A stretch of DNA of 64,000 nucleotides from a virus (taxonomy: Duplodnaviria > Caudoviricetes): positions 1 through 64,000 of the IMG/VR virus record IMGVR_UViG_3300029288_000060. One strand, given 5' to 3'. The position numbers and the translations under genes are program-made. Of this stretch, positions 1 to 64,000 are shown one piece after another. Numbering within the stretch: the stretch's first letter is position 1; each line of letters starts with the position of its first letter. The notes beneath the pieces are model-generated. The model was not told the origin of the DNA. It ran no database searches and saw only the letters and a list, made by a program, of their open reading frames with translations.

Positions 1-256
1 CATCTACTGTCTGAAAGATCGAGTGGTCAAGTCCAGAACCATTACATATGACGCACTTGTTTTTAATGTAAATACCCAAGTCTGAATTTTGTTGCCTCTG
101 AATCATGTAGGCAAGGATAATGTTTTTATCCCGCATTCTCTCTGCATCTTTCTCGCCTCCCCACAAAAATGTAGATACTACTTTTGTGCCAGTTACTTCA
201 AGACTTTCCAATCCCAGGTTTTTCGCGGAAACTTCAGCAACATCTTTTAAAATCAT
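1..256 (-). CDS. Partial ORF (runs off window), hypothetical protein with a DnaJ-type CxxCxGxG zinc-finger motif
   Basis: Hand-translated MILKDVAEVSAK...KCVICNGSGLDH...; SD AAGGAGG upstream; copy of the minus-strand promoter motif at 310-321. Confidence 0.7.
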   Translation of the reverse strand, partial: MILKDVAEVSAKNLGLESLEVTGTKVVSTFLWGGEKDAERMRDKNIILAYMIQRQQNSDLGIYIKNKCVICNGSGLDHSIFQTVD

Positions 257-309
257 TGAATAACCTCCTTTTTAATTTTAACCACCCCGAAAATCTTTTA
301 TTTCAATAA

Positions 310-321
310 TTAATATATGTA
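310..321 (-). promoter_or_regulatory. Recurrent putative early promoter motif TAYATATATTAW (copies at 310-321, 29118-29129, 30955-30966, 31424-31435, 32150-32161, 35581-35592)
   Basis: Same 12-mer lies about 20-55 nt upstream of six minus-strand transcription units. Confidence 0.6.
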
Positions 322-367
322 ATCAATTAGTTTTTAACTGAATTTTTAGATTTTATTTTTTTAACAC

Positions 368-382
368 AGAACAAAATATAAA
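368..382 (+). promoter_or_regulatory. Recurrent putative middle/late promoter motif AGAACA-W5-TAAA (copies or variants starting at 368, 3661, 5775, 10200, 13462, 18631, 23392, 34170, 35643, 50524, 60044)
   Basis: Found in intergenic gaps upstream of plus-strand genes including polymerase, protease and major capsid. Confidence 0.65.
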
Positions 383-398
383 AATATTAGAGGATTAT

Positions 399-3300
399 AT
401 GTTCAGTATTAAAAGTTCTTTTGTTGATTGTCTTTCTTGTGAATTGTTTTCAGAACCATCTTGTATATTAGAGACCAATGTAAAATACTTAAATGAAGTT
501 AAAATTGTTTTTATTGCCGAGAATCCTGGTAAAGATGAAATATTACAAGGTTTACCATTAGTAGGTAAAGCTGGAAAATTATTTAGAAAATATTTTGAAA
601 AATTTGGATTAAATAAAATACCATATCTTTTAACCAATGTTGTTTTATGTCAAACTTTAAAAGAAGATGGAACAACAGGAAATCCATCACTTGAAGTTAT
701 TGAAAAATGTAAAGTAAATTGTATGAAAATTATTGAAAATTGTAATCCTGATTTAATAGTTTTGATGGGTTCATCTCCAACAAGTGCTTTTGGTTTATTA
801 CCTAAAGGAACAGGTATTACAAATATTAGGGGTGAGAAATTTAGTTGGAATAATAAAGATGTTTTTATTATGCTACATCCTTCATATATTAATAGAAATA
901 AAAGTATGGAACCAACTTTTGAAAATGATATGAAAAAAGTTGCGGAATTAATTGGAATAAAAACAATAACAGAACAACCAAATAAAGTAAATATAAAAAC
1001 AAAAAATGGAGTTTTCTATTATAAAATTCCAGATAAATATTATACATCAAACTATAAATTAATTGATGTACAATTTTTAAATAAAACAAATGAAGTTTTA
1101 TATATTTTTAGAGATAAAGATAATAAAAAAGAATATTATAAGACAAATGATGATTATGTATGTTATCAAATATCTGACGAGAGTAAAGCGAGAAAAGTAG
1201 TTAATTATAATGATTTAAATCAGATAGTAGTTTCATATAAAAATAAATATTCATTGAATCCAAAAATAACTTATGAAGGCGATTTAAAAATTACAACTAA
1301 ACATGCAATGGATTATTATATATTAAAAAAGGAAGAAGAACCAGATTTACCAATGAATATTATGTTTTTAGATATTGAAACATACTCAGAAACAAAGGTT
1401 CATAGTAACGCAATAGATGTTGAAGACGCAATTGCAATAATTAGATATTCATATAATGGAATAAAAAAATCATTAGTATTAGATCCAAAAATTTTAAAAA
1501 TAACTGATCAAAAAATTGATTTAAGTAATAAAGAAATTGTCGTGTGTAATTCGGAAGTAACATCATTAAATACATTTTTTAATGATATAAGAAATTTAGA
1601 TCCGAATTTTATTAGTGGTTGGTATAGTAATGATTTTGATATGCAATATATAATAAACAGATCCAAAAAAATCAATGTTGATTGCAGAAAAATATCAAAT
1701 TTTGGAGAAGCAGATTATAACAAATATCAATTTTATCCTGATGCTGCTGGAATTGTTTTTTTAGATATGTTAGAATTATATAAACAATTTACATTTGGCG
1801 GCAGGGAAAGTTACTCATTAGATTTTATTGGTAATTTAGAGTTAAAAAAAGGAAAAAATGAAAAAAGTTCTGACTTTTCAGATTTATTTAGAACAGATAT
1901 AAATCGTGCTATTAGGTATAACATTAATGACGTTGATTTATTGGAAGAATTAGATAAAAAATTGAAACACATCTTTTTTCAAGATGAATTAAAAAGAATT
2001 TGTAAAACCAGCTTTAGAGGATCAAAATCTGTCTTAGGTCAGATAGATTCCTTATTAGTCTCATTTTTGAAAGAAAAAGGATATTCCTCAAAAAATTCAG
2101 AAGTTATTGAAGGGGAAGAAAAATTCGAAGGTGCATATGTGCAAGAACCTATTGTTGGGGCACATGATTATATAGTGGATTTTGATTTTACTTCTCTATA
2201 CCCATCGTTGATTTTAACTTATAATATTGGTGTAAATACTTTTGTAATGAAATTGAAAGATTATCATATGGGTTATGATTTAGTTTACAATCCTGAAAAA
2301 TTACCTGAACAAATTGATGTTGTTATTGATCCTGTTTTTGAAAATAAATCTGTTACTATTGCTAGAGATCAATTATTAAATAAAATAAAATCTAGCAACT
2401 TGGTTTATACAATCAATGGTTGTTTTTTTAAAAACCATAATACTGAATTGTCATATTTTGCAGAAGTGTTAGAAATGTTATTAGGATCTAGAAAACTTTA
2501 TAAAAAGAAAATGTTTGAAGCAAAAAATGCAAAAAACGAAGAAAAAGAAAAATTGTTTGATACTCGTCAGTTAGTATACAAAGTTTTAGCTAACACTTGT
2601 TATGGAGTTCTCGCAAATAAAGTATTCAGATTTTTTAATATTGATTCTGCAAGATCAATTACATTGAGTGGTCAGGAAGCTATTAAAAATGTAATGATAT
2701 CTGGAGAAAATTATATTGAGTCTAAAAGAACAAATAAACCATTTGAAGTTAAAGAGATTACTAAACAACAAATGTTTTCTGATAATATGGGTCTAACATT
2801 TAAAAATCTTGTGACAGGAGACACCGATAGTATCTTTCTAAAATATGATAATATCATAGATAAAACAAAGTCTAACGAAGAAAAATTAGATTTTGTAAAT
2901 AATTTAAATAAAGAAGTACAAGATTTTCTAAACAATGATATAGTAAAAAGAATTGTTTTAAAACATAATGTTCCAGAAAATAAAAATAGATTAGATCTTA
3001 AAAATGAGCTAGTAATTAAAAGAGGGTTATTTTTAGCTAAAAAAAGATATGCTCTTTATATTATTAGTCAAGAAGGGAATGAAACTTCAGAAATTAAAGC
3101 TATGGGATTAGAAATTAAAAGATCGGATTTTTCAAAAGTCACAAAAGATTATTTAAAAGAGGTTCTTGAACTAATATTAAAACCCGAGAAGTTAACAATG
3201 ACAAAAGTATTAAATTATGTAACTGACAAACAAGAAATGTTTACTAAGATTATTTCATCTGGAGTTACTAAAATTGGAAGACCTGTATCATTTGGAAAGA

Positions 3301-3641
3301 AAATTTCAGAATACAAGACTTTATCTCAAGGTGTAAAGTCAATGGTTAACTGGAATAATTTGGAATATCATATATTTGATGTTGGATCGAGAGCGTATTT
3401 GTTCAAATTAAAAGGTATTGATTTAGATAAAGCTCCAGAGGAGGTAAGATTAAATTTTGATAAACATTTTCTAAAGAAAGGAGTTAAATTAGAGGTCATT
3501 GCAGTTCCAGAAGAAGTAGAGAAACTACCGGAATATTATATTATAGATGTAAAAGATATGGTAAATTTTGCGTGGACAGATAGATATAATTTATTATTAG
3601 AACCATTAATAACTAAAAAACAAGAAATATTAACGTTTTAA
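399..3641 (+). CDS. polB: Family-B DNA polymerase with N-terminal family-4 uracil-DNA glycosylase domain
   Basis: UDG: CxxC, AENPGKDE, GKAGK, TNVVLC, HPSY. Exonuclease: FLDIET, YNINDV. Polymerase: DFTSLYPS, KVLANTCYG, GDTDS, KKRY. Confidence 0.95.
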   Translation: MFSIKSSFVDCLSCELFSEPSCILETNVKYLNEVKIVFIAENPGKDEILQGLPLVGKAGKLFRKYFEKFGLNKIPYLLTNVVLCQTLKEDGTTGNPSLEVIEKCKVNCMKIIENCNPDLIVLMGSSPTSAFGLLPKGTGITNIRGEKFSWNNKDVFIMLHPSYINRNKSMEPTFENDMKKVAELIGIKTITEQPNKVNIKTKNGVFYYKIPDKYYTSNYKLIDVQFLNKTNEVLYIFRDKDNKKEYYKTNDDYVCYQISDESKARKVVNYNDLNQIVVSYKNKYSLNPKITYEGDLKITTKHAMDYYILKKEEEPDLPMNIMFLDIETYSETKVHSNAIDVEDAIAIIRYSYNGIKKSLVLDPKILKITDQKIDLSNKEIVVCNSEVTSLNTFFNDIRNLDPNFISGWYSNDFDMQYIINRSKKINVDCRKISNFGEADYNKYQFYPDAAGIVFLDMLELYKQFTFGGRESYSLDFIGNLELKKGKNEKSSDFSDLFRTDINRAIRYNINDVDLLEELDKKLKHIFFQDELKRICKTSFRGSKSVLGQIDSLLVSFLKEKGYSSKNSEVIEGEEKFEGAYVQEPIVGAHDYIVDFDFTSLYPSLILTYNIGVNTFVMKLKDYHMGYDLVYNPEKLPEQIDVVIDPVFENKSVTIARDQLLNKIKSSNLVYTINGCFFKNHNTELSYFAEVLEMLLGSRKLYKKKMFEAKNAKNEEKEKLFDTRQLVYKVLANTCYGVLANKVFRFFNIDSARSITLSGQEAIKNVMISGENYIESKRTNKPFEVKEITKQQMFSDNMGLTFKNLVTGDTDSIFLKYDNIIDKTKSNEEKLDFVNNLNKEVQDFLNNDIVKRIVLKHNVPENKNRLDLKNELVIKRGLFLAKKRYALYIISQEGNETSEIKAMGLEIKRSDFSKVTKDYLKEVLELILKPEKLTMTKVLNYVTDKQEMFTKIISSGVTKIGRPVSFGKKISEYKTLSQGVKSMVNWNNLEYHIFDVGSRAYLFKLKGIDLDKAPEEVRLNFDKHFLKKGVKLEVIAVPEEVEKLPEYYIIDVKDMVNFAWTDRYNLLLEPLITKKQEILTF

Positions 3642-3687
3642 GAATTTTATTTTAAATAATAGAACAAATATAAGAATAGGAGGTTTA

Positions 3688-4338
3688 ATGAAAACTATAG
3701 AAAGTTTTGTAACATGGCAGGGTGAGGGAGTTGATACAGGACAGAGAATGCTTATTTTAAGATTTAAAAAATGTAATAGGAAATGTCTATGGTGCGACAC
3801 AGCAGTAAAAATGAGAACAAGTATGGAAACAGAAATTACATTAGAGTCAATCCAAGAAATAGTAAATAATGAAAAATGTGGAATCATGGTCACAGGCGGA
3901 GAACCCACATATCAAGATAACCTTAAAGAAACAGTTGGTATAATAAACAAAATTGATTGTTCTATTTTTAATGTTGAAACTAATGGATTTGATTTAGAAT
4001 CATTAATAAAACAAGTCAATCCAGGCAAAAATGTTAATTATTCATTATCCCCAAAACTATTTAAATCTGATGACCTTAGTTTTTATATTGATCTAATAAA
4101 TAAAATAGAAAATCAAAAAAATGTATATATTAAATTAGTATATGAAGAAAGAGATTTAGTCATTAAATTTTTAGAATATTTAAAAAGGATAGAATTTGAC
4201 AATAATAGAATTTTCTTAATGCCAGAAGGAGCAATAAAAGAAGAAATCTTAAAGCATGCACCTATAGTTTTTGATGCTGCAGAAAAATATAAAGTAAATT
4301 TTAGTTCAAGAGAACATATAATTTATGGTTTTGTATAA
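3688..4338 (+). CDS. queE: 7-carboxy-7-deazaguanine synthase-like radical SAM enzyme
   Basis: ESFVTWQGEG, CNRKCLWCDT (CxxxCxxC), VTGGEP, VETNG, SLSPK, FLMPEG. Confidence 0.9.
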   Translation: MKTIESFVTWQGEGVDTGQRMLILRFKKCNRKCLWCDTAVKMRTSMETEITLESIQEIVNNEKCGIMVTGGEPTYQDNLKETVGIINKIDCSIFNVETNGFDLESLIKQVNPGKNVNYSLSPKLFKSDDLSFYIDLINKIENQKNVYIKLVYEERDLVIKFLEYLKRIEFDNNRIFLMPEGAIKEEILKHAPIVFDAAEKYKVNFSSREHIIYGFV

Positions 4339-4350
4339 AATTAAAAGGGG

Positions 4351-4611
4351 GTGAGTAGTAAAGTGAAAAAGATAGAGAATCAATTAGAAGGTGTAGTTGT
4401 AGTGTTAAGAGAGGATGAATCGATTCAATCTTTAATTAAAAGATTTAAAAAGAAAGTAAGTAAAAATGAAATTATGAAAGACATAAAAAGACATATGTTT
4501 TATGAAAAACCGAGTAGAACTAGAAAAAGAAAGAGAGTAGAAGCTGAATCGAGAAGAAGAAAAGAAGAAGAAAAACGAATGAAAGGAAGGAATATTAATG
4601 AAAAAGATTGA
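4351..4611 (+). CDS. rpsU: Ribosomal protein bS21
   Basis: VVLREDESIQSLIKRFKKKV...IKRHMFYEKPSRTRKRK signature; GTG start. Confidence 0.9.
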   Translation: MSSKVKKIENQLEGVVVVLREDESIQSLIKRFKKKVSKNEIMKDIKRHMFYEKPSRTRKRKRVEAESRRRKEEEKRMKGRNINEKD

Positions 4612-4867
4612 TGCAATAAATGACCATGTTGTAGTACAGGAGTTTTCCAGTGCAGAAGTAACCACAGAAGCAGGAATAGTTATTCCTAATACTGTAAGAA
4701 CTGAACCCCAAAAATATGGTAAGGTATTAAGTATAGGCGAAGAAGTAAAAAATGTAAAAGTTGATGATATTGTAGTTTTTCATCAATCAGGTGGACAGGT
4801 TATTATGCTTGATGGTATGATACAAAGAGTTTTAAAAAATGAAGAAATATATGGTATTTTAAAGTAA
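4598..4867 (+). CDS. groES: Co-chaperonin GroES
   Basis: AINDHVVV, TEAGIVIP, GKVLSIG, VKVDDIV, EEIYGIL. Confidence 0.9.
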   Translation: MKKIDAINDHVVVQEFSSAEVTTEAGIVIPNTVRTEPQKYGKVLSIGEEVKNVKVDDIVVFHQSGGQVIMLDGMIQRVLKNEEIYGILK

Positions 4868-4872
4868 AAAGC

Positions 4873-4913
4873 AAAAAAGGTTGATAGAGTCAAAATCTCT
4901 ATCAACCTTTTTT
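4873..4913 (+). terminator. Intrinsic terminator (possibly bidirectional)
   Basis: AAAAAAGGTTGATAGAG / CTCTATCAACCTTTTTT inverted repeat with T tract. Confidence 0.8.
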
Positions 4914-4918
4914 TAAAA

Positions 4919-5365
4919 ATGAAAGTAATTCATGGAGATTTATTCTCAAAAACAATTATGAATTTTGCAGATGCCATTTGTATTACTACAAATGGTGTCA
5001 TCAAAAAAGATGGAAGAAATGTAATGGGTCATGGTTGTGCATTAGATGCTAGAAATAAATTCAAAGATATTGATTTAAAATTGGGAAATTTAATTAAAGA
5101 GAATGGAAATATAGTTCAAATTATATTATGGCAGCCAAAACCAATTATTTCATTTCCAACAAAAGATAACTTTTGGGAAAAATCCACAGTTTCATTAATT
5201 AAAATATCACTGATTCAATTAATTTCTTTAACAGATCAAATGAATTGGAAAAAAGTTATTCTTCCAAGACCAGGATGTAATAATGGAGGTTTAAGTTGGA
5301 TTGGATTAATAAAACCTTTATTAGAACAAATATTAGATGAGAGGTTTTTGGTGATAAGTAAATGA
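4919..5365 (+). CDS. Macrodomain (ADP-ribose binding/hydrolase) protein
   Basis: IHGDLF, TTNG...VMGHGCA, FPTK, LPRPGCNNGGLSW. Confidence 0.85.
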   Translation: MKVIHGDLFSKTIMNFADAICITTNGVIKKDGRNVMGHGCALDARNKFKDIDLKLGNLIKENGNIVQIILWQPKPIISFPTKDNFWEKSTVSLIKISLIQLISLTDQMNWKKVILPRPGCNNGGLSWIGLIKPLLEQILDERFLVISK

Positions 5366-5730
5366 AAAATAAGAGTGAAATTGATAAAATAAATAAACAG
5401 ATTAATATAAGAAGACTTTCTTTGTATATTGAAGAAATAATAACAGATAATTTAAAGGATTTTGTTTGGGAAATAAAAGATGAAAACACAAAATATTTGA
5501 TGTTAAATAATATTAAAAATATATTAAATCATTTTTGTAAATTAGATATTATAGATAGTTATTCAATTGAATCATCATATAATAAAAAAGAATTAAACTG
5601 GATACAAAAAGTATTTTGTGAGGAATTCAAAAGATACAATTATGAAGAAATATTATATACAATAGAGATTTTAACGAAAAAATTTGACCCTTTAAAACCA
5701 ATTAAGTTAGAGATGAAGATTGAAATATAA
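5362..5730 (+). CDS. Hypothetical protein resembling an isolated tail-sheath C-terminal domain
   Basis: INIRRLSLYIEE...FVWEIKDENT resembles the sheath INVRRL..YIE...FVFEPND motif. Confidence 0.5.
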   Translation: MKNKSEIDKINKQINIRRLSLYIEEIITDNLKDFVWEIKDENTKYLMLNNIKNILNHFCKLDIIDSYSIESSYNKKELNWIQKVFCEEFKRYNYEEILYTIEILTKKFDPLKPIKLEMKIEI

Positions 5731-5817
5731 AATATATTATATTAAAAAAGTTTTGGTGTCCTTGTTTATTTTATAGAACATATTATAAAATAAAAAAATT
5801 TTTTATAGGAGAATCGG

Positions 5818-5976
5818 GTGAAAGCAAAAAGTTTTATTATTGATGAGAAAATTCATAGTTTGATAAAAATTTTAGCAATTAATGAAAATAAGAAAGTTTA
5901 TCAACTGGTGAATGAAGCTCTAGAAGATCTCCTTAAAAAATACAAGGAGAAAGAAAGTGATAACATCAAGAGGTAG
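5818..5976 (+). CDS. Small ribbon-helix-helix (CopG-like) DNA-binding protein, 52 aa, absent from ORF track
   Basis: GTG start after AGGAG; MKAKSFIIDEKIHSLIKILAINENKKVYQLVNEALEDLLKKY... Confidence 0.7.
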   Translation: MKAKSFIIDEKIHSLIKILAINENKKVYQLVNEALEDLLKKYKEKESDNIKR

Positions 5977-6772
5977 AAATTTAGGAGATCACGTTTTATT
6001 AGGTAATTATAAAGATGGTTTTGAATTAAGGTGCAAATTTTGTGGAAAAATTTGGTTCAATAAAACTCCAAATAAAACTTGTAGTGAAGAATGTTATAGA
6101 GAATTAATTAGAAAACAAATGAAAGAAAATAATCCTTTGAGCAATCTTGAAATAAGAGAAAGACAAAGAATAGCTAATGGTAGACCAGAATGTAGAGAGA
6201 AGAAACGTAAATATACTACTGAACATAATCCAATGAGTAATCCTGAGATAAAAGAAAAACATAAATTGAAAATGAAAAATAATTTATCAGGAAAAAATAA
6301 TCCATTATATACAAAACCAGATGCATTAGAAAATTTAAGAAAGGTAGCAAAATCCGCAGAATGTCGAAAAGCAAAAAGTGAATCAACAAAATTGTCATAT
6401 AAAGAAGGCAGACACCCGATGTGTTTTGAAGAAAATAAGTTGAAAGTTAGTATATCTAATTCTAAACCTTATACTAATTCAAAAAACTATTTAGAATATT
6501 GTGAAGCTGTAAATCAGCAAACTAATAGAAGTTTAGTTAAGCACAAGAAAAATATTAAAAATTATCACCTGAGAGGAAGAAAAGTTGGATATCAATTAGA
6601 TCATAAATTTTCAGTTATCGAAGGGTTTTTACAAAAAATTGATCCAAAAATTATTGGTCATTGGAAGAATTTAGAAATATTGACTAGTCTAGATAACCAA
6701 AGAAAATGGAAGAAATGCTCGATAAATATGGAAACATTATTAGAAGAAATAAAAAATTGTGAGGAAACCTAA
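5957..6772 (+). CDS. Putative HNH-type homing endonuclease
   Basis: N-terminal CKFCGK/CSEEC zinc motif, repeated NP(L/M)SNxEI, C-terminal YQLDHKFS...HWKNLEIL...N. Confidence 0.7.
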   Translation: MITSRGRNLGDHVLLGNYKDGFELRCKFCGKIWFNKTPNKTCSEECYRELIRKQMKENNPLSNLEIRERQRIANGRPECREKKRKYTTEHNPMSNPEIKEKHKLKMKNNLSGKNNPLYTKPDALENLRKVAKSAECRKAKSESTKLSYKEGRHPMCFEENKLKVSISNSKPYTNSKNYLEYCEAVNQQTNRSLVKHKKNIKNYHLRGRKVGYQLDHKFSVIEGFLQKIDPKIIGHWKNLEILTSLDNQRKWKKCSINMETLLEEIKNCEET

Positions 6773-8151
6773 TGGCATCAGGATATACAGTAGCAGGGAT
6801 GGAAACTTTAGCAACAATTATTAATAATTTTATTAAAAATAAAAAAAATGATTTTGAAGATCATTTTACAAGAGAAGATATATCAAATTTCTTTGATAAT
6901 GTTTGTAATAGGTTTCTTCATTCTTATGGTCAAAATTTTAGAGGCAAAAAGAATTATGATAATTATAATCAAAAGGAATATGAATTATATAAAAATGTTA
7001 AAGATACTGGTTTTTTTGATAAAAGTTCATTAATAGTTGATAGTGGAGCATATCAAATTTCAATTGGTCTTTTAACCAGAAAAGAGTCAGATATTTTATT
7101 TGATAAGTTTTATAATTTTTTAACTGATTATTATGAATCATTTGATGAAGCTTTTATTTTAGATTTACCACCAGGACCTGGCTGTCAAATTTTCTCAAAT
7201 TTTAAAGAGGTATATGACAAAAATTTGGCATCATATTCTATAGCTGCTAATTTACCAGAACATGCCAGAAAAAAGGTAGTTTACATACATCATTTTAGAA
7301 CGCCAAAACTTTGGGATATATATACAAAAATACTTCGAGATAATGACTTTTATAAATATTTCAACAAATTCTCTACAGGCGGAATAGTTGCAAATTCAGC
7401 AGGAGATTCTGAAATTCCATGTATCATTTATGTTCTTCCATTAATACCTTTATTAAATGAAACAATTAAACATAAAAGAAGTAAATTAGATTTTCACGTT
7501 TTAGGTGGAGCAACTTATAGAGACATATTTTTCTATGAATTGTTTAAATTACACGTAAAAAAGATTCATAATATTGACTTAAACATAACTTATGATTCTT
7601 CTGGATTGTTCAAAGGTTTAATGATTGGACGATATTTTTCAATATTAGATGATAATAAAATAAGAAAAGTTGATATTAGAAGTTGCAATTTAAATATGAG
7701 ATTTAAAAATGATATTAAAATACAAGATGTATGTAATAATGTAATGAATCAATTATCTGAAAAATATAATTTTAAAAAGTTAAATTTTGATAATATTTAC
7801 AATTCAAAAACAGGAACTTTTTATGAATCAGTTAAAATTTATTTGATGTTATATATGTTGGAATTTTATTTAGAAGTTGAATTATTGTTAAAACAAAAAA
7901 CAGAAGAAATCTACACCCATTATGAATCTGGTAGTATTGAAACTTTTATATCTGCTGCGGAACAAATAACTAGAGATTTGAATCAAGGGAAAATTAGTAG
8001 AAAACAAATTTCTAAATCAAATAGTATAGTTAAATCATTAAACATGTTAACTAGTTTAGATGAGAATTTTTGTGAGTATGTTATAGATAAATTCCTCTCA
8101 AAAGATGAATTTATAAATTTAACAAAAAATGGTCAGTTATTAACATTTTAA
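6772..8151 (+). CDS. tRNA-guanine transglycosylase-fold protein, probable DpdA-like DNA 7-deazaguanine transglycosylase
   Basis: DSGAYQ, ILDLP, STGG, FHVLG, TYDSS motifs in TGT order; queE nearby. Confidence 0.7.
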   Translation: MASGYTVAGMETLATIINNFIKNKKNDFEDHFTREDISNFFDNVCNRFLHSYGQNFRGKKNYDNYNQKEYELYKNVKDTGFFDKSSLIVDSGAYQISIGLLTRKESDILFDKFYNFLTDYYESFDEAFILDLPPGPGCQIFSNFKEVYDKNLASYSIAANLPEHARKKVVYIHHFRTPKLWDIYTKILRDNDFYKYFNKFSTGGIVANSAGDSEIPCIIYVLPLIPLLNETIKHKRSKLDFHVLGGATYRDIFFYELFKLHVKKIHNIDLNITYDSSGLFKGLMIGRYFSILDDNKIRKVDIRSCNLNMRFKNDIKIQDVCNNVMNQLSEKYNFKKLNFDNIYNSKTGTFYESVKIYLMLYMLEFYLEVELLLKQKTEEIYTHYESGSIETFISAAEQITRDLNQGKISRKQISKSNSIVKSLNMLTSLDENFCEYVIDKFLSKDEFINLTKNGQLLTF

Positions 8152-8161
8152 AGAGGGTATT

Positions 8162-8620
8162 ATGGAAGAAGGTTATGTAACATGTGACTTATGTAATGGA
8201 ACTGGATTTATATATGACAAACCATTCCTTACAAAATCAGTATGTAGTAAATGTTTTGGTCTAAAAAAATTAACTTGGCTTGAAAATATTTTAGGTAAAG
8301 ATAAATTTGATAGAATTGTTCTTGACCCATCATGTTGTACTTACACTGAAACGTGTACAATTGATGAAATAAATCCTAAAGATCTTTCATGGGCAATTAA
8401 ACATATAGCTGATAAAGGAACTATTGAGCTAAAATCAGGGGAATATGAATTAGATCCTAATATTCCATCAGTCATAGATAAAAAAATAACAATTACTGGA
8501 AAGGATTTTACTATAAAAAACGGACGGATAAAAAATATATCACCTTATGAACTAGAATTTTCTAATTGTTCTAATGCTACAATTAAGAATTTATATATAA
8601 CTTTGGATGTTACAAGATGA
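8162..8620 (+). CDS. Hypothetical protein with N-terminal DnaJ-type zinc finger
   Basis: CDLCNGTG...CSKCFG. Confidence 0.6.
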   Translation: MEEGYVTCDLCNGTGFIYDKPFLTKSVCSKCFGLKKLTWLENILGKDKFDRIVLDPSCCTYTETCTIDEINPKDLSWAIKHIADKGTIELKSGEYELDPNIPSVIDKKITITGKDFTIKNGRIKNISPYELEFSNCSNATIKNLYITLDVTR

Positions 8621-10161
8621 TTACTGAACTTTTTTTAAACTCATGTTACAGCTTAGTATTAAATAAATCCACAAAAATTAAAAAGAATAAATCTATATAT
8701 CGGGACATTCTTGAAATTTTAGATTTCTTTAAGAAAAAACAAAAAAACGAAATACCAATTAATATTCAAAATAAACTTGAATGTCTGCATGAAATATGTG
8801 AATTAAAATTAAATGATAAGAGTGATGATAATGTAATAGATAGTATTTCCTATGGTCAAAAATTTAAATCTTTAATGGATTTTATTATTGTAAAAAGAAA
8901 TGAAGAAATTCCAGATTTAATATTATCAGATCATATTTCTCAAATAAGAATGAGAAAAAAATTAAACGGAGTAGTTGCGAACTATGATGAAATTTCTAAA
9001 TTTTTAGACATAATTAAATCTGGAAATTATGATTCTATCGATGATATAATTTTTAATTATGAAAAAATAATTAAAGAAGCGAATTATAATTTAATGGAAT
9101 GTAGTAGAAATATTGGTCTTGAATCTTCCTCATCTTTAGATTTAAATAAAGATGATTATGCTCCTGTAGTTGATATGATTAAGAAAAAATATGATAAAGG
9201 AAATACTATTCCAACTGGTTATTCTATTTTTGACCAAGATGTTTTTGATAATGGTGGTTTTGAAAAATCTAGATTATACATTTTAGCTGGCGGATCTGGC
9301 TCAGGAAAATCAACTTTAATCTTAAATTTCATTAATAATGATATAACAACAATTAGAGATAAAACAACCACAAATATGTCAAATGTATATTTGTATATAA
9401 CTCTAGAAAATTTAATAGATGAAAGTTTATTGAGATTATACCAAATGATGTTTGATAAAGATAAATTATCAGCTTTAAGAGATATTAACGCAGGAATTGA
9501 TATTAAAAAAGCAATAAATGACAGAACACAAATTTCTGGTTGTTCTGTCATTTTTAAATATTTTCAAAAGTATTCTATCAGCTGTACTGATATTATGATG
9601 CATTTAGATGATGTTATAGATCAATATGGTAAAGATTCAATTAGAGGGCTTTTTGTTGATTATTTAGATTTATTAAAAGCTGATATTACTAATGATTTAT
9701 ATAGATTAGAATTGGGATTCATAACATCTGCATTAAAAGATATAGCTGTAAAATATAATATACCTGTAATAACAGTATCTCAATTAGGTAGAGCAGTTTA
9801 CAGAAACCAAGATTCAAAAAGTTTAAACATGGACATGATGTCAGAGTCAGTTAAGAAAATTGAACATGCAGATTTTATTGCTTTAATGTCAAAAGATCAA
9901 ACAAGTAGTGATAAGGTATATTTGAAAGTATCAAAAAATAGATGTGGTCCTGACAATATTACAGCGGATTTTAATGTAAATTTTAATCATTATAAGTTTT
10001 TAAACGCTTTAAAAGTATCAAATAACCAGAGAACAGATATAACTACAGATCAAAGAATTCAAATAGATTCAATTGATTTTGGAGAACAACCTGTTAAAAA
10101 GAGTTTTACAGGTATGAATGAATATAATAAAAAAGATAAATTGGTAAATGAAGTTTTTTAA
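8617..10161 (+). CDS. DnaB/T4 gp41-like replicative helicase
   Basis: IPTGY, Walker A GGSGSGKS, YITLEN, VDYLDLL, TVSQLGR, KNRCG. Confidence 0.9.
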   Translation: MITELFLNSCYSLVLNKSTKIKKNKSIYRDILEILDFFKKKQKNEIPINIQNKLECLHEICELKLNDKSDDNVIDSISYGQKFKSLMDFIIVKRNEEIPDLILSDHISQIRMRKKLNGVVANYDEISKFLDIIKSGNYDSIDDIIFNYEKIIKEANYNLMECSRNIGLESSSSLDLNKDDYAPVVDMIKKKYDKGNTIPTGYSIFDQDVFDNGGFEKSRLYILAGGSGSGKSTLILNFINNDITTIRDKTTTNMSNVYLYITLENLIDESLLRLYQMMFDKDKLSALRDINAGIDIKKAINDRTQISGCSVIFKYFQKYSISCTDIMMHLDDVIDQYGKDSIRGLFVDYLDLLKADITNDLYRLELGFITSALKDIAVKYNIPVITVSQLGRAVYRNQDSKSLNMDMMSESVKKIEHADFIALMSKDQTSSDKVYLKVSKNRCGPDNITADFNVNFNHYKFLNALKVSNNQRTDITTDQRIQIDSIDFGEQPVKKSFTGMNEYNKKDKLVNEVF

Positions 10162-10263
10162 TGTAAGAAACAAACTCATTCTAATATGTTTAAAACTATA
10201 GAACAAATAAAAAATAAAATAATTTAGAGATCATGAAAAATATTTCAGGAGGAAAAATAAAAA

Positions 10264-11169
10264 ATGAAAAAAGTATCTTATATACAACTTTTAAAAGAAG
10301 CAATTTCTGAATTTGATGCAAATGCAATGGATTATAAAGGTCCAATGATTGAACCAATTCTGACTTTTTCAGGTGATGGAGAACTTGAAACAAATAAAGA
10401 TGCTTCATCTATTTTGGAAAGATACTATTTTAATGAAAAATCAGAAAAGTTAGTAGAACAGGATGATGAAGTTGGTCCTGAAGATGAAATGGATATTGAC
10501 CCTGAAGATGATGCAGAAGATCCAAATGAAATTGTTACTGGCGAAGAGGCAGATGATGTCGACGATACTATGGAAGATCTTGAAGATGAGTTAGTTGAAG
10601 AAGAATTGGAACTTGAAGATTATGAACCTGGCGACCCAGATATCGTGGCCAAGGATGAACCTTTAGATGTTGATGACATGGTAACGAATGAAATGGTTGC
10701 GCTTGAAAATACTGTAATTGAAAAATTAATTCAAGAAATGGAAGAAGAGGAAGAAAAAGGTACAGAGGCTGGTACAGATCTAGCTGATGAAGAAGAAGTT
10801 GATGACATAATTGAAGATATTGATTTACTAGAAGCTGAATTGGAAGATATAGAGAGTGATGAAGAAAAAGTCGAGGATAAAGATGAAGAGGATCTAAACG
10901 TAGATAAAGAAATTGAAAATGAAGGAGAAGGAATGGGTCCAATCCGCATCAAGGCTGCTCGTGAAGTAGAGGAAGCATTTAGAATTTTTAAAGAACAAGT
11001 TGAAGAAGAGGAAAAAGAAGCAGAAGAAGAAGAAAAAGAAGAAACTAAAGAAGAGGAAGAAAAAGATCTAGAGGAAGACTTTGATTTAACTCTAGAAGAT
11101 GACGAAATTGACGACGTTGAAGAAGTAGAGGATGATATAGAAGATAAAGAAGAAGATGAACTTGATTAG
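10264..11169 (+). CDS. Highly acidic protein, probable prohead core/scaffold component
   Basis: Very D/E-rich; own promoter motif (10200) and terminator; begins head block. Confidence 0.55.
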   Translation: MKKVSYIQLLKEAISEFDANAMDYKGPMIEPILTFSGDGELETNKDASSILERYYFNEKSEKLVEQDDEVGPEDEMDIDPEDDAEDPNEIVTGEEADDVDDTMEDLEDELVEEELELEDYEPGDPDIVAKDEPLDVDDMVTNEMVALENTVIEKLIQEMEEEEEKGTEAGTDLADEEEVDDIIEDIDLLEAELEDIESDEEKVEDKDEEDLNVDKEIENEGEGMGPIRIKAAREVEEAFRIFKEQVEEEEKEAEEEEKEETKEEEEKDLEEDFDLTLEDDEIDDVEEVEDDIEDKEEDELD

Positions 11170-11198
11170 TAGTATATAATTTTTTTAAAAAACATCGC

Positions 11199-11234
11199 AA
11201 AAGTGGGTGATCTAAAAAGTCACCCACTTTTTTA
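11199..11234 (+). terminator. Intrinsic terminator
   Basis: AAAAGTGGGTGA / TCACCCACTTTT plus T tract. Confidence 0.8.
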
Positions 11235-11278
11235 TCGAACTAAATTTTTGATTAATTGTGTGAAAGGAAATTAAAAAA

Positions 11279-11809
11279 ATGAAATATAGAGTAAAAATCA
11301 AAAATCCGAATAAAATGTTTATTATAAATAATAGACCGGTTAGATCACCATTACAATGTTTTATTAATGAAGATGAATTATCAATGATTAAGTCAAGAAT
11401 AAAATTTTATGGTTTAAATGATAAAGATTATGAAATTGATGAAGTTATAGATAATGAAGAAGAAAAAAAAGATTATTCAGTCATACGTCCTAAAAGAGAA
11501 GCAGATAAAACAATCCGAGAAGAAAAAAACTTCACAAGTAATCAAGAACAATTACATAAAGATATTAATAAAACTTCAATAAAACCAAAACAAAAAATAT
11601 TAACAAAAAAAGAAGTGATTGTTCATCAAAAACAAAATATAACAATTCCAAACAACATACCGGAAGATAATTCTACAAATTCTAACTTAAATATAGAACA
11701 AATATTAAATGATAAGATAGAAAATAGTTCAGATGTTGAAGTCAAGATTGAAGAATTAACAGTTAAATCATCATCTATTTTACAAAAATTTTTAGAAAGT
11801 GAATTTTAA
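11279..11809 (+). CDS. Hypothetical protein
   Basis: 176-aa ORF in co-directional cluster. Confidence 0.7.
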   Translation: MKYRVKIKNPNKMFIINNRPVRSPLQCFINEDELSMIKSRIKFYGLNDKDYEIDEVIDNEEEKKDYSVIRPKREADKTIREEKNFTSNQEQLHKDINKTSIKPKQKILTKKEVIVHQKQNITIPNNIPEDNSTNSNLNIEQILNDKIENSSDVEVKIEELTVKSSSILQKFLESEF

Positions 11810-12116
11810 AATTCGAAAGAGAGTGAGTGGAAAAATGAAAAAAATTGTAATTTATCAAGAAAAGAGTGATCCATTAATATTATTAGATAATGATGATACT
11901 GTAATTGAAGTATATACAAAGAATTTTTCTAAAGTGTTAGAATCATCAAAAGTTTGTATAATTGAGGTTACTTCAAATACTGTATTAATAAAACCTTCAA
12001 AAATTAATTCTATTGTTATATCTGAATTAACAGATTCTAATTCAAAAGAAATTATTAAGAAAGAAAAGAATCTAAAAATTAAAAATGTTGAACAGCCTGA
12101 CATAATAAAGGATTGA
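11799..12116 (+). CDS. Hypothetical protein (start may be ATG at 11835)
   Basis: ORF track; operon context. Confidence 0.6.
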   Translation: MNFKIRKRVSGKMKKIVIYQEKSDPLILLDNDDTVIEVYTKNFSKVLESSKVCIIEVTSNTVLIKPSKINSIVISELTDSNSKEIIKKEKNLKIKNVEQPDIIKD

Positions 12117-12120
12117 TTAT

Positions 12121-12549
12121 ATGATATTATATATATATTTGTTAGCGTTATTAATTATAACATTTATTGGTATTGTAATTTTTATTGATTACTCTGATAA
12201 AATTAGAAGATCTAATAAAGTTAAAAACTTTGATTTATATATTACTGTTTTAGAATACCATATGAAAAAAGCATATGATATTATATATAAAGATAAAATA
12301 TTAATTTATTCTTTAGAGGCAACAAAAATTGATGATTCAGAATTCAATATTGCCTCAAAAGAATTTGCTTTATTAGTTTTAAAAATGATAGGTCCAAATT
12401 TAAAAGATGAATTTGTTGACTTATATGGAGATGAAGAAACTTTAATTTTTAATTTAATAGAATATTTTAATACCAATTTTGAAAATGATGAAATTAGGGA
12501 AAAAGCCAAACAAAATATTTTTGAGAGTTTAGATAATTCAAAAATATAA
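12121..12549 (+). CDS. Hypothetical protein with N-terminal transmembrane helix
   Basis: MILYIYLLALLIITFIGIVIFI. Confidence 0.7.
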   Translation: MILYIYLLALLIITFIGIVIFIDYSDKIRRSNKVKNFDLYITVLEYHMKKAYDIIYKDKILIYSLEATKIDDSEFNIASKEFALLVLKMIGPNLKDEFVDLYGDEETLIFNLIEYFNTNFENDEIREKAKQNIFESLDNSKI

Positions 12550-12562
12550 TGAGGAATAAAAT

Positions 12563-13435
12563 ATGGCAAATATTGTAGACAATTATCTAGAAAATTTACA
12601 TGAGCAAGCTGCTGTTGCAAAAGCTGGCGCATTTTTAGGTAAAGAAATTATGGGAGCTGCAGCAGGCGGCATAAAATGGGCTGCAGGTACTGCTGCTGCA
12701 TTGGTAGCATTAAAAACTGCAAATGCTGCATTTAGTAAAGCAACAAGAGTTTGTGGAAGCAGAATACTTAATAAACATAGTCCTGGTTTTAAAATATGTG
12801 TTGCAAGAGAAAGGATTAAAGCATTACAACAAAAAATAAATGTTTACACTAATCTTTTATCAAAATGTAATAAAGATAAAAATCCAACTGTTTGTAAACA
12901 AAAATATACTATTGAAATTACTAAAGCTAAAAACAGAATTTTAGTCAATCAAAATAAAATAAAGCAATTACTTGGAGAAAATCAACAAATAAAAGAGCAA
13001 GGAGCATTATTAGCAAAGGGAGGACAACTTGCATTAAAAGGTGGAACTATAGCTTTAGGTTTAGCCACAATGATGACAGTCGATAAATCTATTTTTTTAT
13101 TAAATAGAACTATAGCTGCTTCATTTAGTAAAGCATCAAGACAATGTGGAATTTATAAGGATAATACAGAAAGAAAATTATGTATAGCAAAAGTTCAACT
13201 AGCGATTTCTATAACAAAGTTAAATAAATTAAAAGGTATATTAGCTCAATGTAATAAAGAAAAAAATGTAAACAAATGTAAAAATAAAGTCAATAAACAT
13301 ATTGAAAAAACTTCTAGAAATATTCAGATATTAAAAGATTCTATAACATCATATAAAAATCAATGGGAAACAGAAAAAAGAGAAGAAAGGTTAAAAGCGG
13401 AAATGAAAAAACAATCCAAACAAAAAACAAAATAA
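12563..13435 (+). CDS. Basic Cys-rich putative virion (internal head) protein with two internal repeats
   Basis: Twice: EQ, Ala/Gly hydrophobic stretch, FSKA(T/S)RxCG...C(V/I)A...CNK(D/E)KN...CK. Confidence 0.6.
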   Translation: MANIVDNYLENLHEQAAVAKAGAFLGKEIMGAAAGGIKWAAGTAAALVALKTANAAFSKATRVCGSRILNKHSPGFKICVARERIKALQQKINVYTNLLSKCNKDKNPTVCKQKYTIEITKAKNRILVNQNKIKQLLGENQQIKEQGALLAKGGQLALKGGTIALGLATMMTVDKSIFLLNRTIAASFSKASRQCGIYKDNTERKLCIAKVQLAISITKLNKLKGILAQCNKEKNVNKCKNKVNKHIEKTSRNIQILKDSITSYKNQWETEKREERLKAEMKKQSKQKTK

Positions 13436-13532
13436 AAAATTTCTGATATCGTAAAAAACATAGAACAAAAATTAAAGTATATAATATTATGTACTTTAAA
13501 TTACGAAATATAATTATCAGGAGGAATAAAAA

Positions 13533-14048
13533 ATGATTTTAATGGAAGTAGCTTATAATTCAAGGAATGAAGATTTTGATTATCTTGCGGAATATTTAAT
13601 TGAAAAACCTGGTCTTACATTAACTGAAGCAAAAGAACTTATTTTTCTTATTGAAGAAGATAAAGAATCTGTTTTAAAGAAAATAAAAGCTGGCGCGAGT
13701 AAAAAGCTTGCAAGTCTGAAAGCGTGGTATCAGAAACAGGCTGCTAGTTTAAAAGCGAAATTTACAGGCACTAAATTGGCACAGAAACTTGCAGAGTTGA
13801 AAAAAGCATATCAGAATAAACTAAGAATAGTAAAAAATGAAGCAGAATCTGCTGGCAAAAAAATATCAGGTCGCGCTTTCAGAATGAAAACTGCCGTAAA
13901 AGCCGCCTACAGAACACTTCCTAAAAAGGGTAAAGTTGGTCTCGCAATTGGTGCGGGTGCTGCAGGCGCTGCAGGTGTTGGTGCAGGTTTGGCCGCATAT
14001 CGTGCAAAAAAGAAAAGACAAGAAGCTGTAGCAGCAAAAAAGAAATAA
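13533..14048 (+). CDS. Lys/Ala-rich putative virion protein
   Basis: Acidic N-terminus, basic body, C-terminal GLAIGAGAAGAAGVGAGLAAY; promoter motif at 13462. Confidence 0.6.
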   Translation: MILMEVAYNSRNEDFDYLAEYLIEKPGLTLTEAKELIFLIEEDKESVLKKIKAGASKKLASLKAWYQKQAASLKAKFTGTKLAQKLAELKKAYQNKLRIVKNEAESAGKKISGRAFRMKTAVKAAYRTLPKKGKVGLAIGAGAAGAAGVGAGLAAYRAKKKRQEAVAAKKK

Positions 14049-14063
14049 AGAGTTTTATTTTAG

Positions 14064-14112
14064 TAAACAACGCACTAGAAATTTCTTCTAGATATGACTA
14101 GTGCGTTGTTTA
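14064..14112 (+). terminator. Stem-loop between genes (terminator or processing site)
   Basis: TAAACAACGCACTAG / CTAGTGCGTTGTTTA, 15-bp inverted repeat. Confidence 0.6.
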
Positions 14113-14148
14113 TCCAACTTTAATAATTAAACAAAGAATAGAGGTAAA

Positions 14149-17100
14149 ATGACATTACGAGATACATTTTCTAAACTAAAAACTACAATAGTAGGTACTA
14201 AAACATCCGGAATTGACTCCAAATTAGATAGCGCAGTTCGCGACATTATTGCATATAAATCAAATTCTGGAAGAAATGGTTATATAGATTTAATTAAAAG
14301 TTTAATATCCAAGGGTGGTTCATTAGATATTGGACAAAATGTAATGCAACAAGGCACTACTCCAGCAACATTTGGTCAAGGAGGAAGATTACAAAGATAT
14401 GTTGCATATTCTGCAATAGTATCTCATATAAACTATTGTCAAAGAGCGTTAGATGTATTAGTAGATAACATTTTAGCTCCGGATGATATAACAAAAACAT
14501 CATTAGAAGTAAACGCAAAATCTCAAAATGAATCAAATGAAAATGCAGAATCCAATGTTAAAGATGTGGAAGAAATTATTAAGAAATTAAAATTAGAAGA
14601 ACGTTTGGATATGATAGTAAAAAATACTTTGGAATACGGGGATTTCTTTTGTGAAATAGCTGATTCAAAAACTGCATTGACGAGTAAATCATCATTCTTA
14701 TCTGAATCTATTATTAATATCATAGAATATGAAAAAACAAGAACAAAAGAAGTCATAACAGAAAAATTAGAAGGAAAAGACATTAAAATTATAATGGATT
14801 TTTCAGCTCTTGATGATATTATTAACAATGATTCATCTAATAAAAAAGTTGTTAGTGATTTAGATGATAAGCAAAAAAGGAAAAAACTTAAACCCGAAGA
14901 TTTACATTTACTTTTTTATGAACCAAGAAGAGTAGTTAAATTACAAAGTGATATTTTTCCGATTTGTTTTGGATATCTAATATTTCCTGCATCATTATTG
15001 TCGCCTGCTTTAATGGTACAGAACCAAACTGTAAATGCCATTTGTCAGTCAATTTTAAAATCAGTAGAAAGAAAAATTCCTGGCTTAAGCGACCAAAATG
15101 TTAATACAAGAGATCTTGAAGATATTGTTAGAAGTATGATTAAAGAAACAGATTTTACTAAAGCTATGAATATTAGATATGTACCGCCAGATAGAATGCA
15201 GCACTTTCAAAGACCCTCAACAAAGTATTATCCATATGGAGAATCAATATTTGATTCAGTACAATTTAATGCGAAAGTATTAATTGCTATGGAAACCGCC
15301 TTAGCAATTTTAAGATTAAATAGATCAATTGAAAAAAGAAAAATTGCTGTTGAAGTTGGATTACCAAGAGATGCTGAAAAGGCAATTGAAAAATTAAAAG
15401 AAGAATTTAAAAGACGAAAAGTTAGTCTTGATAGTTTTGGAAGTGTAGATACAATTGCATGTTTAAGTCTTGAAACAGAAATAAGATTAACTAATGGTAA
15501 AAAAATTACATTATCTGAATTAATTAAATTATTTAATGAAGGTCATCAATTTGAAATATATGCTTATGATCATAATACTGGAAAAATTGCGCCAGATAAA
15601 GTTGTATCAGCTAAAGTTACAGGAAAAAATGTAAAAGTAATGAAAATTACATTAGATAATAATGAAAGTGTAATTTGTACAGATGAACACTATTGGATGT
15701 TAAGAGATGGAACATATTTAATGGCAAAAAATTTAAAAGTAAATGATAGCTTAATGCCTTTAAATAGAAAATCAACAAAGAATACAACAAACGAAGGTTA
15801 TACTTATGAAATGATTTATCAACCTGGTATTGGAAAATATGAATTAACTCATCAAGTATTTGCAAATTATTTAAACTTGTATGAAGATGGACAGAAAGAA
15901 GTTATACATCATATTGATAAAAATCCTAGAAATAATGATACTAAAAATTTAGTTGGATTAACAAGGAAAGACCATTCATATATACATTCAAATGAAGATG
16001 CTAATGGTGGAAATATTGGAAAAACACAAATTATAATCAAGAGAAAATGTATAATCTGCGGAAAAGAATTTGATGTAGAATATTTTTCTGGAACAAGTTG
16101 TTGTTCAGAGGAATGTTTTAGAAGCTACAAAAAAGAATATAGTAAAAAATCTTGGCAAGCAAGAATTGGTAAAAATGAATACGAAATTTTAAATATGAAA
16201 TGTTTCTTTTGTGGTAAAGAAATAACAATATTTAAATCAAAATTTAATAAAATGAAAGAAATATATAAAAATATCAAATTAGTTTCTTGTGATGATCCAG
16301 AATGTAAAAAACAATTAGATTACGCTAAGAGAATAAAAAATACTAATTTAACTCCAATTGAATATGTGAATTGCATAATTTGTGGAAAATTATTTATCAA
16401 GAAAAAAAATAATGAGAAAATAAATTTTAATATTTGTAGTAAAACATGTGAAGGAAAAATTGGAAATGAAGTTAGATGGGGAAGATTAAAAATTGAAAAA
16501 ATAAAAACAAAATGTATTCATTGTGGTAAAGAAATTGAAATAAGAAAAAGTTTATATGATTCAAGAATATTTCAATCATGTAATAATATGGATTGTGCCA
16601 GAAAAAATGCAGCATTGCATATTCTTTATAAAAAGAATAATAATAAATTATATTCTGATATTGAAACAGGAAATTGTATAATTTGTGGTAAACCTACAAT
16701 ATTTAATGAAAAGAAATCTGGATTTTCATATCATACTTGTGGTAGCAAAAGTTGCAGTTCTACAGTAATGCACAGATCATTTGGTAATAAGATTGTCCAA
16801 GTTCCTAGTAATACAGTTAATATGGTTATGAATCATAAGATAAAATCAATTGAATATTTAGAAGAAAAAATGGATGTTGGAGATATTCAAACAGAAAAGT
16901 TTCATAATTTTGGATTACAAGTTGGTGTTTTTGTCCATAACAGCCAAATTACAAGTTTTGAAGATATATTTATACCACAAAAAGATGGTAAAGCGTATGT
17001 TGACATTTCATCTATGACTGAAGGGATGGCAGATACAAGATCTAAAACTGATGAATTAAAATTTATTAGAGACTCAATAGTTGCAGGTCTTGGTGTGCCA

Positions 17101-17571
17101 CCAGCTTTTATTGGTTTAGAAGACAATATGACTGCTAAAAATAATCTTAGTGAAGAAAATGTTATGTTTGCTAGAACAATTGTTAACCATCAAAAATATT
17201 TAACACACCAAAATCAAGAATTAATTGTAAAAATATATAATATTATTGATGTAGAAAAGTCGTTGACTATTTTAGACGATGTGGAAATTGCATATCCTGC
17301 TCCAAAATCTTTACAATTTGAAAGACAAGCATCTTATCTTTCAAATTTAGCTAATCTTGTAGAAACATTAGAAAGAATTGGTGTACCAAAAGAATGGAGT
17401 AAAAAGAAATATTTAACTAGTATTGATTGGACTGAAGTAGAAAAATATGAAGTTGAGGATAAAATAGATAAAGAGCTAAAAATAAATCCAGAAACTGGAG
17501 AAGATATGAGTGGAATGGGCGGCGGATTGATGGGCGGAGGTATGGGAATGGGTGGTACTCCAGCATTCTAA
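14149..17571 (+). CDS. Portal protein (T4 gp20-like) interrupted by an intein
   Basis: YGDFF, PYGESIFD, METALAILRLNRSIEKR..VEVG, EDIFIP, L.FIRD.I.AGLGVPPAFIG, EENVMFARTI; upstream of protease and capsid. Confidence 0.85.
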   Translation: MTLRDTFSKLKTTIVGTKTSGIDSKLDSAVRDIIAYKSNSGRNGYIDLIKSLISKGGSLDIGQNVMQQGTTPATFGQGGRLQRYVAYSAIVSHINYCQRALDVLVDNILAPDDITKTSLEVNAKSQNESNENAESNVKDVEEIIKKLKLEERLDMIVKNTLEYGDFFCEIADSKTALTSKSSFLSESIINIIEYEKTRTKEVITEKLEGKDIKIIMDFSALDDIINNDSSNKKVVSDLDDKQKRKKLKPEDLHLLFYEPRRVVKLQSDIFPICFGYLIFPASLLSPALMVQNQTVNAICQSILKSVERKIPGLSDQNVNTRDLEDIVRSMIKETDFTKAMNIRYVPPDRMQHFQRPSTKYYPYGESIFDSVQFNAKVLIAMETALAILRLNRSIEKRKIAVEVGLPRDAEKAIEKLKEEFKRRKVSLDSFGSVDTIACLSLETEIRLTNGKKITLSELIKLFNEGHQFEIYAYDHNTGKIAPDKVVSAKVTGKNVKVMKITLDNNESVICTDEHYWMLRDGTYLMAKNLKVNDSLMPLNRKSTKNTTNEGYTYEMIYQPGIGKYELTHQVFANYLNLYEDGQKEVIHHIDKNPRNNDTKNLVGLTRKDHSYIHSNEDANGGNIGKTQIIIKRKCIICGKEFDVEYFSGTSCCSEECFRSYKKEYSKKSWQARIGKNEYEILNMKCFFCGKEITIFKSKFNKMKEIYKNIKLVSCDDPECKKQLDYAKRIKNTNLTPIEYVNCIICGKLFIKKKNNEKINFNICSKTCEGKIGNEVRWGRLKIEKIKTKCIHCGKEIEIRKSLYDSRIFQSCNNMDCARKNAALHILYKKNNNKLYSDIETGNCIICGKPTIFNEKKSGFSYHTCGSKSCSSTVMHRSFGNKIVQVPSNTVNMVMNHKIKSIEYLEEKMDVGDIQTEKFHNFGLQVGVFVHNSQITSFEDIFIPQKDGKAYVDISSMTEGMADTRSKTDELKFIRDSIVAGLGVPPAFIGLEDNMTAKNNLSEENVMFARTIVNHQKYLTHQNQELIVKIYNIIDVEKSLTILDDVEIAYPAPKSLQFERQASYLSNLANLVETLERIGVPKEWSKKKYLTSIDWTEVEKYEVEDKIDKELKINPETGEDMSGMGGGLMGGGMGMGGTPAF
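15460..16941 (+). mobile_element. Intein (494 aa, residues 438-931) with HNH endonuclease and multiple zinc-ribbon repeats
   Basis: Splice junctions TIA|CLSLETEI and GVFVHN|S; block B CTDEHYW; HHIDKNPRNN...NL; several CxxCGK repeats. Confidence 0.9.
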
Positions 17572-17596
17572 ACCATTTTGGAGAATTATATAAATT

Positions 17597-18631
17597 ATGA
17601 AAGTAAATAAAAAAAGCTTAGAAAAAGTTTTATTGAAACTTGAGCAGTATTACTCAAATATTAATGAACCAAAACCGTCTGATGGGGCAGAATCAGAAGT
17701 TGATGTGCCAAATGTACTTGATGACAAAGAATTTAAAACATCATTGCCATTAGAAGATATAGAAATTCAAGAACCAATTGTTAAAACTAAAAAAGGCAAA
17801 AATGTTTTAGGAGATCCAGTTAAACCAGATGATGCTGGAATTAAAGATATAGAAGTATTTGATAAAAGTGGTAATGAAATTAATGATTTAGAAGTTGATG
17901 ACATACATGACTTAGATAAATCTGAACCAGAAGAAACTGTAAATGATTTAGATGATGTTAGCGAAGAATGTGAAACACCAGGTAATAAAATTAGATCAAA
18001 AAAACAGGGTAAGGGAAAAGGTAGAGGTAAAGGAAAAGGCCCTATTGGACTTCCAAATAATGAAAATAGAATTTTTGAGCAAGATGAAAAAGAAGATGAA
18101 GATGAAAATGAGATGGGAAAAATAGCTCAAGATAATATGGGAGAACAAAATCCAGCTTCTGGTGAGGATCCTAATATAGATCCTAATACAGAAAAACCTG
18201 ACCCTAATGCTATGATGGGCGGAGATCAAGATTTTGATATAGGTGGTGAGAAACCTGATGCCACTGGTATGATGGGAGGTCAACAAGACCCTAATGCTAT
18301 GATGGGCGGGGATATGGGAGCATTAGGAGGTATGGAACCTCCTGCTCTTAGTGCAGAACAAGTCGGAAAAGTTTTTGAATTAAAAAAGATTTATACTAGG
18401 TTATTATCCATTGAATCTCAGTTATCATTTTCATCTGATATTATTTTATTAAAGTTAAGAAAATTTATTAGTAAAGCAATTGAATTATTTGAAACTGTAA
18501 TTTCAAATATAGAATCTTATAGAAAAGAAATTGATGATATCATTATTATATATTACGAATTTCTAAAAGAAGTTTATAGTATTATGAAACGGTATTATAA
18601 AATTAAAGAACGAGAAGATAAAAAAAAATAA
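17597..18631 (+). CDS. Acidic, Gly/Met-rich head-assembly region protein
   Basis: Between portal and protease; DPNAMMGG repeats. Confidence 0.55.
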   Translation: MKVNKKSLEKVLLKLEQYYSNINEPKPSDGAESEVDVPNVLDDKEFKTSLPLEDIEIQEPIVKTKKGKNVLGDPVKPDDAGIKDIEVFDKSGNEINDLEVDDIHDLDKSEPEETVNDLDDVSEECETPGNKIRSKKQGKGKGRGKGKGPIGLPNNENRIFEQDEKEDEDENEMGKIAQDNMGEQNPASGEDPNIDPNTEKPDPNAMMGGDQDFDIGGEKPDATGMMGGQQDPNAMMGGDMGALGGMEPPALSAEQVGKVFELKKIYTRLLSIESQLSFSSDIILLKLRKFISKAIELFETVISNIESYRKEIDDIIIIYYEFLKEVYSIMKRYYKIKEREDKKK

Positions 18632-18668
18632 GAACAAATAATAAATAAACTAATGAGGTTAAATAAAT

Positions 18669-19346
18669 ATGGATAAATTTATTATAGAATCCCCTATTCT
18701 GCAAGAAGCAGAAATAGTAAAGCAAAAAGCTAATAAAGCTATATACAGAATGGTACTTCAAACTTGTGATGAAGTAAATCAAAATAAAAGAATATATCCA
18801 AAAAAAGTATTAGTAGATGCAATGAAAAATGCAAGAGAAAGAATTAATAAAAAATTACCATTTGAAATGGACCACCCTTTAGTACAAGGAAATGAAGCAT
18901 ATGATGGAATGAGACAAACTACAGTTTTATTAAAAGAAGTATGTGGTTATATAATAGATTATGAGTTCAGGGGAAATTTGTTAATTGGTGAGTGTGAAAC
19001 CGCGTCTACTAGACTTGGAAAAGACTTATTGGGAATGTTATTAGATAAGTGCATGCTAGGCGCCAGCATGAGAGGGTTAGCATCCCTCGAGCAAGAAAAT
19101 GGTATAAATGTTGTGCAAGATCCATTATACATAATTACATTTGATGCAGTGTCATTACCTTCACATAAACAGGCAGTTGTAAATTTTAATGAGATGAGAT
19201 TTGAAAATAAAAATCTTTTAACAGAATCTTCAATTTGTAAAACAAATAGTGGTTTAATTTGTGCAAATGGTGTTTGTTATCTTCCCGACTATTTTGACAA
19301 ACTTGTAGAAACTAAAGTAGTTAAATTCTTTGAAAGATGGATATAA
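18669..19346 (+). CDS. Prohead protease (T4 gp21-like)
   Basis: NQNKRIYP, EMDHP, GASMRGLAS, FDAVSLPSH. Confidence 0.88.
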   Translation: MDKFIIESPILQEAEIVKQKANKAIYRMVLQTCDEVNQNKRIYPKKVLVDAMKNARERINKKLPFEMDHPLVQGNEAYDGMRQTTVLLKEVCGYIIDYEFRGNLLIGECETASTRLGKDLLGMLLDKCMLGASMRGLASLEQENGINVVQDPLYIITFDAVSLPSHKQAVVNFNEMRFENKNLLTESSICKTNSGLICANGVCYLPDYFDKLVETKVVKFFERWI

Positions 19347-20496
19347 AGTAATGTTAAAATGTCAAGAATGTGGTAGAGAATTTCAAAACTATACAAGTCT
19401 TGGAAGTCATATTGGACAATCACATAGAGAATTAACAACAAAAGGTTATTATGACAAATACATGAAAAAAGATCCAAATGAAGGTATTTGTAAAAGATGT
19501 GGAAAACCAACAAAATTTGTGTATTTGACTGTTGGATATAATGAATGTTGTTCAAGAAAATGTTCAACAAATATTGTAGACTATAAAAAAAAATACAATA
19601 AAAATCAAATACCACAAATTTGTAGTTTTTGTAATAAAGAATTTAGAAATAAGATTTCTTTATCAAGACATATTGAAACATTCCATAAAGAAGAATCTAA
19701 AAAAATTAAAGAAGAACAAAATAAAAATAAAAAAATTAAATGTGAAATTTGTGGTAGAAAATTTAATGATTTAAGAAGTTTAGGAATTCATATTGGTTTG
19801 CTACATGGAGAAGGAAAGAGAGAAGTTGTAAAAGAATATTATGATAAATATCTAAAAAAAGATTCAACTGAAGGAATTTGTAAAACCTGTGGAAAAGAAA
19901 CAAATTTTATTTTAATTACAAAAGGATATAACATTCATTGTAATACAAAATGTGCAAAATTAGATCCAGAAGTAGAGAAAAAAAGCCAAGAAACATGTTT
20001 TAAAAAATTTGGTGTAAGTAACTGGGGAAAAACAGAAGAAAATAAAAATTTAGCTAGCGAGAGAATGAAGAATGGAGCTGCTGCATATGCATTATCATTT
20101 GTAACAAATCCATCAAAACCTCAAATTGAATTATTTAATTTAGTTAAAGAGTTATATCCTTCAACAATTTTAAATTTGCCAATTAAATTTTTTAATAGAA
20201 ATATTGATATAGCGATTCCTGAATTTAATATTGCTATAGAATATGATGGTTCATTTTGGCACCAAAATAAAGAAGAAGATGACAACAAAAGACAAAAAGA
20301 AATAGAATCTTTAGGGTGGAGGTTTCTTAGATATTGTGATTATATACCTTCAAAAAATGAATTAAAAAATGATATAAATGAATTAAAAGAAGAATTTATT
20401 AAAAACGATGAAAAAGCTGTAGTATTAAGTGAATACTTTTCTTTTAATTTTAATACATTTAAAATTGATAAAATTTTACAAGAGATAAAACTATGA
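19330..20496 (+). CDS. Putative homing endonuclease: C2H2 zinc fingers plus Vsr/DUF559-like PD-(D/E)xK domain
   Basis: CQECGREF...H...H repeats; SKPQIEL...DIAIP..NIAIEYDGSFWH...LGWRFLR. Confidence 0.8.
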   Translation: MKDGYKVMLKCQECGREFQNYTSLGSHIGQSHRELTTKGYYDKYMKKDPNEGICKRCGKPTKFVYLTVGYNECCSRKCSTNIVDYKKKYNKNQIPQICSFCNKEFRNKISLSRHIETFHKEESKKIKEEQNKNKKIKCEICGRKFNDLRSLGIHIGLLHGEGKREVVKEYYDKYLKKDSTEGICKTCGKETNFILITKGYNIHCNTKCAKLDPEVEKKSQETCFKKFGVSNWGKTEENKNLASERMKNGAAAYALSFVTNPSKPQIELFNLVKELYPSTILNLPIKFFNRNIDIAIPEFNIAIEYDGSFWHQNKEEDDNKRQKEIESLGWRFLRYCDYIPSKNELKNDINELKEEFIKNDEKAVVLSEYFSFNFNTFKIDKILQEIKL

Positions 20497-21053
20497 ATTT
20501 AACTACATATCTAAACTATATTAATGAACAATTTGGAGTTGCTCCTAAACCTTCAGTTCGAAAACCTCAAGCTTCTAGACCTACATCAACAAAAAGACTT
20601 CAACCAAAAACTCCAAAAGTTTCAACAGCTCCAGTAAATCCTCAGACAAAAAAACAACAATCAATTCCAAAGAATACACTTGACCAAATTAAGAATCAAG
20701 CAGCACAGAAAAATCCTAAAGCATATTTTAATTATATGTTATGGACAACTAAAATTTTAAAACAAGGTGAAATTTTTAGAAAAAAATGTTATTCTGATAA
20801 TTGTGAGCAATTTGAAGCAGGAACTGGAGATAGAAGAATTTGTAAAGATAGATGTGATATTGAAACATGTAAAAAAGTAATTCAATTATTAAAAACATCT
20901 ATCTCAAAATGTAGTCAATCACAACAACCAGATAAATGTAAAGTTAGATATATGCAATTAATTCCTTTATATCAAGATAAGTTAAATAAGATTTCAAAGA
21001 AGTTTATAGAAGCAGAAAAAAGAAAACAAAAATCAAATTTACAAGTAGGATAA
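20493..21053 (+). CDS. Basic Cys-rich putative virion protein
   Basis: YLNYINEQ N-terminus; C-terminal Cys pattern similar to 12563 and 62247 ORFs. Confidence 0.6.
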   Translation: MNLTTYLNYINEQFGVAPKPSVRKPQASRPTSTKRLQPKTPKVSTAPVNPQTKKQQSIPKNTLDQIKNQAAQKNPKAYFNYMLWTTKILKQGEIFRKKCYSDNCEQFEAGTGDRRICKDRCDIETCKKVIQLLKTSISKCSQSQQPDKCKVRYMQLIPLYQDKLNKISKKFIEAEKRKQKSNLQVG

Positions 21054-21067
21054 TAGGAGAAAACAAA

Positions 21068-21553
21068 ATGAGTAAAGAAAAATTACAAAAAATAATTACA
21101 GAAAATTTTATCAATGGAAAGATTGGAGTTAATAAGTATATAAAAATGAGCGAAAAAGTTGAGAATATTTCTGAAAAAAAATCTGAAGAAATTATAACAG
21201 AAATTAATTGGAAAGCCGTTGCAGTTGTTGGTGGAGTATCATTGATGGCGTTGCTTTCAATATGGGCGGAGATTATGGATAGAAAGAAACGATTTAATGA
21301 AGAGTGGAAAAAATGTAAGGATAAATGTGCAAAAATTTATGAGCCTAAAATAAAAAAAGCAAAAAATCTTGAAGATGAAGATGATATCAGTGATATAAAA
21401 GAACTATATGAAAATTGTAAAGATAAATGTTCAGATATATATTATAAAAAACAAGAAGAATTAAAAAAGAAACAAATAGAAGTTAAAAATAAAATCAATA
21501 AAGCGAAAGCCGAGATAAAAAGAAGAAAATCCTTAGCCTCAAAAAAGAAATAA
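21068..21553 (+). CDS. Putative virion protein with hydrophobic segment and CKDKC repeats
   Basis: N-terminus paralogous to 22091 ORF (KEKLQKIIxE). Confidence 0.6.
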   Translation: MSKEKLQKIITENFINGKIGVNKYIKMSEKVENISEKKSEEIITEINWKAVAVVGGVSLMALLSIWAEIMDRKKRFNEEWKKCKDKCAKIYEPKIKKAKNLEDEDDISDIKELYENCKDKCSDIYYKKQEELKKKQIEVKNKINKAKAEIKRRKSLASKKK

Positions 21554-21573
21554 TTTTAAAAAAGGAATCAATA

Positions 21574-22098
21574 ATGGGAATAGTGATTAAAGATTTAAAC
21601 ACACTTAAAGACTTTATAGATGAAGAAAAATTTAATGGTAAAACAATCGTATTTGGTAATGGCTGTTTTGAATTGTTACATGTTGGTCACATAAGATTTT
21701 TTAAAGAAGCTAAAAAATTAGGACATGTTTTAATTATTGCAGTTAATTCAGATTCAGCCCTTTCAGAATTAGGAAAAAGAAAAGAAGTAATAATTCCAGA
21801 AGATGAAAGACTTGAAATATTATCTGCAATTAAGTATATTGATTATGTAACTGTTATGAATGATTTAACTTCAGATAAACTTTTATTAACATTAAAACCT
21901 CATATTAATGTTAAAGGTCCAGATTATACACAAGATAAAGTATTAGAAAAAGATACCATTAAATCTTATGGTGGAAAAACTGTAATAGTTTGTGAAGGCA
22001 AGAAACATCATTCAACAAGTAATATGATTAATAAAATAAATAATCAAAATAAACAATTTATTTGTCCTAAAAATAGAGGAGTAAATAGATATGTATAA
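21574..22098 (+). CDS. Cytidylyltransferase-superfamily nucleotidyltransferase (RfaE/HldE domain II-like)
   Basis: NGCFELLHVGH (HxGH), AVNSD, ERLEILSAIKYIDYV, KGPDY, HSTS. Confidence 0.88.
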   Translation: MGIVIKDLNTLKDFIDEEKFNGKTIVFGNGCFELLHVGHIRFFKEAKKLGHVLIIAVNSDSALSELGKRKEVIIPEDERLEILSAIKYIDYVTVMNDLTSDKLLLTLKPHINVKGPDYTQDKVLEKDTIKSYGGKTVIVCEGKKHHSTSNMINKINNQNKQFICPKNRGVNRYV

Positions 22099-22447
22099 AG
22101 AAAAATTACAAAAAATAATAATAGAAAGTTTTATATTGGATGAAATTGATATTATTAGTTATATTGACTTAACAGAAAGTATTGAAAATTTATCAGAAGG
22201 TAAAATACAAGTTATTAAAAAAGCTCTTGCGTTATCTAAAAAAATTACATCATTAAATAAAATAATTCCATTTAGGAAAGCTAAAATTTCTAAAATGGTT
22301 CCTGGACCAGCTAAAGATAAAGCCTTAGCTCAAGTTCAAAAATTAGAACAAGCTAATAATAGACTTAAAAAAATAAGAACAACGTTGTATGTAGGCGGAA
22401 TCTCAACAGCAGTAGGAAGTGGAGTTGTTGCAGCTACTAAAGCTTAA
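22091..22447 (+). CDS. Basic putative virion protein
   Basis: Shared N-terminus with 21068; C-terminal Gly/Ala hydrophobic tail. Confidence 0.55.
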   Translation: MYKEKLQKIIIESFILDEIDIISYIDLTESIENLSEGKIQVIKKALALSKKITSLNKIIPFRKAKISKMVPGPAKDKALAQVQKLEQANNRLKKIRTTLYVGGISTAVGSGVVAATKA

Positions 22448-22474
22448 AAATTTAGAAAATAATGAAAGGTTATA

Positions 22475-22789
22475 TTGAATATGAAAATCACGCAAATTGA
22501 AAATGCAATGACAGTACAAAAATTTAAGAATAAAGAAGATTTTTGCAATAGATTAATACAAGAAGTATTGATGTTAAGTAAAAATAGTTTATTTCATAAA
22601 AAAAATAAAAAAATTGAAGATTTAAGTAAGTATAAAAATAAGTTAATTAGTAAAGAAAAAAAATTAGATTCGTTATTAGAAAAATCAAAAAGTATAAAAG
22701 AAGATTTAAATAATAAAATTAATTTATTAGTTGAGGATAATGTTAAATATAAAAATAGATTGTTAAATAATCTTCAGGTGGTAGAATAA
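22475..22789 (+). CDS. Coiled-coil hypothetical protein
   Basis: ORF track; head block. Confidence 0.55.
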   Translation: MNMKITQIENAMTVQKFKNKEDFCNRLIQEVLMLSKNSLFHKKNKKIEDLSKYKNKLISKEKKLDSLLEKSKSIKEDLNNKINLLVEDNVKYKNRLLNNLQVVE

Positions 22790-22790
22790 A

Positions 22791-23204
22791 ATGAGAATTC
22801 TTGAAACTGAAATTAATGATATTCCTATATTAAGTGCTAAACAATCAAAATTAAATTTAGCTGATAATGTTATAAATTATATACAACCAATTTTTAGTAA
22901 GGATTATAAAAATAAGATACAAGAAATTAAAAATTTAAAAGAATTAGTCGATAAAAAACAAGAAAAAATTAAACAAGAAAAAGTTGAATTATCTAATTTA
23001 CTTAAAACTTTTTCAAAGAAAAGTAAAGAACAAGAATTACTTAATAAAATGGATAAGTTAATACAAACTGGTCTTATTCAACACACAATGAAAGAAGAAA
23101 TGATAAATTTATTAAATTCCTTTGAGAATATGGAAGAAGAAAAAATAACTAATTACTTAAATGAAGCTATAAGAGTAATTAGCCAAAAATTTGCTAAAAG
23201 TTAA
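22791..23204 (+). CDS. Coiled-coil hypothetical protein
   Basis: ORF track; head block. Confidence 0.65.
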   Translation: MRILETEINDIPILSAKQSKLNLADNVINYIQPIFSKDYKNKIQEIKNLKELVDKKQEKIKQEKVELSNLLKTFSKKSKEQELLNKMDKLIQTGLIQHTMKEEMINLLNSFENMEEEKITNYLNEAIRVISQKFAKS

Positions 23205-23220
23205 TTCTCTGCCATAAAAC

Positions 23221-23352
23221 ACCTCCTTGTTTTTATTCAAACCTCCCTCCCAGATGGCGATTGCCTAAGCTGTCTGGGAGGACCTCCGTTTACATTTTTA
23301 CATAAGTTAACTAAGTTTGTTTCTTGCTCAGTTTAGAAACAAACTTAGTTAA
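23221..23352 (+). ncRNA. Candidate structured RNA upstream of capsid promoter: three ACCUCC motifs and two hairpins
   Basis: 13-bp stem 23246-23258/23269-23281 with two G-U pairs (plus strand); perfect 18-bp stem 23307-23324/23335-23352. Confidence 0.4.
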
Positions 23353-23460
23353 AAATACTTTTAGGAATAAAACTGATTTGTAATTTTTAATAGAACATAT
23401 ATCAAATAGTTGTACCCACACTTAAATTAAAAAAAATAATTACGGGAGGTAATTAAAAAA

Positions 23461-24912
23461 ATGAAAGAAATTTTAATGGAAGCATATCGGATGACAAAGA
23501 AGGAAACTGGTATTGATCCTTCTAAACCAGGTAATCTAAAGCAAGTATTGACTGATGATAAGGCGTTTAACGTTTATGTTAAAGGTCTTGCTGAATCAAT
23601 TGAAAGTAAGAAAGACAAGGAAAATTTTATAATCCTTGCTGAGAACACCAGAGTTAATTTACTTGAAAATTCTATGTTTCAGATAAACCCTTACGAATCT
23701 CTTACTCTTCCTATTCTCCGTGTTTTCTATCCTAAACTTATTGCTAAGGAAGCAGTAACAGTTTCACCTATGGATAAACCTGAATGTGTAAAAGCATTTA
23801 TTAATGCAACATTCTCTCCTGCCAATTCTGCAACTGAATACACAGCACCAGTAACCGGGACTGATATTTCTGGTGGTCCTTCTATTGGTACTCCAGTGGC
23901 AGCGACTATGCCTGTTCCTAGCACTGCGTATGATGTTCTTGGCGCAATGTCTCTAACCACAACTCAGGCACACCTTGAAAGAGATTTTCAGATTACAGGT
24001 GTTTCAGCTGACGGTACTGCATTTACTGATGTTTCTATAGTACCTGCAGTTGAAGGTCATTTTTCTGGTTCAGTAACAATTGGTGCAACAACTGACGTTA
24101 TCTCAGGTAAAGTTGATTATTTGAATGGAACTGTTGTGGTTTCTTCTGCAACTGGATTGGTAACTGAAATTAAGTACCAGGTTACTTGTTCTCTTGAGGA
24201 AAATAGAGTCAATCCTTCTATTAAACTCAGCGTTGATAAGATTCGTCTTTATGCCAAGGATCGTCAGATCAGTGCAAACTGGACCATAAATATGGAACAG
24301 GATATGCGTGCATTATTTGATGTTTCTATGCAGGCAGAAATTGTCAACCTTCTTGGCCAGCAGATTGCTCTTGATATTGACAGGGAAATAATTCAGGCAC
24401 TTATCACTGCAAATACAAGGCTAAATTCCACAAGCCATACTGGTTCTTTTAATCGTACCCCGCCTGCAACTTATACTTGGGGTGCAAAATATTGGCACGA
24501 AAATATCACTCCAGTTCTGAATCAGCTTTCAGCTCAAGTTTATACTGACACCAATATTGATGCTGCAAATACAATTCTCGCAAATCCACTTGATGTTGCA
24601 ATTCTTGAAGATTTGAATGGTTTCGCTTATACCGGCACATCTTCAGGTGATGGTGATCTTGGTTATCGTACAGCAACAGTTGCTGGTGGTAAGTGGAGAG
24701 TTCTTACAAGTGCTGTGGTCACGCAGGGAACTATGGTATTAATATACAAACCAAGCGATGAACTAAAAGCTATTTACTTCTATTCACCCTACGTTCCTGC
24801 AGTTTTACATCCTTTCCCACTTGGTTACACACCTGCACTTACCATTCTTAGTCGCTATGCTTCAGCTTTAGTTCGTTCAAATGGTATAGCAACTCTTACA
24901 ATTGGTGCTTAA
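23461..24912 (+). CDS. Major capsid protein (T4 gp23-like HK97 fold)
   Basis: LPILRVFYPKLIA.E.VTVSPM, RQISANWTINMEQDMRA, LDIDREII, FYSPYVP, LSRY; strong SD; downstream terminator. Confidence 0.92.
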   Translation: MKEILMEAYRMTKKETGIDPSKPGNLKQVLTDDKAFNVYVKGLAESIESKKDKENFIILAENTRVNLLENSMFQINPYESLTLPILRVFYPKLIAKEAVTVSPMDKPECVKAFINATFSPANSATEYTAPVTGTDISGGPSIGTPVAATMPVPSTAYDVLGAMSLTTTQAHLERDFQITGVSADGTAFTDVSIVPAVEGHFSGSVTIGATTDVISGKVDYLNGTVVVSSATGLVTEIKYQVTCSLEENRVNPSIKLSVDKIRLYAKDRQISANWTINMEQDMRALFDVSMQAEIVNLLGQQIALDIDREIIQALITANTRLNSTSHTGSFNRTPPATYTWGAKYWHENITPVLNQLSAQVYTDTNIDAANTILANPLDVAILEDLNGFAYTGTSSGDGDLGYRTATVAGGKWRVLTSAVVTQGTMVLIYKPSDELKAIYFYSPYVPAVLHPFPLGYTPALTILSRYASALVRSNGIATLTIGA

Positions 24913-24933
24913 TTAACTTTTAAACAAAAAAAT

Positions 24934-24974
24934 AATAGGACCCAGATTGAGTAATCTTTCTGGGTCCTATTTTC
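24934..24974 (+). terminator. Intrinsic terminator after capsid gene
   Basis: AATAGGACCCAGA / TCTGGGTCCTATT followed by Ts. Confidence 0.8.
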
Positions 24975-25043
24975 CGTTCTAATTGTTTTTTAGGGTAAAT
25001 TTTGTATATGAATATATTTTTACTTTTTATTATGAATTGAAAC

Positions 25044-25077
25044 AAAAAAAAGAATCTAATTTCAGATTCTTTTTTTA
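25044..25077 (-). terminator. Probable terminator of the minus-strand accessory block
   Basis: AAAAAAAGAATCT / AGATTCTTTTTTT inverted repeat. Confidence 0.5.
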
Positions 25078-25095
25078 ATTATTATATTCATTATT

Positions 25096-25281
25096 TTAAT
25101 ATTGACCCTCATACCCGCATTCACAACATTCATTTGGTCTTCCGCAAATAAGACAAGTTATTTCACCATTGTCTTCTAGACATCCGTTTAACATAAGTTG
25201 TAAGGATTCTCCGATGGTTGGGTTTAACTCTTCTAGAGTTATTTTACCATCTAAAAATTTTTGTGCAGTATTTATATCCAT
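25096..25281 (-). CDS. Small Cys-rich hypothetical protein
   Basis: SD AAGGAG; CLICGRPNECCECG. Confidence 0.65.
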   Translation of the reverse strand: MDINTAQKFLDGKITLEELNPTIGESLQLMLNGCLEDNGEITCLICGRPNECCECGYEGQY

Positions 25282-25314
25282 ATTGTCTTCTCCTTAATTC
25301 TTTTTTATTTAAAG

Positions 25315-25427
25315 TGGTGCGGGGCAGGGATTGAACCTACATGGACATTCTGTTTCAATGGTTTTAGCTCTGCCCAGAATGTAATAACCTTAGAGCGATT
25401 AGCGTCTACCCATTCCGCCACCCGCAC
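25315..25427 (-). tRNA. Atypical tRNA-like RNA (about 113 nt), anticodon ambiguous, oversized variable region
   Basis: Leu/Ser/Tyr-type D arm GCGGAATGGGTAGACGC; T arm GTAGG-TTCAATC-CCTGC; GTGCGGG/CCCGCAC acceptor pairing; TAATC/GGTTA stem with loop GCTCTAA. Confidence 0.6.
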
Positions 25428-25444
25428 CATTTGGTTAATCTTAT

Positions 25445-25591
25445 TTACCAATATTCAGGATATGCATCGTCATAATCGTTTCCGTACTCCAAAAAACCTC
25501 CGCACGTCATACATTCATCTATTTCAATTTCTTCTTCAGTGACCTCTCGACCACATATAGCACAATACACTCCTGTTGTTTCAGTTAACAT
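25445..25591 (-). CDS. 48-aa zinc-ribbon protein (not in ORF track)
   Basis: SD GGAGG; MLTETTGVYCAICGREV...ECMTCGG. Confidence 0.65.
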   Translation of the reverse strand: MLTETTGVYCAICGREVTEEEIEIDECMTCGGFLEYGNDYDDAYPEYW

Positions 25592-25607
25592 AATTGCCTC
25601 CAACTAA

Positions 25608-25790
25608 TTAATTAGATTCTTTTTGTTTTTCAATTATTAAATTATTTATTATATTTTCAGCACGCATAAGGTCTTCCTTGTCTACTGAAAATGATTTCCT
25701 TTTTTCTACAAGAACTTGTGCATAAATTCTTGTTTTTAACTTCTGTAATTCTTCTATTGACATATTTTTTACTTCATCTGATATTATCAT
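25608..25790 (-). CDS. Small hypothetical protein
   Basis: SD AGGAGG; 60 aa. Confidence 0.65.
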   Translation of the reverse strand: MIISDEVKNMSIEELQKLKTRIYAQVLVEKRKSFSVDKEDLMRAENIINNLIIEKQKESN

Positions 25791-25952
25791 TTATTCCTCC
25801 TATATTTAAAATAACCTCCCACGTTAGGCCCGAACTACGTCGGACTCCCTTCTGTCAATGCAAAGAATGACTTAATCGGGGTCTTGGACACCACAACCCA
25901 TCATTCTAGTGGTACAAGTGGCTATTATTTTTTTTAATTTTTTGTTTATTTC

Positions 25953-26150
25953 TTAATCGTCGTCCACTCGGAAAAAAGATGATTTATCAAAACTTTTTAT
26001 ACAGCCCATACAAATACTAATATCAAGAAAGTTATATCTTCCTTCATTACAAGCGATTGCTTTTTTACATTTATTGCAATAGGTTACTTTTGGACATTTT
26101 CCTTTACAATCTCCATATAAAAAAAATGGAAGTCTGACATTGTTTCCCAT
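25953..26150 (-). CDS. Small Cys-rich hypothetical protein
   Basis: Several CxxC motifs; start uncertain. Confidence 0.5.
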   Translation of the reverse strand: MGNNVRLPFFLYGDCKGKCPKVTYCNKCKKAIACNEGRYNFLDISICMGCIKSFDKSSFFRVDDD

Positions 26151-26214
26151 CTATATTAACGCAATTATTCGCAATTTTATTCTTCAAAATGAACTCCTTT
26201 CTAATTTTAATTTT

Positions 26215-26255
26215 TGGTGAGACAATGAATATAAAACAAATTCATTGTCTCACCA
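26215..26255. other. Perfect 16-bp hairpin downstream (minus sense) of the pentamer array
   Basis: TGGTGAGACAATGAAT / ATTCATTGTCTCACCA; no clear U tract on the minus strand. Confidence 0.75.
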
Positions 26256-26302
26256 GATTCTGTTAAGGTTTACTTTTGCAAGAGCATGCATCATGTCATA
26301 TA

Positions 26303-26617
26303 GCCTCGCATTAACGAAACCCTACGCTACCCCGCAGCACACCACTCTTGCGTTACCATACGTAACTCGATCCCACTTCGCTTCTCAATAACAACACTTC
26401 CCTTTACCACGTACCACGCCACTTCGCCTTTACATAAATTTACAACACACCGCTCCACATTTACATTACTTTTGCGCCTCATTACTACACTTTGCACAAC
26501 TTTACCTTCGCGAATCATCACACCGCTCCGCTTCGCCTTTACAACACTATAATTCACGTCACTATACTATACCTTTGCGCGACCTCACCTAGCGCGACTT
26601 CGCTTTTGCTTTACCTT
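26303..26617 (-). repeat. Degenerate pentamer array (NNN-G-Y)n, about 61 units with 1-nt phase shifts; candidate guide-RNA array for the adjacent Cas7-like protein
   Basis: Manual minus-strand parse: 53 of 61 units end in GT/GC; 10 units are hexamers (e.g. AAAGGT, AAAGGC) that divide the array into mostly 31-41-nt segments; more GC-rich than flanks. Confidence 0.85.
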
Positions 26618-26651
26618 GTAATCACTCAAATTAATGAATGTTACAAATATG

Positions 26652-26685
26652 ACTGGGAAGGAATTAAACATTTTTCCTTCCCAGT
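26652..26685. other. 12-bp hairpin between Cas7-like stop codon and array
   Basis: ACTGGGAAGGAA / TTCCTTCCCAGT. Confidence 0.75.
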
Positions 26686-26695
26686 TATTTAAAAC

Positions 26696-27346
26696 TTAAT
26701 CTTCTTTAACGACTTCTTTGTAGACAAATCTTCCGTAACTTCCATTACGAAACTGACCAAGCCCGCAGTACTGACCGTACTCGAGAAACTTCTCGATCAT
26801 TTCCATGGTTAACCACTTGTTCGGCAAAACTCGAATTTCAATTTGAAACTTTAATCCTGGATTAATATAATCCGACTTTGCTAAACAAACCCGTGAAAAA
26901 CCCGTTCTTTGATCTTCTGCACGCAACGGTCTTTCGATTATACCATCTGGCTCTTTGACGTTGAGAATTATGTTACGCGGAAAGACAAACACGTATTTAT
27001 CTATCCTTCCTTTGACGTCATAAATTCCAGCTGGATCGAATAGAAACTGCATTCCTGCTCCAGCACTTTTAAGAAAACCACGGATCTGGTAGTCCATCAA
27101 CATTAGTCCTTTTTCCGGATCCGTATAAAAGCCAGTGTAACCTTTTTCTTCCTCAACAATGTCTGGAATCTCGTCGTCTCCATTAACTTCTGTTGGACGT
27201 TTTGATCCAGTATATTTATCAAAAACGTCCTGGTTTTTCGCAATGGTTCCTAACATTGCAGTTGTGGTTTCTACTTCAAATACCTTTGAAACAATTGCAC
27301 TCGCCAACGCCTTTTTCTTCTCTTTTTTCACTTTTTCCTCTTCCAT
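26696..27346 (-). CDS. Stand-alone Cas7/RAMP-superfamily protein
   Basis: N-terminal strand FEVETTTAMLGT; YQIRGFLKSA helix; IERPLRA...LAKSDYINPGLKFQIEI; C-terminal glycine-rich loop GLGQFRNGSYGRF; SD AGGAGAGG. Confidence 0.8.
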   Translation of the reverse strand: MEEEKVKKEKKKALASAIVSKVFEVETTTAMLGTIAKNQDVFDKYTGSKRPTEVNGDDEIPDIVEEEKGYTGFYTDPEKGLMLMDYQIRGFLKSAGAGMQFLFDPAGIYDVKGRIDKYVFVFPRNIILNVKEPDGIIERPLRAEDQRTGFSRVCLAKSDYINPGLKFQIEIRVLPNKWLTMEMIEKFLEYGQYCGLGQFRNGSYGRFVYKEVVKED

Positions 27347-27365
27347 AATTCCTCTCCTTTTTTAA

Positions 27366-27587
27366 TTAGTCCTCATTAAAAATTATTATACAATTACTAT
27401 TTGGAGTTCCACACATATTATCAATATTACAAGTACAACCAGTTTCATGACGAAGACCAGATACTCTAATTTTAATTAGGATTTCTTTGATGGTAAGTTC
27501 TTGAAAAAGTATGTCAAGGTCATCGTCATTTTTAAGGAAAACACAAAAATTAGAGTACATTTCTAAGAGAGATTTTAAGTTTTTCAA
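27366..27587 (-). CDS. Small hypothetical protein
   Basis: TTG start with SD AGGAGG; Cys-rich C-terminus. Confidence 0.55.
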   Translation of the reverse strand: MKNLKSLLEMYSNFCVFLKNDDDLDILFQELTIKEILIKIRVSGLRHETGCTCNIDNMCGTPNSNCIIIFNED

Positions 27588-27601
27588 TTGACTTGTACCT
27601 C

Positions 27602-28063
27602 CTACTCAAAGCTAATTGCATCTAACATATTGGATCCTTTCACTTTTTGTGCATCCCATAAACGGGCCAAAGCTTCTTTTGTAACAAAACCCATTGGAAA
27701 TAATTCCGTTGCCATTGCGCGAATTGTAATCGGCTCTTGATATTGTAATTGGTGGTGTTTCAAGTAATATAAATACATAACTATATTACCAGGTATTCCA
27801 TTTGATAAGAAGGAAATGAGCATAAGACTAGGATCATTTATCTTCAGATGAATTGATTCCGCTCTGGTTTTGGCAACTTTATAAGAAAATTCCATAAAAT
27901 CTGGGATTGGTATTTCTTTATCAGGAGTGAGCTCCAACCTTCCCATTATTAAAAAGATTTTAGCCAGATCAAGAGACATCTCTTCTTTATCTTCATTTTG
28001 AAACTTCTGTGCCCAATTTTCAAACTTTTCTTGAAATTCTTTCATAGTTAAACTCGCCTCCAC
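27602..28063 (-). CDS. Hypothetical protein (start may be ATG 28045)
   Basis: 153-aa ORF in minus-strand cluster. Confidence 0.7.
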   Translation of the reverse strand: MEASLTMKEFQEKFENWAQKFQNEDKEEMSLDLAKIFLIMGRLELTPDKEIPIPDFMEFSYKVAKTRAESIHLKINDPSLMLISFLSNGIPGNIVMYLYYLKHHQLQYQEPITIRAMATELFPMGFVTKEALARLWDAQKVKGSNMLDAISFE

Positions 28064-28069
28064 TCTTTT

Positions 28070-28234
28070 TTATTTTATTTTTTTACATTCCTTACAAAAC
28101 ATTTTTGCAGGTAAAGGTCCGTAATATTCTATTGTTTTATAAAAATTTTTTTGACATCGAGGACAAATACAAAGTGTTTTTCGTCTCCTTGATTTGAAAA
28201 TATCATCTTCATACCTTTTTGTATTCTGAGCCAT
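28070..28234 (-). CDS. 54-aa zinc-ribbon protein (not in ORF track)
   Basis: MAQNTKRY...CICPRCQ...FCKECKKIK; SD-like GGAAGGA. Confidence 0.6.
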   Translation of the reverse strand: MAQNTKRYEDDIFKSRRRKTLCICPRCQKNFYKTIEYYGPLPAKMFCKECKKIK

Positions 28235-28264
28235 TTGATATTCCTTCCTTCTGCATTAAATTTA

Positions 28265-28338
28265 TGGCTAACGTGGAAGGATTCGAACCTTCATTTCTGG
28301 AGTCAGAGTCCAGCGTCCTGCCGTTGGACGACACGTCA
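28265..28338 (-). tRNA. tRNA-Gln(CUG)
   Basis: Full cloverleaf: TGACGTG/CACGTTA acceptor, CTGGA-CT CTG AC-TCCAG, GAAGG-TTCGAAT-CCTTC, encoded CCA. Confidence 0.95.
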
Positions 28339-28343
28339 ATTGT

Positions 28344-28529
28344 TTACTTAAAAAAATATGTGGTTGTCCGATCTTGATCATCTTTCATTTGTAACTTTAT
28401 TAAACTAGATAATTCAAGTTTGAATATTTCCTTATTTTGGATATTAAAGTTTATACTTATACTATCAAAGTCATCATCCAATTTTATAGTTAAGAAACCA
28501 TTATAAGCATTACAAAATAACTTTTTCAT
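28344..28529 (-). CDS. Small hypothetical protein between tRNAs
   Basis: SD GAGG; 61 aa. Confidence 0.6.
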   Translation of the reverse strand: MKKLFCNAYNGFLTIKLDDDFDSISINFNIQNKEIFKLELSSLIKLQMKDDQDRTTTYFFK

Positions 28530-28547
28530 TGTTCCTCTTTTGAAAAA

Positions 28548-28635
28548 TGGTGGGAGAGACGGGACTTGAACCCGTACAGAATTTAGTTCCGAGGGATTTT
28601 AAGTCCCTTGTGTCTACCAATTCCACCACTCTCCC
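28548..28635 (-). tRNA. tRNA-Leu(UAA)
   Basis: GGGAGAG/CTCTCCC acceptor, AGGGA-CT TAA AA-TCCCT, long variable arm, ACGGG-TTCAAGT-CCCGT, encoded CCA. Confidence 0.95.
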
Positions 28636-28645
28636 ACTATACACT

Positions 28646-29095
28646 TTACTTCTTAGTTGCTACTTCAAAAAACGATCTCATTGGGTCCCCCAAAAACGGG
28701 TTTGAACAAAACCTCTGGACTATGTCAAATAACTCAACTGACGTAATACCCAACTCAGTCGGGATCTTTTCCTCGACTTCCTTCTGAATCTTATCCTCTT
28801 CCCAACTGAATTCCTTAAGTAAATAAATTATTACTTCTTCTGTAATTCGAGGTTCATAAACCCTATTCGGATTTATGTCATCATAGCAATAGATTTTGTC
28901 ATTGGAACTATATTTAATGACCACATCCCTGTGATTTATGACGCCTCCGCCCTCGTACTTAAAAATTGGGGTCGGACAAAAATCCTTTGTGATATGAACT
29001 CCGCAACGGTGGTTTGCCAAAATAATCGCCAATGCCTGAAACAGCCGATAGAACTTTGCAGCCTTTTTAATTAACTTCTCCATTTTTCCCTCCAA
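28646..29095 (-). CDS. Hypothetical protein (start probably ATG 29083)
   Basis: SD GGAGG before MEKLIKK; promoter motif at 29118. Confidence 0.7.
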   Translation of the reverse strand: MEGKMEKLIKKAAKFYRLFQALAIILANHRCGVHITKDFCPTPIFKYEGGGVINHRDVVIKYSSNDKIYCYDDINPNRVYEPRITEEVIIYLLKEFSWEEDKIQKEVEEKIPTELGITSVELFDIVQRFCSNPFLGDPMRSFFEVATKK

Positions 29096-29137
29096 AATAA
29101 TTTTATTTATCCAAAAATTAATATATGTATTATTCTG

Positions 29138-30931
29138 TTATATACTTAAAAATTTTTGAAATAATTCATCATAACTAATAATAGGTACACCAAGTTTTTC
29201 TGCATTTTTCATCTTTCCACTTTTAGAATCTGGATCATTTGTAACTAAATAATTTGTATTTTTTGAAATACCCTTTACCTCGCCACCTTTAGATTCAATC
29301 ATACTTTTAATTTTATTTCGATCTAAAGGACCCTTACCAGTCAACTCAAATAACATTCCATTTAAACTTTGACTCATATTATCCTCCGTTATAAATTCTA
29401 AACCGATTAATTTTAAATAATCATATAGTTCTTTATAATTAGTAATATTGTCAATAAAAGTTTGTGATGTAATATTTCCTAATCCAAGTTTAGTTAAATC
29501 TTTTATTTCAAATAATTCATCAATTGTAAATTTTTTACATAATTTTCTTGATAAAGTTTTACCTATCATAGGAATTCCTAATGCATGCAAAAGGTTCTCA
29601 GGTTTAACCTTTAAAGTTTTCTTTACTTCAGATAGGATCTTTTCGGCTTTTTTCTTGCCAAAACCTGGTAATTTTTCGAGATATTCTTGAGTTAAACTAT
29701 ACATCTCTTGGATTGATGTAATTCCTATGTTTTCAATAGTCTTATCCGACATACCTTCACAACCCATTGAAATAAAGAAATGAGCTACATTTTGAACATT
29801 TTTATGAAAGCATTTTGGGTTCATACAAATTAATTCTTTGCTTTTTAAGATAACAGGACCATTACAATCAGGACATGATGTTGGAATATTAGAAAAAGTA
29901 GATATGAATACTTCAGTCACATAAGGAACAACATCACCAGATCTCACGACTCCAATTTCCGAGTCCTTTCCAATAGAATTTACATATATATATTGTGCAT
30001 TAAATCCAGTGGCTCTTGATACAGTAACACCCATAATCTCAGTTGGTTCAATTAATATAACTGGTTTGATATACCCCATTCTAGTTACATTCCATTCAAC
30101 ATCTATGACTTTACATCTAATTGCTTCTTCGTTTACTTTAAATTTTACTTTATTTTTTGGAAATTTAATATTTTCCCTTATAGACTTATTAAATGTTAAT
30201 ACTAACCCATCAATAATATATGTTGCATTTTCTTTATAATTAAGTAATGTTTCGGACAAAAGATTTGGAAGTTCTGGAACATTTTCATATAAAATATAAT
30301 TAGGAATTCTTAAATTTAAATTTTGAATATATTCTAATCTATCAATTTCTAAAGGAATATTATTTGGACATTCTACCACTTCATAAAAAATTGCTGATAA
30401 GAGTTTAAGATCATTTGGGTTAATATCATCTCTTCTTAATAAACCTGTAACACCATTTCTTCTATTTTTAAAACTAAAATGTTCATGTAAATTTCCTTCT
30501 AGAAGAACTTCGCCTCTTAAGGTAATTTTTCCTTTTTCAGAAATTTGTGGAATAAAATATTTTGCTTTTTCTAAGATATCTTGACCTTCTTCTTCATCAC
30601 CTCTTGACGCAGCAAAAATTAATTTTCCATCTTGCCAGGTTACTAAAATTGAATTACCGTCTAATTTTTCTGAAGCAACTATTAAATCATCATTTTTATT
30701 TGCCCAATCTTTAACTGAATCAACGTCAACTTTTTGTAACCCACCCATAACAAATGGAAGTTTAATTGTTTTATATTCACTTTTAAAGCCCACTTGCTCA
30801 AAGTATGGATCATTCGGGAATTCCTTTTTTGCCTCAGATTTTAATAAATCATATTCAGTATCAGTTAGTGAACTTTTTCCTGATTCAAAATATAATTTAT
30901 CATATTCCTTTAGTTGTTCTATTTTGTTCAT
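29138..30931 (-). CDS. ligA: NAD-dependent DNA ligase (start reassigned to ATG 30931)
   Basis: EKLDG, SRGD...G.DI, RGEV, IDGLV, Cys4 zinc finger, HhH GFGKKKA, BRCT; SD AGGAGG before MNKIEQL. Confidence 0.95.
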   Translation of the reverse strand: MNKIEQLKEYDKLYFESGKSSLTDTEYDLLKSEAKKEFPNDPYFEQVGFKSEYKTIKLPFVMGGLQKVDVDSVKDWANKNDDLIVASEKLDGNSILVTWQDGKLIFAASRGDEEEGQDILEKAKYFIPQISEKGKITLRGEVLLEGNLHEHFSFKNRRNGVTGLLRRDDINPNDLKLLSAIFYEVVECPNNIPLEIDRLEYIQNLNLRIPNYILYENVPELPNLLSETLLNYKENATYIIDGLVLTFNKSIRENIKFPKNKVKFKVNEEAIRCKVIDVEWNVTRMGYIKPVILIEPTEIMGVTVSRATGFNAQYIYVNSIGKDSEIGVVRSGDVVPYVTEVFISTFSNIPTSCPDCNGPVILKSKELICMNPKCFHKNVQNVAHFFISMGCEGMSDKTIENIGITSIQEMYSLTQEYLEKLPGFGKKKAEKILSEVKKTLKVKPENLLHALGIPMIGKTLSRKLCKKFTIDELFEIKDLTKLGLGNITSQTFIDNITNYKELYDYLKLIGLEFITEDNMSQSLNGMLFELTGKGPLDRNKIKSMIESKGGEVKGISKNTNYLVTNDPDSKSGKMKNAEKLGVPIISYDELFQKFLSI

Positions 30932-31012
30932 TAACGAACCTCCTTTATTTTTAAATAATATATGTAGTATATGAAAATAAACAAAAAAACAAAAATTTGA
31001 ACAAAAAATGCT

Positions 31013-31046
31013 AAACAATTCTAATACTAGAGTATTAGAATTGTTT
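31013..31046. terminator. Inverted repeat / probable terminator
   Basis: AAACAATTCTAATACT / AGTATTAGAATTGTTT. Confidence 0.55.
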
Positions 31047-31190
31047 TTTAATTTGTATTTTTATTTAATTTTTGTGGATTAAACAAAAACAATTTTATTT
31101 TTATTTTTATTTTTGTTTGTACGATCTCCACGTGTCCCCCTTGCTAGATTGTAATAATGGCAAGATACATCTGAATTCAAAGCTTGATAA

Positions 31191-31293
31191 TCACCACCTT
31201 TCATATTAATTTTTTACTTTTAATTAACTAAAAAATTCACCGCCTTTCATTTTTAAGCTTTTAATTTTAATTAACTTCTAAGTTCACCTCCTT
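31191..31293 (-). repeat. Three evenly spaced extended SD-like motifs AAGGNGGTGA
   Basis: Copies at 31284-31293, 31237-31246, 31191-31200 (46-47-nt spacing); first two followed by AGTTAATTAAAA. Confidence 0.7.
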
Positions 31294-31302
31294 TTTTAAT
31301 TA

Positions 31303-31404
31303 GGCCCTCCCCCACGTCTATCTTTTAAAAAAAGAGTAGGCGTGACACATGCAGCTGGGGGGGACCTGCATTGTGTTTTAACACACATGCATCACAACCT
31401 ACCC
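31303..31404 (-). ncRNA. Candidate structured RNA with C-rich loop and potential pseudoknot or alternative pairing
   Basis: Begins just downstream of promoter motif 31424; GGGTAGG/CCTACTC closing stem followed by U7; loop GGUC7A complementary to downstream UGGGGGAGGGCC. Confidence 0.55.
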
Positions 31405-31489
31405 TTTACTTATTTATCAAAAATTAATATATATAGTTATAAAAACTATATCTAATTTTAAAAAATAAAAGAAAAAATAATGATAAAAC

Positions 31490-31530
31490 TTTGGGTTGGT
31501 GGAGAGTTATAAAAATTCCACCAACCCAAA
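31490..31530 (-). terminator. Terminator-like hairpin
   Basis: TTTGGGTTGGTGGA / TCCACCAACCCAAA. Confidence 0.65.
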
Positions 31531-31535
31531 CATAA

Positions 31536-32102
31536 CTATCGCTTTTTCCCCTTCTGATTCTGAATATCTTTGTCATAAGCAGTCAGCAGCTGGTTACAAA
31601 GTTTTTCTAAATTACCAGGTTTCTGGTAATATTCCCAGATTCTGTAGAGTACATGTTCCTGAAAAAGCATTTTCTCCATCTGCGCTTCTTCAGGTGTTCT
31701 AGCCTTTGCAATAGACTTGCCGCTGGCGTGAGCTTTGATGACACCAGTGATGTAGATGAATTCGTGTTCCTTTGGTACCACATCTAAGTTACTGATGTCT
31801 TTGCTGATGATTATGTGTTGAAAAAACCTCATCATCTTGTACTTATTCTCAGCGAGAAATTTCCGTTTCTCTTTGTCAAGAATGGTACCATTCTTGATGA
31901 TATTGTCCATGTCCTTCTCACTTAGTACCACGCTGATGTAATCGTCGAGGAATTGATTCTTGGACATTGAATCCTCAAACCCGGTTGTCATTTTGACGAA
32001 TGCTTTATGGTTTACAAAGGAATCATACTTCGTCGCCGAAAAACCAATGGAATAGAAACAGAACATAATGACCAATAACGTAAGAGCAATAATTTTTTTC
32101 AT
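31536..32102 (-). CDS. Secreted/periplasmic hypothetical protein with signal peptide
   Basis: MKKIIALTLLVIMFCFYSIGFSA; own promoter motif and terminator. Confidence 0.75.
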   Translation of the reverse strand: MKKIIALTLLVIMFCFYSIGFSATKYDSFVNHKAFVKMTTGFEDSMSKNQFLDDYISVVLSEKDMDNIIKNGTILDKEKRKFLAENKYKMMRFFQHIIISKDISNLDVVPKEHEFIYITGVIKAHASGKSIAKARTPEEAQMEKMLFQEHVLYRIWEYYQKPGNLEKLCNQLLTAYDKDIQNQKGKKR

Positions 32103-32210
32103 GTTGAATCTCCTTTTAGTTTAATATTATAATTCTAATTTATTTCATATTAATATATATAGTTTTTTACAGGAAAACTAACAAAAAAATAAGAATTTTT
32201 GTTAATTAGA

Positions 32211-32244
32211 AGAGTGTGTTATATATAAATATATAACACACTCT
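32211..32244. terminator. Inverted repeat downstream of deaminase gene
   Basis: AGAGTGTGTTATATAT / ATATATAACACACTCT. Confidence 0.55.
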
Positions 32245-32251
32245 ATTTTTT

Positions 32252-32629
32252 TTACTCATACTTTATAACATATGGATATTTATCAATCGTATAAAATATA
32301 TTTTTAATACCTGCATACTCAATGTATTTCATACAATTGATGCAAGGTTTACTCAACCTAAGTTGCCCACTTTTATTTATTCTTACAACTAACATGCTAC
32401 ATCCCTTTAAATCCATTCTTGCTTTAATAATAGCATCCACTTCTGCATGAACACTATATGGAAATCTTTGGAATTTTGGATGCAATTTTTTTACAGATTT
32501 TTGAGACGTATTGTAACCTTTTGATAAAATTGTTTTTTTATCAAATATAATACAACCAACTTTATGTTGATGGTTACTTTTCTTTGCCTCCTCTATTGCT
32601 AATTTTATTAATTTATTTGAAATAATCAT
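32252..32629 (-). CDS. Zinc-dependent cytidine/dCMP deaminase-family protein
   Basis: HKVGC, GYN, HAE, SKPCINC. Confidence 0.88.
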   Translation of the reverse strand: MIISNKLIKLAIEEAKKSNHQHKVGCIIFDKKTILSKGYNTSQKSVKKLHPKFQRFPYSVHAEVDAIIKARMDLKGCSMLVVRINKSGQLRLSKPCINCMKYIEYAGIKNIFYTIDKYPYVIKYE

Positions 32630-32883
32630 TTAGCTAATTCCATTCCAAATAAATGAACATGATCACATTCAGGACAACATATAATTTGGTCTCCTGCTTT
32701 AGCACTAGGACCTATTAATGACGCTATGATTTTTTCATCTTTGTCAACGAATATAAATTGATTTGGACAAAACATAGATATATTCGGTAAAGCAGAATCC
32801 AATTTAAGTTTTTCACCAGGAATTATTTTCTTACATTTATCACATATGTATTTTTTTCCTTTTACAGATTCAGAAAATAACAA
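32626..32883 (-). CDS. Zinc-ribbon hypothetical protein
   Basis: CDKC...CPEC; SD AGGAGG. Confidence 0.65.
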   Translation of the reverse strand: MLFSESVKGKKYICDKCKKIIPGEKLKLDSALPNISMFCPNQFIFVDKDEKIIASLIGPSAKAGDQIICCPECDHVHLFGMELAK

Positions 32884-32896
32884 CTATACCTCCTGT

Positions 32897-33244
32897 TTAT
32901 CTTAAGAATTCATCAAAATTCCAGAAAAAGCTTTCTGATACACCTCCATTTCTAAGTATGTAATCAAAAACTCCACCAATTAACGTACCGTCTTCATCAC
33001 CAAAAACACAACGTTTTGCTTCTCCTGGTTCAAATTCGATATTATGATCAATTGCACTCTTTATCAGATTTTCTTGAGTATATATCGGATTTGATTTATA
33101 CCAATCATACTCTTCTTTAAAATCCTCAATGAGTTGCGGGTTTTCTTTTACAAAATCAACCAGATCTTTTTTTGTATCTGATTTATTTTTAATTATAAAA
33201 GATGTGCTGCTTGAGTTAGTTACAAAATCCATTTTTATTTTCAT
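32897..33244 (-). CDS. Hypothetical protein of the MKI(K/R)xDFVTNSSS N-terminal family (start reassigned to ATG 33244)
   Basis: MKIKMDFVTNSSSTSFII motif, recurrent in phage proteins. Confidence 0.7.
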   Translation of the reverse strand: MKIKMDFVTNSSSTSFIIKNKSDTKKDLVDFVKENPQLIEDFKEEYDWYKSNPIYTQENLIKSAIDHNIEFEPGEAKRCVFGDEDGTLIGGVFDYILRNGGVSESFFWNFDEFLR

Positions 33245-33342
33245 CTTATTTTCCTGCGAATTGATCTGCATCACATGTTTTTTTACGAGCAACAAATTTA
33301 TCAGTTACTGAACACTTTTTGTCTTTTCTTTTTTTACAATTT

Positions 33343-33717
33343 TTACATATTCTTTCTTTGTCCATTTTTAATCTCCTTTTTCATTTTTTTATGAATTTTC
33401 CATGCTTCTGCTTCATCTTTTTCATATTGAATTTTATCTTTAATTATTTTTTCTTCTTTTAATCTGTAATCATATCCATTTATAAAATCTCCTATACACG
33501 TATGAATATTAAGTAATGTAGTTGTATATTTTGACCAAGATTTATTTAGGACAAAACACCAATTATCAGTATAAGAAATATGCTTATCTGTATTATCTAT
33601 AATTCTGTGGGAACTTGAACTATGTTGTATTAGAGTAAAATCTTTAACTGCTTCAATTTTTAATTTTAAGTTTTCTAAGGTATGACTACTAAATAAAATA
33701 AACTCATTTTCTTGCAT
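33343..33717 (-). CDS. Hypothetical protein
   Basis: ORF track; overlapping operon arrangement. Confidence 0.6.
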   Translation of the reverse strand: MQENEFILFSSHTLENLKLKIEAVKDFTLIQHSSSSHRIIDNTDKHISYTDNWCFVLNKSWSKYTTTLLNIHTCIGDFINGYDYRLKEEKIIKDKIQYEKDEAEAWKIHKKMKKEIKNGQRKNM

Positions 33718-33982
33718 GAATTACTCTTTCTGATTGTAATCCTTTTTCCCAGGTACTTCCTGATGCTTGAACTTCATCTAAATCTTTTTCTAATTGATGA
33801 TTTTTCATTAATTGATCTAAAGCGATTCTAGCAAATTTAGCCTGTCTGTCAGATCCAAAAGAGCCAAAATTCAAATATTTGTAAATTAATTGCATTGTTT
33901 CTTTAATATCATTACTTTCAATATTTTTTAAGATTTTATCAAATCTTTTATACCATACATAATCCTCAACTCTGTTTTTCAT
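33704..33982 (-). CDS. Hypothetical protein
   Basis: SD GGAGG; ORF track. Confidence 0.6.
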   Translation of the reverse strand: MKNRVEDYVWYKRFDKILKNIESNDIKETMQLIYKYLNFGSFGSDRQAKFARIALDQLMKNHQLEKDLDEVQASGSTWEKGLQSERVIHARK

Positions 33983-34142
33983 TCTTTAATCTTTCCTCCT
34001 CCTCTTTTCTAAATCTTTTTAAATAATACGCTGCGCTAGAACGAGTTTCTCCAGTGAGATAAGGTTTACCATTTTTGAATACTGCCCATGAATATAAATC
34101 ATCGCCTTCATATTTTTTCATTGTGTATTTATTTTTTGTCAT
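33966..34142 (-). CDS. 58-aa hypothetical protein (not in ORF track)
   Basis: MTKNKYTMKKYEGDDLYSWAVFKNGKPY...; fills gap in operon. Confidence 0.5.
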   Translation of the reverse strand: MTKNKYTMKKYEGDDLYSWAVFKNGKPYLTGETRSSAAYYLKRFRKEEEERLKNEKQS

Positions 34143-34210
34143 TTTTCATCCCCATCTTTAAAATTATTTAGAACAAATATTAAATTTACTTTAGAAAAGG
34201 AAAAATAAAC

Positions 34211-34915
34211 ATGGAACATTATGATGAAAAGGGAATGGTAATTTGTCAAGAATGCAAAAAAGCTTTTCACTTAATAACTAAAAAACATTTAATGAAGCAC
34301 CATAATATTACATTATTAGAGTACAAAGTAAAATATTTAGATTTTCCTACTTGCAGCAAATCTTTCTCTGCAAAACAAAGATTAAAAAATGTAAATGTCT
34401 TTAAAGTACCAACAGATACAAGTGATAAGCTCATAGATGAACCAACTAAAGAAGAAATTAAAATTGAAGATTTTGGGTCTATAGAAATTGATAAAATTCC
34501 TAAAGTACCAAAAGAATATGCAGAAACAGTTTCAAATTTTATAGAAGAAGTTAAAGAATTTACTAAAGATTTTGATTCAACTTATCCAAACCCAAATAAT
34601 ATTATTCATAAAGATAAAATAAAATTTTTGAATTTTTTATTAATGTATTTTGGTAATGATGTAAAAAATTCTTATTTTGTAAACAAAATGACTAAAAATG
34701 GTTCTATAGAAGAAAGATTAGTTACAGATATAGCAATCGTTAGTTTAAAGATTAACTTTGAGTTTCCTGGTACTTTTTGGCACAATATGGATATACCTAA
34801 AGTAAATAGAGATTTTAAACTAAAAACAATGGGGTGGAAAATTATTGATATTCCAGGTCCAAAACCAAGTCTCTCTGATTTTAAAGAAATTCTTAAAAAA
34901 AATAATCTGATTTGA
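34211..34915 (+). CDS. MucR-like zinc finger fused to a degenerate Vsr/DUF559-like domain
   Basis: CQECKKAFHLITKKHLMKHHNITLLEYK; DIAI...NFEFPGTFWH...RD..LKTMGWKII. Confidence 0.6.
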   Translation: MEHYDEKGMVICQECKKAFHLITKKHLMKHHNITLLEYKVKYLDFPTCSKSFSAKQRLKNVNVFKVPTDTSDKLIDEPTKEEIKIEDFGSIEIDKIPKVPKEYAETVSNFIEEVKEFTKDFDSTYPNPNNIIHKDKIKFLNFLLMYFGNDVKNSYFVNKMTKNGSIEERLVTDIAIVSLKINFEFPGTFWHNMDIPKVNRDFKLKTMGWKIIDIPGPKPSLSDFKEILKKNNLI

Positions 34916-34977
34916 TTACTTCCATAGAACAAACATTCATATATCAATTACTCTGATACAATTACTGATTTACTTTC

Positions 34978-35007
34978 GGGAGAGATACTTTGTTTAGTAT
35001 CTCTCCC
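34978..35007. terminator. Hairpin between convergent genes
   Basis: GGGAGAGATACT / AGTATCTCTCCC. Confidence 0.7.
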
Positions 35008-35038
35008 ATTTTACCGGTGTTTTATAAAGTATCATATT

Positions 35039-35548
35039 TTATAATTTCAGTTCAGCACTTTTGTTTTTAAAATATATTTCAGTTTCTTCATTTACTTTAT
35101 CTCTTATATTATAATATTGACTATTTGACTCAGTAGTCATATCTTGAAATTTGTCATATAAGGAATCAATTAAAATATTTCTATAATCTTCGCTTAAATT
35201 TTTTGCTTCAATTTTACCATCTTCATACCATTCTAATATTTCCTGTACATCATTTAAAATATGTAATAATTCGTTTATTATTTTATTATTACAAAAATTA
35301 TTACTATAAAAATATATCAAATCCTCTAATGAACATGAATATTTATTATCATGCCATTGAGTAAAGCCCCCATTATAAACTTGGTTATCTAAGTCATCAA
35401 ATATTACTGCATATAAATAAATCAATCCTAATTCATCTTCCACCAAGTTTAAAAAAGAATAATATTTTAAGTTAGATTCTTTTTCCCATAGTTTATAAGC
35501 TACTTCTCTTAATTGTTTACGAAATTTGAAGCCTTCATTTTCTTGCAC
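35039..35548 (-). CDS. DMP19/DUF4375-like acidic protein
   Basis: QVYNGGFTQW motif; acidic; GTG start with SD GGAGG. Confidence 0.55.
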   Translation of the reverse strand: MQENEGFKFRKQLREVAYKLWEKESNLKYYSFLNLVEDELGLIYLYAVIFDDLDNQVYNGGFTQWHDNKYSCSLEDLIYFYSNNFCNNKIINELLHILNDVQEILEWYEDGKIEAKNLSEDYRNILIDSLYDKFQDMTTESNSQYYNIRDKVNEETEIYFKNKSAELKL

Positions 35549-35675
35549 TATAAAACCTCCATAACATTATTTTCTATAATTTAATATATGTAGTGGAAGT
35601 ATTAATATCTAATTTGTTTCCATCTAATATTGATAAAAACTTAGAACAAAAAATAAAGATATGTAAAGGTGTTAA

Positions 35676-36608
35676 ATGATTAAATGTAAAATATGCCAAA
35701 AAGAATTTGATTCATTAAATTCGTTAGGACAGCATTTAGCACATCCAAAAATTAAAAAAAGCCATAATATAAAAGGAACTAAAGATTATTATGATTTGTT
35801 TTTAAAAAAAGATCAAAATGAGGGTATTTGTAAAATTGAGGGGTGCAACAACAATACAACATACATAAACTTAATAGTTGGATACCTAAAATATTGCTCT
35901 CATAAATGCTATAACCTTGATCCAGAAATTAAAAACATAAGATCTGAGAGTAATAGAAATAGAAAAGTAACAAAAGAAACAAGGTTAAAAATGAGTAGAA
36001 CAAGAATTAAATTATGGAGAGTTCCTAACTCACAATATAAAATGTTGGACCCAGAATTACAAAAAATAAAAGGACAAAAAGTTAAAAATCTTTGGAAGTT
36101 AAGAGATATAGATATGTTTAGTTCATACGGCATGATTTGGTCTATAAAAACAAGTATAAATATGAAAAGAGCCTGGGCCGACCCAAATAGTTTTTGGAGA
36201 AGTAAAGAATTTATAGATAAAGTTACACCAGGAAGAAGAAAGCATATGTTAGATGGTGGGGCGGCATATTGTAATTCATTTATCCAAAATCCATCAAAAC
36301 CTCAAGTAGAATTATATAATCGAATTAAAGAAATATACCCTGCTGCAATTTTAAATTATCCTTGTTATGAATTAAATTATAGTTTGGATATTGCAATTCC
36401 AGAATTAAAATTATGGTTTGAATCAGATGGATCTTATTGGCACAAAGATAAAAAAGAACAAGATTCAAAAAGACAAAAAGAAATTGAAGATTTTTTAGGT
36501 TGGGATTGTATTAGATATATAATAGATTCTATAGGTCAAGTTCCTTGTTTAAAAACAATAAAAGAAGATATAAAAAGTATTAAAACGGAGATTAAAATAA
36601 ATGGCTAA
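35676..36608 (+). CDS. Putative homing endonuclease (zinc finger, NUMOD3-like, Vsr/DUF559-like), paralog of 19330 ORF
   Basis: CKICQKEF..H, LKKDQNEGICK, ETRLKMS, NPSKPQVEL...DIAIP...ESDGSYWH. Confidence 0.8.
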   Translation: MIKCKICQKEFDSLNSLGQHLAHPKIKKSHNIKGTKDYYDLFLKKDQNEGICKIEGCNNNTTYINLIVGYLKYCSHKCYNLDPEIKNIRSESNRNRKVTKETRLKMSRTRIKLWRVPNSQYKMLDPELQKIKGQKVKNLWKLRDIDMFSSYGMIWSIKTSINMKRAWADPNSFWRSKEFIDKVTPGRRKHMLDGGAAYCNSFIQNPSKPQVELYNRIKEIYPAAILNYPCYELNYSLDIAIPELKLWFESDGSYWHKDKKEQDSKRQKEIEDFLGWDCIRYIIDSIGQVPCLKTIKEDIKSIKTEIKING

Positions 36609-39600
36609 TATTTATCCATTAACAACAACAACTGTAAGCCCATTTGCCGAATATAACAGCAATATTGTAAATCGACTCACGAGAATGGTTACCCTTGGAG
36701 AGAATTGTATTAAAGGGACACATTCATGTGAGGTAGAGATAGATACAACTTCGCCCACAACCTGTTTAACTATTTCTGAAGGCACTTTCTTTAAAGATGA
36801 TTGTATTCATTCAATTGATGCCGAGTTTAGCGTTGATATGTCTGAAGAAGACTTCTATGCTGATCCATCTGGTGGTTATTGGAATGAGGCAGGGTATTAT
36901 TTAATTGCTGCAGATTATACTTATACGAAATCAAAACCCGCACCAAGAGTTTCAATTAAAATTTTTAAACCAACACAATATGCTTTATTAAATACTGGGT
37001 ATTTATTCTTAAAAGCAGTTCTTGTTGCATTTAATGGCGTTGGTTTTGAAATTGTTTCTGTTCATGATTATTTACCAACTAATCCATTAGTTAGAAGAAC
37101 TTATGCAAAAATGTATATTGATTGTGAAGATACTCTTCCTACTTTTGTAACTTCTAGAGATGAAGGCAGAATTATATACACAAGAGATAATGAAGGTATT
37201 TATTTTGGTCAGTCTGGAAGATGGGAAGCAGTTCAAGCAATTAGAGATGAAATTGATACAATAGCATGTACAGTTGGTCAATTAGCTTATTTAGGTTTAG
37301 ATGGTGCAGTTTATCCTGCAATTGCAAATTCAAACGCAACCTTAGCATCTTGTGTAGTTTTACAAGTTGGATATAGATCTGATGGATCAGGTCAGGTCAG
37401 ACTTTATGGTGTTGCTGACAATGTTCCAGTCGAACCTGGAATAACTGTGGTTACTGGAGATGGATGTTATTTATCTTCGAATACACCTGGATGTATTACA
37501 AATCAAATTCCTGCCAATTTTACTCAATATGTTGGTAGGTCTATCACAGATTCCACAGGAACAGATACCGTAACCTTATGGTTCCAACCTGGGTCCGGAG
37601 GTATGTCATCTGGTTCTTCCCTATATGATTATTATCAAGATTTATTAATTACTTCTATTTTCTTAAGAATGTCAATGGATGCTTTTATTAACTCAGATTA
37701 CATAGATTTGGTTAATACCACAGCAGCACTAGACACAGTCAATTATGAAATTGATGGTGAAAATGGAGAAGTATTTCAATCTTTAAATTTGACAGATGTA
37801 AGTTCTGTTGGATATGATGGTACATGTATAACCGCATGTATGGTTTGCGCTCAAGGAACAGTTCAATCAGTCCAAAATTGGTATATAAGTAATAATGGTG
37901 CAGACGCAACCCCAGATTGGGAACAAGTTAGTTTAAATCAAATTCATTATTTCTCAACTGATTATGTAATGGTTACAGGACCATCATCTGGTTCTGGGTT
38001 GACCATTGGAGAATTAGTGGAAGGAGGAACTTCTGGTTTTAGTGGAACTGTAATAATGGATTATTCCACAGATGGAACTCCTCATTTATTAATTTATGAT
38101 ATAACTGGAGCTGGATCATTTACAGTCGGAGAAACTTTAACAGGTTTAAGTTCAGGTGAAACTGTTGTGGTTGCGGCTGGTTCATATAAAAGAGATATAA
38201 ATTATGAAGATTTAAGAGTTAAATGTGAGTTTACAGGAACAGGAACAATTGAAGATTATGGTGTTTTATATGAAATAAACTCGGCAATCGTTGAAACTAT
38301 TCCAGAAAATGCAAGAAATATCGATACACTATACGCAGATTTATATACAATTCCAAGTCAAGACAATGATGGATTAGCAAATTTAACCACCCCAATAGAA
38401 ACATGTAAAACAAATTTACAAATATTTGTTGGTTCTTCTGGAGATTTAGACGCAACTCCATCATATAATAGTCCAGATGGTGGTTACCCATTAATTGTTA
38501 CTCAAGGAAATAGTTTAGAATCTGCAGCTAAACAATTAGATTTACAAGCTTATCAATCATATCTAGATTCTATATATGTTCCTTTACTTAATTCTTCATA
38601 TATGGAAAGATGTTCATATGACGGGTTTGTTGACAATTCACAAATTGATTTAGTATCTTCAGACGCAACTTATAATTCCACGACTCACGCGGTTGATGGA
38701 ACAGCAGGTCAAATACTTATTTCTGATGATATGTATGATACCAGTGCATCATTACCTTATGTTGATGCAACACAAATAAGCGCAGAAGTTAATTTAACAG
38801 CTCCACATACAGCAAATGATTATATTTGGTATTTATCAAATGATGGGGTTAATTATGAAGCCACAGATATAAATACCGTACATTATTTTTCAACTGTACA
38901 ATTACCTGTAGACACAACAGGTGTATTCACGATTGGAGAAATTGTTCTTGGGTTAACATCTGGAACTTTTGGAACTTTTAATGGAATAGCAGCAGACTCA
39001 GTTTCTATTTTATTAAGTGAAGTTGGAGGTTCAGGAACATTTACAGTTGGGGAATATGTTGAAGGACAAAGTTCTGGAGCAATTGCAGACGTTACAGGAG
39101 CTCAAACAAATAGAACTGGAGCTGCATATCAACATTTATACATGATGTGTTTATTTGGAGTTAATGGTGGCCATATAAATAGTTATGGGCTATTATATGA
39201 TATAAATAATTCAATTATCACAACCATTCCACAAAACACAAATAATATATCTCAATTAGCAGCAGATCTATACACAATTCCTAGTTTAGATGATGATGGA
39301 CTTGCAAATCTTCCAGTCCCAATTGAAACATGCAAAAATAATTTAATATCATTTACAGGAAGTTCTGGAGACGCTGACGCTGCGCCAACTTATTCATCAA
39401 GCACAATCGTTACCCAAACTGGAGATTTAGAACAAGCAATTGGTGAATTAGACGTTTCAATTTCTACCACAACTTCAATAATTTCTACGTCAGATGGTGA
39501 CACAACTCCAACAGTTTTAAATGGATCTGGAAAACAAGCAGGAATCTTAGAAACTGTAAATAGCGGAGCTACATCAATCACAACTTTTGATAACGCAAAA

Positions 39601-39771
39601 TCTGGACAAAGAATAATTGTTCATTTTGATGATAATAATACCACATTGGTTAATGGGGCAACTCTTAAATTACAAGGTGGAATAAATTTTCATGCTGCAC
39701 AACATGATATAATAGAATTAATTTCCATAAGCAATGTATGGTATGAAATTGGAAGAAGTATTAATTCCTAA
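36601..39771 (+). CDS. Large virion structural (tail/baseplate-associated) protein with a long internal duplication
   Basis: Ser/Thr/Gly-rich; repeated YGxLYxIN...TIP...ADLYTIPS...DGLANL..PIETCK block. Confidence 0.7.
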   Translation: MANIYPLTTTTVSPFAEYNSNIVNRLTRMVTLGENCIKGTHSCEVEIDTTSPTTCLTISEGTFFKDDCIHSIDAEFSVDMSEEDFYADPSGGYWNEAGYYLIAADYTYTKSKPAPRVSIKIFKPTQYALLNTGYLFLKAVLVAFNGVGFEIVSVHDYLPTNPLVRRTYAKMYIDCEDTLPTFVTSRDEGRIIYTRDNEGIYFGQSGRWEAVQAIRDEIDTIACTVGQLAYLGLDGAVYPAIANSNATLASCVVLQVGYRSDGSGQVRLYGVADNVPVEPGITVVTGDGCYLSSNTPGCITNQIPANFTQYVGRSITDSTGTDTVTLWFQPGSGGMSSGSSLYDYYQDLLITSIFLRMSMDAFINSDYIDLVNTTAALDTVNYEIDGENGEVFQSLNLTDVSSVGYDGTCITACMVCAQGTVQSVQNWYISNNGADATPDWEQVSLNQIHYFSTDYVMVTGPSSGSGLTIGELVEGGTSGFSGTVIMDYSTDGTPHLLIYDITGAGSFTVGETLTGLSSGETVVVAAGSYKRDINYEDLRVKCEFTGTGTIEDYGVLYEINSAIVETIPENARNIDTLYADLYTIPSQDNDGLANLTTPIETCKTNLQIFVGSSGDLDATPSYNSPDGGYPLIVTQGNSLESAAKQLDLQAYQSYLDSIYVPLLNSSYMERCSYDGFVDNSQIDLVSSDATYNSTTHAVDGTAGQILISDDMYDTSASLPYVDATQISAEVNLTAPHTANDYIWYLSNDGVNYEATDINTVHYFSTVQLPVDTTGVFTIGEIVLGLTSGTFGTFNGIAADSVSILLSEVGGSGTFTVGEYVEGQSSGAIADVTGAQTNRTGAAYQHLYMMCLFGVNGGHINSYGLLYDINNSIITTIPQNTNNISQLAADLYTIPSLDDDGLANLPVPIETCKNNLISFTGSSGDADAAPTYSSSTIVTQTGDLEQAIGELDVSISTTTSIISTSDGDTTPTVLNGSGKQAGILETVNSGATSITTFDNAKSGQRIIVHFDDNNTTLVNGATLKLQGGINFHAAQHDIIELISISNVWYEIGRSINS

Positions 39772-39792
39772 TAGATAAGGAGAATTAAAAGA

Positions 39793-41451
39793 ATGTCCCA
39801 ACAAACAGCTCGTCAATCAATTGCAAATTATTATATAGATCCTTTAGCAAGTTCCACAGATCATGGAGATTCATCTGTAAATGGAACCATTGCGTGGGCG
39901 CTTTCTCAATTACCTGTGGGTGGAGGAATTATACAATTAGTACCTGGTGACTATAATTTATTGCAAAGATTAGATATTCCCCGTGATAATGTATCAATTA
40001 TAGGATGTGGAAAAACCTCCAGACTTATATTAGACCAATCTGTGACTGATGACTGTTTTATTGATGTTCAGACAAATTTAAATTTTACATTAAAAGATTT
40101 ACAAATATATGGATCTGGTGGATCTGCTTGTACATTACCAGCAATTATTGGAACATTTAATATTGGAGAATTTACAAATTTAAGAATTGATAATGTATAT
40201 TTTAATGAATTAACAGAAGGTGCAATTGACTTTACTAATTTAACTTTTTCAAATATTACTAATTGTAATTTTGAAAATATTGACTCAACTTCTGCAATTA
40301 TATTAACATCAAGTCTACATAATAATATTATTGATAATAATATCATTACGTATGAAGAAGGTATTTTATTAGATACTTGTCTAAATTGTAATGTAAGTAA
40401 TAATAACATTAAATTTATAGGAAACGGAGCTTTTGGTATTTCTATTCAAAATAATTCTATAGACAATAATGTTACTGATAATAACATTGATGGAAATTCA
40501 CATGATATTACTTTTGGAATGATTTATTGTGAAGGTGGAATTAGTTCAGTAAATTATAATAATTTCTCAAATAATACATTTAGAAATGTTGCTCCGGCAA
40601 CAGGAAATGGAATAACAATTTCCAATGGGATTGAAAATAATATAATTGGAAATATTTTTGATTCATTAACTGGTAATGGGGTTGAATTAGTTGGAACAAC
40701 TCATTATCATAATATAACAGGAAATAATTTTAATAGTTTAATTGGTATATCTATAAAATTGGATCAACTTTCTAATTTTAATAACATAATTGGAAATAAC
40801 ATATCTGGAGTTGCAACAATTGGTATTCAATTAGCAGCAACATCAACATATAATAATATTTCTGAAAATCATATTTCTGGAGCTTCAGGAAGTGGAGTTG
40901 AGTTAACAGCAACTTCAAATTATAATAAAATTACAAATAACGAAATATATACTTTAACAGATGGGATAAAAATAGATGGTAACTCAGATAATAATGTAAT
41001 TTCATTAAACTATATTGCATCAATGGGTGGATCAGGAATTTTAATTAATAATGCAAACTGTAATACAAACTCTGTATTTCAAAATAAATTTCTTTCATGC
41101 ACAACTGCAAATATAACCAACAGTGGAACTGACACTTTACAGGATATGCACTTTCTTTCCAGAGTTGCAGTTTCAGACGCAGATAGGAATACATCAGCTT
41201 TATCAAATGATTATTTAGTTGCGTTTACAGCTTTAACTGCACCAAGAGCATATACAATTTCATCAGAAGATGCCGCACAAACTGGGAGAGTATTTATAGT
41301 TAAAGATGAATCTGGGGATGCAGGAACTCACACAATTACAGTTTCAGTCGAAGCAGGAACTATTGATGGTGCAGCGTCAGTTCCTATAAATGGAGATTAT
41401 TCGAGTATAACATTATATGCAATAGGTGATGGAAATTTATCCATTATTTAA
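39793..41451 (+). CDS. Right-handed beta-helix (pectin lyase-like) tailspike-type protein
   Basis: GGIIQLVPGDY, tandem NNIxGNxF/I repeats; C-terminal VKDESGDAGTHTITV. Confidence 0.8.
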   Translation: MSQQTARQSIANYYIDPLASSTDHGDSSVNGTIAWALSQLPVGGGIIQLVPGDYNLLQRLDIPRDNVSIIGCGKTSRLILDQSVTDDCFIDVQTNLNFTLKDLQIYGSGGSACTLPAIIGTFNIGEFTNLRIDNVYFNELTEGAIDFTNLTFSNITNCNFENIDSTSAIILTSSLHNNIIDNNIITYEEGILLDTCLNCNVSNNNIKFIGNGAFGISIQNNSIDNNVTDNNIDGNSHDITFGMIYCEGGISSVNYNNFSNNTFRNVAPATGNGITISNGIENNIIGNIFDSLTGNGVELVGTTHYHNITGNNFNSLIGISIKLDQLSNFNNIIGNNISGVATIGIQLAATSTYNNISENHISGASGSGVELTATSNYNKITNNEIYTLTDGIKIDGNSDNNVISLNYIASMGGSGILINNANCNTNSVFQNKFLSCTTANITNSGTDTLQDMHFLSRVAVSDADRNTSALSNDYLVAFTALTAPRAYTISSEDAAQTGRVFIVKDESGDAGTHTITVSVEAGTIDGAASVPINGDYSSITLYAIGDGNLSII

Positions 41452-41474
41452 TTTTTTAAAAGGAGATTTCATAA

Positions 41475-43487
41475 ATGACAATTCAAAATAAAATTGATGT
41501 TGATCAATTGGGGTCAATAATAAATGTTAATGCCACAGATCATGGAGATGTAAATGAAGTTGGATCTATAGCATACGTTTGTGATTTGTGGAGTGGAATT
41601 GATAAAAGTATAGTTCTTGAAAGAGGTACTTATACAATTTCAACATCATTTGAAATACCTTCAAATATTAATTTAAGAATGAATAATGGAGCAATTTTAG
41701 ATATTGTAACTGGTGTAACGGTAACGATAAGTGGAACATTTGAAGCTGGATTATTTCAAGTATTTGATTGGACAGGAACTGGGAAAGTCATGGGTCTTAA
41801 CAGAATACATGTTGAATGGTTCGGTGCTAAAGGTGATTATGACTATGTAACACACACCGGTACAGATGACACAGCCGCATTTCAGAAAACTATTGATTCT
41901 GTAGGAGAAAATGGTGGTGGAGTTGTACTTGCTTATAGCAAGTATTTAATTTCAGAACTTGTTATTGATTGGAGACATGTCACAATTGAAGGCGGGTTGC
42001 CTTCTTTTGATTATACCGTTGATGGAGTTGCCACAGCGGATCCTGATTTAATGCCTCCATCTGCGCTTATATGTAATTCTGGTATTTACGCATTAATGAT
42101 TAAATATTCAGTATTCCCTCGTACAGGTCAAAATACCGGAATAAGAAATATAGCAATTATATGTGATGTTAGTCCATCTGTTGAATATGGAATTGTTATT
42201 TGTTCTGGAATGAGTGTTATGATTGATGTTCTTGTAAGTTCATTCGATTATAATATTACTACTTTTTCACAAAATTCTAATGTTTATGACAGAGTAGCTA
42301 TTTATAATGCTCAAAAAATAGGTTTTGTATGTTCACCAATAGGAGTTGCGCTTGATATTCCAACATATCAACACCCTAATATTGTGGCTTCTTTAGGGAC
42401 TATTATGTCATCAACTATATTTACAATTAAAAATTCTCTTATTAGAGGTAATAAATTTGGAATTGTGTTAATGAATGGTGATACCGCAGAAATCAAAAAT
42501 ACGGTAATAGAAGCTAATTCTATGTCCGGTTTATTAATATACAAGAAGACTGACTATGCGGCGGATAATATTCATTTTCAAAATGTATGGTTTGAACAAA
42601 ATTATGCTGGTTTTATTATAACATACCCTGCAAATTCCTACTCAGTAACTGGAATAACTCCATTAAAGTCATCTAGCACAGAATATTTAAAGGGATCTGT
42701 AACAGGTGAATGGACAAATGATTATGTATTACATTATGATGTTGGTTCTCAAATTTGGATAGGATCAGAATTAGAATCTCATGGAGCTGGTGATATACAT
42801 CAGTCTCCTACAAATATAACTTTTAACAATTGTAAATGGGGTGGGGCTGGGAATAAAGATAAACTTTTATATGGCAGATCCATGGAAAATTGCAACTTTA
42901 TCGACATCGATGTTTCTAATGGTGATAAAGATTTGTTATTTTATTTATCTGAATATTCTAGAGATACTTTAGTAAAAAATATGAGATTTTCCGGTGCTTC
43001 AGCATTACTTTTTGAAGCAACTTATATGACTACTGGCATAACCGCAGGAGGAACAAGAGGTATATATTCATATGATAAAACAGGAGAATGGACTCCAGTT
43101 CTTGAAGGAAGTGTAACGCCAGGATCACAAACATATACTCTTCAAAAAGGTTTTTACACAAGAATAAATAATATTATTTTTATTACTGGATCAATAACAT
43201 TATCTAACTTGGATGTCACAACATCTGGAGATATGAAAATTACTGGATTGCCAGGCGTTTGTACTTGGGTACTTGGTAATGTACCATCTATAAATGTTGG
43301 TTATACTAAGGATATTACTTTGAATATAGCAGGAGGATTTTATTCTTTATCTGGTATTATAGTACCCAATACTTCTGAGATTTTATTACATGAGGTTGGA
43401 AATAATGTTCAATCTGTTCCAATTACTCATGCAGATTTAGGTAATGATACAACATTATATTTTAGTGGTTTTTATATGGTTAATTAA
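41475..43487 (+). CDS. Tailspike / receptor-binding protein (beta-helix)
   Basis: EAGLFQVF, VEWFGAKGD...DDTAAFQ; C-terminal GEWTP...GFYTRI. Confidence 0.8.
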   Translation: MTIQNKIDVDQLGSIINVNATDHGDVNEVGSIAYVCDLWSGIDKSIVLERGTYTISTSFEIPSNINLRMNNGAILDIVTGVTVTISGTFEAGLFQVFDWTGTGKVMGLNRIHVEWFGAKGDYDYVTHTGTDDTAAFQKTIDSVGENGGGVVLAYSKYLISELVIDWRHVTIEGGLPSFDYTVDGVATADPDLMPPSALICNSGIYALMIKYSVFPRTGQNTGIRNIAIICDVSPSVEYGIVICSGMSVMIDVLVSSFDYNITTFSQNSNVYDRVAIYNAQKIGFVCSPIGVALDIPTYQHPNIVASLGTIMSSTIFTIKNSLIRGNKFGIVLMNGDTAEIKNTVIEANSMSGLLIYKKTDYAADNIHFQNVWFEQNYAGFIITYPANSYSVTGITPLKSSSTEYLKGSVTGEWTNDYVLHYDVGSQIWIGSELESHGAGDIHQSPTNITFNNCKWGGAGNKDKLLYGRSMENCNFIDIDVSNGDKDLLFYLSEYSRDTLVKNMRFSGASALLFEATYMTTGITAGGTRGIYSYDKTGEWTPVLEGSVTPGSQTYTLQKGFYTRINNIIFITGSITLSNLDVTTSGDMKITGLPGVCTWVLGNVPSINVGYTKDITLNIAGGFYSLSGIIVPNTSEILLHEVGNNVQSVPITHADLGNDTTLYFSGFYMVN

Positions 43488-43522
43488 TTAATTAATATAT
43501 TTTTATTATTAAAAGGAAAATT

Positions 43523-45097
43523 ATGTCACATAACTATAAAAAGAATGAATTAACAACTGGATTTACTCTTAAAGGTGGGTCAACCGAAAAAGTTTTAATC
43601 ATAGATGAAGACATAACAATATCTAATTGTTATTCATCTTTGAATAATTCGAATATAAATAATAGTATTCACCAAACAGAGTTAACTTCTGGAACTGTAA
43701 GTTTGACAGTTGCAGATAATGTAAACATAAATCCAGCATTAAGTAATTTTTCATTATCTTGTTGGGCAAAATTACCTAGTTGGTCAGTTGAAACATTGTT
43801 TTTTAGTAAATATCAAGATGCTACAAATTATTGGTATTTTGGTATAGGAGGGGCAGGAAAAATAACATATACACATGCAAAAACAGCTGGAACTACGGTA
43901 TCGTTAACAGCGTCAGCGGCCTTAACTTTAACTGGAGATACTTGGCATCATATTGTTGGGGTAATAACAAGAGAATCAGCTTCCGTGGCTGGAAGTTTAG
44001 ATATTTATGTTGATGGAAAATTATTTGAATCATTAACAATTCCTATTGGAACTCCAGCAGATATTACAAATACAGCAAATTTAAGAATTTTGGGACATGC
44101 AACTCAAAGATATGAAGGAGATGTTTCTAACGCTTTAATATATAATCGAGCATTAACCTCAGATGAAGTTTTTTCTCTGTATCAAAATGGAATTGATTTT
44201 ATTGATATGTGGGGGAATCAAAATGAACTTATTACTACTGATGATGATAGAACTTTTGCATCAGATACAGGTCATTGGATAAAGTCTGGTGGTACAGTTA
44301 CTATTCCTGGTGATGGTTTAGCTCATTTTACAAATAGTCCAAACTCATCTTTTATGTATCTTGCCAGCTTGATTAACCTTAGAAAAATGTACATAGTTAC
44401 ATACACTGTTAGTGGTTATACTCAAGGAGGAATAGCAGCAAAAATTGGAAATACTTTTGGAGCAACAAGATCATTAGATGGAACATATATAGAAGTAATA
44501 ACAGAAAATGCATTAGGTACTGGTAATCCAGATAATTTTTCATTTCAAACTATCGGGTTAACTACATGTAATATTGATAATGTCTCTGTAAAACAAGTTG
44601 GAGCAATTCTTGCTTTAGAACCAGAAGGGATTCAATTAGATAAATGGTATGACAGTTCAAGCAATGGGTTAAGAGCAAGTTATTCAACGACTGCTGCAGG
44701 AGCATGCATAAATAAACTTCCAAATCCTTGTCAAAAACAATTAACCCCAACTGCAAAAACCACAAGCGCAACATTAACAATTGCAGAAATATTAACTGGA
44801 TTTTTAACAGGAACTCATACAGTCGGGGCAACTCAAACATATACATTACCAACTGGAACATTAAGTGAAGCAGGAGGAATATTTGGAATTAATTCATATT
44901 TTGATTGGATATTAATTAATTTATCTGCAGCTGCAGCAGACACAATTACAGTTGCTGCTGGAGCCGATCATACTGTGGTTGGAAATATGGTTGTTCAAAG
45001 TGCTCATGCAACCACAGGTGCCTTATATGGAAATTCAGCAATTTTTAGGACTATGAAAACTGCTTTAAATACATTTGTAACATATAGAATTTGTTAA
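43523..45097 (+). CDS. LamG/concanavalin-like domain virion protein (paralog 1)
   Basis: WHHIVGV, IYVDG, IYNRALTSDEV; shared N- and C-terminal blocks with 47646 and 52929. Confidence 0.75.
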   Translation: MSHNYKKNELTTGFTLKGGSTEKVLIIDEDITISNCYSSLNNSNINNSIHQTELTSGTVSLTVADNVNINPALSNFSLSCWAKLPSWSVETLFFSKYQDATNYWYFGIGGAGKITYTHAKTAGTTVSLTASAALTLTGDTWHHIVGVITRESASVAGSLDIYVDGKLFESLTIPIGTPADITNTANLRILGHATQRYEGDVSNALIYNRALTSDEVFSLYQNGIDFIDMWGNQNELITTDDDRTFASDTGHWIKSGGTVTIPGDGLAHFTNSPNSSFMYLASLINLRKMYIVTYTVSGYTQGGIAAKIGNTFGATRSLDGTYIEVITENALGTGNPDNFSFQTIGLTTCNIDNVSVKQVGAILALEPEGIQLDKWYDSSSNGLRASYSTTAAGACINKLPNPCQKQLTPTAKTTSATLTIAEILTGFLTGTHTVGATQTYTLPTGTLSEAGGIFGINSYFDWILINLSAAAADTITVAAGADHTVVGNMVVQSAHATTGALYGNSAIFRTMKTALNTFVTYRIC

Positions 45098-45119
45098 TTT
45101 ATAGGAGAGGAGATAAAAA

Positions 45120-46979
45120 ATGACCATTGCTAATAAAATAAAAACATCACAAATTGATGATAATTCATCTACCTATTGGGATGAATCTAAAGGTGTATAT
45201 TATCCTAAAGTAGATTGTGTAGATCATGGGGATGCTTCGGAAGAAGGAAGTATTGCATGGTTATGTAATACATATATTCATGGGTTAGGTGATCCGGATT
45301 CTCAATTAGAATTAATACCAGGAAATTATGCAATAGGTACGTCATTTATTATCCCCGCTAATATAAGTTTAAATATTAATAATGGAGCTTTATTAACAAT
45401 TGCTTCAGGTGAATATATAGTTATTTATGCTTCAGTTAAAGCTGGTTTATATCAAATATTTTCTCATAATAATTCTGATGGTATTCAATTTGGAAGCTCT
45501 GCAATGACAGAAATATATCCTGAATGGTTTGGAGCTGGAAGTGCAGATGATTCTATTCCTTTACAATCAACAATTTATGCAGCAGGTACAGTTGGAACAT
45601 ATAAACCTAGAATAAGATTTCAAGCTAAAACATATACATATTCAACAAGTCTTACAATTAGTGAAAGAGGAATTGCTTTATTAGGAAATGGAGCTATTTA
45701 TGTAAATAGTCCAACTGGTTTTTACGCTGACGTAACCATACTTTATTATACTGGTTCTTCCGTAGCACTTAGGGTAGATACAGGAATGGGTTTTACAATG
45801 GAGAAGATTTACTTAAAAGGTACATCTTCTGCAACAAATGGATTATATTTAACTCAAGCCGGCGCTGTATTTAGAGATTGTGTTTTTGGACAATTTTCAA
45901 AAGTTACTGCAGCAGGGTGTATTTTAGATTCAACACAATGTAATTCTTTTTATTCTTGCTCATTTATAGATAATTATTATGGATCATATTTAACAAATTC
46001 TACTTTAACTAATACCGTAAACACTTTTTATTCTTGTGTATGGCATAGTAATACTCAAGCAGGACACTTTGAAAGAAGAGCACAAGGTACTTTAATATTA
46101 AATGGAACATTTCAGGGTTCTGCAGGTCAAGGTGGAAGTGCAGTTATAATTGATTGTACTCACGTTGGAAGTGAAGATTCCGCCAATTTTAGAATGATTG
46201 GTGGATATATATCTGGTTGTAATGCAGGAACTGCTGGTTATGAAATTAGTGTAACAGGTCATGATACAGGAACTGCTGAATATTACCCATCATTAATTTT
46301 AAAAGATATATTTTGGGCGTCATCCGGTGCAGCAAGTCTTGGACATTTATACCTAAAAAATACAAGACGAACAGTTTTAGACAATGTTGTATTTCAAGCA
46401 ACTCCGCCAAAAATAGTTGCTCCAGTTGTTGGTGTTGATGCTAATTTAGATTTATCAATTTTAAGTTGGAATCAAAGTTGGGCAGACACATGTATAACTG
46501 ATGGTGCAGGAAATACAGTTCATTGGCCTAAACTTGGTCCAATCCAACCTTATGGATATCAATTTAGAGGAGATGCATTTGAGTTTCTTCAAACAAATAT
46601 TAGTTCATCTCGACAAGTAATTAAATTATCACAAGCTTCAATAGCGAGATCATTTATTGATTTTGCTGGAACTGAACATGCAAGTGCAAATTATAGTATC
46701 AGCAGTTGGACAATGGGCGGAGCAATTAAAGGAATGGTACAAGTTGAAGTAAATGGCGCAGTTGCTTGGATGCCTTATTATTATGAGCCTTTGGGAACAA
46801 GCGTAACAAGTACCACAGCCGCGTTAGATGATAAAACTAATGCAATAAATACTACCGGAAAGACTATCGGAAAACGAGTATGGAATACAAATACAAATTT
46901 ATTTGTAACTGCCACTGGTACAGCAGATACAGATACATGGATTAATGATGGTGGAGTAACTGCTCATACCCCTACATAA
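45120..46979 (+). CDS. Tailspike / receptor-binding protein (beta-helix)
   Basis: DHGD...GSIAW, AGLYQIF, YPEWFGA..DDS. Confidence 0.78.
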   Translation: MTIANKIKTSQIDDNSSTYWDESKGVYYPKVDCVDHGDASEEGSIAWLCNTYIHGLGDPDSQLELIPGNYAIGTSFIIPANISLNINNGALLTIASGEYIVIYASVKAGLYQIFSHNNSDGIQFGSSAMTEIYPEWFGAGSADDSIPLQSTIYAAGTVGTYKPRIRFQAKTYTYSTSLTISERGIALLGNGAIYVNSPTGFYADVTILYYTGSSVALRVDTGMGFTMEKIYLKGTSSATNGLYLTQAGAVFRDCVFGQFSKVTAAGCILDSTQCNSFYSCSFIDNYYGSYLTNSTLTNTVNTFYSCVWHSNTQAGHFERRAQGTLILNGTFQGSAGQGGSAVIIDCTHVGSEDSANFRMIGGYISGCNAGTAGYEISVTGHDTGTAEYYPSLILKDIFWASSGAASLGHLYLKNTRRTVLDNVVFQATPPKIVAPVVGVDANLDLSILSWNQSWADTCITDGAGNTVHWPKLGPIQPYGYQFRGDAFEFLQTNISSSRQVIKLSQASIARSFIDFAGTEHASANYSISSWTMGGAIKGMVQVEVNGAVAWMPYYYEPLGTSVTSTTAALDDKTNAINTTGKTIGKRVWNTNTNLFVTATGTADTDTWINDGGVTAHTPT

Positions 46980-47002
46980 AATAATTAAAAGGAAAAATAA
47001 AA

Positions 47003-47602
47003 ATGAACTATACTTATTACGTGGTTGAAAAAATTTACAAAGGTTTCTTTAGTAAAAAGTTTGTAAGGAATGCTTCAAGTATAGGAATTACTGATCCAAA
47101 AACTGGTGATGGTTTAATATTATTTTATTCTGGATCAACTAAAATTGATGGTAAGAAATTAACAATATTTCTTACTTTAGGATGGGAAGCACAAAGTGCA
47201 GATGAACTTGTACAAAAATTTCCAGATGAGAATTTTATGCTTCTTGAAAAATTACCATCAACAGTTAAAGAAATATTAAATAAGAATATTGATTATTGTA
47301 GCATTAAAGAAATGAAATCATCTACAATTATAAAGGTTGACTTTAAAGAAACAGGAAAATATTTCAAATCTAAAAATAATACATTTTTATATTATGATAG
47401 ATACACTGATTCGAGAGGAAGTCAATATTATGTTTTTATGTCCGACATGGTTTTGAATATAGAAGAAAATGAATTTCCAGAATCTGTAATTGATATGAAT
47501 ACTAAAAAGACTGCAGCAAAAATAGGAGCATTTCAAAATGCTGGAATTTTAAATAAATTAAAATTTAAAACCCATGGTTGGGGAAATATAGAGGAAAAAT
47601 AA
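47003..47602 (+). CDS. Hypothetical protein
   Basis: 199-aa ORF within tail block. Confidence 0.7.
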   Translation: MNYTYYVVEKIYKGFFSKKFVRNASSIGITDPKTGDGLILFYSGSTKIDGKKLTIFLTLGWEAQSADELVQKFPDENFMLLEKLPSTVKEILNKNIDYCSIKEMKSSTIIKVDFKETGKYFKSKNNTFLYYDRYTDSRGSQYYVFMSDMVLNIEENEFPESVIDMNTKKTAAKIGAFQNAGILNKLKFKTHGWGNIEEK

Positions 47603-47645
47603 AAATGAGTTTTATTAATAAAAAACATAAAAGGATAAAACATTA

Positions 47646-48974
47646 ATGTCTCATAACTACAAAAAGAATGACACTGTAACTGGTTTTATTTTTAAAGGCG
47701 GAGTTACCAATGAAAAAGTTTTAACCATAGACGCAGATTTAACGGTTACAGAGTTATATTCCGAAGTTAATAGTCGAGTAATGAATCAAGGTGTACATAT
47801 GTCAGCTGCAGCTGCAGGGTCAACTGGTATTACTATTGCTAATAATGTAAATATACAGCCTAACACCAAGAATTTTTCAATGTTTTGGACAGGCAATGTG
47901 GCAGATTGGGTTTCCACAGATACATCTTTTGTATATACTTATCAAGATGCAACACATAGAATTGAATGGTATATTTCTGGTGGTGCTATGGTAATTATTT
48001 TAAATGGAACTGCATATTATAATTTAACGCCTACCATTACGTTTGTTAACAATTCATATCATCAATTAAGTGTTGTAGTAACTTATAATTCAAATGTTAA
48101 ATTTTATATGGATGGCCAACAATTTGGAGATACTATTAGTATTGCTGCCAAAGATATGACTTTTACAAGCGCATTATATATTTGTGGTAGTGCAGCAAAA
48201 AGATATCTATCAATTAGTGATTCTTTTTTAATGTATAACCGCGCACTCTCAGATTCTGAAGTCCTTTCTCTTTATCTAAATGGAATAGATTTTGCTGATA
48301 AATGGGGAAGTCAAACTGAACAAACAAGTGGTACTCTAGTTATTGGTAAAAGATATAGAATTAATAATTGGATTACAGATGATGATTTTACAAACGTTGG
48401 TGGAACTAATGAAGATGGAAATGAATTTGTTGCGACTGGGACGACTCCAACAAAATGGACAAACAGTTCAACGGTGGTCCCTGCCGGAGTTACTCTTGCG
48501 CTTGAACCAGAAGGTATTCAACCATCTAAATGGTATGACTCATCTATAAATGGTTTAAATGCAAGTTATCCAGCAGCTGGATTAAGTATAAATAAAATAC
48601 CATCTTTAATCACTAAACAAGTTCCTAACGCAGAAACCACGGGAGCTGTCACATTAACAATTGCAAAACTTTTAAGTGGTTTAATCACAGGAACTCCAAA
48701 TGCAGCAAGAGCTTATACATTGGATACTGGAGCAAATATTGAAGCAACTGGTTTATTTAATATAGGATCATATATTGATTGGATATTAATGAATAATGAC
48801 ACTGCAGCAGCCGCAAATATAATAACTTTAACTGCAGCAGCCGGGCATACAATTGTAGGTAATCCATATGTTCAATCTAATCATGCAACCACAGGAGCCT
48901 TATATGGTAGCTCAGCTCATTTTAGAACTATTAAAACTGCAGCATCCACATATGTAACATATAGGATGGCATAA
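47646..48974 (+). CDS. LamG/concanavalin-like domain virion protein (paralog 2)
   Basis: MSHNYKKN, FYMDG, YNRALSDSEV, LALEPEGIQ..KWYDSS, YVTYRMA. Confidence 0.75.
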   Translation: MSHNYKKNDTVTGFIFKGGVTNEKVLTIDADLTVTELYSEVNSRVMNQGVHMSAAAAGSTGITIANNVNIQPNTKNFSMFWTGNVADWVSTDTSFVYTYQDATHRIEWYISGGAMVIILNGTAYYNLTPTITFVNNSYHQLSVVVTYNSNVKFYMDGQQFGDTISIAAKDMTFTSALYICGSAAKRYLSISDSFLMYNRALSDSEVLSLYLNGIDFADKWGSQTEQTSGTLVIGKRYRINNWITDDDFTNVGGTNEDGNEFVATGTTPTKWTNSSTVVPAGVTLALEPEGIQPSKWYDSSINGLNASYPAAGLSINKIPSLITKQVPNAETTGAVTLTIAKLLSGLITGTPNAARAYTLDTGANIEATGLFNIGSYIDWILMNNDTAAAANIITLTAAAGHTIVGNPYVQSNHATTGALYGSSAHFRTIKTAASTYVTYRMA

Positions 48975-49143
48975 GAAAATAAATGATTACAATAATAAAA
49001 CCTGATTATTGTATAAATAAAGAATTAGAATGTGAAAAATGTTCGTTTTATTGGCCTGAAGAAAAACTTTGTTCTTTAATATCAAATGAAGAACTTTCAA
49101 ATACAAAAATAAAAAATAAAGAAAAGAATAATTTGGAGAAAAA

Positions 49144-49743
49144 ATGAAAGAATGGATTTATAAAAAATATAAAGCTTTCATGACTTGGTTTGGAGATATT
49201 TATTGTGCCTTTAAACCTCCTTTAGTTAGAGCAAATGAAATTCGAAAAACTTTAGATATAATTAAACCTGGAGATGTAATATGTAGAGGATATAATTATT
49301 ATTTAGATAGTTACTTTATTCCAGGTGTATATTCACATTCAGGATTAGTAATTGATAAATCCAATATGATACATTCTATAGCAGAAGGTGTATCTAAAAT
49401 AGATATCATTGACTTTATTAAAGATTGTGATGCTTTTATTATCCTCAGACCAGTTTTAAATGAAAATGAAATAGAAAAAGTTATTAATAGGGCTATGGAA
49501 CATTATAATAATAAAACACCATATGATTTTACTTTTAAAGATCCTAATCATTTTTATTGTCATGAATTTACACAAGATTGTTTAAATTATGGCGGAATTG
49601 AAATATTACCATCAATTGTTGAATTTGGTATAGGTTTATTTAAATTTAATCGTACTATATTCTTAGCTCAAAATTTAATTGATGCTCTTATAACAATCTA
49701 TATGTATAATCCAGAAAAAGGTATTGAATATATTCAGGTTTAA
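49144..49743 (+). CDS. Permuted papain-like (YiiX/YebB, NlpC/P60-related) amidase/peptidase
   Basis: PGDVI, YSHSGL, PYDF, FYCHE. Confidence 0.8.
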   Translation: MKEWIYKKYKAFMTWFGDIYCAFKPPLVRANEIRKTLDIIKPGDVICRGYNYYLDSYFIPGVYSHSGLVIDKSNMIHSIAEGVSKIDIIDFIKDCDAFIILRPVLNENEIEKVINRAMEHYNNKTPYDFTFKDPNHFYCHEFTQDCLNYGGIEILPSIVEFGIGLFKFNRTIFLAQNLIDALITIYMYNPEKGIEYIQV

Positions 49744-49782
49744 AGTGTTACATGTAAAATAATTGAATAGAGGAGAACTAAA

Positions 49783-50343
49783 ATGAATTTAGAAAAATTT
49801 GATTTTGTACCTAAAGAAATTTTCTTTACAAAAGGAGCAGGATCTCATAAAGAAGAATTAGGTTCATTTGAATTAGCTTTACGAGATGCTGGAATTGAAA
49901 AATGTAATTTAGTTCAAGTTTCAAGTATTTTACCTCCAGGTTGTAAAGTTATTTCAAAGAAAAATGGATTAAGTAAATTAAAACCTGGAGCTATTACTTT
50001 TTGTGTTATGAGTAGATGTTGCAGTAAAGAACCAAGACATTTAATTTCTGCTTCTGTTGGTTGTGCAATTCCAACTGATAGAAAGTTATATGGATATATA
50101 AGTGAGCATCATGATTTTGGTAAAAGTGAAAAACAGATTGGAGAATATGCAGAGGATTTAGCTGCAGCAATGTTAGCATCTACATTAAATATTGATTTTA
50201 ATATAGATGAAAGCTGGGATGAGAAAAAAGAAATATTTAGAATAAGTGGTAAAATTGTTAGTACAAGAAATATAACAAGATCTTCTTTTGTTAATAAAGA
50301 TAAATACACAACGGTAATCGCTGCTGCAGTTTTTATATTCTAA
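49783..50343 (+). CDS. pdaD: Pyruvoyl-dependent arginine decarboxylase
   Basis: SFELALRDAGIEKCNLVQVSSILPP (SS autocleavage site), YGYISEHH, TTVIAAAVF. Confidence 0.92.
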   Translation: MNLEKFDFVPKEIFFTKGAGSHKEELGSFELALRDAGIEKCNLVQVSSILPPGCKVISKKNGLSKLKPGAITFCVMSRCCSKEPRHLISASVGCAIPTDRKLYGYISEHHDFGKSEKQIGEYAEDLAAAMLASTLNIDFNIDESWDEKKEIFRISGKIVSTRNITRSSFVNKDKYTTVIAAAVFIF

Positions 50344-50593
50344 TTAATTATACGATTATTCCCTTAGCTAGTATGAATTAATTGAATTAAATTGAATTAA
50401 TTATGCTAAGAAACAAACTCAAATCAATAAAAGACTATGCTTTCTTATAATAGAGGTATGGTCTTTTTTCCCGTTATTATGTGGATATTCTTAGAGAATT
50501 ATTTCTAGATCTAATAAAAATAAAGAACAAAATATAAAATAGAATCTTTTTCTTTGATAATATATTTCAAGTATTAAAAGGAGATTTTTATAA

Positions 50594-52891
50594 ATGCCAA
50601 TATATAAAAGGACTAATGATAATCAAGGCAGAGTGGAATTAACTGGAGGCGACTTTTATAAAGCCTCTGGAGTTTTAAAAGATGTATTACATATAGTTAC
50701 CGCTGTCGAAGAAGCAAGTAGGATTATAGCCACTGGATTCCGTTATAATTTAGGTATCAATGAGTTAGAAGTATATCTAAATGGACAAGTCTTAAGATGT
50801 AAAGAAAATAAACTAGGAACTGATTATGGGGATTATACAGAGACTACCAATTTTTCAGTTACATTTGAAACTGGAGTTATTCATGAAGATGACCAATTAA
50901 GATTTAGGGTAACAGCAAATGGATATGATACAAGTAGTTCTAATAATGCAAATTTAAATCAATTAGCAAAAGATTTATATGGTAGAGATGTTACTTCAGG
51001 TCTTTTAAGAGGAAATGGTTTATTCTTAGGCGGGTCAGTTATAAATGCAATTACATATGGAAATAATAATGATTCTATTTATGGATATAGACATGAAGGA
51101 ACCATAGAAAATGCTTTAGCAGATATTGGTCTTGTAGATCAAAGAACTTTATATATTCCAAGAGGAACTTGGAGAATTAGTCCAGCAACATTTAATTTGA
51201 CTATTCCATCAAATGTTTGTTTAAAAGTTGATAATGGAACTATATTACAAATTGATAACGCCTGTGTCTTAGAAATTAATGGTCGATTTGATGCAGGTTT
51301 ATATCAAGTATTTGATTGTGTAGGAAATGGAAAAGTAATATTTGGAGCTCAAAGCATAGAAGGAACGTATCCGCAATGGTTTGGAGCTATTGGAGATGGA
51401 ATAACAGATGATTCTGACAGCCTTATTAATACATGTTATTCTGTTTCTGGCATAGAAGGGTTGGTATTGATACCCTCTGGTACAGATCTTAGAATAACAA
51501 AATCTATAACAACTGGGCCTATAAGTATTGTTGGTTTAGGTCAGAGAGGAAGCAGTCGTATAATCGTAGATTTTGACGGAACTGGATTAACAGCTGATAC
51601 ATTAACAAAATTTGAAATAAGAAATATGACAATTGCTGGCGAGAATCTTTCATATACATTACCTACAACTATAAATAAAATAGGTTTATATATAGCAGAA
51701 ACTCATAATTATATAGTAGAAAATTGTTTATTCAATAATTTGAATATTGCAATAGACATTTATGGTGGGTGTTATTTTGGAGTAGTAGAAAAATGTAAAT
51801 TTAGACAAAATTATAAATCATTTCATGCATCATGTCATGCTGGATATCCAGTTAGTGGAATCAATTTCCTATATAACGATATAGACGGTTGGCCTGCATC
51901 AATGGGGGGACCAAGTACTACAATTGGTATGCATATAGAAGGAAACGCATTATGCGGAATAATAAATGCAAAAGTAATTGGGAATGGGTTTCAAAATTTA
52001 AATCAAGGAATATATTTAGTTTATACATATAAATCACTATTTGAAGCAAACTGGTTTGAAGATAATAAGGTTCATATAACCGATGGTGGTGATATACACG
52101 TATTCGGAAATGTAGTATTAGGTGGAGAAATTGCAGACCCAGTTCCAGCACTTATTGCAATAACTGGGGTATCACAATCAAACCCTGCGGTGGTTACGGC
52201 GTCAGTATCTGGGTTAACGAATGGTGACAGAATATTAATTAAAAATGTTAACGGAATGTATCAATTAAATGGAAACACTTATACAGTTGCCAATATAAAT
52301 GTAGGCGCAGGAACTTTTGAATTATCCGGAATAAATAGTACTGCATATGCAGCTTATACAAGTAGTGGTCATTACATGATAAAAAGAATTGATTTTACGC
52401 TTCCATCATGGAATTTAGTAATTGCTCCTACTTGTACAAATACCTATCATGGTATACCAATGACTTTAGGAGAGGATGGTAATTTAAGACTTGGTTATAT
52501 GCAATATTGTGGTTTAATGAAGGAAACATCAGGATTAGGGTTAGCATATGGAAATGATAAAATAGAATTTCAAGTTGCTGATCCAACATTACATCATGGT
52601 TCTTGGAAAATTGAAGGAAGTTATGATACTGGTACTGGTAATCCTCAATTAGATGTTGTTTGTAGGAATAATACTATTCCATTTGCAAGTTATTCTAATA
52701 TTACTATAAAACCCAGAAATATAACCTTCAGAGACTTTTTAGGAACTGAAATACTGTATGGAACTACAAATGGAATTACTGTTCCAAAGTTAGCTGCAGA
52801 TCCTGCCATTCTTGAAGGTTCTATTTATTATAATACAACAACTCATAAACATAGAGGGTGTGATAATGCTGCTTGGCATGATTTATATTAA
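50594..52891 (+). CDS. Tailspike / receptor-binding protein
   Basis: LEVYLNG adaptor, AGLYQVFDC, YPQWFGAIGDGITDDS, beta-helix, ITGVSQSNPAVVT domain. Confidence 0.8.
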   Translation: MPIYKRTNDNQGRVELTGGDFYKASGVLKDVLHIVTAVEEASRIIATGFRYNLGINELEVYLNGQVLRCKENKLGTDYGDYTETTNFSVTFETGVIHEDDQLRFRVTANGYDTSSSNNANLNQLAKDLYGRDVTSGLLRGNGLFLGGSVINAITYGNNNDSIYGYRHEGTIENALADIGLVDQRTLYIPRGTWRISPATFNLTIPSNVCLKVDNGTILQIDNACVLEINGRFDAGLYQVFDCVGNGKVIFGAQSIEGTYPQWFGAIGDGITDDSDSLINTCYSVSGIEGLVLIPSGTDLRITKSITTGPISIVGLGQRGSSRIIVDFDGTGLTADTLTKFEIRNMTIAGENLSYTLPTTINKIGLYIAETHNYIVENCLFNNLNIAIDIYGGCYFGVVEKCKFRQNYKSFHASCHAGYPVSGINFLYNDIDGWPASMGGPSTTIGMHIEGNALCGIINAKVIGNGFQNLNQGIYLVYTYKSLFEANWFEDNKVHITDGGDIHVFGNVVLGGEIADPVPALIAITGVSQSNPAVVTASVSGLTNGDRILIKNVNGMYQLNGNTYTVANINVGAGTFELSGINSTAYAAYTSSGHYMIKRIDFTLPSWNLVIAPTCTNTYHGIPMTLGEDGNLRLGYMQYCGLMKETSGLGLAYGNDKIEFQVADPTLHHGSWKIEGSYDTGTGNPQLDVVCRNNTIPFASYSNITIKPRNITFRDFLGTEILYGTTNGITVPKLAADPAILEGSIYYNTTTHKHRGCDNAAWHDLY

Positions 52892-52928
52892 ATTTAGTTA
52901 TTTTACTTAAATATAAAAAAGGAAAACT

Positions 52929-54611
52929 ATGTCACATAACTATAAAAAAAATGAATTAACAACTGGATTTACTCTTAAAGGTGGAGTTACCAATGAAAAA
53001 ATTTTAACCATAGATGAGAATTTATCATCTGATAATTTAATAACTTCCATTCATTCAAAACAATTAAGTCAAGGAATAACATCCGAAAGATATTCTGCTT
53101 CTTCCGGAACTGGTATTTATGTTCCTGATGATGTAAATGTTGATTTAGGTTCTAGAGATTATACTTTAGTATGGAAAGGAAGTATTCCTGACATTGACTC
53201 AACAAATGATAAAGTTTTAATACTAAAGCATACACCTACAACTTATGCAGATTATTGGTATTTGTCTATATGTCAGGCACCTGGAGTCAATTTAGGTAAA
53301 TTAATGACATATTTTAATGGTTCAACCGTTGCAGTAACATGTTACTCAGATGATGTAGTTCCTTTTCAAGATAATACTATACATGAAATAGGGGTTGTGG
53401 TAGTCAGAGAAATATCTGGAGTTTTTGATGGTTCAATTACATTTTATATTGATGGAATTCAATTTGGAAGCAGCACTGCCATAAACAAATCAATTGCTGG
53501 GGCTGGAGAATCTCTTGATAATACAGGTGATTTAAATACATTAGGTTCAATGGCAAGCCAATGTCAAGGAACTGTTTTACATACTTATATTTTTAATCGA
53601 GCATTAACCTCAGATGAAATGTTAAGTCTTTATCATAATGGAATAGATAATGCCGACAAGTGGGGAAGTCAGACAGCTAAATATACCAGTGATTTTAGTG
53701 CAGGTGTTGATGGTTGGGGAGCTACATCAAATGTAACTATTGATGGAAATATAGATGGTATTGGCGGTGAGGATAATTGGTTAAGAATTACAGGTTCAGC
53801 AGCATTAGGAACACATTATACTCAAAAGAATGGTACATTTGTTATAAATAAACGATATAGAGTAACTGGAACTTATTATTTTCCATCCGGTTTACCTAAT
53901 GCTGATGGAATAGGAATATGTTTTGGAAGTTTAAATGCACCATATGTTAGTGTAATAACTCCTATTTTTGATACAGTAACAAACTTTTGCGTTGAAAACA
54001 TAGCATTCAATATAAATTATCAAATAACAATGTTAAAAAACGGTGCAATATCTTTTACTACCACCACAAGTGATATTATTTATATTAAAAATTTAGTATA
54101 TACTGAAATCGGCGCTACCTTAGCTCTTGAACCAGAAGGAATTCAACATGATAAATGGTATGACAGTTCAAGCAATGGACTAAAAGCAACTTATCCAGCC
54201 GCAGGTTGGGCTATGTTAAAAACTCCGATAAGACATAATAAACAACAAATAACTCCAGCTAATTATGATGCAGATCAAACATTAACCATAGCCGAATTGT
54301 TAAATGGAATAATTACAAGAACTACATCATCTGGAGCAAATATAACATTTACATTACCGACTGGATCATTAACAGAACTTGCAAGTAATTTCTCAATAGG
54401 ATCTTATTTTGATTGGTCCATAATAAATAAATCAACAACTTCTGCAGGTGACACGGTAACTGTTGCAGCAGCCGCAAGTGGACATACAGTCGTAGGGAAT
54501 ATGGTTGTTCAATCTCAACATTCAAGTACAGGTCAAATTTATGGAAGTTCTGGAAGATTTAGAACTGTAAAAACTGCTTTAAATACATTTGTAACATATA
54601 GAATGGCCTAA
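52929..54611 (+). CDS. LamG/concanavalin-like domain virion protein (paralog 3)
   Basis: Same terminal blocks as 43523 and 47646; FNRALTSDE. Confidence 0.75.
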   Translation: MSHNYKKNELTTGFTLKGGVTNEKILTIDENLSSDNLITSIHSKQLSQGITSERYSASSGTGIYVPDDVNVDLGSRDYTLVWKGSIPDIDSTNDKVLILKHTPTTYADYWYLSICQAPGVNLGKLMTYFNGSTVAVTCYSDDVVPFQDNTIHEIGVVVVREISGVFDGSITFYIDGIQFGSSTAINKSIAGAGESLDNTGDLNTLGSMASQCQGTVLHTYIFNRALTSDEMLSLYHNGIDNADKWGSQTAKYTSDFSAGVDGWGATSNVTIDGNIDGIGGEDNWLRITGSAALGTHYTQKNGTFVINKRYRVTGTYYFPSGLPNADGIGICFGSLNAPYVSVITPIFDTVTNFCVENIAFNINYQITMLKNGAISFTTTTSDIIYIKNLVYTEIGATLALEPEGIQHDKWYDSSSNGLKATYPAAGWAMLKTPIRHNKQQITPANYDADQTLTIAELLNGIITRTTSSGANITFTLPTGSLTELASNFSIGSYFDWSIINKSTTSAGDTVTVAAAASGHTVVGNMVVQSQHSSTGQIYGSSGRFRTVKTALNTFVTYRMA

Positions 54612-54640
54612 TTTAATCTAAAGTAAGGAGATAAAAATAA

Positions 54641-57145
54641 ATGCCTTTTTTAACTAAAACTACAAACAAGATTCAAGCCACTCCAACTGGTGCAGACTTT
54701 AATAATCCCAGTCCAGTATTAAAAGATATTTTACATATAGTTACTCCCGCTGAAGAAATATCTAAAATTATTGTACTTCCTTTTCAATATGATATTGGGA
54801 TTTATTCTTTAGAGGTATATGTTAATGGGCATTTTAAAAGAAGTATACAAACTATAGATGGAACTCAATATGGAGATTATACTGAAAATACTAATTTTTC
54901 AGTTACCTTTGAAACTGGAGTAATTTTAACAGGTTATCAAGTTAGGTTTAGAGTAACCGCAAATAGTTATGATTATAGTTCAAGAAATAATAATAATATT
55001 GAACAATTATCAAGAACTATTTATGGAAGAGAATCTTCAGAAATGTTAAGAGGCACTGCAGTTGGTTATGGAGTGACTGAAGTTAATGCATTAGCATATG
55101 GAAGTGCATATGATGATGTAACCATACAAGCTGCAATTAATGGAATTGGAAGTGACGAAAGAACTTTAATAATTCCAATCGGAACATGGAGTATAGATTC
55201 TGACATTACAGTTCCTGAGAATATTAATTTAAAGATAGTTAAAGGAGCTATATTAACAATTACAACAGGAATAACCTTAACAATTAATGGATCATTTGAA
55301 GCAGGTTTATATCAAGTATTTGATTGTGTAGGAACAGGAACTGTTTATAATTTAAAATTAGTATATCCTGAATGGTTTGGAGCCTTAGGAGATAATGTTA
55401 ATGATGATTCTGATGCATTTAATGCTTCAAATGATGCTTTACCAACATCAGGTGGAGTTATTCAATTAGAAAGTAGAACCTATTATCTTATTACAAAAAT
55501 GACTGTTACCAAACCTATTTCTATATTAGGAAAAGGTCCAAATAAAACATTTATTAGAAGTGCAAAAAGACAAGCTCCAAATGGAAATTATTCTTCGTCA
55601 ACTGCAATTTATGCAAATGGTATAGATGGACTTAGAATAAGTGGAATTACTTTTGATGGGGATGTTACAACATTTGTGAATGTTGATGCAGATGACTCAT
55701 GGATGCAATCACCAATCGAGATTGTGTCTAGTTCAAATATAATAATTGAAGATTGTAATTTTACTAAATGGTTTTCAGGATTACCAGCAACTATTGCAGA
55801 TGCTACATATAAAGTTGGTGCAATATTTATTTATACTTGTGAACATATTATAATTGATAATGTTGAGCATATTTCAACTATATCAAGTCCTTCTTATGGT
55901 GATTGTTTAATGGCGATTGATGTTGTTGATATTTGTGTTGAAGGACTCACACAAACTTTTGCTACAAATAATGCCACTCCAATAAATATTTGGGGGGAAC
56001 ATACACAAGGTGTTATTATTAAAGATTTTAACATAGAAAATAATGCAGGAAGTGCAATCAATTTAGGCGGTCTGGGGGATTTTCAAATTTTAGGAGGCAG
56101 AATAACTAGTGGCAAAGGAATTGATTTGTCTAACGAATCTATGTGGAGTCAATATCTAACTCATCCAAATATGTATAATGTATTAATACATGGAACATCT
56201 TTTGTAGATTGTGCTGACTCATTTATAGTAATAGGTGATATGAGATCAGGTCAAGCAGTATCAAGTCACGACATTATTGTTTCTGGAGTTACAGTTCGTG
56301 CAACAACTGGTTTTCAACCAAAATATATAGTAGTGGGAAATGCAGACCATGCTTTAATCAATGGTAATAGTCTTAATGGTGGCGGCGTTCAAGTATCATA
56401 TTGTAGAGAAACCACAATTATTGGTAATATATTGAATGGCAGATATTATTCAGGAGCAGGTCAAGAAAACGGAATTAAAATATGGACTAGGAGTGATCAT
56501 GCTGAAGAATTTGATATTTTAATTAAAGAAAATACTATTATGAACTGGGAGGATGGTCCTATTGTAGTAAATACTTTCTTTGATTCTAATTATACAAATG
56601 TTAGTATTATTAATAATGATTTTATTCAACGTATTGCTCCAACATCTGGACAATATATAACAATAGTCAATCCATTATATGCTCTAAATGTATTAACTAT
56701 TATAGGAAATAGAGTAAATAATCTTGATTATGTTCCCATGATTGGAACTGATATTGAAATGTATTATACCACTCTTAACTTGGGAACAGGACAATCTTAT
56801 GTTGGTTCTTTTACAAGAGATATTGCTACAGCATCTGGTAATCAAACTATATCAGGTGTAGGATTCAGACCCAGAATGATATTTTTTCATGTTGCTCAAG
56901 ATGATGGTAATGTAGCATCTTGGGGGTTTTGTGATTCTGCAGCATCAGGGTCTACTTTTAATAAAGACACCGTTTTGGCAGGAACTTTTGGTTATAATGC
57001 AAGTTTAATTAAAGTTGTAAAAGGAGCTGCAGACACATATACTGGTGTATTATCAACATTTAATGATGATGGCTTTGTTATTTCATGGACAAAAGCAGGT
57101 TCACCAACTGGGACAATAACTTGCAGTTATATAGCTATTAAATAG
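54641..57145 (+). CDS. Tailspike / receptor-binding protein
   Basis: N-terminus paralogous to 50594; YPEWFGALGD..NDDS; beta-helix; C-terminal GVGFRP. Confidence 0.8.
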   Translation: MPFLTKTTNKIQATPTGADFNNPSPVLKDILHIVTPAEEISKIIVLPFQYDIGIYSLEVYVNGHFKRSIQTIDGTQYGDYTENTNFSVTFETGVILTGYQVRFRVTANSYDYSSRNNNNIEQLSRTIYGRESSEMLRGTAVGYGVTEVNALAYGSAYDDVTIQAAINGIGSDERTLIIPIGTWSIDSDITVPENINLKIVKGAILTITTGITLTINGSFEAGLYQVFDCVGTGTVYNLKLVYPEWFGALGDNVNDDSDAFNASNDALPTSGGVIQLESRTYYLITKMTVTKPISILGKGPNKTFIRSAKRQAPNGNYSSSTAIYANGIDGLRISGITFDGDVTTFVNVDADDSWMQSPIEIVSSSNIIIEDCNFTKWFSGLPATIADATYKVGAIFIYTCEHIIIDNVEHISTISSPSYGDCLMAIDVVDICVEGLTQTFATNNATPINIWGEHTQGVIIKDFNIENNAGSAINLGGLGDFQILGGRITSGKGIDLSNESMWSQYLTHPNMYNVLIHGTSFVDCADSFIVIGDMRSGQAVSSHDIIVSGVTVRATTGFQPKYIVVGNADHALINGNSLNGGGVQVSYCRETTIIGNILNGRYYSGAGQENGIKIWTRSDHAEEFDILIKENTIMNWEDGPIVVNTFFDSNYTNVSIINNDFIQRIAPTSGQYITIVNPLYALNVLTIIGNRVNNLDYVPMIGTDIEMYYTTLNLGTGQSYVGSFTRDIATASGNQTISGVGFRPRMIFFHVAQDDGNVASWGFCDSAASGSTFNKDTVLAGTFGYNASLIKVVKGAADTYTGVLSTFNDDGFVISWTKAGSPTGTITCSYIAIK

Positions 57146-57161
57146 AAAGGAATAATTCCAT

Positions 57162-57764
57162 ATGCTAACAAAACTTCAGTCAATATTTCCAGGTACTAAA
57201 ACTTCTGTATTAGAATTATATGTAGATCCATTAATTAATACATTTGATAAGTATGATATTAATACTTCTTTAAGACAGGCTGGTTTTATTGCACAAGTTG
57301 GGCATGAATCTTCTGGTTTAAGAATAATTAAAGAGAATCTAAATTATTCAGCAAGTGGGTTAAAATCTGTCTTTAAGAAGTATTTTCCTGGTGATTTAGC
57401 CTATGAATATGCGAGAAATCCAGAAATGATTGCAAATCGAGTTTATGCTAATAGAATGGGTAACGGAGATGAAGAATCAGGAGACGGATGGAGATATAGA
57501 GGAAGAGGATTAATTCAAATAACAGGAAAGAATAATTATTCTGATTTAGTAAATGAATTTAATATGAATTTAGAAGATGTTCCTGACTGGTTAGAAACTC
57601 CAGAAGGTGCTACATTAAGTGCTGGATGGTTTTGGAATAGTCGAGGATTAAATGAATATGCAGACATGGAAGATATAATTGAGATGACTAAATTAATTAA
57701 TGGTGGATTAAATGGAATAGATGATAGGGAGGCTATTTATAAAAAATCTTTAACTGTTTTTTAA
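57162..57764 (+). CDS. Endolysin, glycoside hydrolase family 19
   Basis: FIAQVGHES, ENLNYS, YANRMGNG, YRGRGLIQITGKNNY, INGGLNG. Confidence 0.92.
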   Translation: MLTKLQSIFPGTKTSVLELYVDPLINTFDKYDINTSLRQAGFIAQVGHESSGLRIIKENLNYSASGLKSVFKKYFPGDLAYEYARNPEMIANRVYANRMGNGDEESGDGWRYRGRGLIQITGKNNYSDLVNEFNMNLEDVPDWLETPEGATLSAGWFWNSRGLNEYADMEDIIEMTKLINGGLNGIDDREAIYKKSLTVF

Positions 57765-57791
57765 AAATTAAATTGGGGGACAATTTAAATT

Positions 57792-57941
57792 ATGATGGGA
57801 TTTTACCAAGAGTTTAAAAAATTAATCTATTTGTTTATTCTAATTCTTATACTTGTTTTTATTCTAGGAGTATTAATGAGTTTAGCTGTTCCAAAATTAT
57901 GGATTATTGTTAAACCAATTATTCATCAATTAACTATGTAG
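57792..57941 (+). CDS. 49-aa membrane protein (not in ORF track)
   Basis: MMGFYQEFKKLIYLFILILILVFILGVLMSLAVPKLW... Confidence 0.5.
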   Translation: MMGFYQEFKKLIYLFILILILVFILGVLMSLAVPKLWIIVKPIIHQLTM

Positions 57942-57953
57942 GAGAAATATTAT

Positions 57954-58271
57954 ATGGCATCAAAAACTAAAAAAAATAAGGGTTATATATTTGATAAAGA
58001 ATCACTGACTATACGTGGTTCTGCGGTTAACTTATTTTTCACTGCTGTACTTATTTTTTTGATAGCATATGGTGCATTTAGTGCAAAAGTTGCATCTAAT
58101 CTTAAATCATTAGAAACATTAATTATTGGGGTTTATGCAATTTCTTTTGGAGTATGGCAAGGAAAGAAACTTATTGAAAATAGAACTAATGGAAATTGTA
58201 ATAACAATAATTCAGATGAAGTAGAGAAAATGAGAGAACGAGATAGGAAAGATAGAGGGTTGGAGGATTAA
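57954..58271 (+). CDS. Putative holin
   Basis: Two hydrophobic segments, charged C-terminus, next to endolysin. Confidence 0.6.
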   Translation: MASKTKKNKGYIFDKESLTIRGSAVNLFFTAVLIFLIAYGAFSAKVASNLKSLETLIIGVYAISFGVWQGKKLIENRTNGNCNNNNSDEVEKMRERDRKDRGLED

Positions 58272-58272
58272 T

Positions 58273-58629
58273 ATGATAGGAAATATTATTAAATATAAAT
58301 GGTTTATATTAGCTGGGGTAATACTAATAGCTTTCATATTTATAGCATATACATATGGTTCTTATCATCCAAGTCCAAATAGTGCGGTAATTCAAGAATA
58401 CGTTAAAACTAAATTAAACGAGGAAAAAACGAAGTATAATGAGTTAATTAAAAAGAAAAATGAGCAAATAATTCAATTGAATAAAGATTTAGAAAAGAGT
58501 CAGAAGGTTGTAAATCAGAAACAAACTGAGATTAGAAATTTAAAAAATCAAATGACTAATATTAAAGCTCCACAAAACTTAACCGAAATTAGACAAAGAT
58601 TAAATGCTTTAGGATACCCAACTAAGTAA
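58273..58629 (+). CDS. Putative spanin-like protein (N-terminal TM plus coiled coil)
   Basis: Topology and lysis-cassette position. Confidence 0.55.
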   Translation: MIGNIIKYKWFILAGVILIAFIFIAYTYGSYHPSPNSAVIQEYVKTKLNEEKTKYNELIKKKNEQIIQLNKDLEKSQKVVNQKQTEIRNLKNQMTNIKAPQNLTEIRQRLNALGYPTK

Positions 58630-58641
58630 AGGAGATAAAAA

Positions 58642-59085
58642 ATGTCTTTCAGCCCAGAATTAAAAAGTATATTGGATAAACTTGCTACAAAAATGGCAAA
58701 ATTACATACTACAGATTCAATGGCAGATACACTGAAATTAAAGGTTCAGGCACATTTTTATAGTCTAAAAAATGATGCAATGAAGAAAGGTGATAAGCTA
58801 AGACTCAACAAACTAAAACAGAGAGAAAAAAAGTTTATTGATAGAATTAATAATGGAATAAAAAATAGAAAAATAAAACTTAGTAATGAAATAAATGAAC
58901 TATCTAAGAAAGCTAAAGAAATGTCTGGTAAAGAATTGGCTGCTAAGGTTAAAATGGGAAAGACATCAATGAAAAAACCAGTTCTTATTGGTGCTGGGGT
59001 TATAGCAGCTGCTTTGGCGTCAGCATATGCTTTAGCTAAAGCTAAGCAAAAGAAAAGAATAGAACAATTAAAAAAGAAAAAATGA
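58642..59085 (+). CDS. Lys-rich protein with C-terminal Gly/Ala hydrophobic segment, resembling 13533 ORF
   Basis: VLIGAGVIAAALASAYALAKAK. Confidence 0.55.
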   Translation: MSFSPELKSILDKLATKMAKLHTTDSMADTLKLKVQAHFYSLKNDAMKKGDKLRLNKLKQREKKFIDRINNGIKNRKIKLSNEINELSKKAKEMSGKELAAKVKMGKTSMKKPVLIGAGVIAAALASAYALAKAKQKKRIEQLKKKK

Positions 59086-59507
59086 GGTCAACAAAAATGA
59101 AAACTAATAAACAAATCCTAATAATATTCTTCTTATCTATAATGTTTCTAATTCCTTTTACTATTAATGTTAATGCTCAAAATATTTGTTTTACTCAAGA
59201 AGATAGTAAAAGATTAGTAATTGAATTAGAAAGGGGTAGGTTAATAGAAAAGAATTTAATATTATTAGAACAGCAAAATCAAGAATTGGTAAAGCAAATT
59301 GAGATTCTTAAACAACAGAATCAATTATTACAAGAACAATTTCAAGCTGCAAATGAATTACTAAAGAAAAATGAAGAATTAAATAAACTTAGGATTGATG
59401 GTTTAGAAAATGATTTAAAGGAAGCTAAAAAACCAAGATGGGGAAGTTTATTTAGTTCATTTAGTTTAGGTGCTTTAAGTGCATTTGCAGTTATATTGTT
59501 ATTTTAA
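59082..59507 (+). CDS. Putative spanin-like coiled-coil membrane protein
   Basis: N-terminal signal/TM, coiled coil, C-terminal hydrophobic tail. Confidence 0.5.
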   Translation: MRSTKMKTNKQILIIFFLSIMFLIPFTINVNAQNICFTQEDSKRLVIELERGRLIEKNLILLEQQNQELVKQIEILKQQNQLLQEQFQAANELLKKNEELNKLRIDGLENDLKEAKKPRWGSLFSSFSLGALSAFAVILLF

Positions 59508-59524
59508 AAGGAGACTAATATAGT

Positions 59525-60007
59525 ATGAATAAATTTAAATTAATTGTAACTACATTATGGGTTTATTGGTTATGTCCAGCATGGTCATTCATAATTAATC
59601 TGTTTTATTTTATTAAGTATATCAATAAATATAAGTATGTTCAATCTCAAAAAAATATGTTCAAAAAGATGAGTTTAAATCAAGTTATGAATATTTTTAA
59701 ATGGAAAGCAGATAAATTAAAAGATTGGATTCCATGGGTATATAATATAATAGTAAATGATTTATATGATGATTGTGATGGTGCTGCAATAATAGCAAAG
59801 TATTGGTATAAAGAAAATAATATACATTCAAGACTTGGATTTTTATATAATAATGATTTCTCTAAAGGACATTGTATTTGTATAAAAGAAGATAATACTG
59901 AGTTTATTTCTAATAATCAAATAATTAAAATAAAACCTATGTATTGGAAACAAGATATATTACGTTATTTTAATCATGAATATACTATATTATTTGAAAG
60001 ATTTTAA
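59525..60007 (+). CDS. Hypothetical protein, possible Cys protease/transglutaminase-like fold
   Basis: DDCDGAA...GHCICI motifs; N-terminal TM. Confidence 0.5.
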   Translation: MNKFKLIVTTLWVYWLCPAWSFIINLFYFIKYINKYKYVQSQKNMFKKMSLNQVMNIFKWKADKLKDWIPWVYNIIVNDLYDDCDGAAIIAKYWYKENNIHSRLGFLYNNDFSKGHCICIKEDNTEFISNNQIIKIKPMYWKQDILRYFNHEYTILFERF

Positions 60008-60207
60008 ATAATTTTTAAAAACTTCCGATCTTACTATAATTATTGAACAAAAATTAAATCAGAAGTAAACCCCACCAAATCTAATATCCGTAAATAGAGT
60101 TAAACGGATTATATAATATATAAACGGATATTTGTCAAAAAACTATCTATAAATCAAAAACAAACCATACAGTATCAAAAATTTTTTTCTAGGAGATCCA
60201 ACAAAAT

Positions 60208-60519
60208 ATGAAAGACACTAACTTAACAAGTATTAACAGACTTTCAAAAAGAATTTTAAAAGTTATGGAAAGTATCATCAGTGATAAAAATGAAACGTTG
60301 AATATGTTAATTGAAAGGTTAGAGTCTGACAATGATCCAAATCCGTCGGAATTATATTTGTTGGAATCTCTATATCAATTAAGAGAAAAGATATTGTTAA
60401 CTGAATCAAGGATAAATAACTATATTATAAATGAACAAAAAGAAACTCTATTAGGTAATAAATTAGATAACTTATATAAAAATACTCAATCAAAGGGAAC
60501 ATCAATTTTATTTGATTAA
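60208..60519 (+). CDS. Hypothetical protein
   Basis: SD AGGAG; ORF track. Confidence 0.65.
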   Translation: MKDTNLTSINRLSKRILKVMESIISDKNETLNMLIERLESDNDPNPSELYLLESLYQLREKILLTESRINNYIINEQKETLLGNKLDNLYKNTQSKGTSILFD

Positions 60520-60535
60520 TAGAGGAATATAAAAA

Positions 60536-60991
60536 ATGGGCGATGAATTAAGTAAACAAGATTTATTTATATTGATGGATTCTTACAAAAATAATATACA
60601 GTTGAACACTACAATTTTAGAACAACAAAGACAGATATTAATAATGAATGATAATTTTATTGAAAAACAAAAAGATTTATGTGATTCAGTGGATAATTTA
60701 GTTGATAGATTATCGGAATGCTCAAAAATATTAATTGATAATCATGTAGTTTTAAATAGTTCTATAACTCATATGGAAACTTCAATTAGAACAACTTTAG
60801 AAACAATGGTAAATAAATTATTAATAGAGTCAAATACTAATTGTGCAAAATTAACTTTAGACCATTCTAAATTAAGTAATAAGATATATATAGCAATGGG
60901 AGGAATGGTAACAATAATTTTATCTATTATTGGTTTGATGATAACATTTTTAAACAAATTTCACTCACTTGCAATTTGTTCTGTAAAGTAA
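60536..60991 (+). CDS. Coiled-coil protein with C-terminal TM helix
   Basis: IYIAMGGMVTIILSIIGLMITFL. Confidence 0.65.
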   Translation: MGDELSKQDLFILMDSYKNNIQLNTTILEQQRQILIMNDNFIEKQKDLCDSVDNLVDRLSECSKILIDNHVVLNSSITHMETSIRTTLETMVNKLLIESNTNCAKLTLDHSKLSNKIYIAMGGMVTIILSIIGLMITFLNKFHSLAICSVK

Positions 60992-61026
60992 TATTATCTC
61001 TTAAATCGTTTTTTAGTAGGAGAAAA

Positions 61027-61965
61027 ATGAAAATATGTCCTGGAACTAAACCGTATTTAATTTATTTAAACCATAGTAATAAGAAATTTGAAGCCAAATT
61101 AAAAAAAATAATATTAGAAAATATACATAATATTGAAGTTAAAACGTTTAAGGTAAAAAGCGAAATACTTCAAATTGATGATATAATAATGGCGGATTTA
61201 ATTATTACTGATTTACTTTTTTGTGAAAATAGTTTAAATAAATTTCGAAATAATATACATGAGATATATCAAAAACCAATTATAGTTCCATTTTTATTAC
61301 TTACAAAAGGAAATGAGTTTGATTCAGAAAAAATTTCTTTTATTAATGATTTTCCAGATTTGATTTTTGATTTTGTTAATGAAGATTTATTCCATTCATT
61401 TTTATTAATTAATAGAATTAAAGTATTATTAAATATTCCCAGAATAGTAAAAGTGTCAAATGTTAAAGCCGAACATTTACAAATGAACTTATGGAAATTA
61501 TTAGATTATTCTAATTTCTTTGCAATAATTTTAGATAGTAATTTAAAGATTAAAACAATTAATTATCATTTAAGTAAAATACTTGGTTATGGTGATCAAA
61601 GTGCTTTAATAAATGAAGACTGGGTAAAATTTTTAAAACCTACAGAAATAGACGTTATTAAATATGTACATGAACAAATTACAAATAATAATAAAGATTA
61701 TAATGAATTCACAAATGATATAATAGATTCAGATAAAAATATTATTACGGTTAAATGGTTTAATACATTAATTAATCATAATTATAATTGGGTATTTTCT
61801 ATTGGAGTGCCATTAACTAAAGAACCTACTTTAAATGAAGATATAGATAGTATTAGATCATATTTTAGAGATATATTAGAACAAGATAAAACAACAATAA
61901 ATGCTATGAGAGAAGTGGCTAAAAAGAATTCAACTAAATTTTTAAAAGATAATGAAAGGAAATAA
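61027..61965 (+). CDS. Receiver-like plus PAS domain protein (start reassigned to ATG 61027)
   Basis: DLIITDLL...VPFLLLT (receiver-like); IILDSNLKIKTIN...ILGY...L.NEDW...ITVKWFNT (PAS). Confidence 0.65.
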   Translation: MKICPGTKPYLIYLNHSNKKFEAKLKKIILENIHNIEVKTFKVKSEILQIDDIIMADLIITDLLFCENSLNKFRNNIHEIYQKPIIVPFLLLTKGNEFDSEKISFINDFPDLIFDFVNEDLFHSFLLINRIKVLLNIPRIVKVSNVKAEHLQMNLWKLLDYSNFFAIILDSNLKIKTINYHLSKILGYGDQSALINEDWVKFLKPTEIDVIKYVHEQITNNNKDYNEFTNDIIDSDKNIITVKWFNTLINHNYNWVFSIGVPLTKEPTLNEDIDSIRSYFRDILEQDKTTINAMREVAKKNSTKFLKDNERK

Positions 61966-62231
61966 TGTATATGTCTAATTTGAATTGTGCTTTTTGTAAT
62001 CCAAAGAAGGTAGATTGGGAAGAATCTGGGTTTTATGGGTATAGGTGCAAAGCATGTCAAGGGCCAACTGCATTTATTTTAAGAAGTGACCACTCAGGTA
62101 ACTTAACAGAGGAAGAGAAAAAACTGGTTGAAAATTTATGCGAAAAACATTATCCAGATTTAAAAATCAAATGGATCTCTGAAAAGAGAAAAAATATGAC
62201 TCATTGGTATGATTTTTTAATACCCAAGTAA
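61965..62231 (+). CDS. Small zinc-binding hypothetical protein
   Basis: CAFC...CKAC...H...HW. Confidence 0.6.
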   Translation: MYMSNLNCAFCNPKKVDWEESGFYGYRCKACQGPTAFILRSDHSGNLTEEEKKLVENLCEKHYPDLKIKWISEKRKNMTHWYDFLIPK

Positions 62232-62246
62232 AAGGATAGCTAATTC

Positions 62247-62738
62247 ATGAAACTATACCAAATATATTTAGCAGAAAAAAATACTAAGATACACCCAAAA
62301 TTAAAATCTGGAGCTTCATGGTTTGCAGCAACACCTGCATCTGACGTTGCGTTAGCGGTAGGAATGGGAGGAAAATCATATAGAGCAGGCAAAGCTGCTG
62401 GGCTTGCAGGTAAAACAATTGCAAAAAATGTTACTTTACATACAGCTAAAGGTGCAGCAATAAGTCTCGCTGCGTATGCTGCTTATAGAGTAATTAGATC
62501 TTGGTTTGATAAATGCGAGAAACAATGTGGAAGACTTGAAATAAATACTCCAAAAAGGCAATTATGTAAATTATTATGTAAAAAAGGTTTTTTACAAAAA
62601 TCTATTCAACAATTAAATAAAGAAAAAAATGGAGAAACAGACCCAAAGAAAGTTAATAAAATTAAACAAAAGATTGATAGATTTAATGTTAAATTAATTG
62701 ATACGAATAAAAAGATTGTATTATATAAAAAATTATAA
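62247..62738 (+). CDS. Basic Cys-rich putative virion protein, paralog of 12563
   Basis: Ala/Gly segment followed by FDKCEKQCG...RQLCKLLC. Confidence 0.6.
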   Translation: MKLYQIYLAEKNTKIHPKLKSGASWFAATPASDVALAVGMGGKSYRAGKAAGLAGKTIAKNVTLHTAKGAAISLAAYAAYRVIRSWFDKCEKQCGRLEINTPKRQLCKLLCKKGFLQKSIQQLNKEKNGETDPKKVNKIKQKIDRFNVKLIDTNKKIVLYKKL

Positions 62739-62759
62739 CTTTAAAGGAGTTTAAATCAA

Positions 62760-63239
62760 ATGGGACAAGCAACCATTATAGATAGTTTAGCAACAAATAC
62801 TCTTCCTGAATATATAATTGTACAATATCAGGATATAGAAGGAGTGCAAGCAAATTCTGATTCAACTGCATTGATTGAAATTGAATTACTAGGATTATAT
62901 AATACAGAACCTTCATACAGAGAAGCTCCAAGAACAATGTTAACTGGTAAATCATATGCAATAGATTTAGCTGGTATTTCAATTTCTTGCTTGTCTACCA
63001 ATTATGGATTTAGACTATTAAATAGAAATGATATAACTTTAATTAATTCTATTTATGAAGTTATTGCATATACAAATATAAATTTATCAATGAGTGATAA
63101 TTTTTCAAGATTTATAATTAGGAATAGAGATATTGTATTGGATAACAAATTATATTTATACATTTCAAACTCAGGAATAGATACTGGACCAATTAATATA
63201 GAGTTAACTTATTTAAATATTCAAGATAGAGAATTTTAA
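62760..63239 (+). CDS. Hypothetical (probably structural) protein
   Basis: SD AAGGAG; 159 aa. Confidence 0.65.
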   Translation: MGQATIIDSLATNTLPEYIIVQYQDIEGVQANSDSTALIEIELLGLYNTEPSYREAPRTMLTGKSYAIDLAGISISCLSTNYGFRLLNRNDITLINSIYEVIAYTNINLSMSDNFSRFIIRNRDIVLDNKLYLYISNSGIDTGPINIELTYLNIQDREF

Positions 63240-63264
63240 ATAGTTTTATTAATATAGGAGAGGT

Positions 63265-64000
63265 ATGAGAATAAAACCAAGATCTCCAGTTTATCCAGGT
63301 GATAATGCAGTTTTTACCTCAGTAGAGTCATCAACTGCAAATATAGATTCTATAACCTTAACTAATCCCTTAGCTATTAATTATGGAGGAACTAATTCTA
63401 AAACAGTAAACTCGGCGCAATCTAATCTATCAATACCAGATATAAGTCATATACATAATACAGGAATAATCGGAGATATAACAATTAGTTTGGTAGGAAA
63501 TGTTATTAATGTTGGTTCTTGTCAGACTTTTATATTTAATAATTCAACTTATATCGGAGTCCCAGAATTATTTACAATTACAGAAAATTCATTTACAATT
63601 CCTTTAAACACAACTAAATATATTGTAATTAATTATAATAGTGGCAATCCGATATATCAAATGGTATCAGATTCTTATGATATAAATGAATCTAATGTCA
63701 TACCAGCTGTAACTGTAATGAATGATGATAATGAATTACATTATCGATCATATGCTTATTGGGGAACAGGTGAATTAAATAAACATAATCAAAGATTAAT
63801 ATATACAAGAAGATTTTTAAGAGAATCAGGATTTTCAATTTCAGAAGAAGCAAATAGAGTTATTATTGTCTCAGCTGGAAGAGTATGGTATGGAATTACT
63901 AGATATACTCTTCCTGAAATTAAAAGTAGTACTTCTAGATTATATTATTGGTATCATGATGAAACCGGAACTTGGATAAATAATGATAGTGATACATTTT
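63265..64000 (+). CDS. Partial ORF (runs off window), probable tail-fibre/structural protein
   Basis: SD AGGAGAGG; MRIKPRSP...PLAINYGGT...; open to window end. Confidence 0.7.
   Translation, partial: MRIKPRSPVYPGDNAVFTSVESSTANIDSITLTNPLAINYGGTNSKTVNSAQSNLSIPDISHIHNTGIIGDITISLVGNVINVGSCQTFIFNNSTYIGVPELFTITENSFTIPLNTTKYIVINYNSGNPIYQMVSDSYDINESNVIPAVTVMNDDNELHYRSYAYWGTGELNKHNQRLIYTRRFLRESGFSISEEANRVIIVSAGRVWYGITRYTLPEIKSSTSRLYYWYHDETGTWINNDSDTF

What the first reader, a model, noticed from the sequence alone, without database searches (positions are those of the whole stretch)
26215..27346. Solitary Cas7/RAMP-like gene plus a hairpin-flanked (NNN-GY)n pentamer array: candidate minimal RNA-guided system without CRISPR repeats
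SEEN: the 216-aa minus-strand ORF ends in a RAMP-type glycine-rich loop (GLGQFRNGSYGRF) and has a Cas7-like YQIRGFLKSA helix. About 80 nt past its stop, on the same strand, lies a 315-nt tract (26617 to 26303) that parses as aaggt aaagc aaaagc gaagt cgcgc taggt gaggt cgcgc aaaggt atagt atagt gacgt gaatt atagt gttgt aaaggc gaagc ggagc ggtgt... By hand count 53 of 61 units end in G-pyrimidine while the first three bases vary freely. Perfect hairpins bracket it (12 bp at 26652-26685; 16 bp at 26215-26255). No cas1/2/3/5/6/8/10 and no repeat-spacer array occur in the window. KNOWN: Cas7 subunits polymerise along guide RNA with a fixed nucleotide footprint, flipping out bases periodically. INFERENCE: each pentamer is one protomer footprint, GY being the protein-bound constant and the variable bases forming a discontinuous guide, probably for silencing competing phage or host DNA. 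From memory (unverified), this matches the architecture of recently reported viral VIPR-type systems with GGY/NN RNAs; here only GY is fixed, so it may be a divergent code variant.
Basis: partly seen in the sequence, partly recalled or inferred. Interest (0 to 1): 0.97.

Follow-up and report, generated by a model that had tools for sequence, protein, structure and literature searches.

The report
Jumbo-phage VIPR guide-RNA system
This 269-kb phage carries a genuine VIPR system (a lone Cas7-like protein plus an array of five-base guide-RNA repeats), a CRISPR-related kind first described in 2026, so it is a real but already known type of system.

Summary
The tract 26303-26617 (minus strand) is a real period-5 NNNGY array. 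It has 53 GY units and a chain score of 38, against 5.3 at most in shuffles. The 216-aa ORF folds as a Cas7-type RAMP. Profile-profile comparison shows it is homologous over its full length to the solved SUSP1 Vipr (PDB 36pp; 94.5%, E 7.5e-8). Of 58 homologous loci, 56 carry the same kind of array next to the gene on the same strand. There is no Cas1, no CRISPR-like repeat and no conserved accessory gene. This is a stand-alone member of the VIPR family (bioRxiv 10.64898/2026.04.26.720920), which already lists YNNNG repeat variants. This scan has noted VIPR loci before, in at least 116 other genomes.

Three details are added here. Both SUSP1 residues that read the first G are replaced (H17 to T34, D177 to Q198), while the contacts for the second G and the pyrimidine are kept. 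That fits NGY replacing GGY. Arrays of this clade are punctuated by NNNGGY 6-mers every 21-36 nt. There is no internal tail element. No target could be established; the candidate matches are marginal.

The parts
26696..27346 (-). The vipr gene: a 216-aa stand-alone RAMP (Cas7-like) protein, preceded by the Shine-Dalgarno sequence AAGGAGAGG
   Evidence: AlphaFold2 model has pLDDT 86.6. The top folds are type VII Cas7, Csm3, Cmr4 and Csf2, with Foldseek E 1e-8 and VIA Z 11.3. hhalign against the SUSP1 Vipr clade gives 94.5% probability and E 7.5e-8 over 177 columns. No Pfam or PHROG family matches.
26649..26688 (-). Hairpin between the vipr stop codon and the array, with a 12-bp perfect core
   Evidence: Folding energy is -21.9 kcal/mol, z -6.2, and it appears as inverted repeat I2. 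The stem is kept through compensatory changes in the relative whose protein is 71% identical, L048.
26618..26650 (-). Leader between the hairpin and the first repeat. The stretch CATATTTGTAACATT is shared with L048. It may hold a promoter or a processing site.
   Evidence: Alignment A3. The consensus scan called no sigma-70-like site here. The genome's AGAACAAA motif is absent from 24-30 kb.
26303..26617 (-). The vrRNA array: 61 units of NNNGY, 53 of them with an intact GY and nine of them 6-mers (four of the nine read NNNGGY). The 6-mers are spaced 31-36 nt apart over most of the array.
   Evidence: No invariant internal tail element and no known RNA family is present.
26215..26255 (-). A 16-bp perfect hairpin 48 nt past the last repeat. 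It is probably the 3' end or terminator of the array transcript. L048 has a canonical T-run terminator at the same place.

Best explanation
The locus is a minimal VIPR system of a jumbo phage: one vipr gene and one vrRNA array, with no accessory gene.

By analogy with the solved SUSP1 system, the array is transcribed from the vipr strand. Vipr protomers then polymerise along the RNA, one per 5-nt unit. Each protomer locks the constant G and pyrimidine in pockets formed by the G-loop, the thumb and helix 1, and presents the free bases for gapped pairing with double-stranded DNA. Binding silences transcription of the matched gene, most likely in a competing phage or other mobile element.

Shown here: the array itself, the RAMP fold, homology to a bona fide Vipr, the gene-array linkage across the family, and the absence of CRISPR parts.

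Inferred: transcription of the array, filament assembly, the pairing rule, and the targets.

In this clade the first G of the canonical GGY is free. This fits the replacement of both SUSP1 residues that read it.
For: The array is far above chance.

The fold is RAMP or Cas7 in all of the top 45 or more PDB matches.

hhalign of this clade (A1) against the SUSP1 clade (A2) gives 94.5% probability and E 7.5e-8 over the full length. The SUSP1 ORF was confirmed to be the deposited 'SUSP1 Vipr protein' 36pp. Its residue numbers also match those quoted in the structure paper.

The same GY-chain detector recovers exactly the four published SUSP1 vrRNAs.

Same-strand adjacent arrays were found in 42 of 43 IMG/VR loci, 14 of 15 genome loci and L048, ranging from 9 to 307 units.

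Over 2,321 family 5-mers, positions 1-3 are variable. The parse itself anchors on G at position 4 and C or T at position 5.

G-loop mapping: SUSP1 D177, W178 and R179 align with Q198, F199 and R200; H17 aligns with T34; R138 aligns with K157.

The record is a virus record, with no Cas1 and no CRISPR-like repeats.
Against: No significant target was found under any decoding rule.

The strict GGY/NN consensus is not met. The array also lacks the invariant 3' tail or pseudoknot that caps each type II vrRNA.

The sequence link to SUSP1 Vipr is weak without profiles: a family HMM scores E 2e-4 against the SUSP1 ORFs, and a profile against the single SUSP1 sequence gives 73% probability over the G-loop only.
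Confidence: 0.9

Rival explanations
1. The locus is a degraded or orphan CRISPR-Cas remnant. On this reading a Cas7-family gene was left behind without its operon, and the tract is unrelated simple-sequence DNA.
For: The closest solved folds are CRISPR Cas7 subunits. The only weak PDB sequence hit is the Csm4 G-loop.
Against: The gene-array pair is conserved in 56 of 58 loci from many phyla with no cas neighbours. The protein is homologous to SUSP1 Vipr over its full length. The genome has no Cas1 and no CRISPR-like repeat.
Confidence: 0.02
2. The period-5 tract acts as DNA rather than RNA, for example as an iteron-like or phased protein-binding array, or as a replication or packaging element. 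The RAMP protein would then bind some other RNA.
For: No transcript was observed here. Arrays can be very long: 1.6 kb in L009. No clear promoter was called.
Against: The array strand always follows the gene strand. The constant G-pyrimidine matches the bases that Vipr's conserved pockets hold in RNA. In SUSP1 the equivalent arrays are transcribed and co-purify with Vipr.
Confidence: 0.04
3. The system regulates the phage's own genes instead of attacking rivals, or as well as doing so. It could, for example, shut off replication genes such as DNA polymerase and DNA ligase.
For: Reading the three free bases contiguously, one module matches the phage's own DNA polymerase gene 18/18 in frame (window 702-719, peptide EKCKVN). 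Another module matches 15 nt at the ligase ribosome-binding site (30938). In all there are 4 windows with hits, against 0.47 expected from unit permutation, P 0.006.
Against: The result does not survive correction for the roughly 14 rule variants tried. When mismatches are allowed there is no excess over permutation. It is not replicated in the related phage G1. The discovery paper found no self-targeting.
Confidence: 0.04

Closest known systems
VIPR systems (Vipr protein plus vrRNA). The type II exemplar is Escherichia phage SUSP1, PDB 36pp. Sources: bioRxiv 10.64898/2026.04.26.720920, .720927 and 10.64898/2026.10.15.759431.
   Same: Both have a roughly 20-25 kDa stand-alone RAMP with a G-loop, a thumb and an N-terminal helical region. 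Both have a same-strand array of 5-nt repeats with a constant G-pyrimidine and hypervariable bases. Both are phage-encoded and have no cas genes or CRISPR array. Homology covers the full length by profile-profile comparison.
   Different: Only GY is fixed in the 5-mers; G at the G1 position occurs in 24% of family units. Full GGY is confined to the 6-mers that recur every 21-36 nt. The array is one continuous 315-nt tract with no per-guide tail or pseudoknot. There is no vap gene. The G1-contact residues H17 and D177 are replaced by T34 and Q198. The paper's Methods mention YNNNG repeats and 'staggered' arrays, so these differences may already fall within one of its seven types. The type could not be assigned from the text held.
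CRISPR-Cas Cas7-family backbone subunits: type VII Cas7, type III Csm3 and Cmr4, type IV Csf2
   Same: [quoted passage not shown] Foldseek E is 1e-8 and VIA Z is 10-11.3 over about 135-165 residues.
   Different: Sequence identity is 7-18%. There is no cas operon, no repeat-spacer array and no Cas6-type processing partner. The footprint is 5 nt with gapped pairing, not 6 nt with one flipped base.
Other VIPR variants already noted in this scan, such as the NYG and GA-NNN codes (e1-5349898, e1-5346858)
   Same: A lone RAMP plus a pentamer array with a non-canonical constant motif and short guide units.
   Different: These are different genomes and different constant motifs. They are unchecked AI notes, used only as leads.

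Membership tests
VIPR (Vipr + vrRNA) | The protein is a RAMP with an RRM core, a glycine-rich loop and a thumb | tested here: met
   The model has pLDDT 86.6. It shows a beta-hairpin at 135-161 carrying the invariant R139, R152 and S158, and a C-terminal G-loop at 195-207. All top PDB folds are Cas7-type RAMPs.
VIPR (Vipr + vrRNA) | Sequence homology to an experimentally characterised Vipr | tested here: met
   hhalign of A1 against A2 (the SUSP1 clade) gives 94.5% probability, E 7.5e-8, over 177 aligned columns. The SUSP1 ORF is identical to PDB 36pp 'SUSP1 Vipr protein'.
VIPR (Vipr + vrRNA) | A tandem 5-nt repeat array next to vipr on the same strand, with constant and hypervariable positions | tested here: met
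   for this window. for 56 of 58 homologous loci.
VIPR (Vipr + vrRNA) | The canonical GGY/NN (YNNGG) repeat consensus | tested here: not met
   The 5-mers are NNNGY. The third free position is G in 7 of 36 units here and in 24% of family units. The discovery paper accepts YNNNG, NNNGG and NNNNG variants as vrRNAs, so this does not exclude membership.
VIPR (Vipr + vrRNA) | A structured, invariant 3' tail on each vrRNA (type II) | tested here: not met
   There is no invariant interspersed element, only degenerate partial repeats. No Rfam family or hammerhead is present. A single 16-bp hairpin follows the whole array.
VIPR (Vipr + vrRNA) | An accessory vap gene in the operon (typical, but not universal) | tested here: not met
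   No neighbouring ORF is conserved across 44 loci, nor in the 71%-identical relative. The neighbours have no Pfam family.
VIPR (Vipr + vrRNA) | A viral or mobile-element context without cas genes or a CRISPR array | tested here: met
   G000 is a 268,812-bp virus record. It has no Cas1, no CRISPR-like repeats and only one RAMP.
VIPR (Vipr + vrRNA) | The array is transcribed and the RNA co-purifies with Vipr | not testable with these tools
VIPR (Vipr + vrRNA) | Guides match natural DNA targets by the one-nucleotide-skip (NNx) rule | tested here: inconclusive
   None of this window's own modules exceeds the permutation controls. One 8-unit guide of the related phage G1 matches this genome 16/16 in frame (P 0.10). 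It also has 6 of 8 third-base matches, above all 23 background hits.
CRISPR-Cas class 1 effector (Cas7) | Encoded in a cas operon with a repeat-spacer array | tested here: not met

The most novel reading that the evidence does not exclude
In this vap-less Vipr clade the long arrays are not single guides. They are strings of short modules of 4-7 units, each opened by a full NNNGGY unit. A module is about the length of one turn of the Vipr filament, which has 5-6 subunits per turn in SUSP1. These modules may read whole codon-length triplets of orthologous genes in rival jumbo phages while sparing the phage's own allele. Some modules may also touch the phage's own replication genes.
Probability: 0.2. 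Interest if true: 0.6.

Novelty: new member of a known kind. Interest (0 to 1): 0.38.

Why it matters
The finding shows that VIPR, the proposed viral ancestor of the CRISPR RAMP effectors, occurs as a bare gene-plus-array cassette in an AT-rich jumbo phage of at least 269 kb. The same clade occurs in phages and genomes of many anaerobic lineages.

Two points bear directly on how the code is written and read, and both can be tested. First, loss of the first-G contacts goes together with loss of the first G in the repeats. Second, NNNGGY units punctuate the arrays at regular intervals. Tests would include mutating Q198 and T34, sequencing the small RNAs, and solving a filament on an NGY array.

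As a discovery in its own right it adds little. The system class, its variants and its biology are already in print, and this scan has met it many times.

Tried and rejected
1. Pfam, PHROGs and a single-sequence PDB search of the protein gave nothing significant, apart from the Csm4 G-loop at E 0.31.

2. A strict period-5 Fourier scan misses the array because the 6-mers shift the phase. It was replaced by a GY-chain detector.

3. UniProt or NCBI accessions linking the family to the paper's seed proteins could not be obtained. None were returned, and the paper's supplements are not held. The VIPR type (I-VII) therefore could not be assigned.

4. No hammerhead or other Rfam family was found in this locus or in 20 related loci; only tRNAs matched.

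5. No conserved vap gene was found.

6. Stop-codon depletion in the free triplets is weak (79 observed against 107 expected) and does not settle the reading rule.

7. Seven skip rules, each with two ways of treating the 6-mers, were tested against 516 kb of loci plus the phage's own genome. None gave an excess over reversed controls.

8. Mismatch-tolerant scans of the phage's own genome showed no excess over permutation.

9. Exact IMG/VR scans were run for decoded modules. M7 under the NNx rule gave one hit, in a low-complexity repeat, with 2 of 8 third bases matching. The M4, M8 and M9 21-mers gave no hits.

10. Module M2 matches an RNA-polymerase-beta-like gene of the relative G4 14/14 in frame, while the phage's own ortholog differs. 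It looked attractive, but it is at chance level: the permutation mean is 1.44 in-frame hits, P 0.67.

11. The second copy of the leader motif, at 237050, lies inside coding sequence and is taken as chance.

12. Arrays that score on both strands (L006, L040) are explained by the pyrimidine being mostly C, because GC is self-complementary.

14. Complex prediction was not used, because a filament of one protein is a poor case for it.

Full report
**1. What is in the sequence**

On the minus strand the locus reads, in order:
- a 216-aa ORF (27346 to 26696) with a good Shine-Dalgarno sequence;
- a hairpin (26688-26649);
- a 32-nt leader;
- a 315-nt tract (26617-26303);
- 48 nt further on, a 16-bp perfect hairpin (26255-26215).

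The tract has a lag-5 identity of 0.435, against 0.19-0.30 at neighbouring lags. I wrote a chain detector that links G-pyrimidine dinucleotides 5 nt apart and penalises spacings of 4 or 6 nt and skipped units. The tract scores 38.0 with 53 GY units. Ten shuffles of the 64-kb window give 5.3 at most, and nothing else in the whole 268,812-bp genome exceeds 7.1.

Nine units are 6-mers and eight GY positions are degenerate. Among the 36 clean 5-mers, position 4 is always G and position 5 is T (26) or C (10). Positions 1-3 vary. Both the observation and the coordinates stand.

**2. The protein**

Pfam and PHROGs give nothing. The family is nevertheless large: 1,181 clusters at 50% identity with E of 1e-3 or better. 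An alignment of 49 members shows an almost invariant C-terminal GLGQFRNGSYGRF and a conserved helix DY.IRGFLK.

AlphaFold2 on that alignment gives pLDDT 86.6. Foldseek against the PDB returns only CRISPR RAMPs at the top: type VII Cas7, Csm3 and Cas7-11, with E down to 1.3e-8. An independent all-against-all structural search gives Z 11.3 to 9 for type VII Cas7, Csm3, Cmr4 and Csf2. The first non-CRISPR entry appears only at rank 30. The protein is therefore a Cas7-type RAMP with a G-loop and a thumb-like beta-hairpin (135-161).

**3. It is a Vipr**

The held literature contains the VIPR discovery paper (bioRxiv 10.64898/2026.04.26.720920), the structure paper (.720927) and a biology paper (10.64898/2026.10.15.759431).

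I fetched Escherichia phage SUSP1 (KT454805) to use as the reference. My detector finds exactly four arrays in it, one upstream and three downstream of a two-gene operon, as published. The 195-aa ORF of that operon is the deposited 'SUSP1 Vipr protein', PDB 36pp. It also carries the residues named in the structure paper at the right numbers.

A family HMM of my clade picks this ORF as the single best hit in the SUSP1 genome (E 2e-4). A profile-profile comparison of my clade against 33 SUSP1-clade proteins gives 94.5% probability and E 7.5e-8 over 177 columns, which is nearly the full length of both. Membership in the Vipr family is therefore supported both by homology and by fold.

**4. Gene-array linkage**

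- Of 43 IMG/VR loci encoding homologues (28-48% identity), 42 have a same-strand GY array of score 8 or more next to the gene. In most it lies directly downstream. Sizes range from 9 to 307 units.
- Of 15 loci in prokaryotic genome assemblies, 14 have one, and the fifteenth is cut off at the gene. The assemblies include Desulfobaccales, Cloacimonadota, Bacillota, Patescibacteria, Caldicoprobacter, Anaerolinea, Chloroflexota and an archaeon.
- The closest relative (71% identity, L048) has the same layout of gene, hairpin, leader, array and terminator. Its hairpin keeps pairing through compensatory changes, its leader shares a conserved stretch, and its array has entirely different free bases.
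- No neighbouring ORF is conserved, even in that relative.
- The ORF that can be drawn inside the array is not a conserved protein.
- The genome has no Cas1, no CRISPR-like repeats and no second RAMP.

**5. What differs from the published exemplar**

(a) *The repeat.* Over 2,321 family 5-mers, the base before the constant G is G in only 24% of units, so the consensus is NNNGY. The discovery paper's Methods list YNNNG as an alternative vrRNA repeat, so this variation is not new.

(b) *A structural rationale (inference from alignment).* In SUSP1 the first G is read by H17 and D177, the second G by R138 and W178, and the pyrimidine by R179 and helix 1. In the hhalign alignment these map as follows:

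| SUSP1 residue | This protein | Base contacted in SUSP1 |
|---|---|---|
| H17 | T34 | first G |
| D177 | Q198 | first G |
| R138 | K157 (R in most members) | second G |
| W178 | F199 | second G |
| R179 | R200 | pyrimidine |

Both first-G contacts are replaced. The contacts for the second G and the pyrimidine are kept.

(c) *Punctuation.* The 644 six-mers in the family arrays are NNNGGY, with 86% G at position 4. They recur at spacings of 21, 26, 31 and 36 nt (89, 175, 130 and 33 cases). Random placement at their overall frequency would make short gaps the commonest. In this window the spacings are 31, 36, 31, 36, 11, 31, 82 and 36 nt. Another first-stage note on this same stretch also remarked on higher-order punctuation. 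I cannot say whether this corresponds to the paper's 'staggered arrays', because the figures are not held.

(d) *No tail.* There is no invariant internal tail and no ribozyme.

(e) *No vap gene*.

**6. Targets**

I decoded the arrays under seven skip rules and searched the phage's own genome, all held loci and five related jumbo-phage contigs fetched for the purpose, 930 kb in all. Unit-permuted guides served as the null. Nothing for this window's array is significant under the published NNx rule.

Three leads are recorded but not claimed:

- *Own-genome matches.* Reading all three free bases contiguously, one module matches the phage's own DNA polymerase gene 18/18 in frame (window 702-719). 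Another matches 15 nt at the DNA ligase ribosome-binding site. The excess has P 0.006-0.016 by permutation. It is uncorrected for about 14 rule variants and is not replicated in relative G1.
- *A relative's guide hitting this genome.* The first module of relative G1 (Vipr 47% identical) matches this genome at 227373-227396. All 16 first and second codon bases match, as do 6 of 8 third bases, in frame with the peptide NLTNYKVN of a 278-aa ORF. G1's own ortholog reads NCTNHKIK at that site. P is 0.10 for the NN match alone. The third-base score exceeds all 23 background hits from 52 other arrays.
- *Module M2.* This module of the window's array matches an RNA-polymerase-beta-like gene of relative G4 14/14 in frame. 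That is at chance level, P 0.67.

Exact IMG/VR scans for four decoded modules found no credible target.

**7. Verdict**

It is a new member of a published kind, not a new kind. This scan has already noted VIPR-type loci in at least 116 other genomes.

The points that add something are the T34 and Q198 replacements that match the relaxed first G, the regular NNNGGY punctuation, and the bare cassette architecture in a jumbo phage. All three need experiments. The mechanism (a filament with one protomer per unit, gapped pairing and silencing) is inferred from SUSP1 and was not shown for this locus.

Noticed in passing
window 399-3641 (+): This is a 1,080-aa DNA polymerase with an N-terminal uracil-DNA-glycosylase-like domain. 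Its conserved IE[KR]CK.NC motif at 696-722 carries the 18/18 match to array module 4.
   Followed up: partly
window 28265-28338 and 28548-28635 (-): tRNA-Gln(CTG) and tRNA-Leu(TAA) lie about 1 kb upstream of vipr on the same strand. tRNA genes also lie within about 1.6 kb of the vipr gene or its arrays in L009, L018, L024 and L036.
   Followed up: no
G000:C1:227265-228101 (+), outside the window: A 278-aa ORF with a DxD-like motif and no Pfam or PHROG family. It is matched in frame by an 8-unit guide of the related phage IMGVR_UViG_3300026177_000194, whose own ortholog differs at four of the eight codons.
   Followed up: partly
L009 2120-2996 and 3649-5253: One IMG/VR phage has arrays of 168 and 307 units (0.9 and 1.6 kb) flanking its vipr gene. 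These are far longer than any vrRNA described in the text of the papers.
   Followed up: no
window 25096-26150 (-): A run of small cysteine-rich ORFs (52-65 aa, CxxC pairs) lies downstream of the array. One has a weak match to a TFIIB-type zinc ribbon (E 0.0017, below the cut-off).
   Followed up: no
L039: This is the only full homologue locus with no array beside the gene. It could be an orphan vipr, or its repeat may have a constant motif that my detector does not see.
   Followed up: no
L047 7300-7400: A tail-fibre-like ORF has a long PPFFF/SPPAFF repeat. Its antisense strand gave the single spurious pattern hit.
   Followed up: yes

Follow-up and report, generated by a model that had tools for sequence, protein, structure and literature searches.

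The stretch of DNA analysed here, the window, comprises the first 64,000 nucleotides of a virus record of 268,812 bp with a G+C content of 27.8%. The genome encodes a Gp23-like capsid gene, as detected by family search, and two tRNAs matched by Rfam, and these features, together with the nature of the record itself, establish the viral origin of the locus described below. On the minus strand there is a gene for a lone RAMP (Cas7-like) protein of 216 aa, P0001 (26696..27346), assigned on the basis of its predicted fold, a G-loop alignment and its homologues. Starting 79 bases downstream of this gene, on the same strand, there is an array of about 60 five-base units interspersed with ten hexamers (26303..26617), which was recognised both by parsing and by a chain scan. 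This arrangement is that of VIPR, a CRISPR-related system first described in 2026 preprints, which is encoded mainly by viruses or proviruses and combines a lone RAMP protein carried by phages (Vipr) with vrRNAs made of pentanucleotide repeats, and the gene is therefore called vipr in the following.

Two inverted repeats accompany the array on the minus strand. The hairpin situated between vipr and the array (26649..26688) has 15-nt arms that are 93% complementary and is not followed by a U-tract, so that transcription reading through from vipr into the array would be plausible. On the 3′ side of the array region, a perfect 16-bp hairpin (26215..26255) is not a canonical terminator, because no U-run comes after it, and may instead act as a stabiliser of the RNA end. 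A promoter-like site, TTGACA-16-TACCAT, lies upstream of vipr on the same strand (27490..27517); it was identified by consensus match alone, and the count of such sites in the vipr region is not above that found in shuffled sequences. No cas families were found among the ORFs neighbouring vipr in Pfam and PHROG searches, and these neighbours have no homologues in 92 related VIPR loci. Just downstream of the 3′ closing hairpin there is also a cysteine-rich ORF of 65 aa (25953-26150, minus strand) with several CxxC-like pairs, for which neither a family match nor a homologue in the 92 related loci was found. Near the start of the window, ORF 399-3641 on the plus strand encodes a phage DNA polymerase of 1080 aa, which, judged from its translation, looks like an N-terminal uracil-DNA-glycosylase-like part fused to a family B polymerase.

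When read on the minus strand from 26617 to 26303, the array is poor in C and is built from five-base units with G as the fourth base and a pyrimidine as the fifth (NNNGY). A dynamic-programming parse divided this strand into 61 units, ten of which are hexamers, and exactly reproduced the ten hexamers claimed in a sequence-only reading of this DNA, as well as the segments of 31, 36, 31, 36, 11, 31, 41, 41 and 36 nt claimed to lie between them. In minus-strand order, and placed by the parse and the GY positions, the first seven hexamers are AAAAGC (26602..26607), AAAGGT (26571..26576), AAAGGC (26535..26540), GAAGGT (26504..26509), AAAAGT (26468..26473), AAATGT (26457..26462) and AAAGGC (26426..26431); the fifth of these is separated by a single pentamer from the sixth, which accounts for the 11-nt segment. 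The eighth, TATTGA (26385..26390), is degenerate, lacks the GY and was placed by the parse only, while the ninth, AAGAGT (26344..26349), and the tenth, TAATGC (26308..26313), again follow the GY positions. The tenth is the last delimiter, and the array decays one unit later.

The GY dinucleotides form a chain that spans 26304 to 26614 and comprises 53 in-register members. Its score, computed for five-base steps, is 34, while shuffles of the same 315 bases (n=2000) gave 2.8 on average and 7.3 at most, and a chain score of 8 or more is reached nowhere else on either strand of the whole genome, making the array unique there. We have used this chain scan in place of a period-5 Fourier scan, in which the array did not stand out, its phase being broken by the +1 slips. 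The slips themselves are regularly placed, since the successive hexamer intervals are 6, 7, 6, 7, 2, 6, 8, 8 and 7 units; a spacing as regular as this was obtained in only 9 of 20,000 shuffles of the unit order, and none of the 20,000 had at least eight of the nine intervals within 6–8 units.

These values bear on the question of whether the stretch is a guide array at all, rather than a product of chance composition, a slippage microsatellite, a coding stretch or a sponge for a host RNA-binding protein. A 76-aa ORF (26327-26557, minus strand) does overlap the array, and the RNA would be C-poor and largely unstructured, as are some protein-sponge RNAs. However, a coding stretch could not show a five-base periodicity, the 76-aa ORF matched no family, Rfam gives no match in the array, and Tandem Repeats Finder called no homogenised repeat there. 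The earlier argument against a slippage microsatellite was right, as the NNN positions carry no information. Since 72 of the 80 homologous loci have an array, unrelated in sequence, that is linked to a RAMP gene (see below), a non-guide nature of the stretch is very hard to credit. A CRISPR array was likewise considered and rejected, since direct repeats of 25–40 nt are lacking at the array, Rfam matched no CRISPR repeat but only the two tRNAs, and no cas families lie nearby.

P0001 has no match in Pfam or PHROG. Its AlphaFold model (pLDDT 85.4, pTM 0.78, built with an alignment of 31 homologues) had as its top PDB matches in Foldseek the type VII Cas7, Csm3, Cmr4 and Cas7-11 proteins (E 5e-8, probability 1.0), and by this model P0001 is predicted to be a stand-alone RAMP-fold protein outside any CRISPR-cas locus. 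Three invariant arginine residues, R139, R142 and R152, are located on a predicted beta-hairpin. While 57 homologues of P0001 were found at E below 1e-3, tblastn searches from this family did not reach the type II Vipr of the Escherichia phage SUSP1, a 195-aa protein whose gene we have located on the minus strand of NC_028808.2 (28474-29061). A profile-to-sequence comparison by hhalign gave an alignment of the two (probability 71%, E 3.6e-5), over 39 columns that cover the C-terminal G-loop only. The G-loop of P0001, GLGQFRNGSYGRF, thereby aligns to that of SUSP1 Vipr.

In this alignment, the numbering of SUSP1 residues C173, D177, W178 and R179 agrees with the structure paper, and their equivalents in the window clade are C194, Q198, F199 and R200, all of which are invariant or nearly so. 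Asp177 is thus exchanged for Gln198 and Trp178 for Phe199, with Arg179 kept as Arg200. According to the 2026 VIPR structure preprint, D177 of SUSP1 Vipr hydrogen-bonds the first G of the GGY motif. The Asp-to-Gln change at this position would fit a repeat from which the first G has gone (GGY to NGY), and it provides a testable structural reason for the altered repeat.

The association of the gene with an array extends well beyond the window. A profile scan of IMG/VR retrieved 80 homologue loci, and a similar array is present beside the gene in 72 of them, nearly always on the gene's own strand, mostly downstream, in about a quarter of cases upstream and in a few on both sides, with the largest arrays reaching 313 units. 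One homologue with 48% identity on an IMG/VR contig has a 30-unit NNNGY array immediately upstream on the same strand, and two Logan contigs have arrays of 66 and 62 units immediately downstream of the homologue. The linkage holds also in Logan contigs (L002, L003) and in four GenBank phage records (L004-L007); the more distant homologues among these, from GenBank gut phages and Hydrogenobaculum phage 1, are accompanied by weaker arrays of the same kind. The homologues are 31–48% identical and the array sequences are unrelated between loci, the grammar alone being conserved. An accessory vap gene beside vipr is typical of VIPR, though not universal; none is conserved here, as every neighbour family is limited to 11 or fewer of the 92 loci. 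Homologues in prokaryote genomes were limited to nine MAG contigs from scattered phyla, which are too thin a basis for searching a pangenome for targets. The window clade, of which at least 90 phage loci were recovered, is large and so far uncharacterised.

Some members of this clade deserve separate mention. A 77-kb phage contig (L020/G002, IMGVR_UViG_3300005541_000008) has giant arrays of 173 and 313 units flanking vipr (38758-39633 and 40287-41890), corresponding to about 100 guides with a spacing of almost always 5 units. On its other strand, at a distance of about 25 kb, the same contig carries a small array standing by itself (13878-14006), which is perhaps an orphan vrRNA locus comparable to those reported for SUSP1-family phages. 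Hydrogenobaculum phage 1 (L007, KP282676.1, complete) encodes a distant Vipr homologue annotated as hypothetical (ALG96927.1, record 15454-16224), and loose runs of GY pentamers are found in the intergenic DNA downstream of its gene; as a named phage, it offers a possible handle on the window clade. In addition, IMG sample 3300045988 contains many distinct VIPR phages (L064, L069, L071, L051, L058, L077 and L083), whose arrays share some identical guides and differ in others, and this sample would be a good data set for studying targets and guide turnover.

When the NNNGY unit is read one base earlier it becomes YNNNG, and the window array is therefore a case of a variant described in 10.64898/2026.04.26.720920, the Methods of which name NNNGG, YNNNG and NNNNG as alternative repeats. 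Seven VIPR types (I–VII) are distinguished in that preprint, and the legend of its fig. S18 describes 'staggered' vrRNA arrays with 1-nt offsets at the vrRNA boundaries; in its Methods and legends, the staggered arrays are not among the architectures confirmed by sRNA-seq. The array is thus explained by a known system and is a new example of the VIPR kind from the 2026 preprints. It is likely, in our judgement, that 26303-26617 holds the array of vrRNAs for a phage VIPR of the staggered, YNNNG-repeat type, in which the hexamers delimit about eight guides.

Since the homologous loci supply many independent arrays, we have parsed 60 non-redundant ones, which resolved into 3413 pentamers, 800 hexamers and 27 units of other kinds. 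The fixed positions of the units are G in 93–99% and Y in about 95%, and the three N positions hold about 0 bits. An A-rich AAAGGY-like word had been claimed for most boundaries of the window array; it is present in six of the ten hexamers there, and the family-wide form of the word, from the 800 hexamers, is [A/G]-A-N-G-G-Y (RANGGY). Position 4 is G in 85% of cases, so that the extra base completes a full GGY, and the unit that follows a hexamer starts with a purine in 90%.

The spacing of the hexamers is conserved as well. Over 740 hexamer-to-hexamer intervals, the mean was 5.25 units with an sd of 1.56; 87% fell within 4–7 units, compared with 31% after shuffling of the unit order within arrays, and the coefficient of variation was 0.30 as against 0.85, with none of 1000 shuffles coming close. 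Many arrays are almost metronomic (for example 6,6,6,6,7,6,6,6,6), and intervals of 1–3 units make up about 8% family-wide. The ends of the arrays follow the same pattern: an array starts about one pentamer before its first hexamer (two pentamers or fewer in 52 of 59) and stops 0–1 pentamers past its last in 42 of 59, internal segments being about 4.4 pentamers long. The units are thus bracketed by hexamers on both sides, in the way that CRISPR spacers are bracketed by repeats.

Comparison of related arrays had been proposed as a check, with gain or loss of whole hexamer-delimited segments as the expected outcome, and this was borne out in part. The L022 array has one whole extra segment relative to the L026 array, and the related arrays L064, L069 and L071 are mosaics in which some segments are identical and others have been replaced wholesale; on the other hand, a 27-nt deletion and some edges of divergent blocks in L064/L069/L071 do not fall exactly on hexamers. 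Such mosaics of near-identical and replaced blocks, together with the fact that some window guides are diverged duplicates starting right after a hexamer (direct-repeat families D1 and D2), would also be expected if the hexamers were evolutionary seams, left by duplication, recombination and addition of guide cassettes and without a role in RNA processing or filament assembly. A neutral junction, however, would not keep a GGY and purine-start logo through 800 instances beside Vipr proteins of 31–48% identity, nor would it bracket both ends of the arrays, and the segments of one array resemble each other in register in no more than the first unit that follows the hexamer. We therefore hold it improbable that the hexamers are seams alone. 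The segments themselves as units of duplication are not supported either, given that their likeness is limited to this first post-hexamer unit.

Taken together, the conserved spacing in 60 arrays, the hexamers at the array ends, the whole-segment indel and the existence of a staggered VIPR type make it well supported, on comparative sequence evidence, that the hexamers serve as guide boundaries. The proposal of unit boundaries enclosing about eight guides of 6–8 pentamers gains from the same four lines of evidence. Points that tell against the overall reading are that some segments, such as that of 11 nt in the window, are too short to be of use as guides, that breakpoints among L064, L069 and L071 do not all coincide with hexamers, that sequence homology to characterised Vipr is confined to the G-loop, that no conserved vap gene was found and that no natural target emerged under any pairing rule.

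In type II VIPR, as reported in the 2026 preprints, one Vipr protomer binds each GGY/NN repeat, the GGY being locked by the G-loop and the thumb, and the NN bases pair with DNA, with one target base in three left out of the pairing. For the window array, we propose that transcription probably proceeds along the minus strand, either jointly with vipr or directly after it, and, taking the solved SUSP1 complex as a model, that one Vipr protomer would bind each pentamer; its G-loop and thumb would grip the constant G and the pyrimidine, and the variable bases would be left exposed for reading DNA targets in a competing mobile element. The hexamers, as pentamers with one extra base, would shift the register by +1 and act as delimiters that split the transcript into about eight guide units of 6–8 repeats (31–41 nt, with 18–24 variable bases), each equivalent to roughly one turn of a Vipr filament. 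Delimiting could be achieved either by RNA cleavage at the hexamers or by a break in register that ends one filament and starts the next.

The near-equivalence of a segment to a filament turn also suggests a different role, namely that the hexamers are spacers occurring once per helical turn of a single continuous Vipr filament, with the whole array, or large parts of it, forming one long guide. The modal spacing of 5–6 units equals the number of subunits per turn in the SUSP1 filament (6 in the binary and 5 in the ternary complex), natural vrRNAs reach 30 repeats according to the 2026 VIPR structure preprint, units of 4–6 repeats would make short guides, and no tail or handle lies between the segments. 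Yet a spacing that varies from 4 to 8 inside single arrays, along with segments of 1–3 units, is hard to reconcile with a fixed helix, and hexamers at both array ends and the whole-segment indel between L022 and L026 also speak against a continuous filament, as does the legend in 10.64898/2026.04.26.720920, in which the offsets are drawn as the ends of individual processed vrRNAs. A single long guide is accordingly an unlikely reading, if one with some appeal, and separate guide units are preferred.

We have also looked for targets of the guides. A local search with about 300–660 guides under skip rules 0–3 against 0.9–1.8 Mb of phage DNA gave no excess of matches over shuffled guides, and five IMG/VR scans and one metagenome scan returned chance-level matches only. 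In the collection scans, window guide 7 under contiguous decoding had 0 matches, as had window guide 4 against viral and metagenome contigs. A long guide from L050, with its third bases left wild, had a single match, in frame at the start of an ORF; this match is probably due to chance, because only one of its ten third bases agrees and the other guides give no support. A conserved guide of L069/L071 gave 27 matches under skip 1 and 82 under skip 0, none of which extends into the hexamer, and those under skip 0 are largely redundant copies of a few contig families.

Self-targeting was checked with 288 guides in 16 phage records that are complete or nearly so, and remained at chance level under all rules, except for one match of window guide 4 (26474-26509, minus strand). 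When decoded as contiguous triplets that include the first three bases of the hexamer, this guide matches 18 consecutive bases at 702-719 on the plus strand, in frame (E-K-C-K-V-N) inside the phage's own DNA polymerase ORF 399-3641. Among 2000 trials with shuffled guides, two reached a match of 18 bases; no outlier arose under the other skip rules, and the matched 18-mer occurs in just six IMG/VR contigs, in unrelated genes. For the whole experiment of 288 guides and four rules, the probability of such a match by chance comes to a few per cent. The match is thus a lead only, which could point to a target in the phage itself or in a relative, or could be a chance event after multiple testing.

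The NNN triplets also show biases in composition. Sense stop codons are depleted among them (81 observed against 129 ± 9 expected), as are CAG and CAA, and the triplet biases correlate to about the same degree with five of the six phage reading frames (r 0.3–0.47), the antisense frame 0 giving a value of about 0. The stop depletion is therefore not taken as evidence for in-frame codon targeting, since CAG and CAA are depleted too and the biases resemble general phage trinucleotide usage in nearly all frames. A bolder scheme would nevertheless join several of the above observations into a different code for the window clade, with three variable bases per protomer, possibly read as contiguous triplets without a skip, the GGY hexamer as a one-turn ruler of the filament, an uncut transcript carrying independent mini-filaments, and a real guide-4 match to the polymerase that is self-regulatory or directed against relatives. 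Taken as a whole this scheme is speculative, and we would not expect it to hold.

With regard to known systems, the class 1 CRISPR effectors (type III Csm3/Cmr4 and type VII Cas7) resemble the window system in protein fold, being its best PDB matches, in the use of one RAMP protomer for a fixed number of guide bases with a thumb that breaks the duplex periodically, and in having guide units flanked on both sides by delimiters. In contrast, the window locus has no CRISPR repeats, no cas1/cas2 or other cas genes, and a period of 5 nt instead of 6 nt; its delimiters are a single extra base in a GGY word in place of CRISPR repeats of 25–40 nt, and most bases of its units are constant or unpaired. 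The similarity to class 1 crRNA spacers that had been pointed out is one of length only, each guide unit containing 18–24 variable bases.

The type II VIPR systems of SUSP1 and of a Pseudomonas fulva prophage are similar to that of the window in having a RAMP protein that is about 200 aa long and contains a G-loop (GxGxxR...GRF) as well as a beta-hairpin carrying Arg, and a phage-borne RNA of 5-nt repeats with arrays located downstream and/or upstream of the gene. On either side of SUSP1 vipr there are long intergenic regions that contain GGYNN runs and hairpin tails. The repeats of SUSP1 are GGY/NN, with 9–16 per vrRNA, as opposed to NGY/NN-plus-one with three variable bases in the window, and each SUSP1 vrRNA comes with a separate leader and ends in a 3′ pseudoknot tail, hexamers being absent, whereas the window units have 6–8 repeats and no tails and are separated only by the GGY hexamers. 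The G-loop residue that reads the first G is Asp in SUSP1 and Gln in the window clade, vap1 is present in SUSP1 with none recognisable at the window locus, and the rule of two bases paired and one skipped, which was shown for SUSP1, may not apply to the window clade.

As described in 10.64898/2026.04.26.720920, the staggered YNNNG variant of VIPR shares with the window a lone phage RAMP gene with an adjacent same-strand array, a constant G and pyrimidine with hypervariable N positions, and a one-base offset at the unit boundaries with no tails or leaders between them. The RANGGY logo, the 4–7-unit ruler, the hexamers at the ends and the absence of a conserved vap gene do not appear in the Methods and legend text of that preprint. 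Bench study of VIPR has so far dealt with type II only, in which the repeat is GGY/NN and each guide is tailed, whereas in the window clade each unit has three variable bases, tails and a recognisable accessory gene are lacking, and guides are set apart only by a one-base slip in a GGY. If confirmed, such an array, at about 35 nt per guide and without repeat overhead, would be about the most compact among known multiplexed guide arrays. To what is known of VIPR, the present analysis adds family-wide statistics on the delimiters, the finding that arrays have hexamers at both ends, and a structural rationale for the change in the repeat.
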